64,000 bases of DNA from Kudoa neothunni (lineage: Eukaryota > Animalia > Cnidaria). Shown piece after piece: positions 1-64,000 of this stretch. The stretch is taken from assembly GCA_964304625.1 (NCBI GenBank), contig OZ199838.1:13351945-13415944 (forward strand), written 5' to 3'. The notes under the pieces are model-generated. The model had not been told where the DNA came from. It saw nothing but the letters and a program-made list of their open reading frames with translations, and searched no databases. Numbering within the stretch: the stretch's first letter is position 1; every line of letters begins with the position of its first letter. The translations under genes were made by a program, and so were the position numbers.

Positions 1-5
1 TACTT

Positions 6-1331
6 TCACTGATACACTAATGTTAGGTGTAGGAGAGCTAAAATCAAGCTGACATACTGAAGAAACTAGTTTATCAAGGTATGATTTTCGAAGGGATAGA
101 TCCGAGCAACAACTGGGACAATTCGGGCGCTTTCCACGTATATCTATCTTTCTGAAATCATTTTCAAACCCATTATAAATCAGAAGTTTCGATGCCAAAT
201 TGGATACTAAATTAAAATATCAATTAAAATGATCCACCACATTTGAAATTTATGTTACCACTATCTCCTAAAACAACTTTAATAACTTCGGTTGCTTGTA
301 AACATCCCATACATCCAACCACTTGATTCAATTGAAAAATCAGTAGATAACACTATTATAAATACCTGGCCCAATAACACCATCTTGATCACAACTTCTG
401 CTCGTTACTGCAGCACCTTGAGGAGGGTCGGGAAATAGACAACGAAAACATGGACCTCCTTTGTAGTTGTAAACTGTCAACTAATCCACCCAATAAGAGA
501 ATTTAATTAAGAATATTTTATTCGATGTAATTCTCAAATATTACTTGACCACTCCATATCAATGCTCCCGCTGATACAAGAGGTATATTTAGCTGAAGAG
601 CCAACTCATTTATCAGATATCTATGATTATTGTAACAATGTAGTTCAATTGTTTGAAAATATTTAATAATTACCTAGTTTCCATATTGTCAGTACAATCA
701 GCAACTACTGTGAACGATCTATTAAAAAGGTGAGAAATGCAATCAAGTCGATTTTTGTTGGTTTCTTACGGATCAAGAAACTCGTTGTAAGTATCGACGG
801 AAAATTTGACACATTTTGATATTATTTCAACGTCCGGATTCAACCTTCACAATATTATGGTATTTAAATCATATCCTACTCATATTGAGCTACATTCGAA
901 GTCTTTTTGCCAGAACGTCCACCTTGTTTTTGCCCACATCTTCAGTTGTGTATAAAATTTGGCGTGATAAATTACTCATGTCGATTGTGTCGAAATCGAA
1001 CAATGTCAACTTTCCTAAATTCCATAGTTGATAATTTAGATAATTACGGGGTTTTTTAGTTAAATCCATAAAATAAGTCAGGCTTCCCTCATACCTACAC
1101 CAGCTCCGACGAGATAAGCCGTAAGGGGACATCCTAAACCTCCAGCTCCAAATACAACAACGTGAGCATTTTTCATCTTTTCCATCCCTATTTTTAAAAA
1201 TCACACACATTTCATATAAAAATCTAATAAGCAGAAACAATGTTACCATCGCTTCCATTCATTTCCTTAACAATAAAATGGCGAGAATATCTTTTATAGT
1301 CATTTTCTGTAAATGGTATTACGTATTCCAT
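6..1331 (-). CDS. MOCS3: MOCS3/UBA4-like adenylyltransferase (ThiF/MoeB family), multi-exon; the 3' end may run past the window edge
   Basis: Spliced translation [19 protein letters not shown]..., [63 protein letters not shown] introns, e.g. 1188-1246. Confidence 0.85.
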
Positions 1332-4300
1332 TGATCAATATTATTTTCAGCCTAACTATTACACTAAATTCTATAAAATTCCAACGTGGAAGTTGATTTG
1401 TGGTTTGCGCAGAATCAAGCAATACCCCTTTCATACTTATTTAATGGGGTTCTAAAGTCAACGTGTGTTTTACAATATTCAATGTTTAGTTTATGGCATA
1501 TTTTGGGAACTAATGTGTCATTTTATAAAATTTGTATATACTTTTAAGTTGAGTAAAAATCCTCAAAAAATGTTTAATAGCTTTTTTGAAATATATTTTT
1601 TATATATAAACGACATATTATTTAGTATTGATTGATTAATCAATTAATTAACTTCAACAGCATTTTATTTTTTGAATTAATCCAGGGGTTTCCATTCCAA
1701 CTGGGGGTGCGAGATCCGATTAAAATTGAAAATAATTTTTGATAAATTTTGAATCAGTTACTCCTTATCGTACGCAAAGGGATGTGAATTTCGTTTTGTC
1801 ATCAAATGGAGGTGTGAGTCTAGTTTTAGCCGAGAAGCGCTTAATTAGTCTTTTCTGTACGCATGCGTGTCAATTATGTAATCCCTGTCAACTGTCGTTT
1901 AATTATGTAAGGTAAGCAGTTCTTATCCTAAGAGTGTAAAAAATGACAGATTATTTTAAATATAAGTTATTTTAAACAATTTAATATTCAGATATCTGCA
2001 TATAGTAAATAAACACCAAAATCTTGAGTAATGATTAATTTAACTTAACTTTTCATAATCCAACAATGTTTTTCATCCTCTCGGTCAATTCTCAGACTCA
2101 TACAAAAATATTCCATGACGCGCGCGCCGAAATAGCACACAATGTGTTTATTTAGCCACCGTAGGCAGAATTGATCCTATATTTCGCGCTTTTCGAATCC
2201 CATTTTCAAATAAATTGGTTTTTTTTCTTGTTTTCCCATGTTTTTATTTTTTTGTTTCTGTTAGAATACCAGAGAGGTTTTAATCAGATAAAGGGTGGTG
2301 CCCTTATTAAGTCCTTTAAGAAATATTAGTGGTAATTAACGACCATTAATAAATATCATTAGAATTCTCAAGATAATAATAAATTCCATGATTAATATAT
2401 AAACCATTATTACCTGTAAGTAGATTTCCTGTTGTATTCTTGTCATAGTGTTGCATCTATCAGCTACTACAAATCTAATAATTTCATTTTGGATCTATAT
2501 AGAAATTTCTTAATGAAGAAAAGCAAAGATTACCGGCGCGGTAAACTTTTATTCTAAGCGAGTATGCACATTACACAGATAAATATTAAACCGTTTGTTG
2601 ACTCCTTTTTAAATACAAATTCATCTGTAATAATGGAAACAAAGGTTTTCCATTTTTTATCCCGCCATTTTAATCCACATTACTCTTTATTTTAGAATAG
2701 CTGATTTTCGATCCATAATAAGATATAAATCACATAGATCTTCTGGATCTCCGAGTATAAAAGTTTGTCTAAGAGTTTTTAGGGCTTATTTAATTTTAGG
2801 TGCAGACACTTTGGCCACCAATTGTATCTTTTTGTACTCATAATCAGAATTACTGACGCATGGTTCGCTATTAAATTAGGCCACTAATAAAACGCCCCCC
2901 CCCCCTCATTTACGCATCATTTGTTAGAAAGGTTATTGCTGGAATTTTTTTGTTCTATCGATAATATTCTTGAAAGAGTTGGATATTCTTCACATCCAAA
3001 AATATTTATTATCAAAACATAATCCCTCTTTCGGCACAGGCTATCCTTACGGTAAGGAATATCTTCGAGAATAGCTGAGATATTACAAAACTACTTTCAT
3101 TAATGTGTTAAGCTATTTTTTATTTCCTCATTTATACAAAATTTATTATGTTATTTTTTTATTAAACATTTCTGATGAGTATGATCCTTTAATCATCCTA
3201 TATTTATTGAATTCACATAAAATGCACTTATTCGTAAATACGCTTGCGGTAAAATATGTTTTAAAGGATGAAAATGACGAATTCCACACTACTAATAAGT
3301 TCAGGGGTTTGTCATGTATCACGTGCGCCGTGCGTTCTAGCCAGCCGAAGTAACCTTGTCTAATACTTTAATACGTCACGAAATGTCGTTTTTAATGCTT
3401 CAAAGCTGTTGATTTTTAAAGAAATTTCAGAATTTATTTGTTGGCTTCCATTTAAAATTGATATATTTTATGTATACCACATTTAGAAGGAATATTTACA
3501 ATTTCTAATTCTCGATTTTTGAGAGTAGGTGTCCATTTTTCATCCAACTATGAGATTTTTGTTCAAAATTTAATGTATAAAGTTTTGAAATAATTCCATT
3601 CCTTAAACCAAGCTTTTTTTGAAATAACATTCGAAAAGGTTTGCTCTGTATCAACCACAGTAATGTGTAATGAGACAAATTTATATCCATTGATAATCAA
3701 CGCACAGAATTTATAAAGAAGTGATGAAATTAAAAAATTCCCATATGTTTTGAATATTAGTGTTATTTTCAGTGGAGTGTAGCGGCAATTTACGGTATCC
3801 CTGCATAGAAGAAATCTCAAACCAATAAGTTGTCCTAAATAATCATGGTAAAGAAGAAAATCTCAATTTAATAGTATTAATTCGCTCATCCACAAAAATT
3901 TTGACGTTAATAAATATTTGTCGGTGGATGATATATGTGTTGAAGCAGCCATATACATGTCAATAGATTTTAAAAAATAAATATAATTTTAAATGAGATT
4001 AACAAAATTCATAACGTATTCTATTATTTAATCAACTATCCAGAACATTGTATCTGCTATGTAAGCACAGACAAATCGATCCCAACTTAAATTTAGCGAA
4101 TACGTGGGGTACGAATAAAGCATTTTCTCCGCAAAATAAAAGATCCACTAAGTATTATTTTGACAAATAAGGTTATACCTATGCAAATTTAAAGAACGAA
4201 ATACGATAAACGCTCAAACTCACCAGGGAATTTTAATAAAAAGATATCTTTATAAAATTTTATTTTAGATGAAATAAAAAGTAGCCTTACATATTGATGG

Positions 4301-4979
4301 AATCAATTTTATAATATCTTAGTTATTCTTGGAGATATTCTTTACTGTAAGAATAGCCATTGCCTTATTCTATAACTAAGATCGAATTTTGAAGCAGTCC
4401 ATTTTTAAACCATTCATTGATTAAACTAGATTATAATAATTGACAATTTTAAATTCCTCACCAATATCCCTCTTTATGCATGACATGACCAAATTTACTG
4501 CGCAATATCGTATCGAACCAAGATGGGGTTTCAGGACCCTAGAATTGTTGCGTAATATTGAGAAATCTCATATTATTATTTTTATTCATAAATCTTTTCA
4601 CATATATTATACGAGTAATAATGTACTTATTAGTTAGTAGTATCCAAATTTATGAATAATTAGAAAATTCAAGATATAAGGGACAACTACGCAATACCGA
4701 GTAACGCTATGTCGAGACACAGCTGTATATAGATAAAGAGAGAAATTGTAACAATTCTGTAATTACGTCACCCTAACGAAATAACATATTTATTCAATAT
4801 AAAATAATATATTAAAACAATTTTTAATTAGGTTAACTAAAAATTACGTTAAAGTTCCAGCCTATTTTCCAAAAATTCTTATTATGATACGTATTTGTCT
4901 AAGTTACTCGTGAATCATGGAAAAATGTCGAACAAAAATATCAGAATATTCGAGAATACATAATAATATAAAAACAAAG

Positions 4980-6410
4980 TCATCTGAGAGTTACATTAAA
5001 TTTTTTAGAAATATTTTTCACGATATTATCATGGATGGAGTTGGTTTCTTGGTGGGAGAGTTGTTTGGTCATCGACCTGTATGTGATTCGGTAGCACCTA
5101 CTGAGTAGGTTGGTTTTAGGATGAACAAACTGATCGATTAATTCTACCTAAAATATCAATTTATCACAAAAGAAATAGGAGATCAAATTGAAGTAGCTTA
5201 CTTTTTCAACGAGACTTCCTGCATGTTCTCGGAAATATTCATATAAATCATTGTGATCCAAGATGGCGTCGGAATTGATCCAAAAAGAAACATCTCGGAT
5301 GGATTCTTTATATTTGCTGAAGGATGTAAATTTACAGTCTATAGTGTTGTTTTTGAATTGATCATAAAATCTTGAATCATCGCACCAAAAAAGACGTATA
5401 TCGTCAATTCCGAATTTGAGCATGGCCAATCGTTCAAGTCCAATACCAAAGGCCCAGCCAATTTTATGATTCATTCCGCCTTGATGAGATTAAAACTGAT
5501 TGATGACAAGGAGCAAAAAGATACAATTTCTAAGAATATCTTGATGTAATCGACCACATCCAAGTATCTCAGTCCAATCAATATTTCTCTGTGTAGAACG
5601 TATTTCAAGTTCGAACGATGGATTCGTGAAAGGGAAGGTGGAGTCAACCCAACGCATTTCAAAGTCTTCTCGAAGGAAAAGTTTCTTTAATAAATCTTCG
5701 AGTGTTGTATGTAGATTATCGATGACAAATTTTTGTCCATCACACTCGCTTTCCTAATAATAAAATAATTAAATAAATAAACGTGGTCGAATTTTACAAA
5801 AACTCTACTTTTATAGCTGCATCACTCTGAGAATATAGACAAACTCCATCCACTTGATGAAATGCTGGAAAGTGTGATCGATCAATTTCATCTCTTCGAT
5901 ACACATCACCAAAAATTAAAAATCTATCCAGATTTTGCCGAATCAAATCGTTATCATGAGTGGTGGTGTGAGCTCTAAGCATGTATTCTTCATTGAGATA
6001 ATAGTTATCGGACTTGTTTCGACTAGGATGATCACCTAACAAAAAACAACTCAGCCAACCATCGTAATCTCTAGAGGTATCCTACTTGATATTAACAGAT
6101 GATCAAAATTGTCGCAGACTTTTACAACAGGAGAAAATTGTTTATTATCGAATATTTGAAAATTTAAAGCGCTATAATGGTTCTCAATGAAACGTTTCAA
6201 AATACACAACGGATGGCATTCTTTCTCAAGAAAATTAGCATTCATTCTTGCCAGTATAGTAGGCGTCACATTGGTCCATTTATCCTTGATATATTTACTA
6301 TTGTTCACGATAAAGTGTTCATTCTTGCAATAGTTTGAATCCTTAGTACAATTAGGAAGATGGCGAGTAAATTTTTTAACATTGTTAATTAGAATTCGCC
6401 AATTAAGCAT
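4980..6410 (-). CDS. FARS2: Mitochondrial phenylalanyl-tRNA synthetase
   Basis: [67 protein letters not shown], and a C-terminal anticodon-binding domain (RDVSFW...CYRITYRSM...VTLR*). The frame is continuous after splicing. Confidence 0.93.
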
Positions 6411-6465
6411 TTTAAATTTTGATAATAAAAAATATTTAAAAGGACCAAAAAACCTGAGATCAAAC

Positions 6466-6476
6466 TTGCGCGTGCG
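6466..6476. promoter_or_regulatory. NRF1-like GC motif (TTGCGCGTGCG) in the 81-bp bidirectional FARS2/TAPT1 spacer
   Basis: The only GC-rich word between two divergent ATGs (6410, 6492); resembles the NRF1 consensus YGCGCAYGCGCR. Confidence 0.45.
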
Positions 6477-6491
6477 TGGAGTTTTAAAGGG

Positions 6492-8488
6492 ATGGGAAAT
6501 AATAAGGGGTACGATGTGGATACGTCGTGCCATGAATCATCAGAAACTAGCAGAAATAATTCTTCCCTAAATGAGTCTACAAATCAATCAAAAAGTATAG
6601 TTCATACATTTGAATGATAGTCAAATGTATAAATTCACTTTAGAATCGCTAGATATGGACGAATTTCTTTTGAAAGAATTGTGGACCACATCTGGGAAAT
6701 ACGCAGAAGAAGAAATCACATGGAAAAATACTCATAGATTGCGAGTTTTTCTTAAAACACCATTTGAGCTGGAAAAAGTCATTATTTGGAATGATTTATA
6801 ATAACAGTCGTTTGTGTAGGTGTTATTTTTGCAAGTGATGTGTTGTTTGGACAATTATTTATGTTTTTTGACGGTATATCCTTGTGACTTGACAAGGCAA
6901 TTATTTCAAAAATTATCCAACCCTACTGGGTATGTTTACCGCCTCTCACTTATCAACATACTGACTAATTTTTAAATATCTAATAATGATAATAATTTTT
7001 ATAGTTTTCGTTTAAATATGAGACTACGTTGCTATATTCTCTATTTTCTGCTGATCATCGCATGTCTGTGCGGACTTCGTTATGTTCAAATACCTTATTT
7101 GTACCATGTTATCAAGAAACAATCCTACATGAAACTATATGTTTTATACAATATGATGGAAGTACGTTTTTAAATAAAATATGGTAAATTTTGACGTTGG
7201 TTCGATTTGTTGTTATAGCTAACAGATAAATTGTTATCTTCTATTGGATACGATGTAATGGATTACACTTTGCTATTGTCGACACACAGCTTTCCAGAAT
7301 CGAATTTTGATTTAACCAAAGCAGGCTTAATGCTTTTGTTCAGTTTTGGTTACATGTGTAAGTGTTGATGAGGATGGCGGATCTTACAGTAAATTGACTT
7401 CAATAGATTGTCATGTATTGGTTATGCTGATCCAATTGATTATATTGAATGTGGCTGTATTTTCACAGAGCAATTTGCTGTTTATCTTGGTTTTGTCGAA
7501 TCAGGTATGACATTTATTTGGTTGAATGTGTTTTCTTTTTTATGTAAAAACGAATAAGCTGATCAATTTATAGTTTGCTGAGGTGAAAAGTCATGTTTTT
7601 AAAAAGTTTGATCAGAAAAATCTACTAAACGTAGTAAATTATGGTAATAGTTGAAGATTTGTCGTTTGTGATTGATTGATTGATTGGTTGGTTGGTTGAT
7701 GACAGACGGCAAAGAACGATTCTACGTGTTTGTTATGCTGTCAAGCACATTTTTCATCAGTTGTTTTCATCCAAGAGTTACATTGGGTAATTTTTTCATG
7801 CCAGATTATAAATTTATTGGTTTTTTTCTAACAACTGTTCCAATGTGGTATCCAGGAGAAATGATCAATATTATTCGAGACCTTTTCTCCACTTTGCTCT
7901 CGGAAACATGCATCGATTGGATCAAACATTCCTTCATCACAAAATTCAACTATATTGACCCTGATGTTAGTGCAACTTGCAGAACATTTAAATCGATGAT
8001 AACTAATATATGATCTCATTTAGGTGTATCGGAAACATTTGGAAATGTTTTCAACTATAATTATCAATCATGTAAAATATAATGTAACAGTTTATCTCAT
8101 TTATTTTAAAAAACTCTATTTTACTTATTTTTTTGGTCTAGAATGATTGTTGTATTTCAGAAATTATTGTAAGAAAAGTTGGATTTCATCCGTTGCCTCT
8201 TATTATTTTGGTAAAAATTGACTTTTGTTATTTGGCCGGAGATGACGCTTCTAATTAATACATGTTCTATAGACTTGCCACATTTTCACTCAGTTTATTC
8301 AACTCAATGCAAACATGTCTACGGTTTTTCTACTGAGTGGTTTATTCTACTGGTAATTGATTCTTTTTTCGTTGTTTTGGTTGACTTAGTTTGGTAGTCT
8401 AATGCAAGCAAAGCGTCTCACAAGTGTTATCATATTAGCTCTAGCTTCTCGTTGGGTTCATCCTCCACAACCCAATTCTTCTTCTTGA
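6492..8488 (+). CDS. TAPT1: TAPT1/EMP65 family membrane protein, multi-exon
   Basis: FLKTPFELEK, CCLDNYL, LYHVIKKQSYMKLYVLYNMME, FAEVKSHVFKKF, DGKERF, SETCIDWIKHSFITKFN, RKVGFHPLPL. Confidence 0.88.
7669..7700. repeat. Compound (TGAT)n/(TGGT)n microsatellite in a TAPT1 intron
   Basis: tgattgattgattgattggttggttggttgat is directly visible. Confidence 0.7.
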
Positions 8489-8660
8489 TTATGACATTGT
8501 AGAGGCTTATTAGAGATTTGTATATATTCAAATTAGATTGGACTTATTTTTTAAATCAGCGTAATCAAATTTTTTTCTTCTGTTAAAATTTAGTCTTAGA
8601 TATTTCTTATTTTTTTAATAATCAAAATTTGCACTTCGTAGGGTACTCAATTATTTAGAG

Positions 8661-9031
8661 CAGAGGTTCTCAACAGGATTTTTAAATTTACCCTCTCGGC
8701 CTGGTGATAAAATACAAATTTGCCCCCTTAACATGAAAGCCAAATTCATATCTAATTGAAGGTTTTATACTGATTTAAGTATCATTAGGCTACATTCCAA
8801 AAGACAAACGAGGTATAAAAGGAAGAGACTGGAAATATTTTTATAAATAATTGTTACATACTTATTCCTAAAAACATTTTAAGCATTTTACCAATACCTT
8901 AATTAAGTCTAATAACCTTGAGTGATATAGACCCCTATAAATCCTAAAATAAATAACAACCCGCATTCGATAAAAATTACCCCTATCCAATTTTGATGTC
9001 GCTTAATTTACCCCCCGGTTGAGAACCCTTG
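8661..9031. mobile_element. hAT/Charlie-like MITE
   Basis: Termini cagaggttctcaac and gttgagaacccttg (12/14 inverted match). A partial inverted copy lies at about 41470-41567. TSD not preserved. Confidence 0.6.
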
Positions 9032-9384
9032 AAGTATACGATTAAAAAAAATCAAGTCGAATATTATTCGTAATTGCGTTCAATATTATAACTTTAATTT
9101 TTGATTCGGTACTTCATCAGATGGATGGTTTAATGAAATATTTAAATATGAAATTAGTATTATAATCTTTTATCTTTTGAATTATTGAACCTTAACCACA
9201 TAAAATTCGTTGGAGAATAAAACATTGGATATTACTATTAAAGTGTTCTTTGAGAATTAGAAAAATTAATAACTAAAACAAAAAGCGAGAACTGTATAAA
9301 CAAGGCACATAAGGAAGCGTATAAGTAAACACAAATAATTCAAAATTATCATAACTTGTAATCATCTAAATCAAAATGCCACAG

Positions 9385-12300
9385 TTAGTATTCTTGTAGG
9401 AGGAGTTCTTCAATACGTAACTTGATGTCCGAGTCCAACGAACAAATGTGATCATCAAATTGTGACGGGTAAACACTCTTTATGTAAAATAAATTAGGAA
9501 AAACAAGCAAAAAGTAAGAAACCTTTAATTCATTTGCAGTGAATGCAGCTATCTCCAAAACATTGTCATAGGAACACACCGAGAGTACATCAAGACAAAA
9601 TTTTAAAATAGTAGGTAACAACTCCGTGAGTTCCACGGTGGAGGAGGGTAAACATTTCAAAAAAACATCGACCAAGCGAAGTAAAAATATAATAAAGTTT
9701 TCAGATTTAATGGATCTTGGATATGCGATTAAGGACTTGAACATTGGGAAATAGGCGTCAACCATTTTCTCTGTGTATATTGGGAGGGATTCTTGGACCA
9801 GATACTCGATCCCATCTAAGGAGCTCTCAAAAAAGTATTGTTCATCTCCAAATGGCGGCTCCACATAGTCATTATCTTGATCTTTTCTGGAAAGGAACTC
9901 ATTCTCTGTTCGAGCGATAATATCTATAATATGATTATTAAAGATGTCGCCAATAGATCTAATATCCAGCGAATTCAATGCTTCATCAAAAGTGGAGATG
10001 GTGATACACATTTTGAAACTAGTGATTATAAAGTATAATGTATGGTCTGTGTATTTTTTCATTAGATGAAGAAAAATGCGCTTCAAATTTTTATTCCAGG
10101 TATTTTTAGCCCCTTGCAAATTACCATGGATTACAACAGACCTAAATATTTCACTCACGCCTCCAATTACGACTACGATTCCGCAGGTTTCTTCAAGGGT
10201 TTTAATTATTTCAAGCATGGTGTTCAGGAATAATTCTGCATACGGAGAAAATTCCTTCCCCTGTTTCTTAACTAACAATGACACAAACTTGCATAACAAA
10301 CTAGCCCCATCGTTATTCTGGTTCAAAAATGATTGATCGCATTCAAAAGGCGAAAACTTCCCACTTAAATAATTTCCTGCATTCCTATTATAGCAGGTGG
10401 CGAGTTTGTTAATTTGAGATAGATAAAGGGTAATAGAAGACCCAAGACTTGGCAATATAGGTACAAAATATTCCGATTTGTGTGTCGCTAAGAGGCGAAA
10501 TAAGATCGGGTAAAAGCAAGGCAAGATATCAAGATAATCCTCGGGTAGATTATGTGAATTTTTAAAGTCTTTCACATACATCAAGAGTAATTTGATGGAT
10601 GTATCCCGTCTGATTTCAAAATCTGATTCAAATGTTTCATTGATACAATCTAATCCAAGGTGGAACAAGTGAACCTCGTTTGTTTTATAGGCTCTATCCA
10701 GCACATTAAGAACACTTGCGACAATTTCTGGTAGGTATGGCTCAATTTTATCATTCAACATAACGAACAAATAAGACATTTTACTATGCACAAATTCTAA
10801 CATTGATTTTCCAAAACAAGTGTCATCGTTTTCGGATACAGCTGAAAATAAATCCAAGAAAAGTTGGACCATACTCTTTGAAAATATACCATAATCAGTT
10901 ATAAGCGCCTGTCTATAGAAATATCTAAAAGAGCACAGAGCAGTTTTCTTGACATCGAGCGAGATATGGTTTCCTGCAGACTTAACAATCAATGAAAATA
11001 CATCTCTATGCAAGTCGCTGAATTCTGGGTCATTGTAGTCATCGCACAATATTTCCATCATTTCAATTGCAGCACAAACAGTTTTTGAATCACCATTACA
11101 AAAATAAGGTGTTGCTATTTTGAATATTTCTCTCGGATCGATTGATATTGTTATTTGATTGGTTGCTGCCAACGTACGAAAAGCGATAATCATTCCAGAA
11201 ATATCCTTTCCATCAAATTGTTTAAAGAATTCTATGAGTTTGGTCAGTAACAATGGGTAGACTCTTTTGGTTCCAAGTATATGCGCAATCTGATCAATAT
11301 GAGAGTATGTGGGTGCTGTATCTTGTTTAAAATACACTGCCTTAGATTTCAGATAATCTAAGAACCATTCACCAGAGTCATTTGTGAGAGACTGGATCTG
11401 GATAGACGTCGCGTTGTCAACAATAATGGGGATGTATTCGCAAGGATTGGCTTGGTTGTCATTAAAAAATTTGTGAATAATTAACTCGAGCCAATAATAG
11501 AATTCAAACGAGGCCGGATTCTCGAGATTAATGCTATTAAGAGTCTTAATAGTTTCTCGAATGATTAAGGCTTGATTTTTCTCGAAAATACTTTCGTCTG
11601 TTATGAACAAACCTTGTAACTTGCTCACAAACTCAAATCCATTCGATGTATTCACTAGCACTTTCATCGCATCCATAAAAAGAGGAACCAAATGGGAAAA
11701 TGGTTCGTTGGAAGTGTAAGATTCGTTATTTTTTAACAACAACAACTCCAGTAGATCCATACAAAAGAATGCCATCTAAATATTATTAAGAGTAATTATA
11801 TTCTTTGGGGTTGGATAATTTCACAATATTTTAACTCCACATTTTGAAATATATATCAGAAAACTTTTATTAATTTTCCGTTAAATTTATAAAATGATTT
11901 TTAAAGATAAAATAATACTTTGGGTTTTCCAGAGAAATCTCTAAGCAACGCCATAAAAAATTTTTTGTACTGGGCTAACTGGCGCTTTATGTTTTTGCCA
12001 AACAGAATAGGCATTGCTCTAAATTCTCATTAATGCAAAAACTGCAGGGTTCATTTACTCCAGTGAATTAACAACCATGTCCGCCAAGTTAGGTTGATCG
12101 ATTGCTACACAATTGCTCGCAAATTCGGCAAGCAAAACCCATTTGTTTATTTTATAGTTATTCATCACTTTAATAATCTCAAGACACAACGAGAGCAACT
12201 TTTCTTGATGTGAAGAATTTTTTTCAACAAACAGTAACGAAGTAACAATGGACTTTGAATGACTCATCAATTCATTGTCGGCATTATTGCCGTTAAGAAA

Positions 12301-12613
12301 GTATGACATTATTTGGATGAGCTTCGAAATTGTCTTCTCTTTCAGCTAAAAATTTAATTTACTGTATTGATAAGTACGAATTTGCATACTTCGTATGTTT
12401 TGGAAGAAGAGAGCACATCCAATAAAAGTCGAATTTTTTCTGCAACTGGAAAAGAATTAAACTGTTCCTTAATAGTTTATATTAACAGAGTTAAAAAATG
12501 TAACCCACTTCAACGCCGTGGTTCCTTGAATCATATCCGATCGCCATTTGATCCAAAACGGAACAAAAACATTCAACGTCTAATAATTCGACATTATTTC
12601 TGTTCGGATTCAT
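9385..12613 (-). CDS. Divergent importin-5/RanBP6-like karyopherin-beta (HEAT repeats)
   Basis: N-terminal EEQFNSFPVAEKIRLLLDVL resembles the IPO5 N-terminus and IDQIAHILGTKRVYP resembles IPO5 LDRMACGLGGKLVLP. 796-aa helical ORF 9385-11775 plus about 4 small 5' exons; probable in-frame intron at 9478-9522. Confidence 0.6.
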
Positions 12614-15600
12614 GTTTTTAATGTATTTTTAAATTCTTCGAAACTTTAATATGCCAACAATAATTCAATGTCGTTGTTACGTCGCCGACTATTTGCTTAG
12701 ATAAGGTAATACGTCGGCGCTTTAATAATCTCAATAATAGCTAGTTAAAAATGTTTAATTGACCCCATGGTATTCTATTTGTAATTCACTTTTACCTAAT
12801 AAAATATTTCTACTCTTTTTGTAATATTTACTAATGTGACACCTTTTTATCAGCCAGTTTTATTCAGTTGCTCATCTGAATTGGATACAATTTAAGATAG
12901 GACAATGAACTAGAGATATTTGAAGTATGAATTATAAATAGTTTAATGATACATTTTTCTACTATATACTCTGTTTATAACGATCACAAATATGATTTTT
13001 AGATATGGTGTCCTTGACTTCTTCGGTATTTACTACTTTTAAGATATCCTTACCTATTGTCGGTTAGATAAAATTTTCGATTATTGATTTTATATAAAAT
13101 CTACCAATGACAATATCGATATGAAACTAATGGTGACTGATAAATGTTTAATTCATTTCATTAGAGACAGAATATTAAATAGGGTTTCAGGGTTAAAAAA
13201 ATGAAGGCAATATCTATTTGAGGCATTTATGTTTAAGATGATTGTTCTCAATAATAATAATAATAACTAAACGAGTGTATTTGTTGCTATAACGACTCTT
13301 TAGTAAACACATAAGTGACAGAACATTTCCAAATATCAAAATCTGTGTGTTACTATGAGCTGGAATGGGTTAAAAATAGAATTTTTCGATAACTCGTGTC
13401 ATTCAAATTCAAAGAGAGTGATACACAATCTTAAGCTAAGTAAGCTGGAAATTGAGATTCCTAGAATGTTACCAATGTGCTGTCTTAATTTTTAAAAACA
13501 ATCTTAATGGATCCTTAATTATCCTGACTGAATTTTTTATTGTTGTTATGTTTATAACATATCGGTCGTTATCAATTAGCATAGACTCCTTGAATCGACC
13601 TAATACTCTGATAAGACCCATAAAAGAATATGTTCTCCCTTACTGATCCAAATAGTTTAGAAGAATAATCAGTATTTATAATTTGATATGTATTTAAAAG
13701 TATACATTATCATTGTTGTCTTTAAACAGATTAAATTAAATTATAGCCAAAAATACTATTCACGACCATCTTTTATCTAATTCTCCTAATATTTGTTCAA
13801 CCTTCCCATCGTGTTTAGATCAATTTTACTACCCTAAAGAAGGAATGTACAACATTTTATTGGGCGCCAAGGAGATTAATGACGAATGTATCGGGTTGAA
13901 TACTACTAGAAACGTAAAAATAATTGTAACTATCAAGAAAATAGTCCAAATTTGTATTAGATGCAATATTGCAGAAATTCATCGTATAAATCAGCGCTTC
14001 CCAAATAAAATTTGACTCGTACCCCATTCGATGAAAAAACGAAATTAGCATCTCCTTTGCATACGATAAGGTGTATCTAACTCGAAATTTTTCCAAAATT
14101 ATTTTCCGTTGTGGTCAAATCTCACAACCCCGAACTCATAGTTCGCACCACCGGTGTGAATCATGAATCATGATATGAGAGGATTTTACAGGAGGGAAAA
14201 GACCGTCCGCACATCCACAGAGTGCAATCGTAAACCAACCCATGTTAACTGAACAAAAGTAGATAGAGGGAAAACTGAGGTTCCAGTAAAGAAATTATTA
14301 TACTAAAAGCCGCCAAAAATGATAGCACAATGCTTTAAGGTAACTATTTTATATCAAAGATTATAAACAACATGAAATTCATTATTTGGGATGTTAAGTT
14401 AGACAGTGTAAAGAAAGGAACTTAAGAAGAATTATCGTTGATAATATAGATTAATTTAAAATACTGAACTTATAATACAATCAAGTCGTATCAGATGATA
14501 AGAATAAAAAGTTCCACAATAAAATAACAGCATTAGCTGAAAATATGACAAATTTAACAGACCAAGTTTATAGTATCGTTACTAATAAAGAAATGATAAG
14601 TTAAATGCCGATAATCACCCCAAATCGTTTGTAAATAGGAATATAAGAAATTTAATAAAAATTAGTATTCGAGTTGAACTAGCTTTGTATCTTTATAATA
14701 AAGTCAAAACTCTAATAAACGTATTCTTTTGTTTTTTGATTTGCGTCGTGATGAAGAAAACATGATAATCATTTTTTCTACTGAGAAACATTTATTACTT
14801 CTGAAAAATTCAGGCTATTACATCATGAGGGAAGGAGCCCAAGTCTTTCCTACGAAACTTTTCAGCTGTATTCAATTTGGAATAGTTTATTCAACTTAAT
14901 TATACTTTTAGATATCCTTTTGATGTCAGAATAGTCCGCGAGATTTCCCAGAAGTTATCGGAATAATATAAGAAAAGAATAATATGATGTTACTAAAGAA
15001 TAATATTATCGATTTTGTAATACCACATGTAACCTTGGATTTGATTACTCAAGATGAATCCATTTATGTTAGATGCGATGCATGTGTCCATTTGTGCAAA
15101 TGTCTGAGCCACATCTATCCCATAATTATTTTAAAAAGCATCAACACGTGATACGCAAATTTTTGTATCTTAAAAATTCATCAGCTTTTTTTATATTTTG
15201 TGAGTGCGCTAATTGATTTTTATTCATCTTCACTCTGCTAAATTTCTCCTTATAGCTCTGATCACGAAAAATTCTGAAACGTTGATTTTTAAAATCTGGA
15301 AATAAATTTTGAAAACGAAATGATTAATAAATGAACATAAATTAATAAAATAGAGAAGCAATTTTGTAATGAATATTCAATTTAAAATTAGCATGTGCGC
15401 GCAGCTACATAACACTGTGTAACTTTTTCTTGGCCCCAAAATATTTTGTAATATCGAGACATTACTAAAGCTGTTTCATTGTTAAAATTATACATGTATT
15501 GCTTCGAAGATAAATAAAATATGATCGATCATTGTGTAGTAAATAAAAAAACTAATATAAAACAAACCCTATCAACTGTTTGCAGCGAAAAATTAATACT

Positions 15601-15758
15601 AATACACTATCACGTCCAATTCTCAAAAAAATTTAGACATAATAAGATAAGAGATGAGACAGGAAAAAGCATGAACGTGTTTCATGTGTTATGAATTATC
15701 CGGTCGTTTTGACTTTAATTTATTCAATTTATTAACTACTTAGAAACAAACTCAAGTA

Positions 15759-16401
15759 CAGTCGAACCTCGATTATCCCGAAAATTTGGGGCCAGCAATT
15801 CTCTTTCTGGATAGGGATAGCGAGGTCCCGGCTGATCGAACACAAATAATGCCCCAGGCGCAAACACTCTTTAAAAATTTCTACTTAACGGCTTGTCTGC
15901 TTGATTGATAAACAATTTTTACCATTTATTAAGTAAAATATTTTAACTTCTGCAACTTAAACTAAAAAAATCACATCTATTAATCGAGAACATGGAGACT
16001 CAAGGAAAAACAGTACATAATTGTTGGAGAGAAAACGCCTGCAGAGGAACAACCCACTTTTTAAGATAATCGGTAATAAAATATTTGTCTAATATACATA
16101 CAGGCTGATTCTAAAACGTAGTACAAATTTATATTAGAACAGAAAACTTAACTTTAAAGGAAAAATTTATAAATAATTAACCCAGAAATATTTTTATTTT
16201 AAATATTACATTTTTATATATGCTAAGTTGTATATATCGTGTCGTGATTGATGGATAGCACTTAATCGGGAATTCTGATTAAATAGTTGTTCCGGTTACC
16301 TAGATTCATTCCGGATAATCGAACATTTGTCGGGACGCAATTTCAATAAAATTTAAAATAACCTCTGGATAGCGCGATTTTCGGATATCGAGGTTCGACT
16401 G
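15759..16401. mobile_element. pogo/Tigger-type MITE
   Basis: TIRs cagtcgaacctcgat...atcgaggttcgactg, flanked by TA on both sides (15757-58, 16402-03). Confidence 0.85.
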
Positions 16402-16555
16402 TATTATGATTTTAAGGTGGCCAAAAAAAGATGTAATTGGGCGAACATTCGCTCACAATTACAGCAAACCGGTTAAACATACAATTTCGAAACTAAAAAC
16501 TATTTGAAAATTCATTTAAACACATTTATATTTATTTATATCATTGCCCAGCATC

Positions 16556-19145
<2,590 letters not shown>

Positions 19146-20699
19146 ATTATAAAACCTACAATATTATTAATAATTAATTATTATTGCTATTAAACTTCCA
19201 CAAAAACACAAAAAATAAGCATTGTGCCATATAACAAAACCATCAACTTTCGAACATCGCCTGCGTTATTCATACTCAAACACAAAAAATATATACCAAA
19301 ATCTAATAAGCTATGTACAATAATCGCAGATATTCTAATCAATATCGTCTCTTGGAATAAGAAAAAAACACCGATTCCAACTAACCTCCAAGCAGGTATG
19401 ACGAAAAATGTCGAGGATGTACGATAAAATTCCCCCCGGAAAGTTAAGGGTTCTAATGTAAATTCGTTGATACCGACAAGCTCAAAACGACCCAAACCGA
19501 ATACAAAATTATGGCACAGATAAATAATATTTATTGGGTGTATATTGTGTTGATTTTATTGATATACGAAATAACACTAAATCTATCGAATGAATTGTAT
19601 GTGGAATCGCTATGATCTCCATATGCAATAAATTATCTATTTCGGCTGTACAAAACAATAAACCTAGATAGCAGTGTTATTCGGGTCAAAAATCTAAGCT
19701 TACCTAGTTGGATCCTCATTGTATTTGTATCGGTCAGAATGCGTAGTTTAGTTGTTAGGTCGTTATTCTCAATTTATGGAAATTAGTTTCGAATAAATAT
19801 TTACATATTCACATATTTACTTACTGCTGATAAATAATAATAATAATAATGACGAATAAAAGCAAAAATGGTTTTTTCAGTCACAAAAAATCACCCTTTC
19901 TTAATTACCCACAGTTTCTTTAAAAAATTAAATTTTCAAACCTATATTGAAACAATTTAATATTTTCACGTGTATCATTGGAATTAAAATAAAGCGGATT
20001 TTTCATTGCCACACACGATTACCTTATCTAACGTGCTTCGGTCACTAAATTTGGATTTGGAGTTAATCCAATTAAATCACCCCTTTTTATTAATTTACTA
20101 TAATTAAAATTTAATTCCTATTTATTCGAATGCTTGAAGTAAATTTGTGAAAAATAATTACCAACAAACAAGTGGTGTTATTGTGTTAATCGGCAAATAA
20201 CTATGAAATGAAAATAAATGATACCATGTGAATTAATTCTTAGCTACGCGTGTGAGCTTGAGCTTTACAGGGCTTTGATTGAGTTTATTCTCAGTTTTTG
20301 GATATGATTAACGAATTTCCTTCTGCTTTAGATTGATAGCTATTAAAAACTCAAAGTGTTGGAGTACAAAATCTTTAAGAAAATCACTTTTACATTAAGG
20401 ATTACGTTTATTATGACGTGTCTAGACTTAACAAAATTTCGGAATTTTTATTCATTTACTAAAATTCCTTATTGAGAATTATGTTGCGCTTTTCAGAATA
20501 ATGATAAATTTGAATTATTTTTTTGAAATCCAATTTGATTTACAAACATTTTTAATTAAATAACATTATGATGAACTAAAAAAATAGAAATCTTCAATCG
20601 CAACAACTTATTTAATTTTATGAAAATATCTTTTAATAATTATTACACCTTCAAGAAGCTCTGTGCTAAGTGTTGATCTTCTTAGAGTAAGGATAATGG

Positions 20700-23160
20700 G
20701 GAAATCGTTGGCACCTGAAAATCAACGTCTTGCGCATGTTTTTATTCCATATTTGTCACAATTATTTATAATAAAGCAAAAGAATATCAGGAGCAAAGAT
20801 TGTGCTAAAAATAACAACTAAATTCTACCAATTTTTCCCCGAACATTGTCGTATATGGGTGTAAACTCCATTTTGTTGCAATAAACGTTGAATATTCTAT
20901 TGTTGTTTTTTCAATTAACCGTTAATTTCGTGATTTAACGGTGATGATAATAATTTAATTTCTCAGTTTAATATGCATATGGTTTATTTAATACAAAAAT
21001 CAATTTAAATTATTATATACAGTATTAGATGAAGGATATCTTCCTCTAATGTGTTCTAGTCGTTCTAATTTTAATTGTTTTTAAATAATAAAATGCCGAA
21101 TCAGTGTCAGAAGATCTATGTCACAAATGAGATCGTATGAGCGCAATGATTCTGATTATATGTTTTTTTGTTTGTAACAAGTAATAAAGTTCTCTCCAAA
21201 ACCACTTTAACCCCTAATAGGCGATTTTGGGACCCACGAGTCCACCTGAGTAGTAAATTGATCATAATTCATTCAACGAAGGCTTATTTTATTTTACAAC
21301 TAGTTGTAAATTTTCAATGAATTCGAAATTTTTATTTTAAGCCAATGTTCACCAAAAAAGGATTATGATAATAGTAATATGCTTTATTTGATTTAAAGGT
21401 TAATCTCACAATTGCGCAATAAGTGTATCAGTGTCATATCTGAATTTCTCAAATCAATTATCTACTGACAACAAATTTTAGTGGATTTATTCACTTCTTT
21501 TATTGTAAGCCATCAGAAATGAAGAGCTGAAGACAAAAAAATGGATTTCAACCTGCCTTTAAGCGTTCTCTTGAAGCAGTTAGGTTTAAATTCAATAAAA
21601 AAATTTACCTGTTTGGGTGTCCCCCAAATAAATTATTTATTGCATACCATACACTTTTTATCACGCAATAACGTATTAAAGTAAACAAATACTGCTTAAA
21701 ATATAATCCAATAAAGGATAGAAATTAATCCGGGTAGACTCGTCGTGCCCAACGTCACCTATTAAGGGTTAATATGACTTATGTGAAAAACTAAATTATC
21801 CCCGGAAAAGGGGCGTACATTTCAAATTCAAATTGTCATGGTCCATCTTATAATTTAACAATGACAACAAAATTAAATTATTTATTGGTAGTGCACAGAT
21901 AATACTATTTTATCAGGCTCTAACATTTGTTAATTTGGACAATAAAACGGCGGCCATCTGTTTTATGAAACTTAAAGATATTTGCTTGCTCAACTTTAAT
22001 AGGCGGATGAGTTTGGTGGTGAAAATTTCGTGATTTAAATCCACCTAATTCTCAATGATAATTAAAATAATAATATGAAAAAATAAATGAAAATCATGCT
22101 ATTTTAAATATCAACAATTATTTTGTTATAATCACAAATAGATATGAAAAAATTATTAATAAAGGATAATGTTGGAAAATAAATTTTACCAAGCAAATGG
22201 AATATCTCAGAAACGATTCCGTTACTATATCATTCTTTTACTCTCTCTCTCGAAAGATTGACAGATAATAAAAATCGAAATTTATAATAAAGTTTTTTAT
22301 AAGAAAACTTTTTAATTATGAAGCTGATGAATAAATCAAACAATGACATACAAAATATACATTATCTCATTTTTACTCCCAGTTTTATTTATCAGAAAAG
22401 ATTTGTTATATTAATATTTTTCTATGTAATATCTGTGCACAGATTCTTTGTTTTAAAGTTTTTAATGCATTGAAAGTTTGGAATTGATCATATTACTGTA
22501 AATAATTTTTGTTAAATAATGAATTTTCATGAAAACGCAACTATAGCCCCCTAACATATACATAAAAATTCTATAAAAAATTTGTAAACTAAACATATCA
22601 TTGATAAACTTATAAATTTACATTAAAAGTTAAAATAACATTTTTGTAAAATGGAAAATAAGATGTTTTTGTGAAATATGCAAGTAGTTTATTTTTAGAA
22701 TTTATTTATTTAAAGTTGTTATATTTAAGTAGGAAAAATCTAATTAACGATAATAAATAACTTTTGAGTTAAGAAGTAGGGATTAGAAGAGAATATTCAA
22801 TGTTTATTGCAACACGATGGAGCTTGCACGTGTACCCGACAATGATCGGACGAAGAATTGCTAAATTTAGTTGTTAATTTTGACCATATCTTTTCTATTG
22901 GTATTTTTTACTTTATTATAAACAACCACGAAAAAATTGGGAATAAAACACATGCGCAAGAGTGATTTTTAGGTGACACACTCCCATCACCAAATTTATT
23001 CTTCTCCAAGTTCTTCTAAAACTCACGAAAAATTAAACTAAATAAATATCAATCAATACGTAAAATATGAACAAACTATATGCTGTAGTTAGGAGATATT
23101 CATTCTCTGCGATATAGCCCGAGCGCGATCGGATTATCAGGTACTTGAGAATAGCCACTA
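20700..23160. mobile_element. Decayed long-TIR non-autonomous element (same terminal family as 34991-36539), left terminus eroded
   Basis: 20710-20900 is an inverted match to 22790-22980. The right end ...ggattatcaggtacttgagaatagccact matches the TIR at about 36500-36539. Confidence 0.5.
21211..21768. mobile_element. piggyBac-type MITE nested in the previous element
   Basis: TTAA|cccctaataggcga...tcacctattaaggg|TTAA. Confidence 0.8.
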
Positions 23161-23165
23161 ATTAA

Positions 23166-23397
23166 CCCATAACGGCTAACTATTGGATTCGCACATCCAT
23201 CTTTCTATTATTTTGTTGTAAAATTTGATATATTCTGTGTAATTTCGCCAAATCACGAATTAATTTTATTATGTCAGTCGATATATAATACTTTTTTTTA
23301 ATTCGACGAAATTCTGGCGAATATGCACAATATAATATGTTTAAAACAAAATAATAAAAAAGTTGGGCGCATGGAACCCAAGGCTATCTTTTAAGGG
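23166..23397. mobile_element. piggyBac-type MITE (family shared with 37889-38136)
   Basis: TTAA|cccataacggctaac...ttaaggg|TTAA; inverted homologous copy at 37889. Confidence 0.85.
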
Positions 23398-23427
23398 TTA
23401 ATATTCATTCGTAGCGCGCGCAGCAGC

Positions 23428-26400
23428 ATGGAGGGCGGATTCCCTGCGAAATCATCGAATTTTAAACGCAATTTCTATAAATCATTCAAAAAACCTAAAA
23501 AATCTAAGCTGCTTATTGATAATGAACCCACATTGCAGGGTATGGATATGTTGTAAGGCTATTTTTTGTTAATAAACGTTTAAAGAGAATATTCTGCTTT
23601 CTTCGTCTCAACAATCAATCGTTGACAAATATGATCACTGGAAGTTATATATGAAGGATAATAGTAGTTTAAAATGCGCAAATTTTATAATTCGGTGGCA
23701 TTTAGTGTCACATCAATCTATTGAAATTGTAGATCAACTTGCTACTAGACTTATAGAATTTTTTTCTCTAATATATGGTGAGGTAAAATTATTATTAATA
23801 GCTCAGCACAATTCACAACGGTATACTTGATGTGTGAATATATCTAGGGTCAATTTCCCCAACTTATTATCACATACGAAGGATACGTGGTTCATGTGGA
23901 TGTGACAAAAATGAAAGCATGGAATTGTATTTATGCAAAACGATAGAATTCTTATGTGATTGTTTGTACTTTGTAGATGAATGGTGGCATCGAATATTTA
24001 ACAAAAATCTACTATCGACACCCTTCCATGTGCTTTCTGTGGTTGCTCTCACGTTCCACCAAGTTAAATATGGAATTATGCCTGTCATTTATTAGTTTTT
24101 TATCAGCTATATGAAGATATACATCAAGAAAAGTTGCTTGGCGTTATACAAATAAGATTGCTCAACTGTACAATTAACCATCAAATATTTGATTTGAGAG
24201 CGACTCATTATGGTTACTCAAATAAATAGTTATATTATGTTGATATTTGTGCAGGAAAATTTGTGACTATAAAAGCCAATGTAATAAAAGCTCATTCGGC
24301 ACGATCGTTAGTGGTTGAAATGGAATTTTGTTGTAAAAAATGCTTTATTGTACAAGTAGATCTTAGTTGAAGGCAAGTGTTTAAATTAATAATGGTTTAA
24401 GCGGAAAAAATTCACTCATATGGTTGTCACTTTCCCCACTTCTGTAGGTTTAGATTTTGATAATGTTTCAAGCGAAAAGCATAACGAATTCAACCACTTT
24501 TTATACTAATACTTTTTTCTCTGTTAGTGCACCTCGGAAGAATGCCATAGCAGTCAATTTGACCTGATAGAAAATAGCATAAAAGCTATTGATTGGCAAA
24601 TAATCAAGTATCCAATGCTCCTATTGATATTCACAAAATAATGCGTTACTTGTAGGATTCAAGATTATCTAAATGAGATAGATAATGGGGATGATGACGA
24701 TAATGAGAAATTAGATAGGGCTCTCTCAACAAACACTCAAGATCAAAAACCTATTCCAAAGTCCATTGAGTGTCATCTCTATGGCGATCTTGGTTAATTT
24801 AAGTCTTATTGAGTTTTTCCCTAACTAGCCGCGATTTTCTCTAGTGGATACGTGTATTCCTGGTGATGTGGTTGTAATATCGGGTATTGTTCAAGTGGAT
24901 GATGGAAATCAATGTGACCGCCTGTTATTATATGTTTGTCAATTGTCACTTGGAATGTAGTGAAGGCTGACAAACAAGCACATACCCTTAGTATTCATGT
25001 GAATTCGATTAAAAATTTCACGTTCAATCAACAAATACCCTCAAATATGGCTGAGCCCGTTGAAAACCAGAATAAAAATAAAAAAATTGAAAAAATATTG
25101 ACAGCACAAGTTTGGAATGGTGTGACCAAAACCATCATATAGTTTTGTTGTGAATATAGGAGTTGATGGAGATTGAACCTTTGATTAACTGTTCAAATAT
25201 ATACAACCGAATTATAAAGTGTTTTATTCTAAGATTGGGTATTAGATTAGTTGTGTTGTTAGTTCAATGTGCCCTTCAATATATGGCCATGAAGTAGATT
25301 TTATGATAACAACATATTTATTTGATTAACTTTGAAGAAAGTAAAAGCTGGAATATTGTTGGCAATGATTGGGGGTAGTAAAGAGCCTTATAAAAAGGTT
25401 TGTTATGATCTGCAGCTTTTGCGCATTATCAGCTTAATTAGAGTAATAAATCAAATCAAAGCGTGAGACCCTCGCCTCATGTATTAATTGTTGGAGATCC
25501 TGGTTTGGGAAAAAGCCGAGTTATTAGTTTGATATGTGAGCCGAGTTCTAGTGTTGTTTAAATAGATGATTATTGCAGCCATGAATATAGCCACTAAAAG
25601 TGTCTATGTGTGTGGAAATACTTCTTCTTGTACCGGACTTACGGTACTCATAATTGTTTAACTATATGAGCCACATTTATTCAATTTTCATACATACACA
25701 TTCATTAGGCGTATATGACTAGAGAAGTAGGTTCAAATGATTTTTCCTTGGAAGCTGGAGCAACTGTAATCGCTGATCAAGGTTTGCATAGTTTAATATG
25801 GCCACATATTAAATTGCGTTTATTTAGGTGTGTGTTTTATTGATGAGTTTGATAAAATGTCGAATCAACATGCATCGCTTCTTGAAGTTATGGTACATTT
25901 TTTATATCCATTAGGAATGATAACAGAAAGAATAAATTTAAAAAATATAGGAACAACAAAGTGTGAGCATAGCGAAATGTGGTGTCTTATGCAAGTATAT
26001 TTAGTGAAAGCATAATATATGGATAAATAATTAATAATTAAGTTTGAAAGCTCGAACATCTATTATAGCCGCTGCCAATCCTAAAAATGGGCATTATAAT
26101 CGTAATAATTCCATTATTGAAAATATAAAGTGAATTCATTATGATTTCAAAATTATGTTATCTATTGATTTTAGGATAAATGCTGCTCTTCTCTCTAGAT
26201 TTGATATCGTAATATTATTATAATAAAAATTGTGTTGTATCTATTAATGTTATATCTAAAAGATATTTGTTCTGTTGGACAAACCAAGCGATGTAACATG
26301 TATTGATTTTGATTTTTGTGGGTAAGGGAGACATCTAGAAATTGGATTCCAAAATCTCCGACCATATACTCAACTTACACAGGTTTTTACTCAAATTATC

Positions 26401-27299
26401 AAACGATAATATTATACGGAGAACTTTTAGCAAATCTAAAAAAGGAATTCATCAGTCTATTGATAGCCAACGTTCAAGTGTACACAACATGCAATTTTTG
26501 AGAATAAATAAACATTTTTTTCTGATTAAGAGTAATGAAATTGATCAAATTATTCCACCTAAAATATTGAGAAATGTATAAATATTTACCCAAATATTGA
26601 TTTGGCGGGCTGAACGAATATTAAAATCATTTTTTAAGTATTTGATATACTGTAAAATTACGTGTTTTCCCAAGTTGGATGGTAGAGCTGCAGAAATTCT
26701 CCAAGTTGGTGCTTAAAATTTGAAGTATCAATAATAAGTTGTTTATCTAAATATAGGAACACTACATTGAATGCCGTCACAATTCGAATAGCGATGATTA
26801 TCTACCGATAACTAGTCGATATTTGGAATCCCTTATTAGATTGACTCAAGCTCGAGCAAAAGTCGAACTTAGAGAAATCGCTACCGAATCTGATGCATTG
26901 GATATCGTCAATCTGATGATTGAAAGGTTTTTGATTAATGATGTTTTGTGTTTAATAGTTTTTAAATAGCAAAAAAGATCTAACACTAGATAATTCTTCA
27001 TCCTTACAAAATCCCAGTCAAAAACCAAATGCCAAACTTAGCAAAACTAAACAAATCCAACTCTATCTCAATGAAATAGGAAAATGCGCTAAACTGAATA
27101 ACAATAAAATGTTTTCATACAATCAGCTGGAGGATATTTATACGGTAAACAATTTTTCATACATTCCAGCCGTGAATGTTGATACAATTTCTAGGGCCTA
27201 AAACTCACGCTGTCTGATAATTTTAATGATCTACTTATGAAATTAAACCAACAAGGTATGCTGATAAAAAAGGGTCCCAAACTTTACCAAATTACATAA
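23428..27299 (+). CDS. MCM8: DNA helicase MCM8, many short exons
   Basis: YDHWKLY, zinc finger (CKKC...CTSEEC), IECHLYGDLVDTCIPGDVV, HVLIVGDPGLGKS, TGLT, LEAGA, CFIDEFDKM, IIAAANP, LLSRFD, LESLIRLTQARAKVELR, and the MCM8-type C-terminus QGMLIKKGPKLYQIT*. Confidence 0.92.
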
Positions 27300-27353
27300 A
27301 AAACAAACAACACGAATATTCAATTTTTTAAATTATTGTGTCTTTATCTTTAA

Positions 27354-28276
27354 CCCTCGGAAGACGGATCTCAAAAAACGTACGCGCGTGCCGAAGGGGG
27401 TGCCTAAGGTACCCCAGAGGTTTCTCGATTTAATTCGCTCACTTGGATGAAGAATTCGCTTTATGTAATTATTACTTAGTCAAAAATAAAAATAACCAAC
27501 CCAAATGTAAAAATATTTAACCGACTAGGAAGAAAATACAAGCAATTCGTAGCCATTATTTTTAAGAAAAAAAGCGAGAATAAACAAGAAACTTCTCAAA
27601 AATATAAGTTATTCTTGTAAAAGCTATTAACTAATTATTGGAAAAGTCAAGGTTGATTTTCAAGTGAATTTGTCATTTGAAAGGAACATCCGACAAACCC
27701 GCCGAAACACAGATATCCGAAAATTCCGTTAATCTCATTGTATGATCGTGGTATTAAATCGTGGAATATTTCCTTCCCTTCAAACAACTACCTTTTCTGT
27801 TACAATTTTTATTCAATGGTAAAAATCATGGCTGATGTAAGAAGAAAAACTTGTTTGGAACAAAATTAAATATTACTCGACCTTTACTTTCAAAATTAAT
27901 AAACCACCAAGAGCGCTCGTGCCTTACAATAATCTCAGGATAATCTCCAAACTTGTCGGATTCTTTTGGTAGAAAATAATATCAAAACTTAGTCATACCC
28001 TTATTCATTTTAAAATTAATTTTTAGTTAACATTAAATAAATAATAAATGTAAGATATTTAAAGGCCTCTAAACACTAAATACTATTGGTTCGGGTTTGA
28101 AAAGGTAGTTTCTTATTTTATATCCTTAAGGAAAATTTTTTTGTTAGTTTGGTTTAAAGCTTATTTGATAATGAAAGATTACATGGAAAACAATAGAGAA
28201 ATTAAAAAGATAAAAATATAAATTTCGAAAAATAAAATAATGAGGTTCCTAAAATACCCCGTCCGTCCCGTAAGGG
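27354..28276. mobile_element. piggyBac-type non-autonomous element
   Basis: TTAA|ccctcggaagacgga...tccgtcccgtaaggg|TTAT; the right TSD is mutated. Confidence 0.65.
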
Positions 28277-30850
28277 TTATGCAATCTAGATTGTTGGATT
28301 ATAGAGTTATTTGTTGTTATCCTTCTTATCTTATGAGTTCTTCATGTGAATTATTATATTTTGAATAATAAATAATGTAGTTATAACGATTTATATTTAT
28401 TCTCAAATTTTCCCGCATAATTAGTTACCTCTTTCTTGCCAAAATATTCTATTTGCGATACGAAGATAATATATTATTCAAAAATGATTAGCTACGAAGA
28501 TTTAAAAAGTTAAAATACTCAAAATAATTATTATCAGTCATTATCATCAACTTATGAGAAAAATGAAAATTAAATAATAATCCTGTTCTTGATTTTTATG
28601 TATCGTAACCACGTAATAATTCTACACAGTCTTTAAATGCATTGAACATTTATTTTGTACCTAATTTGTAAACATTGACTTAATCTACTGTATACATAAA
28701 GTTCTTAAATTGTCAGTGTGTGTATGTTTGCAGTAGTACGCATGGGCGATGGAGAAACGTTTGTAAATGCAACTTTTAGTTTGCATTTGAATAGATGATA
28801 CCATACATAAAAATCGTTCATTTACTTAGAAGTATAAATATAATCAACACCACGGGCAGAAGTAAGGAATTTATTTGTTGTCTACACCAAAAAATAAATT
28901 AAAAATACCTGCATAATATTGAAGTTTGTTTACTTCAGAGTATTAATCCACTAGAATGAACTTTTAATCGTTGTATACAACGAGAATCTGCTGATTATGG
29001 TGTAGAATGTTTTAAAAATGTCATGTATACCGTTTGGAGTAATTTTAAGACAAATAAAATTATTAACGTCATATTTACAAGTGATGTTGCATTCCCCCTA
29101 AAATCTTTGCATAACCAAATTATTTAGGATGTATTTTTACTTTCCAAGCGATAAGGATATAGTTAAGCAAAAAAGATTATGATCATTTTAAATAAAACAC
29201 ATAATTCGGGATTATAAGTTGTTGCCACGTTGGAATAATTTTGGTCCCTATACGCATTCTAAAAACGATGTAAGATGTGTGTAAAGCTAGCAAATAATTA
29301 AATTTTTGTGACAATTTCTTAAATGAAAATTACTTTTTCTCAAATATATCGATTGAGATTCAAACTATATTCGTCTTCTTAATAAGTATTTACTCATTTT
29401 TTGGTTATCCTAGACTTTCTTTCAAAACAGCTGGCATAACTAATTCGATAAGTTTCTATAATTGATGAGAAAATTTTTTAAATAATGTTTAAGTTCTTAG
29501 TAACCTAATTATTCCTTGCCCCCAGACCTTAAGATTAATATTCAAATCAATATATAATTTTCTTTTCGCCAAAACTAATTCATTATGATATAAAAGCTGA
29601 ATGAAAATATGCGACATCGCATTCTATACGTAGTTTAAGAATTTATATTCACGATTACGTTTGCACAAAATAGAGTCCCCTCTCAATAGGTGTCATGTAA
29701 GTTAATAAGAAATTATTGGTCTACTCGATCTAACCGATATTATCACAAAGTTTTCGTTAATCTAAGAATAGTTCAATACGAACAAGCTTTTTTTGGGAAA
29801 TCAAACAATACGTTATTTTAAAAAGGGTGCACTCCTTCGAGAAAACCAATTGATATTTATGCATTCCTGTAAATTTTCAAACCAAAAACGCCTTTATATT
29901 TTAGATTTGATTGTATTTGATAATTAAATTTGTATATTTTTGAACCAGTAAGTATTATTGTTAAAAAATAAAGGTTGCATTTATTAAAAAGTCGGGAAAT
30001 AACGTTAAAATAGTAAATACGTAAGTTACCGCTCCCAGCTTTTTAAAACATCATGAATATCATTTGTAAAATTGAAAAAAAGGAGAAACAATTAATATTT
30101 TTATTCCTGACGCATCTTAGGTCGATTTTATTTTTGTTATCGTTTGTAGACTAATAATAAATTTTATAACTAGAAGAATTAATTTTTATCGCAAAATTTT
30201 GAAAAGAACGAAAAGTCCTATTTAAGTTACTTAATGATTTTGTTTAATAAATAAATGAACTTTAATCGTTATTACATTTCTCATAAAATTAAGGTCATTA
30301 TATTTTTGGTCAATAATTTGGAAAATAAACTTAAAAATACTCATTAATTTCTCTCAATACTTCTGTTTGTATTTGAATGGAAAGTGCGTGCATAATTTGG
30401 TGTATCTAAATCACTACACTGAAAAAATAATGTCAAGTTATAAAACTCATAAATGAAAATGGAGAAATAAATTATAAGTTAAAATTTTCCATCACATAAT
30501 ACCTACCAGGCAAAGCTGGGCATTAGCGCTATTATAACCAATATGACATGGCCATCACTCGTCGAAACAAGGGATGACAAATCCGAGAGTTTCGTTCGTG
30601 TTGGTTCACATGAACAAAAATTCTTACAAATAAAAACGAACGAACGAAATCACAATTTAAAATTTTTTTGGCGGAACGGATCTTCGCTCTGAGGGAAACT
30701 AAATATATCGGCTGTTTAATAACGTGTTTGTTTTTAGAGACAATTAATTGGATATTAACGAACAATATTTGTATTTAATTCTAGAAATAAATTGTATTTA
30801 AATTATAGCTTATATTTATTGGGTGAATAATGATTTAATTTGACGTAATA

Positions 30851-31470
30851 GCTATGTACGCGGCTCTAAGAGAGAGATATGATTTATGATATTTCCTTTA
30901 CTATCCCTGAAGAATTTTGGTGATTGCTAAATCAAGCTTGGAGGATAATAAAGTCGTTTTCAATCTTGATCGAGGCGATTTTTTGATTATTTTATCACGG
31001 TCGTAGCATATTATTTTACCGTTTCCGCCGTATATTTTCTAACGCGGGATTAAACAAACTACATGAGAGAGTTCCCACAACAAATGACTAAGGAGGCGAA
31101 CAAACAATTTTTTTAATTGTTAAAGAGATCGATTGTGGTGTGAAATTAAAAAAAATCAATAACTACTTCATATTGCGCATAATTATTAGTTAGATTTATT
31201 AACTTTATTGTTGGAATAGACCGGCGATTCCAACAAGGTCAATGAGTTCATGCGTGAACGATCTTATTTGTGGACTTTTTCGCTATTAAAAAAACTATCT
31301 CGGAGCTTGAGTTGCTGATAGGTCTCGAAGAAATAGTTGTAACCAACTTTCTTAGATTTCGATATTTAGAATCTTCCAATAGTCTAAGGCGGGGATGGTA
31401 AGTTTGTGCTCGCTCGCAAGACTCCAAATTTGCATAAAGTACTAATGAACGAACGAAATTGCCATCCCTG
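30851..31470 (-). mobile_element. hAT transposase 3' relic, copy A (dimerisation domain)
   Basis: Direct-repeat homologue of 45724-46617. The merged copies translate YRNLRNLVTTISSRPISNSSSE.VFS..KVHKKDRSRMNSLTL, like the hAT C-terminal P.S...SERxFS...R.RL motif. Confidence 0.6.
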
Positions 31471-33405
31471 ATGTCAACTTTCCATTTTTAAAATTCTTTC
31501 ATATCCAAGAATATTTAATGCTTAAGATTCTAAAAGGAAGTAGAATAGATTGTTATTCTATATCTTAAATATTTAAAAACAATGTTTCTAAAAATGAATA
31601 CAACAGATTGAGCTTTAATATATATTTTTCTCCTGAAGTAGATATATTAGTTAACTATAAATAACGACAAAAATTGTTTATTTTATACAGGAGGTGATGG
31701 AAGGATCGTTATCTTATTGGGACCAAGAAAAAATACGAATTACACGAATTTTACGTGTAGTCCATAATTTCCAAGGTTGCACACGCAAGACTCTAAAGGA
31801 AACAGTGCTGTAAATCAACTGTAATGATAAATTAATTTTCAGATGAATATTCAGATATATTAGAATTTTTTGCGTTTCGGACATCTATATTGTGTACTTC
31901 TCTTTCAACATCCGGAACATGTTTGTAACTATTTAAATCATGATATTTCAAGTAGTATCCTCAATAAAACAAATGATAGAGAGAAAATTTTAGATGAAAT
32001 AATTTTTCATCCTTATTTTTCAAATTTATGAAAATTTTCATCTACGTTTTAGTTACCATCACTTTTAACATCATTAATATTAACGCCATTTTCAATATTA
32101 TTTTCACCCCGCGCCTTGGCTGATTTTCAAAAAACATTATTTCACATTTCTCTTTAAATCTTGACACGATTTTATTTCTGTTCCCCATTTCGCTATCAAT
32201 CGTAAACAAGAATCTCAAAGTCCTCATAAAGTTACGAACCACACGTCACTACAGAATAACCCATCAAAATCATAATTAATTAAAAAATATTTTATTTGTG
32301 TTTTCAATGGTCGAATAAATGTTATAAACCAGTTTGAGAGATAAATAACGCATTATATTCTAATGTACACATAAATTTTTTAAAATTTTCTTAAATTACG
32401 TCACCCACTGTAATACATAACAATAATTCCCGCACAACTTTTCACATAAATATCCAAATAATTTAACTATATAAATTAATATTTTTAAATACATTTTCAT
32501 TTTTTATAATGGCGCTATATCAAATTATTGAATTCATATTTTTATGTTATAATTCATTAAAATTATTTTCAATTCGGTTAAAATATATATATATAAATAA
32601 CATTTTAAAATATTTTGGATAAAATATTAAAAATATAGCGCCACGGAAATGCAAATTATACTAATTTTCATTTAAGATTTAAATGAATTTTTAAAATGAA
32701 AGGGTAAACTTTATTTTGAAGTTATTTTTTGATTTTTCGCCCATTTGGTTCAATGTTAATTTTACGTGGATTTTGTTCAGCGCGAAAAATAACTCAAAAT
32801 CTATGTTTTGAATTTTTTTTGTGCGCAACAACATTGCATAGATATACTAATATTGAATAGAAAATTCAGTATAATCTCTTTTTTTCGATGGTAACACGAA
32901 GGATTACAAAAAATAAAAAAATCAATCAATCAAAGCCAAAGCTATGAAGAATGTAAATTATCGGATCACTAAAACAAAAAATACTTTTTTAATAAAAAAT
33001 ATGATTACTGCTATTTTCACAAAAATATTTAATCAAAAATTATTGTAAGTATGCGCATTTTCATGCATTTTAACTACTCCTATTTATTATTTATAGATGA
33101 TATTTAAGGTTTATTCTTTAAAATCTACATTTAATTATGTATTAAAATTCTTTATTCATCATAAATACCACATAAAATTAAATACAATTAAAACTAACTC
33201 TAACTGATAATTAGATCCATAGCAATAACCACTTACAAAAAATAATGACACTGCTTATAAAATATAGATAATGGTCGTTTAAGGCACAATGACTCCTCAA
33301 GGATATTTTGTAATGATCTAGACATTTGAATAATAACAAAAAGAGAATAAAGGATAAGACGACTAAAAATTCAAAGTTTTGATTTTAAATAAGAATCGCG
33401 CGCAT

Positions 33406-34551
33406 ATGTCCATGTGGCGATTATTCAACAGGACGTTTGTTCCTTTGTTGGGATGGAAAACAAAAGTTTCAATTTTTACGCCCAAAATATTTGATTTCAA
33501 TAAAATCACCAAACGTTTTCTCCAAGATGAAAAAGTTTACGAAGCACCATTGAACATGTGCGATCTCAAACCATTTCCAAATTCTAGAAAAAAAGTACTG
33601 ATGCTGTTTCAGGCTGAATTCTATTGGTTTTATTTGAATAGAGAAAACGAAAAGGTCGAGGTGAAGGTTCGAGTATAGGTCGTCAATGTGGCCGTGGGAG
33701 TCGTGCTATTGCATCAAAACGATGTGACCGTTCTCCCCAATACGAGGGAGGTAGAGCACCATTTTATGCATTTTATCGATTTTTTCCTCAAGAAGAAGTG
33801 TAACGGATCTATTCATTATATTGAATGGAATAGTTGATTGTGTTATTCCGTTTAGGATTGAGGGAGAACATTTTGCTTATTTGGACGTTGGTGAACTCGT
33901 TCTACTTATCAAACAAGGCTATTTAGACCCCTCCAAACCGATCACCACTTTTGAGCTTATCAACAGACGAGTGATCAAAGATCCAAGGGATGGCGTAAAA
34001 CTATTGGGTAAAGTATATGAAACTCGACTACGATTGTGCCATTTTAACACTAACACCGCTTCCAAAACCATTTAGGGATATGATCTTTACGACTTAAAAC
34101 TCTATATTGAAACCACCAAAGCCACCAAGGGTGCTATCGAATGCATTGAAAGGCATGGTGGTACTTTTAAAGCTGTGTACGTTGATCCCGAAATTTTAAA
34201 ATGTTGGGCCAACTATAAAGGTATTCGTCATAGAATTGAATGTGCCTACGACCCCTACACAAGAATCCCCTGTAATTTATAGAATCTGTGACAATTTTAT
34301 TATAGATAACAATCCTTGTAGATAAAGTCAATCCTGATATTCGAAAGAGAATGCTTCAATTGCAACAACTTACTGGTTCGGTTTTGCCACCGAGTTTTCC
34401 CCCTTCCGATAAACTCAATTATTTCTTAAGTAGTGCTAACAATGGGTACCTATCCAAAAAGGTTATTTCAAAAATCCGCAATAGAATAGAAACTACGGTT
34501 GTTGAAAAAGAGATTCCGCGTAATACGATAAAACAGGAAATTTCTGAATAG
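33406..34551 (+). CDS. MRPL15: Mitochondrial ribosomal protein uL15m
   Basis: LKPFPNSRKKRKRKGRGEGSSIGRQCGRG, YEGGRAPFY, QGYLDPSKPIT, DGVKLL, AIECIERHGG, PPSDKLNYFLSSANNGYLS. Confidence 0.88.
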
Positions 34552-34990
34552 TTAAATTTCATTAATTCTCTTTGTATTTCAAGTGTCATGTTTGTTGTCA
34601 TTTTTATAATAGCTCGGACATTTTATACAATAAGTAGCTGGCGTTTCGTGCGTTATTGCGATGTTAAAAAATCGATTAAAATAAATCAATTCTCTATATT
34701 AAAGTCTTATTACCTCTTTAATTATATATTTATGAGAAGGTTATTATTTAAAATTAAAATTCTTCCACGTTCCCATCAAAAAAATTTAACTTTGCGTTTA
34801 TAGATTAAAAAAATACAATGTGAACAATTTGGAAACATTTATCATCTTTTAAATTAAGTAGTAAATATTATTCTATTAATTATGCTGCGTTGGAGTTGTA
34901 AAAGTGTTTTTAATCGTACTTGTTTAATGGCAACAGGCCAATATTTTCAATGAATAATGACTAGTGTTTATTCTAGTCATGATAAAAATA

Positions 34991-36539
34991 GGTAGTGGCC
35001 ATTTCTCAGGTATCTGATAATGCAGTGGCGCTCAGGCTATCTCTCAGGGAATGAATATCTCTAAAACTACTACATATATCTTATTCATATTTTACATACT
35101 ATTTAATATTTACTTAACTTAATTTTCTGTAAGTTGTAGAAAAATTTGAAGCGGAACAAATTTTTAGTAATGCAACCGTCTAAGTCCATCAATTTTTAAG
35201 TGTAATTATCATATGATTTTAAAAATTGGAATACATGAATAATTTATCATTTGTTAGATACTAACCAATATAATAATTTTGTATTAATAAAAGAAATGGA
35301 ACGTGTGATGACTTGATCATGTAGGTTAGATATCATAAAATATAACAGTTATCACATGCAGTAAATAAATCTCATATGTAATATTGAATTTTTTGGTTTA
35401 TTGATGTAATAAGTTTTTTTTATACATCATTGTATCCAAAACTATTGACAACTGAATTCCTTATATCCTTACATTTGATTCTACTTTCGATGGAATTTTG
35501 AAGTTTAAAAATAAAACAACAATAGTAATATTTTAGTGTTAACTTGAAATAGAGGCTATCCTATGCTATCTTTAGCTATATAACAATTACATAATTGTTT
35601 CCCATGAGATTCTAATTCATTATTTGTGCCAGGTCTTGTCTTTTAGATAGGTGAGATCCCTATTAAATCAACAGAAGACATCTAATTCTCACTATCAGAA
35701 ATCAAATCATAAAATATAACCTTTTTCTTTACTGTCCCACACATCCTCTATTATATTCGCCAACAAATAATCAAATTTATTGAGGAAACGAACGGTAAAA
35801 ACGTCATGATGATTCTTAGTTATTTTTCCCAGTAGACTAGTAGACCTAATAAATTTATTAAAAAGTTCCCCATGAAATTCAGAAGTTGTATTAGTTAATA
35901 CCATCGAAAAATTTGTTTTTTATTTTAACGTCTGTTCGAATATTTTTCTTTCAAACTGTTTTTTTCCCGTAGATAATGGTTGAAACATTTTATTTGTTAT
36001 TTTCTATCATAGGACCCACATTAAAAAACTCTTTACACATGACATTTTCAATCAATGAATACAAAATTTTATCGAAGAAAATGTTAATGTTTGTGATGAT
36101 CTAAATTTTAATAATTCATAATTTATTATGACAACATAAAGATTTTCGAAGGAGTTAAACCACATTCCATATATGAACATGTTATAACTCATCTTTTGCC
36201 ATTCCAACCCAAAAAACGCAATGGAAGCTAAAATAACGTATATACGAAAAATTTAATTCTTTATATAGATTGATTTGAGAAAGAATATGCTTTTTTTACG
36301 ATATATTTGAAAATATATGATAATTACACTTGAATATTGATGGACTTAAGAAGGTTGCATTACTAAAAATTTGTTCCGCTTTAAATTTTTCTATAACTTA
36401 CAGAAAATTAAGTTAAGTAAATATCACATAGTATGTAAAATATGAATAAGATATATGCAGTAGTTTTAGAGATATTAATCCCCTGAGATATAGTCTGAGT
36501 GCGACCGGATTATCAGGTACCCGAGATATAACCACTTCC
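34991..36539. mobile_element. MULE-like non-autonomous element with about 220-bp TIRs and 9-bp TSD
   Basis: About 34991-35215 is an inverted match to about 36315-36539; perfect flanking duplication ATAAAAATA (34982-34990, 36540-36548). Confidence 0.85.
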
Positions 36540-36886
36540 ATAAAAATATAGGTTCTGTGATAGATATTTGAAATTACGAGCATTAATTTTTAATGTAGAT
36601 ATTTATGTTGGGAAGAAAAGGGCGTGCATTTTATCATAAATTTTGAGATTAAAGCGATGATAAAAAATGTATTTTCTTCCATTATATTCTTTACCTTTCA
36701 AATTCACTAGCAACAACCGGACTCTTAACCTATATGAGACTTCCTTGTCGTTCTCGACAGATTAGAAATTGGATGATATTTTTTGCATGGAACTTATCAT
36801 TAAACAATTATATTTTTTAAATAGTTATAGTTATTATTACTAATATAAAGATTATTTAGTTATAAAATATTGTTAGCATTCATATA

Positions 36887-37228
36887 CAGTGAAACCTCGG
36901 ATTTCAACCTAAAATTTTGAGTCGGAAACACTTTTGAGTTCGAACGCATATATAAGGGATATTTAGAACAAATCCAGTTGCAGCAAGCAGCAGAGAAAAA
37001 AAGAAATTCTAGAAGAAGAGTCATCGAAAGAGAACACTTTTTCTATCTATGGTATGACAACCAAAAAATATTTATCTTATATTCCATTTTAATTTTTATT
37101 ATATTTAATATTTATTTGATGCGCGGTAACGAATTAAACTAATTTGCATTATTTTGCACAAGGAAAAATTATTCGGAGGTCGAGCACACTTCTAGAACGG
37201 ATTATGGTCGAAGTTCGAGGTTGCACTG
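36887..37228. mobile_element. pogo/Tigger-type MITE
   Basis: TA|cagtgaaacctcg...cgaggttgcactg|TA. Confidence 0.8.
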
Positions 37229-37888
37229 TATATTAAAGTGTCTTATAATAACAAGTTTGGCATTTCCGTTGGATATAGTTAAAGTGTTTTGTTTATCTTC
37301 AATCAAAAATGTTATTTAATTCAATTATATTTTATATTGAATTTAATTAATCATTTTTCCAAAAAACAAGGAAGTCAAAAATAAAGGCGAAAAAAGAGGC
37401 ATCATGTGGTCTACCTCAAAAGAGTCCTCAATATATTATCTAAATCCAAAAATTAAAGTTTTATGGGTTTTAAAAAGGTGCGTAAAATCGGTCGTTTACT
37501 GTAGATTTTTTTACCACTTTTGATTTATAATTTTTCTCTATGTAAAATTAAAATAAGTACGAAACGAATATTATCATAAATATAATTTAACTGGAATATT
37601 TTCTATTTATGTATCAGCACATAAATAATGACATTTTATTCGACCATTATTTGACAAAATGTAGAATAATTAGTTTATTTATATTTTTACCTATATATGG
37701 AAGCTTACTTTTATTATTTGAAACACAATATCAAACTTTATTTATACGCATGAATCAACCAAGATTAGCCCTCATTCTTTTTTTAGTTATTGAATTTGAT
37801 TTTTTATTTGAATCATACTTTTATCTTATCATTGGCAGTATTGAATTCATTTAATGTTTGGATATAGTTGGAATGATATGCTTATTAA

Positions 37889-38136
37889 CCCTTAAAGGAT
37901 AACCTTCAGTTCCATGCGCCCATCTTTATATTATTTTGTTTATAAATTTTGTTGTTATGGATGTTATATTTTGTGTATATTCGTCAGAATTTCACCTACA
38001 TTTTTAAAAAGCATTATCTACCGACCGACATAATAAAATAAGTTAATGGTTTGGCGAAATTACACAAATTATAACAGGTTTTACAACAAAATAATAGGGA
38101 GGTGGGCGCGCGAATCCAATGGTTAGCCGTTAAGGG
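37889..38136. mobile_element. piggyBac-type MITE, inverted copy of 23166-23397
   Basis: TTAA|cccttaaaggataacc...gttagccgttaaggg|TTAA. Confidence 0.85.
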
Positions 38137-38527
38137 TTAATTCTTTATCTCAACGCCTAATGAGGTAAATGGAGGGCTTATTAACATTTAGGCGTAATAT
38201 ATTCTATCGATTACCACTCAATATGCTATTCGATAGATGGAATGTCGAAAATAGATTATAAATATTTTTTTAAGAGTTTGAAACATAAATTAAAGTAAAA
38301 AAAATATGTGTGTTAATTCTCAATTGTTGCGTTGAAAACGTTGTTTAATGTTTAAATTCACACTTAAGTTAAAATAAAAATTCTGCGATTTTTTGTCACT
38401 GAGAATATTTAAGTATTTTGATGTCATTTAAATTTGCATTTTGACATTCAGTAAATATAGGGGTCTCCCGTCAAATAGAATCTACTTTATTATTATCTAT
38501 AATTTAAATCGGGATCGCTTTATTAAT

Positions 38528-39563
38528 ATGTTGCCATGGATCAGGCAAAATAGTACAGTCACCATTCATGAATGTGTCTATTAATAAACATACGTATAAA
38601 ATCAGGAGTTATCACTCGCCAATGTGTCGCCGAAGCAACAGAGGGGTAAGATTGAAAGTATTGTCACGTGGGATAAAGCATGTCTTCTAGCCCTAAGTCA
38701 GCATGGAAACGACTTTATAACAACATTAAAATGATGAGATCGAATCTTTCTGCACCTGTTGATACAATGGGTTGTCATAAATGTGCCGATCAAAATGCAC
38801 CCCCTAAAGTTTTTGAATTTAGCGGTTATCCACCAAAAATAGCTTATCGATTTAAATTTTAGGTTCAGAGATTTCAAAATTTGGTTGCTCTTTTATTGTC
38901 TAGTCAAACCAAAGACACAGTAACCTATGAGGCAATGCAACGGTTACGAAAAGTTGGGTTGGAGCCTCAGAAAATAGTGAAAACCGACAAAAAGGTCATT
39001 GAGGAATTGATCTACCCAGTAGGTTTCTATAAGGTTGGTTATTTGATATTTTTTGGTATGATATAACTGTGACTAGAAAAAGGCCGAAAATCTAGTAAAA
39101 TTGAGTCAATTACTGTTGGAGAATTACGATGGAGACATACCCAATAGTGTGGATGAACTCATGAAATTGCCAGGAATTGGTCAGAAAATGGCTTATATTT
39201 GCATGAACATTGCGTGGGGAAAAATCGCGGGAATTGGGGTCGATACTCATGTGCATCGCATAGCGCAACGCTTGAAATGGGTGCAACCTTCGAATGATCC
39301 CAATAAAACCCGGATACAACTTGAAAAATTAATACCAAAGTTATTTAACAACTTTATCTTTCAACTTTATGTATTGATTCCAATTTAGAGAATTGTGGAA
39401 TGAGTTCAATCCAATGTTAGTTGGATTTGGCCAACAAATATGTACACCTATCAACCCTAAATGCGATATATGTTTGAATAACGAAATCTGCCCCAAATAC
39501 TTTGACAAAAATACAACTGGTGGTAGAGTCAGAAAACGTAAACCTGCCAATAATTTGTTGTGA
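38528..39563 (+). CDS. NTHL1: Endonuclease III-like DNA glycosylase, paralogue A (alternative start 38680)
   Basis: [24 protein letters not shown], Hh[28 protein letters not shown], Fe-S motif C-X6-C-X2-C-X5-C. Proposed 5' introns 38553-38605 and 38646-38690 keep the frame. Confidence 0.9.
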
Positions 39564-40184
39564 ATTGTAATATTTTCTTATTGGTTTATATATGAACCGT
39601 TGTATTTTGAAAAATTTTCAACAATGTGTTGAATTTTTTTTGCTGTAGATAAATTTTCAGCGCTTTAAAAATAACTAAAAGTATTATTACCTTAATTCTC
39701 GCTTTAAGACAACACGGGGTCTACAAATTTGTAGGCTAATTTCGATACATATGCTTAAAAAAATAGATATCTTTTTCTAAAAATGTATATTATTTCAGAT
39801 ATTAACTATAAATTGCAATTAAAACATGCGTTATTTGTCAGTTCTATAGCTGGATTCCTACATGTTAGTTTCCCAGTTTAACTTAAAATAATTTAACCTC
39901 CCATTAAATTATTTCATTTTTAAATATTGATTCATATCAATATTCTATGTAATCTATGACGGTTACTGAGGACATATTTTATTACCAACTCGCAAAAATT
40001 TTCATGAATATGCACATCGCGCTTGCGCCAACGTGTGTTTATATTGTAACTGAAAATGTTTGGCCTTAAAAAAATAAAATAATATTTAATCCAATACCAT
40101 TTTACATATTTTATTAAATACGATTTTGAATAAAGAATAGAATGGCGCAACTAAGACATCATTGTTACCGCGCAATACATTGAA

Positions 40185-41103
40185 ATGGCTGCAAGCGTGG
40201 TGGAAAATAAGAGTGTTGGGAAACAAAAACTTTCCAAAAAGCAGTCACTCAAATCCAAAAATTGCGAACCTCCAAAAAATTGGAAAACAATCTATGAAAA
40301 CATAGAAAAAATGCGTCTTGATAAAAATGCTGATGTTGACTCGATAGGTCCATGCAAAACCCCAGCTAAGAATATCACTCCTCAAGTAAAAAATCAAGAT
40401 TGTCCAGAATATTTAAAGTTATATTTGAATGTATTGAAAGGTTTATCGGTATCAAACACTGATAGCTCTTATGTTATCCAGTCAAACAAAAGATCCAATC
40501 ACTTTTGCTGCGATGGATCGTTTAAAAGAGGGCGGACTGACACCTGAGAAAATAGTCTCTATGAATACCGAGTCGTTAGAGAAAATTATCTACCCAGTTG
40601 CATTCTATAAAGTAAATAAACAAATGATTATAGTCATCGAGTATTAATATGATGGCTATCAAGAGAAAAGCCGTGTTTGTCAAAAAAACTACCCAAATAC
40701 TAATCGATCAATACAATGGAGATATTCCAGGTGAATTGGATCAACTTATGTCGTTGCCTGGAGTTGGACAGAAAATGGCACACATTTGCATGTATGAAGC
40801 GTGGAATAAAGTTACTGGCATCGGTGTAGACACACATGTCCACAAGGTTGCACGTAGACTAGGATGGGTGACCGACTCAAATGATCCTGATAATACCAGA
40901 GTCCAATTGGAATCATGGATGCCTAGGTTGCCAATTTTTTTGATTGTGTTGTTATAATTTATTTTTTTAGAGAAAAATGGGGAGAAATATTTGAACTTTT
41001 CGCTGGATTTGGCCAACAGATTTGTCTTTCTGTGAATCCCCTTTGTTCTACATGTTTGAATGATAAAATATGTCCTAAAAAGTTTGTTAAAAAACACAAA
41101 TAA
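40185..41103 (+). CDS. NTHL1: Endonuclease III-like DNA glycosylase, paralogue B
   Basis: [65 protein letters not shown]; core intron positions match paralogue A. Confidence 0.9.
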
Positions 41104-41469
41104 CATGAATTTGATTTTGTTGCTTATAAATACTATTCTTTTATTGTAAATGTCAATACAAATATTGCCTTAATGTTTGAGTGTATTTACGTGCATAAAG
41201 AATTTTTGTATATAATTAATCATTGCCTTTTGTGTTTTTTATGATATTAACAGCCACTTAAAAATCAGCGGTATCGAAAATCGCGATAATGGTTTCAAAA
41301 TACGTCATACTGCCCAATTACCTCACCAATATCCATGTCATATCAATACTCAGGATTTTCTGCGTTTCACCAGAGTGGTTCATTAAACATTCAACAATTT
41401 CTATGCCCTCCTCAAAATTTTTCACGCCCCACCGGTGAGGCGTAGAACCTACGTCGGAAACAATGCTTT

Positions 41470-41567
41470 AAGATAAATATGAATTTGGCTTTCAAGTTAG
41501 GTAGATAAAATTTCGATTTTTCATCAGACTCAAGGAGTAAATTGGAAAAAACAGTTGAGAACCCCTG
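41470..41567. mobile_element. Single end of a hAT-like MITE related to 8661-9031
   Basis: atatgaatttggctttca...gttgagaacccctg matches the reverse complement of 8661-8751. Confidence 0.55.
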
Positions 41568-41873
41568 ATCTAACCGATTAATAATGATACGACCACTTTG
41601 TTGGATTTATTAAAACTTTAAAAGTTGAGAATTAAAGATAATCTTGTGTATCTAAAATGGTGTTATTTCCGGATTAATTGTGATAAATTTTTTTTAAATC
41701 AAATTTTTGGAATTAAATTATGAACAGATTTGGATTTATCAAGGTTTGGTTGGGTAAGCAAAAGTTACACGTATGAACCACGACATACAGTATTTCACGA
41801 TCAAGATGCAAACACACTTAAAAATGACGCAAAAAACTATGATAATGCTTTAAATTTACAATAAACGAACAAT

Positions 41874-43008
41874 CTAATTGTTTATTTCTTCACTTCTCAG
41901 ACATGCTGAAAAATATGACTTAGAATGCCGAATATAGCTTTGACAGTTGGCTTCTGAGACAACTCTTTGGCTTAATTCAATACAGTTAAGCAGGTCTTCA
42001 TGAGTTTTTGGGGCCTGCCTTTTCACTTTGCACTTTAACTGATTGAAGACTTCCTCAATGGGGTTGAGAAAGGGGGAATAAGGCGGCAATAGGAGTAATT
42101 TGTTCCCGCTATTATTTATAATGCTCCTAACATTGTCTGTTTTATGGAAGGCCACATTATCCATGATGATCAAGTATTTTTTGTTTTCGGAAGCCAAATC
42201 ATGGAAAAGTTGGATTAGGAAGTCCCCAAAAACCGATTGGTTTACACCACCTCGATGTAGCTTAAAACCACATATTTTAGTGGTGCTCATCGCCGCAATT
42301 AGGGTAATATTTTGCGATCTGATGGTTTTCACTCTTAAGTTGGCTCTTGTTCCACAAAGAGATCTACCTTGGGATCGATGTGTTGCCAAAGAAAACCCAG
42401 ACTCGTCAATGAAAATCATATCGGTGTACGCTGGCTCAAGGTTTATATATTCGTTGACGTAACTAAATTATAATAATTTAGATAAGACAAAGGTTTGTTT
42501 ACTCAAATCTCAAGGAGATTCTTCGGGGGGAGTTTCTATCTGTTGGGACAAGAGAAACCTTCTTAAGAGTGTAATGAAACTCGTTAAGTGCTCTCTGGAT
42601 AGTTTGCCTTGATACTTTTAAATTGTATCGTTGGAAAACTTTATCGGCTAATTGGATGAGGGATAATGTGCAATTTTCATCAATCGCATGAAGAATGAAT
42701 TGTTTATGTTCTTCATTTAATAATGAGCGATGATCACCACCAGTTTCCTTTCGACAATAAGAACCAGTTTTATTATATTTTTTTATTATCCTACTAACTG
42801 TAGCCTCATGCACGCCTAGATCACTTGATATTTGTCGATTAGTCATGCCACTCTATGCCATTATTTCATTAACTATATTTTCGAATATTAATACCTTATG
42901 TCTTATTATAATATCCGCTCTGGTTGATGGAGGAGTTAGTTTATAGGATCTTATGTTTTTTGAACTATTCTCTGGGATATCTGACAAACACGAATCATCG
43001 CTGGACAT
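41874..43008 (-). CDS. Intact 350-aa DD34E transposase; exons 43008-42895, 42852-42503, 42462-41874
   Basis: GT-AG introns of 42 and 40 nt join three ORFs in frame (114+350+589 = 1053 nt). HTH RQISSDLGVHEATVSRII; IFIDESGF, IMDNVAFH, PPYSPFLNPIE, with 34 residues between the second D and the E. Confidence 0.9.
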
Positions 43009-43290
43009 AATGCTAAATTGCGCGTGCGGTTTGCAAAATTCTCGAAAATTCATCTATTAATCAACTGTCATATTACTTTTCAAATGGTTTAGCATGCAAT
43101 CGCAAATAAAAATAATAGTATGAATCTTAAATGAGTCTCATTAAACCCCTTAGAAGATTTTTCTTGTGTAAATTGATAGGAATACTGCCGAACGATTCTT
43201 CTAAGATTCAAAATAATTAAGGCTTAATTTATATAGTAACTATAATTTATTTAAAATAAATATATAAACCTTGAGCCAGCGTACACCGAT

Positions 43291-43836
43291 ATGATTTTCA
43301 TTGACGAGTCTGGGTTTTCTTTGGCAACACATCGATCCCAAGGTAGATCTCTTTGTGGAACAAGAGCCAACTTAAGAGTGAAAACCATCAGATCGCAAAA
43401 TATTACCCTAATTGCGGCGATGAGCACCACTAAAATATGTGGTTTTAAGCTACATCGAGGTGGTGTAAACCAATCGGTTTTTGGGGACTTCCTAATCCAA
43501 CTTTTCCATGATTTGGCTTCCGAAAACAAAAAATACTTGATCATCATGGATAATGTGGCCTTCCATAAAACAGACAATGTTAGGAGCATTATAAATAATA
43601 GCGGGAACAAATTACTCCTATTGCCGCCTTATTCCCCCTTTCTCAACCCCATTGAGGAAGTCTTCAATCAGTTAAAGTGCAAAGTGAAAAGGCAGGCCCC
43701 AAAAACTCATGAAGACCTGCTTAACTGTATTGAATTAAGCCAAAGAGTTGTCTCAGAAGCCAACTGTCAAAGCTATATTCGGCATTCTAAGTCATATTTT
43801 TCAGCATGTCTGAGAAGTGAAGAAATAAACAATTAG
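43291..43836 (+). CDS. Catalytic-domain-only duplicate ORF (181 aa) within the right arm; expression unknown
   Basis: Translation identical to 41874-42419; ATG 4 codons before the first catalytic Asp; no DNA-binding exons upstream. Confidence 0.5.
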   Translation: MIFIDESGFSLATHRSQGRSLCGTRANLRVKTIRSQNITLIAAMSTTKICGFKLHRGGVNQSVFGDFLIQLFHDLASENKKYLIIMDNVAFHKTDNVRSIINNSGNKLLLLPPYSPFLNPIEEVFNQLKCKVKRQAPKTHEDLLNCIELSQRVVSEANCQSYIRHSKSYFSACLRSEEINN

Positions 43837-45723
43837 ATTGTTCGTTTATTGTAAATTTAAAGCATTATCATAGTTTTTTGCGTCATTTTTAAGTGTGTTT
43901 GCATCTCGATTGAACATATTTGCATCTTGATCGTGAAATACTGTGTATGGGTGCGCGAGTATTTAGAATGAAGTTGTTATTTTGCGTTAAATTTAGTTTT
44001 GAAATTTTGTGATTTCATCTGATATGATCGTTTATCTTTATATTGATTTTTATTTTTTTAACGATGATGCAATTAGATACTATCACAGTTGAAGAAAATA
44101 ATACAATATTTTTATAAAAAACGGTTTTAAAAATGTTAATTTATAATTGTGACGTAAAAAACATGATAATTAAACCTAAAAAATGAAATTTGTTCCAATA
44201 TTTTATTTGCTTTTTAATACTTATCATTTATAATTATAGGCATTTTTCGTATTTAAAAACAATTTTAATTACAATATTGAAATTTTAAAATTTTTACAAT
44301 TAAACATGATTTTCTATAATTAATAATGGAAGATATTTACCATGGAATTTTTTAAACCGTTGTTTCCCGCATAATAACAATATAAATTTATACGTCATTT
44401 ATAATAAAAAAAACACGTGTGATAAATTTGTTTGAAAAATATTTAACATAATTATTTAACTTTTTCAAAATTACTCATTTTCATCATATTGACCGACAAA
44501 TCCACTTACAACACAATGTCTTTAGATAACTTTTCTCTTTATTTGTCTATAATTTAATTCGTTGACGAAAATCTTATTCTCAAAGATTTATTTTACTTTG
44601 AAAGTTACATAAAATTAAATATCATAGATTTCAGGAATATAAAATAAAATATTCCTTTGCAGAAGAGCATAACTACATGCCCTTGTGCAATTATAACAAA
44701 ATCTTTCGCCTCCTGTAAAAATTTTCATCTTTTTATATGGGAAGATTCGTTTAAACAGAAAAACTATCCATATAACCGTTAGGTTGCGCAGACATAAAAC
44801 AAAACTTAGTAATGTTTCGAGATTAATGTAGTGTATGATTATTTTCAAACATTTTATACGTGCCAATTATTTGTTTATTACATCATTTTAATATTTCATA
44901 TAAGATTTATTGAATGGGTTAATCCATCCGAACCATTACATACGTTTCTCGCAAATTTTAAAGATAGATATTTTAGTTTATTATTAATAAATAATTCTTG
45001 ATTTTAATTGATTCATTAAACCGAAATAAAGCAAAATTTAATTATTTTGTTATAATTGATTGTCGGTGGTCGGATTCCTCCAAGATTCTATCGGATCATG
45101 TACATTTGATTTATCATCAAGTTGATCACTGATATTAGGCTCGCAGGGATATATGTTATGTATAAAAGGAACAAATTTGTCTTTAGTAATTAAATCCACA
45201 GTTTTTCATATAAAATATTTAAATGCCATCCACATAGTTATCATTATCCATTTGTCGTAGTTACATTATTTACATTAAATATAATAAAAATACTTTCTAC
45301 ATCATTTTAAAAAAAATTTTAAATTTGATCAGCAATTAAAATTCCGCCTTAATGGGGAAATTTATACTATATTTCTATCATTATCTATTTTATGAAATAA
45401 AATAGAGTTGATTTAACCCCAAAACAATCTAATTATGAAAGTGTACAAAATTTTTTATTATTATGTTTTTTTATTTATGTACAATGACCACACATAGTTT
45501 AAAATCAACTAATCTACTCAGTTTTGAAGAACAACACGCAATCCTATAATGAAACCGATATAATAATAAATTTATTCACATGGATAAAATTTATAATTAT
45601 AAAATAATCCCAAATGTTTCCTTAATGACTTACAAGATATAACCTCACCCTATAAAACGATAAAATAATGACACAGCGCAAAGTGCGCAATATCCACCTA
45701 CGCAAAAACCGTTGTTGACTGCA

Positions 45724-46685
45724 GCTATGTTAGCGGCTCTGAGTGAGAAATATGGTTTATGATATTTCCTTAACTATCCCTGAAGAATTTTGGTGATGGC
45801 TAAATCAAGCTTGGAGGATAATAAAGTCGTTTTCAATATTGATCGAGGCGATTTTTTTATTATTTTATCACGATCCTAATACATTATTTTATCATTTCCG
45901 CAGTATATTTTCTAACGCGGGATTAAACAAACTACATGAGAGAGTTCCCACAACCAATGACTTATGTTATTAATTTAATGTAGCGCTGTAGAAAAACACA
46001 CTGTTTATGATGATAACAGATAAAATGCCGCTTAGATGGATTATCCATTGTTTATTATATTGCAATGTTAAATAACATATGCAAATCCGTCACAACTTAG
46101 GTGGTTACAGAAATTTTTTAATATCAAAGTTATGACTAAGGAGGCGAACAAACAATTTTTTTAATTGTTAAAAAGATCGATTGTGATGTGGAATTAAAAA
46201 GAATCAATAACTAATTTATATTGTATCACGTTTGGATGATCATTATATTTAATGACCAAGTTACGACTAGAGATTATTATCTATCGATATTTTGAGTGTT
46301 TGGTCTGTGCGTATTCTTAAAATGAAAACTTCGAGCTCCATGGGTGGCATATTGCACATAATTATTGGTTAGATTTATTAACTTTATTGTTGGAATAGAC
46401 CGGCGATTCCAACGAGGTCAATGAGTTCATGCGTGAACGATCTTTTTTGTGGACTTTTTCGTTATTAGAAAAAACAACTGTAACCAAATTTCTTAGATTC
46501 CGATATTTAGAATCTTCCAATAGTCTAAGGTGGGGATGGTAAGTTTGTGCTCGCTCGAAAGACTCCAAATTTGCATAAAGTACTAATGAACGAATGAGAA
46601 CGAAATTGCCATCCCTGGTAAATACGTACAGAATGATGGGTTGGAATTGAGCCGAATATTTATTTGAAGGATATTTCTGCATCAA
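45724..46685 (-). mobile_element. hAT transposase 3' relic, copy B
   Basis: Long direct similarity to 30851-31470 with two extra blocks; ORF 46362-46685 contains VFS..EKVHKKDRSRMNSLT. Confidence 0.6.
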
Positions 46686-47509
46686 TTTTCTAAAAGCCGT
46701 TCATATTTTCTAGTTCCACTTTTATAAGTCCAAGTAAATGTAAAAGATTACAAAAACTCCAAAATTGCATTAAATATTTGTCCTAGAGTATTTATTTTAT
46801 TGTTTCTTTCGTCGTAGAATTCTGATTTTTATTGTTTAGATAATCGATAAATTTAATATTTGAATGATTTTTTGAAGGCAGTGGCTATTTCCACGCTAGC
46901 GTATAATCCCATGTCGGGGCTATCTATTGTCACGAAAAAGAATTTCTTAATAACCACATAATATATATTTCTGTTTACATATTTTTACTGAGAACTTTTT
47001 TTACTATTAAAATCCTAATTTTCATATGAGAATTCATTCGTTTAATTTATGGCCTTTGCAGCGTATAACCGCGTAATTTTCACACACGTTCGATTTCACG
47101 CATTTTTTTAGAGCTGAGTTTTCTGATAATTTTGTTATTTTTTATTTTAATGACCAGAAACGCACAAAGAATTCGAACGTTAACAGAAAATATTTGAATA
47201 ATGGTTCAAATAATGATATCCATCAAGAGGTGTATTAGCATCGGGCGAAAATAGCAACTCAACAGTTTAGCTGAATGGAAATAATAGAGAACGTATTATT
47301 AATATGGGAGTTTACTACTATCGTACTAATTATAATAACGATGATTAATTAATGTTGGTAGACGTCAACACGCCCAGTTGTTTGGGTGTGATCATACGGA
47401 CTTTATCGTAATGGTGTCCTTGGGGATCATATCAAGGTGTACGACTGGATCTGTCACATAAGAAGCAAAAAGATCGAATTAAGCGCCGCGATTATTATAG
47501 ATAAAAAAA

Positions 47510-48400
47510 ATGAGTTTGCTAATCGTAAAAATTTGCCATCAACTGCGACGTGTGGATGGTTTCGTTGCTTTAAAAAGATATAATATTAAAAAAATTAATT
47601 ATCACGGTGAATCTGGCGACGTTGATCCTAAAACTACAGCAGAATGGATGTGTAAAATTGGAGCGCATTGTGATGGATATTCAGAGGATTGCATTTATAG
47701 CAATGATGAGACGGGTTTGCTATATCAACAACAGCGTGGTAAATACTTCTCAATTTATTTTGTAATGGTTCTTAAGGTGACAGTTATGTTCATCCATCCG
47801 AGAGCAATATGAGAAGGATTACAAAATCCAAAAAAAGTTGGACTGCTTTATTGGGAGCTTTGTTAAGTGGAGAAAAGTTAGATCCATTGGCAATCGGACT
47901 GAATAAAAACCACGTTGCTTCAGGAATATTAAGAAGTTACCACTTTTATTCGAATCAAACAAAAAGGCTTGAATGACTCGAGATACAATTCGAAAATTAA
48001 TGATGACTTTATTAAACATGACAAAAAGATTTTCTCAACGTAAAATTAATATTCTTACCCCAAAACACCACTAGCGTTTCGCAGCCACTAGATCAGGGCG
48101 TCATCCATTCCTTTAATCATGCCACAAAAAGTCGATGATAGAACGATTCATTTCTTGTGCTGAAATGGGAATAGAGCTAACTCCTCCAAACATTTTAGAA
48201 GCAATGGGATTAATTAAAACTGCCTGGGAGAACGTTTCTAAAAATACAATCACGAATTGTTTCATAAAAGCAGGATTTTCCTCGTTAAGATCTGCCTCAA
48301 CTCAGGATAATTTATTAGTCGAAAATGGTGAAAAAGTTGCTGATGATTTGATTGCGAATGAAATAACCGAAATGATAAATGAGGAGGAATCATACGTAAC
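47510..48400 (+). pseudogene. pogo/Tigger (CENP-B, DDE_1) transposase relic
   Basis: KRYNIKKINYHGESGDV, IYSNDETGL, NKKA*MT, LPQNTTSVSQPLDQGVI, AWENVSKNTITNCFIKAGF; stops and frameshifts. Confidence 0.85.
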
Positions 48401-50199
48401 TCTTAATTATAATAACTTTGACTTTTCCGACAAAAATGATCAAATACCAAACACGATTAAGATATTTGTTGATTTTATTTTGCCTGGTAAACTAATCTAC
48501 TGTGATCTGATGTATCCCAATTCTATTAAAATCCTCAACGTTTAGCTGTCAAGTTCAGTACACATTTTTTGATAATCATCTTAATTTCTAGTATCAAATC
48601 TTTTACTTCACGTGTAATGCTATATATTGAATGCAATGTCTCTCATTCAAAGATTTGAAAAACGTGGAATTCACACATAATTACTTTAACATTCAGAGAA
48701 TTGTTTTTCAAGACTTTCGAGAGTTTCAAATCTTTGTCGGTGATTACAAAAAGTACCTTCTCCTTTATCGATGACATAGTAGATATCAGTTCATTAATAT
48801 ACTAATTTAAAATGACTTTTTTTATAAATAATACATGCACTACTTGTATGACTTGTATGACTTGTTCCATGGAAAATCGTTAATTGTTAGGTATTGGGAA
48901 CACTGAAGAAAATTTAATGTAATTGAGAGTTTAAAAATGAATGAATTATGAATAATGGGTTTTTATCGTGATCCAAATAATTTTTAGGTTGTATCAATTC
49001 AGTGTAGTTATATCAAAAAGGAAAAAACCTTCTTCATTTCATCCTCTATAAATATTATTGCACAACGCTGATTCGCATCCCCAGTAGGAATTCTAACATC
49101 ACAGTCATGATCCCGATTTAAAATCTTATAAAAAAAGTTTATTTCATTACGCTTGGAGGATATATTCTCCGTATAATGTATGTATTTGAGTGTAATAATT
49201 TCACCCGTTTCTTATTGTATTTTAGACTGCAGCATTTTTTATTAGCAAACGTAGAAATTAATTTATTATTGCTGTCTAATTTACGTTGTGGCGTTACACT
49301 TGAAGAAAACACGATTTCTTCTATGGTTATGTTCTAGGTGTAAACATTTTATTTCAAGTTTTTTCCGTCGGAGCTGACTCCTATCTTAATATGAGCTTGA
49401 CAGGTACCTCAAAAAGTTTTATCTTCTCTTACACCACTTAATCTACAGTAATGGATCGGCCGTACGTAATCCCCTTGGGGATGAGGAAATTGTACGTACT
49501 ACCGGTCCCGGCCGGATAGTGATAATATGTACTTTTTTGCGCAAGTGCACAAAAAATATTGAAACACAAAACTAGCTTTAACTTAAATATTAATGAAAAG
49601 ACAATTGTTTATTTTTTGTTTAAAATTACGATTTAAAAATGAATAAACATCTGGAATAGAACCAGACATTAACTCCCACTTTTTGGAGCCATGATGTTTA
49701 AAATAGTTGCCAAGCCCTTCAAAATAAAATAAGGCCATCTCTGAATGGCTAAATTTTTGATTAATAAATCATCATCTGTTTCTGAATTATTGGGAAGGGA
49801 CCGTCATTGCGCCATTGTTATTTCTATGAATTAGAGAGGACATCATTATAAACCACACTACTTTGTATCTGCAACATGTGTCTATATTTATCCTTCATTT
49901 TTCAACTAGCTACCACATTGATGTAACTATAAAAACTTACTACAGTAATGTACCGATGTAACGCAGACATTGGAGAGATAAGAGCCATTGCATTGCATCT
50001 ATTTTGGCGCTGGGCACATTCGAATGGCGTATGCGTTTAGACAAAAATAACAATTTTCCATCGATAATAAATTAATTTGAAGAAAAAATTAACTCTTATA
50101 CTTTTTATCATTAAAACACCGTTCTATATTTTTGTTCTGAAAAAACTGTTCAAATATTAAGTCAGCTTTTTCAAGTTCGGTTGATATTGTCAAACATTG

Positions 50200-50900
50200 A
50201 CAAAATTTTATTTAGAAAGAGTTTTCTAACTTGTTCTAAATATTATAATTCCTTTTGTTTTGATATAATAACTTTATCAATATAATCAGAGTCGCCATCA
50301 TCCTTGTCAAGATCTGGTAAATCTGGTGTTGTCACAATTTCAGAGGTGTCGAATGTGTTGTATTCAAGAGTTTCTTCAATCAGCTCAATTATGTCATGTT
50401 TAAATTGATCATCATCAGGGCCATCGGAATCTTCGTTTAGTGGATTTTCAGAGGGGAAAAAAGATTTCCTAAAGTAGTTAACTATGGTTTCCGTTTTAAT
50501 ATATTATCATAATTTGATTGTCAAATGAATAACATCTAAGACATTAGTTACAATGTAGCCACTATCTTGAAATTTCGATGTGAGGTATGAGTGACGCCAT
50601 CAGATTTCTTTTGTGCATCATTTTAAAACCTTAGCAATTCCATTACCCAGCGTATAAAGCACACTGGTTGTGGTTGTGTTGGAAGAAAAGTAGCAGTGTT
50701 ACATTAGACAAATATTTTTGTTTGGGGCTACGAAATAGTCGAGAAATAATATAATTTTCTTCTCTTAGAAATAGTGGGTCAACCATTCTCTTTCTCAAGA
50801 AAAGACACAAAAATGGAACTGGTCATTCAGATCTTTTTGTTATCGTGCCATTTTATTGGTAAATTTTTCCATCACTTGGAACTTAGCACCTTTATTATAT
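50200..50900 (-). pseudogene. Second pogo/Tigger transposase relic
   Basis: LPIKWHDNKKI*MTSSIF, KKIILFLD, LSNVTL, TTSVL..LGNGI, IKTETIVNYFRKS; TA-cagtaatg TIR-like ends at 49446 and 49943. Confidence 0.7.
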
Positions 50901-51298
50901 GATATGAACTCGTAAAACCTTATAATTTCGAGTTTTTTGGTAGTGTAAAGTGGTTTTGTTTCGCTAAAATTGACGTTCTATCCATTATTTTTTGCAACGT
51001 TCAAACTAAGCGCTGCGCTCGAGCTATTTTTGCGTTAGACACATACACTACTGTTTTTTAGACTTTTAAGTCACCAATTTTTGTTAAAACCAGCATAAAG
51101 GCTGATTTTTATCGTAAAATCTATATAGTAAATTTTAACACGAAAATTTAAAATTTAATCGATAAAAATATGTTTAAGTAGTAACAAAAATTATAGGTTT
51201 TAGCGTTCTCAGAACTAGGAGAAATTCGTTTTCGTGGCAATAGACAGCCCCGACATGGGATTATACGCTAACATGGTAATAGCCACTGCCTTTTTTAA

Positions 51299-52300
51299 CC
51301 CTCTAACGATCATAAAAACGAGTTACCTACCTCCCGACGATTATTTGAGGTCAAATCGATCCCACATTTTTATCTTATCTTTCTTTACTAACAAATATTT
51401 TGTTTCGGTTTACGAACTGTGTTAGAAATCTATCGACAAAGTTCTGAGTAAATTCAAGTTTACTAACCCATTAATCTTCGGGGATACGTTAATGTATGGA
51501 CTCAGACAACTTCGCTACATATCGTTAATATTACATACTAAAGAAACGGCGGCTACATTGCGAAATGAGATTCATCTATAAAAACTAATTTAATGATGTT
51601 AATTATTACAATTTTAGTGAAATTTTATTTAAATTGAGACAAATATAGAAAGTAGTTTTACGATTTTGTGCGCTACTAAAATAACGCATTCGAATGTTTA
51701 GTCGTATCGTAAGACCATTTACGAAATATATTTTTCCTCTTCGTTTATTTTTTTCAATTTTGAAACATTTACTGCAACGTCTAGCTGAATGGTCATTGCG
51801 AAAATGGCGATTGCACAATCCACAAATAACAACAATCAAACATTGATTTTACTCTAAATGTCGTATAGATTGTTGAGCGTGTTCTTGACGTAGATTTTTT
51901 CGTAAGACTCTAAACTAACACACATTTGTTAATCAATGAAGTATCGTATATTCCCAGATCGTCGCCATCAGTTTCTCGAGAGACATCCTCATATTCACTC
52001 CCAGAAGACTCATCGTTATGAAATAAAAAATTAAACTCAGAATCCATAGACATTCTCCTGATGCTAAATTACTATTGATGGAAAAATATTTTTTATTAGC
52101 TAATGCAATAAATCGTCGAAAGTGTGCACGAGCGGTGTTCGACTAGGTTGCGTAAGGTTAGTTAAAGGATTAATTTTGATTTTCCTTAGAATTCTGTCGG
52201 TAAATTTTTTTAGTACCTCACATAACAAATTTAATGAAATTTATGTACAAAATAATGAAATAAAAAGATGGGGTTGAATCGACCCCAAATGATCGTTGGA
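51299..52300 (-). mobile_element. Probable internally deleted piggyBac
   Basis: TTAA|ccctctaacgatcat with inverted atgatcgtt at 52289. Minus-strand acidic N-terminal relic (MSMDSEF...ESSGSEYED) and Cys/His relic CGLCNRHFRNDH. Confidence 0.45.
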
Positions 52301-53155
52301 TAGTATCCTTTGAATTTTGCCTACATGAAAAAACATAAATTATCCGATTTTCCTCAGGTGCATAGAAGAATATATTTATAAAGGGTATCTTGAATTCAAG
52401 AGCATTAGAACTAAAGGAGAAAAAGTTATACGTTATTCAACTGTACTTTGGGGTCGATTAAATTTTTGTTACTTCAAATGGATAACGAAATAGGCATTTC
52501 TTTTTTTAATCTTATTTGCGTAACGATGCCTCAGATTTAAATTTTCTAGGTATCCTTATTTTTTTAATCGTTGGTTACGAAAATCAGTAAAAATTCATCA
52601 AAACTACTTGATAAAAAATGATAACACAAAATAATGATAGATAATTATCGAGGAAAATTCCACGTGATGAATGGTAATCAAAGCAAACAGTAAGACTTCA
52701 ATTTCAGAAGTTTTCGATGCTTATTTAATCATTATTACAATTATTGCTTTTAAAATATCCACTGAATTCTCTCACCGAACAAAGGCGACTTTTCTCAACG
52801 ATTTAAATAATAATCTCCTTGTATGGTCAAGTCCTTGTTAGTTGATTACAGGTGATTAGAATGATTCCATCTAATTTCTTAATCGAATAATTACTTAAAA
52901 TATTCCAAGTTGCATTTGATTACACGGTGATTACCAACAACTACAATTAATTAACTAATCCGTTAATCCAACCAACTACCCTAGTTTGGCAGAAAACTAA
53001 CAAAAGTAGTCTGTGCACTGCGGATGATTATCTACTAATTTATTTATTACTCGCAGGGTTTACGTATTTGGATTTAAAAGCTATAGTAACTCTAGAAATA
53101 ATCTTAGTGACTAAGCGATTAGCGATTTTTGGGTTGATTTTAAGCGAGTGCAGTT

Positions 53156-53765
53156 ATGACCAGAAGAATACTGGTACCAGTTGATGGTTCTAAAACCTGC
53201 CTCAACAGTTTCATTAGTAATTTAATTTGACTCAAGATGACTTGAAAAAACTTAATTTTTAGACTTTTTGAAAAATTACTATCAAGAAGGTGACTATTTT
53301 ATTATAGCTCACTTTTATGTGCCACCAAGTTTGCCAACATTTTCTCTCAAAAGTATCTCAACATTTAAACGACTTACCAAAATAAAATAATGTGTTTGTT
53401 TTAGACCCATTGACTCTACCTTGGGAAGAGTGGGGTAGAATAATGAAATCGACAACGGAACGAGTTATGAGTATTCTTTCGGATGCAGAAAATATCATAT
53501 TGGATAGAAGAGTAATTCAGTTGGTTTAACTCGGTGCGTACTTACGATTACTCATCCAAAATAGATTAAAGGGCATACCTATAGTCGGGTGGGTAGTGCA
53601 CAACAGGGAATAATCAATTATTGTAAAACTCAAGATGTGGACATGATAATTATGTCTGCTAAACAGCATTCGGCTTTGACCAAAATGTTAGTTGGTTCCA
53701 CCACCGAATACGTCATCCACAATTCACCTGTGCCAGTGATGGTGTATCCTGGGATGGGTGAATGA
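53156..53765 (+). CDS. Universal stress protein (USP domain), 4 coding exons
   Basis: MTRRILVPVDGSKTC, GDYFIIAHF, GSAQQGIINYCKTQDVDMIIMS, LVGSTTEYVIHNSPVPVMVYP. Absent from the ORF track because the exons are short. Confidence 0.9.
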
Positions 53766-55101
53766 TGTTCGACAAATTCCTTACTCACAACATAAAGCTC
53801 ATATATAATTGAAACGTGTTGATTTAACTGTCTCTTTTGTTCATTATAATAGTTCTGTGACACTAATGATAATTTTTGGAGTTTATTTTAAAATGGAGGG
53901 TTTTGAAATATAGTCTCTGTATTGTTTATTGAAGATTGCTGGTCATTGTTGATTTTTGGTGTGGTTTTTTTCATCTAAAATATTGTGAACCATTTATATA
54001 TTTATTTTTGGATAATTTTACTATAATGGCCGAACGATCTCTAAATCTTTCCGGTTCATCTTCATTCTCATTGGATGACAATGGGTCTTTGTAGTACTAT
54101 AGAAATTTACAGTTGATGCATTCATGTTGATTTTATTACGTTTTCACATGTAAAATCAAAGATGGAATCTTGTGAATATTCAATTTCTTGAATTCCAATT
54201 CTTGGTCGTTGTAAGAATTTAGTGTTGGGGTATAATTTATGTAACAGCTTATTATTATCCTAATGTGAAATAAATACATTAGGAAAATTCGAGAAAATTG
54301 TCTTAAATGCTATTATCGTTTCATTAATTTATCTAATATATTTATCCTAGAATATATTTCTGTTATATTTAATTGAATACATAAGTAATCGATTGATAGC
54401 ATCATCCTATCTCCTATGTAGTGGTTTTAGCTATCTTCTGCAACGTTATTTCTATGATAAAATGTGCGTCAAAATTAAATTTATTTTAGTTGTTTATATC
54501 CACTTAGATAAAATATACCATCTATTTGTTGAGAATCGTTAGAACTTTAAGTTTCGATACAATTGTATTAAAAATTATTTTGTAGACATAAATAAACATT
54601 GTTTAAAATATTCCTGCGGGTTTTCCTTGCTTTTCAATTTTCACGAATGTATTATTTTTTAGTTTTAAACGATACATTATACTTTTTCATAATGAAATTT
54701 CACAAATAATTGTAAAACATAATTGAATACACCATGTAACATCATCGAAATTAAAAAAATATAAATTATTAAATTCAGAGTAACTCCAACAAAAGAAACC
54801 CTATAAAATTAGCTTTTCTTCGAATATTACTTAAAAAGAGACTTAAGGCGAAGCTATAACTATTTTACATTTAATAATTGCGCAATAAAGTCGAACCCCG
54901 TTTATCCGAAAATGTTGGGACCTGGCATTTTCTTTTCGGATACTGAAATTTAGGTTAAACGAAGATTTTGTGTGCGCATGCGCGACAGGAATAATTGTAA
55001 GTCGGCTACATATTTAATTTTTCATTATTCAATATTCGTTTTATATTTTCAAAGACATTTATTGTAACATGAGGTCCGAACCTGGGTTCTTTGCATTAAA
55101 A

Positions 55102-56832
55102 GGCGGTGGTGCCATACCGCACTGCTCTCGATCGCGCATCTATGGGTTGGTGGATTACAACCCTTATATAATTCACATGTTACATTTATTACTATATATA
55201 CACGTTATATTAGCGAATAGAATGTGAAAACCATAAGGCGAACTTCCGCCGGAATTTGTGGGATGCGCATGCTTAATATTGCTTAAGGAAAACACAGTTA
55301 AATCAAATATATATAGCTATTAAATTTAGTGAAAACTATGATATTTTTTTTAGTTAAAATCTATTTTACCGTCCAATTATAAGTCCTGGCGATCGCCTCC
55401 AATTATAATATGTCGTAGTATTTATCGTAGTTTAGACATATTTGTTTCAATTTTTCGTACTTCTCGCTTATTTTCTTGCCATAAGGTTCCATATTTGGGT
55501 TGCATATTTGAAAACAAACATCTTGCTACACATTGCTTTGGTGCTCTTTTAATTTTTGAATAAAGGTGTGTATCCCAGAATGAGATTGTTCGAATCGACT
55601 GTAAAAATGCTTGTTGAAAATTTCAGCGGAATTTGATATTTTGCAATATTCCGTCGAAAGCATTCCACGATTGTATTGGAAATTTAGGGTTCACGATATA
55701 TGTGGTTTCAAAGTATTCCATAAACGGATCTATGTTGATAACTTTTCAAATTCTTTTTGCACACAATAAGGTGGAAAAAAAGCGAGCGATGTTATACATT
55801 TTACGAATAATTTAAAATTATCGTCAAAGTCATACCCATTGGAGCAACCAAATTTTTGCAGTTTTCTACATAGACATTGACCTGGGTGAAATAAACAGAA
55901 ATGCACAGAATATTTTGATTCTTTCTTAAAAGAATTATATGCTGCCATATTAAAATCTATTTCGACATTTTCTGGAAGTTCTAAATTTCCTTCTTCCTTG
56001 AGAGTTTGAAGTACTTTTTCATAACTTGTTTGTGATTTATTGGACATTAGTACATAAACAAGAGGGAAAACTCTATTAAAAACTGAATCGTGGATAGTGT
56101 AAAGTTGGAAAAATTCCTTAGGAACCACGCTAAATGTACCGCCGGCGATCCAATAATTAGAATTCTGTAGGTGTATAATATTTCTCTCTGTTGTGAAAAT
56201 TATGATTCTATTCCTGTCATCAGATCCCGAGTCATGTAAACAGAATGATTCATTTATCAAGGTTTTTAAATCAGTATAAACATCATTCATCCGAATAGTT
56301 TCAATATTCTTCCTTTTCTAATACTTTGGATTCGTTTATATACTGTTTTTTTAGAAATATTTGGAATATTATTGATATTTTCATTACTGGATGCTAAGCT
56401 ATAAACTTTAGAGGTAGGGTACACAGTGTTTTCCGATATTTCCTTAATTCTGGCCCCCATCAATTTTCGATTTTTTTCTTCATCGTTGACAACGTGATTA
56501 TGAAACTTTAAGTCTTCAATCTGCTCTATGTTGTCTGCAGGGGATGTTCTTAATCTTCCCTGACACATTCCAACTTGACACCTCCAATATCTATTCTTAC
56601 TATTTTTGTAATAATTTACATAAAAATAATCATTAAAATATATAAAGTCCTTATCCCTTTTAGTTTAAAGAATTGTATAAGTATACGCCCCGTTACTGTC
56701 CATTTTTACACATGCACGCGCATTACACATTCCGGCGAAACATCACCATACCCTTTAAGGTACAATACTTCTAGATCCAGTGAAGTCGGTGCACGCATAC
56801 TACCGACATAGTTACCATAGCACCACTGCGCC
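55102..56832 (-). mobile_element. MULE (FLYWCH + MULE domain) element with disrupted transposase at about 55400-56580
   Basis: CQGRL...HNH; WIAGGTF (catalytic D replaced) SVVPKEFFQLYTIH, FPLVYVLM, DFNMAAYN, CLFH. Degenerate TIRs (cgccggaat at about 55246 and about 56730). Confidence 0.8.
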
Positions 56833-57146
56833 ATACAGTATTTCACGGTCAAGATGCAAACTGTCTGCGCATGTAGCACTTATGCGCAATCAAGATGCAA
56901 TCATGTTAAATAAAGGTGAAGAAAATTATAACATTGAATTAAATTAAAAAAAATTATTAAATAATACGATTGTTTATTTATTTTTTTCGCGCACAAGTTG
57001 AAATGCAAGATTACGACTTGTGTTGAATATAACGTTGACAATCGATTTCAGACAGCAAAAAGTATTTATTAATTATGGATAATGTGACTTTCCTTAAGAC
57101 TAACGATGTGAGGAGCATCCTGCAGAATAGCGGGCTCGGATTACTA

Positions 57147-57675
57147 CCTCGTTCCCTGGAATATAAGACCCTGTCTTATTTTAATTGTACACAATAAATA
57201 GCTATTAGGTTTTGTTTTCGAAGTATTTCTTAAATTTCTGACAAAATCAAAGGGATTGTGCTCTTATATAACTATCTAAAAAAGTAATGTAAATTGAATT
57301 TTTATAGCGAAAAGTTATCTTAATACAAACGTTATCGATGTCTATGAAATTATTTACAAGCCTAATGTACACCTATGGTATAAGAGAAAAATAATGAGAG
57401 ATTATTGTGAACGTAAACATAAAACAAACTATTAGAATTTTTGATATTATTGCAAAAATATATTTATGTCAAAATAATGTGTTTTATTTTTAAAGAAAAA
57501 TAATAACTTCCAATTTCGAACATAAATAACGTGATTATTCATTATTGTTATAATTAAAGCCGATGAATCAAGGTCCTGTCGAATATTCAATTTCAAGATA
57601 CTCTGAAACAAGGCCAGATCTTATCTAAAATTCCCGCTAAAAATATTGCTAGGCTTCATTTTCGAATAAACATGG
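57147..57675. mobile_element. Tc2/Tigger-like MITE inserted at a TA inside the Tc1 relic
   Basis: Interrupts the LL-LPxYS coding motif; TA flanks; degenerate CC..GTT...AATA TIRs. Confidence 0.65.
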
Positions 57676-58001
57676 TATAACTGCCATCTTATTCACACGT
57701 TTCTCAATCAAATTGAGGAAGTTTACAGCCAATTAAAACTTGAAGTAAAAATATAGGCAGCAAAAACCCAAGAAGATTTGTTGGAAATGTATTGATCTGA
57801 GCCAAAAAGTAATGTCTGAAGCTAATTGTCAACCCTATCTATATTCAGCATTCAAAATCTTACATTTTAGTTTGATTGCGAAAAAAATAAATAAAAAATT
57901 ATATTATTCAATATTTTTTTTAAATTTTATAGTTTTCTTCACCTTTACTTAACATGATTGCATTTTGATTGAACATGTTCGCATCTTGATCGCGAAATGC
58001 T

Positions 58002-58518
58002 AAGGACAATATGGCATAGTGGTGTTAGGTCGAGATCGCATACCATGAAGTTACGAGTTCGAAGTCTAGTCCGGACGTTCCTGTACTCCTAATCCGAAAT
58101 CAAATAAAAGACTGCAGTAATCGCAGGGATCTACGGTTTATCATGGCCTTGCTTACAGCTGGGAAGGGAGTCTGGCGGAAGGGTAGAACTCGGACGCTCA
58201 TAAATTCATTAACGCCCGGTTACGGGAACGAAATACAACCCAGCAAGGGAGTAGTTTCCATAAGGCCGACGCCCGCATTCAGACGACCTTCCCAGACTAA
58301 TTCTGGGTTATTCCAGAGTATGGTTGGGTGGTGGTTGCTCCGAAACGAGGATGTTTAGCGGGTTATAATCCCACATTACCGCATAAATGTAAGTCTTCTG
58401 AATATGACGCTGTAGTGCCTAAAACGTAAATGAATGGAGAAGGCCTAACCAGCCCGAACTTCACAACCTAACAAATTGCATTAACCAGGGGTTTGGCTCT
58501 GTAAACAAAAAAAAATTT
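58002..58518 (+). mobile_element. tRNA-headed SINE-like retroposon
   Basis: A box TGGCATAGTGG (58012-58022), B-box-like GTTCGAAGTC (58057-58066), acceptor-stem relic GGAC/GTCC, A9 tail, TSD gaaatgct/gaaatact, locally high GC. Confidence 0.75.
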
Positions 58519-59578
58519 GAAATACTGTATTAGAAGGATACATTCTAAATTATAAAAAATGGACTATCATTATTATTAATTTTGTATAGTTTATTCCCTA
58601 TTTGGATATTGTGAGTTGTACTAATAATGATGTTAAGAATAATTAAATTAACAATAAGGAGAATTTTCTCCGAGTTCTCCATAACGATATTTAGAATTTC
58701 TTTTTTAATTAAGATATGTCTTATTCCAACAATTTGATATTGATTAATGATTGTTACGACTCAATAAGTCCTAAAAGTGGTGATGTTATGGGAAAAACAG
58801 ATGTGTGAACATTGTTGAATTGTGTCAACTCCGTGGGTATATTGGTCATATGAAGTTACTGCTAATTTTTGATTAAACAATCCTATAAATTCCATTTTTT
58901 ATATTATATTACTCATGGAAATATATAAGGGAATTTGTGTTTACTCAACATTTATCTTCTCATTACCAACATGGTTGCATTTTGAACATAAAACACGAAT
59001 TATCCATGTTACGTTGTTTCTATTAATCAAACATAAACTTAAATTGGATAAATAACGATCATATGTACCATCAAAATAAATGTAGATGCCATTTTAATCG
59101 GGCACAAATCCAGATTTCAAGGCGCTTTTATCCGATAATTCCAGCAAAAAGTTGTTTCGGATTGCGGTTGTTGAAGTTTCGTTGAAACGAATATTTTTTT
59201 ATTTAGAGTCAACGTCATTTTCAAATAAATTTTAAAAAATCGTTCGGATAGCGCAATTTTCGGATAAATGGGGTTCGACTATACTACTAGATTATTAAAC
59301 CGTATTTTAGTCAGTAACTTAAAAAAACGGGTTCCAAGACCAAGAAAATTTCTCCATATGTAGCATTATTTCATTCTAACGTTGGCGGATCGATAGAATC
59401 ATCCTGAAACTTGGCTTACCCTCAAGATACGATTTATGAATTAATGGGGAAAATAATTACGCCTTATAGGGAGTATAAAATAATCTAATGTATTATCAGC
59501 CGTTTTGAGTATATAACTTTAAATTAAATATACTAGATTTAGGTTAAACTTTCTAAATATAATAAACATAAAATGGTT

Positions 59579-62548
59579 ACCATTTGGACGTATTTTTCTT
59601 TTACATTGTGCAGATGATTTTTGTATCTTGCATCACCCTTTAAAAATGTCTAACTTCACCGAAACATCAAGTCACTTACTTTGTCGACCCTAGAATAGAT
59701 GAAATTAATCTTGCTATAAAATAAATATGATCGGCACTGTACATTTCAGAGTCAAGATGATAATTGTTACCAGTTGCAGATTGTAGGTTTCTAGATCCTT
59801 CTGAAAATATTATATTGATAATATTCTTAGAATATTAGAAGTACCTTCGTCCTCAAAAACTAGGGCTTGAACACCAATCTAATATTTGATTACGATTCCA
59901 TGCAGATTTCATTAAATTTAATAAATAATTATTGAATGAGACCGGTTTTAATTTATGATTTGTCAAGTAGAGCTAATTTAATTACATCTTCAGCTCCAGA
60001 TGAGCTATTGTTGATGGCTGATTGGAGACTCTCCTTGAGTCTAAACATACGTACGCCTTTTTTTCTGAGGTTTCTATGGACGAGATGATTAGAGAATTGT
60101 CAATAGAATATTGCTCTAAACGCTACATTGTATTTTTGGAGCATAGATAAGCTTGATTTGTATTTATTCGATCATCGTTGGCTGTGTAATATCTAGTCAG
60201 TTGTTATTTGTCAAACAGAGATAGATCAGGATTGCCTAGGTCTTGTATCTCTAGACTGATCGTCCATAGAGACCTTCATATTTGAATCATAGGTGTAATT
60301 TCGTTGTTTAGATTCTCTATCGTTAGGGTTATTATTCATTTCAATAATAGGAATATTGATAATAGGCGAGACAACTGAAGAAAATAATCAAAATGAATTT
60401 CTTAATCTGAGCCGACAATCTTTAAATTTTTTAGTAGAATCCGATTTTTACTCGAGTCAACAGTAATACGAACGCATATTTGCTAAACACTATCATTATC
60501 TATTTGGTCCGTCCGTCCGTCCGCCCGTTCGTTCATTTAATGGTTAATTCCCAATATCATCAAAAGAAAATTTTACAAAATCTACACAAACATCGTGCTA
60601 AGCGGCTAATAATAAAAATGTTGCGCTAAAGAGGTTTTATTTTGGCAGGGGTTTGTCGGATTTATCAACCAAAGGGCTAGATTTCCAAATTCCTCCTCTA
60701 TCGTAACCATTGTCACTACCTCGAGTATCAACGCGATCGACGTGACGAGATTCGGATTCAGATGGCTCCTAAAACATTTGGATGTAGAAACAAACTAACC
60801 ATTTATCAAAGCATACTATATTTACGAAAGTCCGACTTTTCTGATACAAACGAGATTGTTTTGTTGAATCCACTAAAGAGTAAACATTATTAAAACTGAT
60901 AACACACGTCAAAAACACAAGGGTATTACTTAAGTCATTATCTGTGGACTCGAGTCGTCTAGAATTTGACAGACTCTTCATTGACTTTTCTTTCATATAC
61001 TGTAATCTTTTATTCATTTTACAACCTAGGAATAATTTGATACGTTAGTCGAACATATCAGAAAAAAGCAGGTACGTTGATGAGCAGTTTCTAGACTTTT
61101 GGCTTCGGGATCGCTGTCTTCGGCGTCATCTGTGGTTTTATGCATTGCTATCGATAACTACACCTAAACACTACCTTTTCGAGGCTCCTTCGAATCTTCA
61201 CCATCTTTTAATTCCTAAAAAGCGTTAATAGTTATAATCAAAAGATAACATACATTAGGAGGAGTTTGTTGTAGTCCCTTGATAAATTCTGGATCAGCTG
61301 CGTCGATACTCTATAAAAAATTTAATTAAGAACAACTTACGACAACATTACAGTGAATTTTTTCTTAACATTTTTAAACGGTTCCTCCCGCACCTCACTT
61401 GTCCTAGCGGACAAAGAAGTTTTTTGAATTGGCGGCTACAAGTTACATCGGCCAATGTTTATAAATTAATAGATAAGAAATACGTTCACAAATGCGGCGC
61501 CTTGAGATTTTTTGATTTGAGGGGCAGATTGTGGCTATTAACTAAATGAAAATTCTGCTCGCAAGAAAAACAAACCGATTTGAATTTATTGGCAACTGAA
61601 GGAAATTGTTTAGTAGCATCCATACTTTCTCTTCCCCTTACCTTAAAAACGTGGGCATCAACACATAGATATATAATAAATAATTTAATTACGTCAATAT
61701 CTCTTTTCTCATTCATTGGCATAATATCCTTGATGAATTTAAACTACGAAACTAGCTTAAAAAATCATACAACACTGAATCTTCCAGTTGGTTTAGATTT
61801 GGGGGGAATTGGTGGTGGACCTTTTTCCTATGGCAGAATCACAGTTAGCAGCAAATTCGCATTAAATCTAAATTGAATACTTTGGATGGGGTCTTGGATA
61901 GAACCAAATTTCTAGGAGAAGCACTGGTGCTTTCTCTTGGTGTTATATAGGTGGATGTGCTGTTAGACGTGGTTGCCGTCGATAGTCTTGACGAAAGTTC
62001 ACTTCTATTACCAGTGGTTTCACTTGCCAATTTATTATAATGCTATTACGAAAATTGGTTAAAATATAAAAATTCCAGAAAGAAAGTTACAGTTGGTGTG
62101 AATTTTGCGAAAGACGATTCAGCGGTGTGAGCACCAGTACCAGTGACGTTGCCAGTTGCTGTTTTTGACGATGACGACTACATACACTAAATTTTTGTTT
62201 CTAATACTAAACATACAACGATGGTGGTCTGACATACACCAGCCACAGATGGTTTTGGTGTTGATGGCTGTACAAATATACAAAAAAGATGATTAACATA
62301 GATAGCATTACTTTAACTTTTTTATGACAAATTGGTTTGGATTCGGTAACTGCAGATGTAGTATCATTAGGTGAATCCACCAGTGAAACTTTGAACCCGA
62401 AATCTGTTTTGTTCATCTATAGAAAACATAAATTAGTTAAAGCCGGTATAAATATGAAATATGACAAGGATATTTTGATTACTTGTTGAATAAATTTTTT
62501 TGAGGGGGGTTTTTTGCCCCTTGGTCTAGGTCTTTGTTTTAAAGCGTC
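59579..62548 (-). CDS. Multi-exon Ser/Thr/Pro-rich protein with a CPI-like (capping-protein interaction) motif; boundaries uncertain, could be two genes (possible stop at 60637)
   Basis: Chain of short open exons bounded by AG/GT: DALKQRPRPRGKKPPSKKF, STATTSNSTST, EKGPPPIPPKSKP, IDAADPEF, KPQKKGVRMF. Confidence 0.45.
60508..60533. repeat. (GTCC)n-like microsatellite
   Basis: gtccgtccgtccgtccgcccgttcgttc. Confidence 0.7.
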
Positions 62549-63156
62549 CTAGTCCGAAAAACTTATAAACAATAGTTCAAAAAGGATAAAATAAATAATT
62601 CTGAGATGATACACGAACTCTCATACAACTCAGAATTATATTGCTTCAGGAAGCAACAACAATTGCAATAAATGAATAACAAATTCATATTTCACATTTC
62701 AAATTAGCTTAGGTAATAGCCGATTCTATTGTTAATTCGTCAAAATAGCCATACCATTATTCAACTGACTATTGACTGAGCTCTAACAGTATCAACCAAC
62801 CCACTGTAGATTTATCATAAAATCACTTCAGTACCAATAAGACATAAATAAACAACTAATTCAAACAACAGAACTATACAAAAAACCTTATAGATGTGGA
62901 GTATTCACACGACTATAAATCGTTCACTTAAATCTGCTTAGTACTAATTCCACTTAATAATTACACCTTTGCATACGATCAACATGGGGATGAATTCACA
63001 CGCAACTTGACCAGCAAACAAATAACACCAATATCATATCTAATTATCTAATATAAAAATCCCTATCTGTCCTTTGAGAAGATAGATCTAATTTTTGGTA
63101 TGTATTATGGAAACACATTTCAACAGGCAGTCGTTGCCACACAGAGACAGAGAATA

Positions 63157-63393
63157 TCACTGAGCATAGAACAACGAATGTAGGATAATTGCAGTAGCTG
63201 ATAATCCTAGATTTATACAGATTAACAATATAAAAGAGTTTATATCACCGATTCGAACAACAAAATAATATCACACGTATAAACAACCTACCAAGAGCTT
63301 TTATAAATTGAACAGGTAGATTTCCATACATAAACAATGGCAAGGTTGATCCAGCCAATATCCAATATTTATCTTTTTGCTCCTCCGCATCAA
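63157..63393 (-). CDS. PRA1/RABAC1-like membrane protein, last two exons only
   Basis: Spliced across intron 63207-63291: KYWILAGSTLPLFMYGNLPVQFIKALGLSATAIILHSLFYAQ*, resembling the PRA1 C-terminal transmembrane hairpin ending in HAAF. The 5' exons were not found. Confidence 0.45.
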
Positions 63394-64000
63394 CTAGATA
63401 CAACAGATAAAATAAAGATGGTTTCGATAGTAAATTGTGAAATTTAATCACATCGACACTATCGAAATACATCGTCGTCTTCAATAAAATTCCACATCAT
63501 AATTCATCCGTAATGGCAGAGACGTGTGTATTTAAATTTAGAACACAACAATGTTTATTACAAAGGTCAAAAGGACAGATTACTGAATCCTTATTTAGTT
63601 AATACGTTGCATATACAATTTGATTGCATAATTTATTTGGACATGACATTTTATTCCATTTTTTGGAAAAATTTTCAAATGAATAATTACTTAACAGATT
63701 TAATTAAGATTAATATTTATGGAGTTGTGAGTTTGTAATTCCTAATGACAGACATCACGTGATTTCAACAATATATTTTGTTATTTCTACAGCATATATT
63801 GGTCGATAACGTTTTTATTACAAACTATTTACTATTAGAATTAAAAAAAGAAAATACAAATAATGGCTATAAAAAATTAGGATAACTTTTGAAGTAAACC
63901 CTACGATTTCTAATCATTGTAAATATATATATTTTTATTAATTCGGATTTGAATTAAATGTGGTGAAACTTAAGTCAAATTAAAAAATACTATAAAAAGT

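What the first reader, a model, noticed from the sequence alone, without database searches (positions are those of the whole stretch)
41788..43943. Palindromic Tc1/IS630-like transposon whose terminal repeats contain the whole catalytic domain
Seen: arms of 664 and 685 bp flank an 807-bp spacer that holds only the DNA-binding exons and upstream region. One arm completes an intact 350-aa transposase. The other is a divergently oriented, ATG-started 181-aa DDE-only ORF. Known: Tc1/mariner TIRs are normally mostly non-coding, Tn5 is regulated by an N-terminally truncated inhibitor, and maize Mu killer silences through a hairpin RNA. Inference: this may be a self-regulating unit that makes a catalytic-only dominant-negative protein from a bidirectional spacer promoter. 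Alternatively or additionally, read-through (for example from NTHL1-B, whose stop is about 685 bp upstream) would give a roughly 660-bp hairpin.
Basis: partly seen in the sequence, partly recalled or inferred. Interest (0 to 1): 0.88.

Follow-up and report, generated by a model that had tools for sequence, protein, structure and literature searches.

The report
Tc1 transposon with mirror-image coding arms
This is a real, mobile jumping gene of the Tc1 family whose two 0.7-kb ends are mirror copies that each hold the whole cutting domain of its enzyme; the two arms are kept identical by copying one onto the other, and nothing yet shows that the extra half-gene does anything.

Summary
Window 41788-43943 is a 2156-bp Tc1-type (DD34E) transposon. 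Its arms of 664 and 685 bp are 100% complementary over 652 bp and flank an 807-bp spacer. The left arm completes a three-exon, 350-codon transposase. The right arm holds a mirror 181-aa ORF with all three catalytic residues.

It is not an assembly artefact or a one-off. The same spacer/arm junction is complete at six places in the 40-Mb genome, with unrelated flanks and mostly TA duplications. The copies fall into lineages about 10% apart.

Within each copy the arms differ at 0-5 positions. Of the arm differences between lineages, 55 of 55 and 53 of 56 sit in both arms alike, including stop codons and frameshifts of dead copies. So the arms evolve in concert at the DNA level, most likely by arm-to-arm gene conversion. 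One old, decayed copy has a 649-bp perfect core between diverged edges, which points to conversion in place.

dN/dS of 0.2-0.36 between lineages shows the architecture coexisted with a selected transposase.

The mirror ORF shows no sign of selection of its own.

Verdict: a new variant of a known kind, of moderate interest.

The parts
41786..41787 (.). TA target-site duplication, left side. The right flank reads TG at 43944-43945, followed by TA.
   Evidence: L002, L003 and L004 have TA on both sides
41788..42451 (-). Left arm (664 bp): terminal 25-mer CAGTATTTCACG... with one TTTGCATCTTGAT-type motif, the 3' UTR and nearly all of exon 3
41877..42462 (-). Exon 3 (586 nt; stop codon at 41874-41876): complete DDE_3 catalytic domain, with D19, D101 and E136 of the exon (DD34E)
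42463..42502 (-). Intron 2, 40 nt, GT..AG, 95-97.5% conserved between lineages
42503..42852 (-). Exon 2 (350 nt): paired-like helix-turn-helix DNA-binding region
42853..42894 (-). Intron 1, 42 nt, GT..AG
42895..43008 (-). Exon 1 (114 nt, ATG at 43006-43008). Weak collinear homologues lie just upstream of exon 2 in the short-TIR relatives.
43014..43035 (.). GCGCG box plus first TTTGCA motif. This is the only recognisable remnant of the ancestral 5' subterminal region; it matches the 5' ends of the short-TIR relatives.
   Evidence: the rest of a 5' TIR is not significant
43130..43258 (+). Degenerate inverted copy of the end of exon 2 plus intron 2 (counterpart 42452-42585), about 65% identical. 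It lies upstream of the transposase gene.
   Evidence: visible at protein level in L004
43259..43943 (+). Right arm (685 bp): mirror copy of exon 3, the 3' UTR and the terminus, with one extra 21-nt terminal motif
43291..43836 (+). Mirror ORF of 181 aa (D, D and E all present), starting at the internal Met15 of exon 3
56836..58001 (+). Older, internally deleted relative (about 70% identical) with arms of about 200 bp that reach into the C-terminal codons. A sibling lies at G000:C1:13173167-13174263.

Best explanation
This is an autonomous Tc1-family (DD34E) cut-and-paste transposon lineage. Its ancestral 5' end was replaced by, or fused to, an inverted copy of at least 0.8 kb of its own 3' part. 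Both termini are therefore 3'-type ends, and the whole catalytic exon is present twice in mirror orientation. The transposase is made from three exons on the - strand. It presumably binds the terminal 25-mer and the 1-3 TTTGCATCTTGAT-type motifs in each arm, and it moves the 2.2-kb unit into TA sites. The arms are kept near-identical by frequent non-reciprocal recombination (gene conversion) between them. That process works on live and dead copies alike and stops where the inner sequences have diverged too far. Because the unexpressed mirror exon is continually exchanged with the selected exon, it stays open without needing a function of its own. Shown: the architecture, its mobility, the concerted evolution and the purifying selection on the transposase. 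Inferred: conversion as the mechanism, the binding sites, and the by-product status of the 181-aa ORF.
For: The same junction is complete at six loci, and exon 1 is found at seven. Full copies have unrelated flanks and TA duplications. The copies form three lineages 9-11% apart, plus an older copy, L031, at 77-82% identity with arms of 783 bp. Within a copy the arms differ at 0 (L001), 5 (L002), a few (L003) or 1 (L004) positions; in L005 there are 0 differences over the 649-bp core. Differences from L001 that sit in both arms alike number 55 of 55 in L004 and 53 of 56 in L005. Stops and frameshifts are shared by both arms in L004 and L005. L005 has decayed ends: 11 substitutions plus a 21-nt indel in the outer 56 bp, CAGT changed to TAGT at one end, and a TG/TA duplication. 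Yet its core is perfect, which is the signature of conversion in place. dN/dS is 0.20-0.36 for exons 2 and 3 between L001 and L004 or L005. Relatives in the same genome have ordinary 26-50 bp TIRs and the same terminal 25-mer. Pfam gives DDE_3 at E 5.6e-28 and the spacing is DD34E.
Against: No reads or RNA could be examined. The junctions therefore rest on the assembly plus their recurrence at six loci, and expression is unknown. Conversion in place rests mainly on one copy (L005), whose terminal decay is lopsided: most changes are at one end. L004 has perfect ends and may have inherited its identical arms. The old copy L031 has arms only about 89% identical, so homogenisation is not unconditional; its spacer carries a 1.5-kb insertion and its right terminus is not recognisable. 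How the inverted duplication arose is unresolved, because a relic of the inner 5' TIR is not statistically detectable.
Confidence: 0.8

Rival explanations
1. Self-regulating unit. The spacer drives a + strand transcript that makes a catalytic-only 181-aa protein which poisons the transposase. Alternatively, read-through across both arms gives a 652-bp perfect RNA hairpin that triggers silencing. On this view the architecture is kept because it restrains the element.
For: The mirror ORF is intact in L001 and L003 and holds D, D and E. Any transcript that spans both arms must be able to form a 652-bp perfect duplex. The architecture persisted through a synonymous divergence of about 0.2. The genome has two Piwi-domain loci.
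Against: The ORF is frameshifted in L002, whose full gene is open. The ORF's identity is fully explained by DNA-level homogenisation, which also spreads stops and frameshifts. Its ATG is an internal residue and is not conserved in the short-TIR relatives. No RNase III domain (Dicer or Drosha type) was found with two Pfam models in a six-frame search, although introns could hide one. No expression data could be obtained.
Confidence: 0.12
2. The arms are made identical at each transposition or gap-repair cycle (template switching or fold-back synthesis that rebuilds one arm from the other), not by conversion in resting copies.
For: The dead copy L004 has perfect termini and near-perfect arms, as if it had moved recently in trans. 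The immobile old copy L031, whose right terminus is not recognisable, has diverged arms.
Against: L005 has decayed termini and a decayed target duplication yet a 649-bp perfect core. The edges of identity differ slightly between lineages, as conversion tracts would. Earlier notes of this scan describe converted arms in non-mobile palindromes of the same genome; I did not test those.
Confidence: 0.07
3. Assembly or amplification fold-back chimera, or a one-off pair of neighbouring insertions at this locus.
For: Perfect inverted repeats are a known artefact class. No reads could be checked.
Against: Six loci on three chromosomes share the same junction, with unique flanks and up to 10-20% sequence divergence between copies. 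No inner termini are present. A preprint describes the likely source assembly as PacBio plus Arima, that is, unamplified long reads (10.64898/2026.02.11.705288).
Confidence: 0.01

Closest known systems
Canonical Tc1 / DD34E elements, including the short-TIR families of this same genome (for example G000:C3:10607955-10609244)
   Same: DDE_3 catalytic domain with DD34E spacing, paired-like HTH N-terminus, CAGT termini, TA target duplication and the same two small introns. The terminal 25-mer is identical or nearly so.
   Different: Canonical elements are 1.2-1.5 kb with 26-50 bp non-coding TIRs. Here the arms are 0.66-0.86 kb and contain the whole catalytic exon, and the ancestral 5' TIR is gone.
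Long-TIR members of IS630/Tc1/mariner. Paramecium Sardine (425 bp) and Thon (about 700 bp) are from PMC3464196. Euplotes Tec, C. elegans Tc3 and the IR/DR elements such as Sleeping Beauty and Minos are from my own knowledge.
   Same: TIRs of several hundred bp with more than one transposase-binding motif per end.
   Different: Those TIRs are described as non-coding or internally palindromic. None that I found is reported to hold the catalytic domain. My literature searches found no such description, which is not proof that none exists.
Bacterial composite transposon Tn5 (inverted IS50L and IS50R, with an N-terminally truncated inhibitor); from my own knowledge
   Same: Transposase coding sequence sits in both inverted arms, only one full functional gene is present, and an N-terminally truncated product is possible.
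   Different: Each IS50 is a complete element with its own inner and outer ends. Here the second arm is a partial copy without an inner end, and no truncated protein has been shown.
Maize Mu killer and other inverted partial duplications of DNA transposons (double Ds, foldback derivatives); from my own knowledge
   Same: An inverted duplication of transposase sequence that can give a hairpin RNA on read-through.
   Different: Mu killer is a single immobile locus that silences the family. Here the inversion is part of the mobile, autonomous element itself and has been propagated under purifying selection.
Arm-to-arm gene conversion in large palindromes (human Y-chromosome palindromes, plastid inverted repeats); from my own knowledge
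   Same: Near-perfect arm identity is kept over long times, changes are shared by both arms, and there are sharp outer and inner limits of identity.
   Different: The scale here is 0.65 kb instead of tens to thousands of kb, and the setting is inside a transposon.

Membership tests
Tc1 family (DD34E) of the IS630/Tc1/mariner superfamily | DDE catalytic domain with 34 residues between the second D and the E | tested here: met
   Pfam DDE_3 positions 1-145 of 146, E 5.6e-28. D19, D101 and E136 of exon 3, D-E spacing 34.
Tc1 family (DD34E) of the IS630/Tc1/mariner superfamily | N-terminal paired-like helix-turn-helix DNA-binding domain | tested here: met
   HTH_23, HTH_32 and HTH_29 score above their cut-offs. 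HTH_Tnp_Tc3_2 (29.2 against a cut-off of 31.5) and HTH_SB are just below theirs.
Tc1 family (DD34E) of the IS630/Tc1/mariner superfamily | TA target-site duplication and TIRs that begin with CAGT | tested here: met
   TA on both sides in L002, L003 and L004. One side is altered in L001 (TG) and in L005 (TG). CAGT termini are present in all except one decayed end of L005.
Tc1 family (DD34E) of the IS630/Tc1/mariner superfamily | Cut-and-paste mobility | not testable with these tools
   Inferred from six insertions with unrelated flanks. No excision assay and no polymorphism data.
Foldback (FB-type) elements | Long arms built of tandem subrepeats, usually without coding capacity | tested here: not met
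   The arms are unique coding sequence. Only the outer 25-100 bp hold 1-3 short motifs.
Composite transposon of two complete elements (Tn5/Tn10 type) | Each arm is an element with its own inner and outer ends | tested here: not met
   No terminal 25-mer (up to 5 mismatches allowed) inside the element. The putative relic of an inner TIR is no better than shuffles. The right arm lacks exon 1 and most of exon 2.
Self-silencing hairpin locus (Mu killer type) | A transcript that spans both arms, and small RNAs derived from it | not testable with these tools

The most novel reading that the evidence does not exclude
The mirror arm is not a passenger. By giving double-stranded RNA on read-through, or a catalytic-only protein from the spacer side, it throttles the family. 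That built-in brake would explain why a low-copy autonomous Tc1 lineage with this odd architecture survived a synonymous divergence of about 0.2 in a 40-Mb parasite genome.
Probability: 0.13. Interest if true: 0.8.

Novelty: new variant of a known kind. Interest (0 to 1): 0.55.

Why it matters
Tc1/mariner elements are the textbook case of short, non-coding terminal repeats. Here an autonomous lineage has carried its whole catalytic exon in both terminal repeats for a long time, with the two copies evolving in concert. It is a compact natural example of palindrome-type gene conversion inside a mobile element. It shows how an unexpressed gene copy can stay open simply by being coupled to a selected copy. 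It also gives a ready-made test bed for an old question: can a DNA transposon regulate itself through a truncated protein or hairpin RNA encoded by its own structure? Practically, such elements break short-read assemblies and confuse TE annotation, which sees two half-genes in opposite directions.

Tried and rejected

2. Host identification by HSP70. Best hits were only 70-78% identical, to many animals, so the result says only that the host is a divergent metazoan. The assignment to Kudoa neothunni comes from earlier notes of this scan. It fits the three-chromosome PacBio + Arima assembly mentioned in a preprint. I did not prove it.

3. Relic of the ancestral 5' TIR in 43036-43129. By eye it looked plausible, but it scores no better than shuffles. 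Only the GCGCG box at 43014-43035 is significant.

4. Relatives in other organisms. The nearest proteins (46-66% identical) sit on contigs of 0.8-1.4 kb that are too short to show the architecture.

5. Literature. Five searches found long-TIR Tc1/mariner elements but none with a coding TIR. One paper on Tec elements was not held.

6. The arms carry more differences than the spacer among the young copies (9 against 3-5). The counts are too small to interpret.

7. Joined protein. The spliced 350-aa protein was never assembled, folded or searched.

8. Complex prediction was not used, because I do not claim that the 181-aa product binds the transposase.
Full report
WHAT IS THERE

Window 41788-43943 is a 2156-bp element. 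The repeat finder gives two arms, 41800-42451 and 43259-43910. They are 652 nt long, 100% complementary and 807 nt apart. Outside the perfect block the two ends share the terminal 25-mer CAGTATTTCACGATCAAGATGCAAA. The right end has one extra 21-nt motif, so the arms measure 664 and 685 bp.

The gene is on the - strand, in three exons:
- Exon 1 is 43008-42895.
- Exon 2 is 42852-42503.
- Exon 3 is 42462-41877.
- They are separated by GT..AG introns of 42 and 40 nt. The total is 114 + 350 + 586 nt, or 350 codons.

I searched the exons one by one by reference.
- Exon 3 matches Pfam DDE_3 from end to end (E 5.6e-28). Its catalytic residues are D19, D101 and E136, which is DD34E spacing.
- Exon 2 carries the paired-like helix-turn-helix (HTH_23, HTH_32, HTH_Tnp_Tc3_2).
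- The right arm holds the mirror image of exon 3. It reads as a 181-aa ORF (43291-43836, +) that starts at the internal Met15.

It continues for about 130 bp at about 65% identity (42452-42585 against 43130-43258). The local alignment score is 45, against 18.8 +/- 2.9 for shuffles. The right-hand stretch is a decayed mirror copy of intron 2 and the end of exon 2. In copy L004 it still reads "LNEFH*TP*KIFLV*IDRN". The original inverted duplication was therefore at least 0.8 kb.

IS IT REAL AND DOES IT MOVE?

The window's genome (G000) has 40.26 Mb in four contigs. A search with the whole element found four more full-length copies:
- C2:5354726-5356984 (L002).
- C2:4920401-4922603 (L003).
- C1:8134992-8137219 (L004).
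- C3:2847359-2849591 (L005).

It also found an older copy at C1:16072572-16076263 (L031).

All have unrelated flanks. TA is present on both sides in L002, L003 and L004, and one side is altered in L001 and L005.

The spacer/right-arm junction is complete at six places. The exon-1 region is found at seven. The seventh copy (L006) is cut 84 bp before the junction and lacks that end. No short-TIR version of this family exists in the genome.

Related families are 64-68% identical in DNA. They are ordinary elements of 1.2-1.5 kb with 26-50 bp TIRs, and they carry the same terminal 25-mer with 0-4 mismatches. The palindromic form is therefore a derived and transposing architecture. It is not a fold-back chimera. 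A preprint states that the chromosome-scale Kudoa neothunni assembly, which has three chromosome pairs, was made from PacBio and Arima data (10.64898/2026.02.11.705288). Earlier agents of this scan assign this genome to that species. My HSP70 check showed only a divergent metazoan.

CONCERTED EVOLUTION OF THE ARMS

The full copies form three lineages: L001/L002/L003 (98-99% alike), L004 and L005. The lineages are 9-11% apart in every segment. Yet within each copy the arms are nearly identical:
- L001 has 0 differences.
- L002 has 5.
- L003 has a few.
- L004 has 1 in 734 bp.
- L005 has 0 in its 649-bp core.

At the 652 arm positions, 55 of the 55 differences between L001 and L004 are present in both arms alike. 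For L005 the count is 53 of 56. Among the young copies it is 6 of 9 and 7 of 9.

L004 and L005 are dead copies, and each shows its stop codons and a frameshift identically in both arms. So identity is kept by a DNA-level process that is blind to coding.

L005 bears most directly on where that process acts. Its outer 56 bp differ between the arms by 11 substitutions and a 21-nt indel. One end has mutated from CAGT to TAGT, and the target duplication reads TG/TA. Inward of that lie 649 bp without a single difference, and then the inner break. A perfect core between diverged edges in an old, probably immobile copy is what arm-to-arm gene conversion in place produces.

There are three caveats:
- The terminal decay of L005 is lopsided.
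- L004 has perfect ends, so it was probably moved recently in trans.
- L031 has arms only about 89% identical. Its spacer carries a 1.5-kb insertion, and its right terminus is no longer recognisable.

The inner limit of identity differs by a few tens of bases between lineages. For example, L004's right arm still reads YVNEY where L001's reads NKY. That is as expected for conversion tracts limited by divergence.

SELECTION

Between L001 and L004 or L005, dN/dS is 0.20-0.32 for exon 3 and 0.34-0.36 for exon 2, at dS of 0.12-0.24. The transposase was therefore under purifying selection while the palindromic lineages diverged. The architecture is compatible with an active element.

Only L001, the window's copy, has all three exons and the mirror ORF open. 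L002 has the full gene open but the mirror ORF frameshifted. L003 is the reverse. That pattern gives no sign that the mirror ORF is selected for itself. Coupling by conversion to the selected exon is enough to explain why it stays open: lineages in which damage spreads to the expressed exon die out.

ORIGIN

Exon 1 has weak, collinear homologues in the short-TIR relatives. A GCGCG box plus the first TTTGCA motif, 6-27 nt upstream of the ATG (43014-43035), matches their 5' subterminal region. Beyond it, 43036-43129 has no significant likeness to a terminal repeat.

The element is therefore either a full copy fused head-to-head to a 5'-truncated inverted copy whose inner end has decayed, or a copy whose 5' end was replaced by an inverted duplication during aberrant repair. 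I cannot tell which.

THE REGULATORY IDEA

The genome has two Piwi-domain loci. Two Pfam models found no RNase III domain in six-frame searches. Another myxozoan does express Dicer (PMC10454682), so this absence needs a proper gene-model check. I put the self-regulation reading at about 0.12.

COMPARISON WITH WHAT IS KNOWN, AND VERDICT

The element meets the sequence-based membership tests for the Tc1 (DD34E) family; cut-and-paste mobility could only be inferred. It fails those for FB-type foldback elements and for Tn5-type composites.

Long TIRs are known in this superfamily, for example Sardine at 425 bp and Thon at about 700 bp (PMC3464196). I found no report of TIRs that hold the catalytic domain or that evolve in concert with the expressed exon.

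This is a new variant of a known kind. It is solid as an observation, with a well-supported DNA-level mechanism and an untested, more exciting functional reading.

Noticed in passing
window 56836-58001; L039 = G000:C1:13173167-13174263: These are two copies of a non-autonomous relative (about 70% identical to the main element, 1.1-1.2 kb). Their arms of about 160-220 bp reach into the last codons of the transposase. The long-arm state is therefore older or more widespread than the main family.
   Followed up: partly
G000:C3:10607955-10609244 (L044), C2:1815909-1817222 (L048) and others: These are short-TIR Tc1 families of 1.2-1.3 kb with the same terminal 25-mer (0-2 mismatches). L044 and L048 align to the whole of exon 3 in one piece. 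Cross-mobilisation between them and the palindromic family is conceivable.
   Followed up: partly
whole genome G000: Six-frame searches found two Piwi-domain loci (C3:4678039-4678911 and C1:899548-900327). Neither PF00636 nor PF14622 found an RNase III domain. Dicer and Drosha may be missing, or they may be hidden by introns.
   Followed up: partly
window 42463-42502 and 42853-42894: The two tiny introns (40 and 42 nt) are 95-97.5% conserved between lineages whose exons are 85-93% alike. The counts are small, but they suggest that most intron positions are constrained.
   Followed up: no
ends of L001-L005 (for example window 41788-41830 and 43890-43943): The number of TTTGCATCTTGAT-type terminal motifs varies from 1 to 3 between copies, and between the two ends of one copy. 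The outermost tens of bases escape the homogenisation that keeps the rest of the arms identical.
   Followed up: partly
L031:3905-5435 (G000:C1:16073904-16075434): A 1.5-kb insertion sits in the spacer of the old palindromic copy, flanked by a 69-bp repeat of element sequence. It holds a 174-aa ORF, which I did not identify.
   Followed up: no
window 43944-43947: The right flank of the window's copy reads TGTA instead of TA. This is either a mutated target duplication or two extra bases at the end.
   Followed up: no
window 9385-11775 (-): This is the longest ORF of the window (796 aa), and it has no Pfam match.
   Followed up: no
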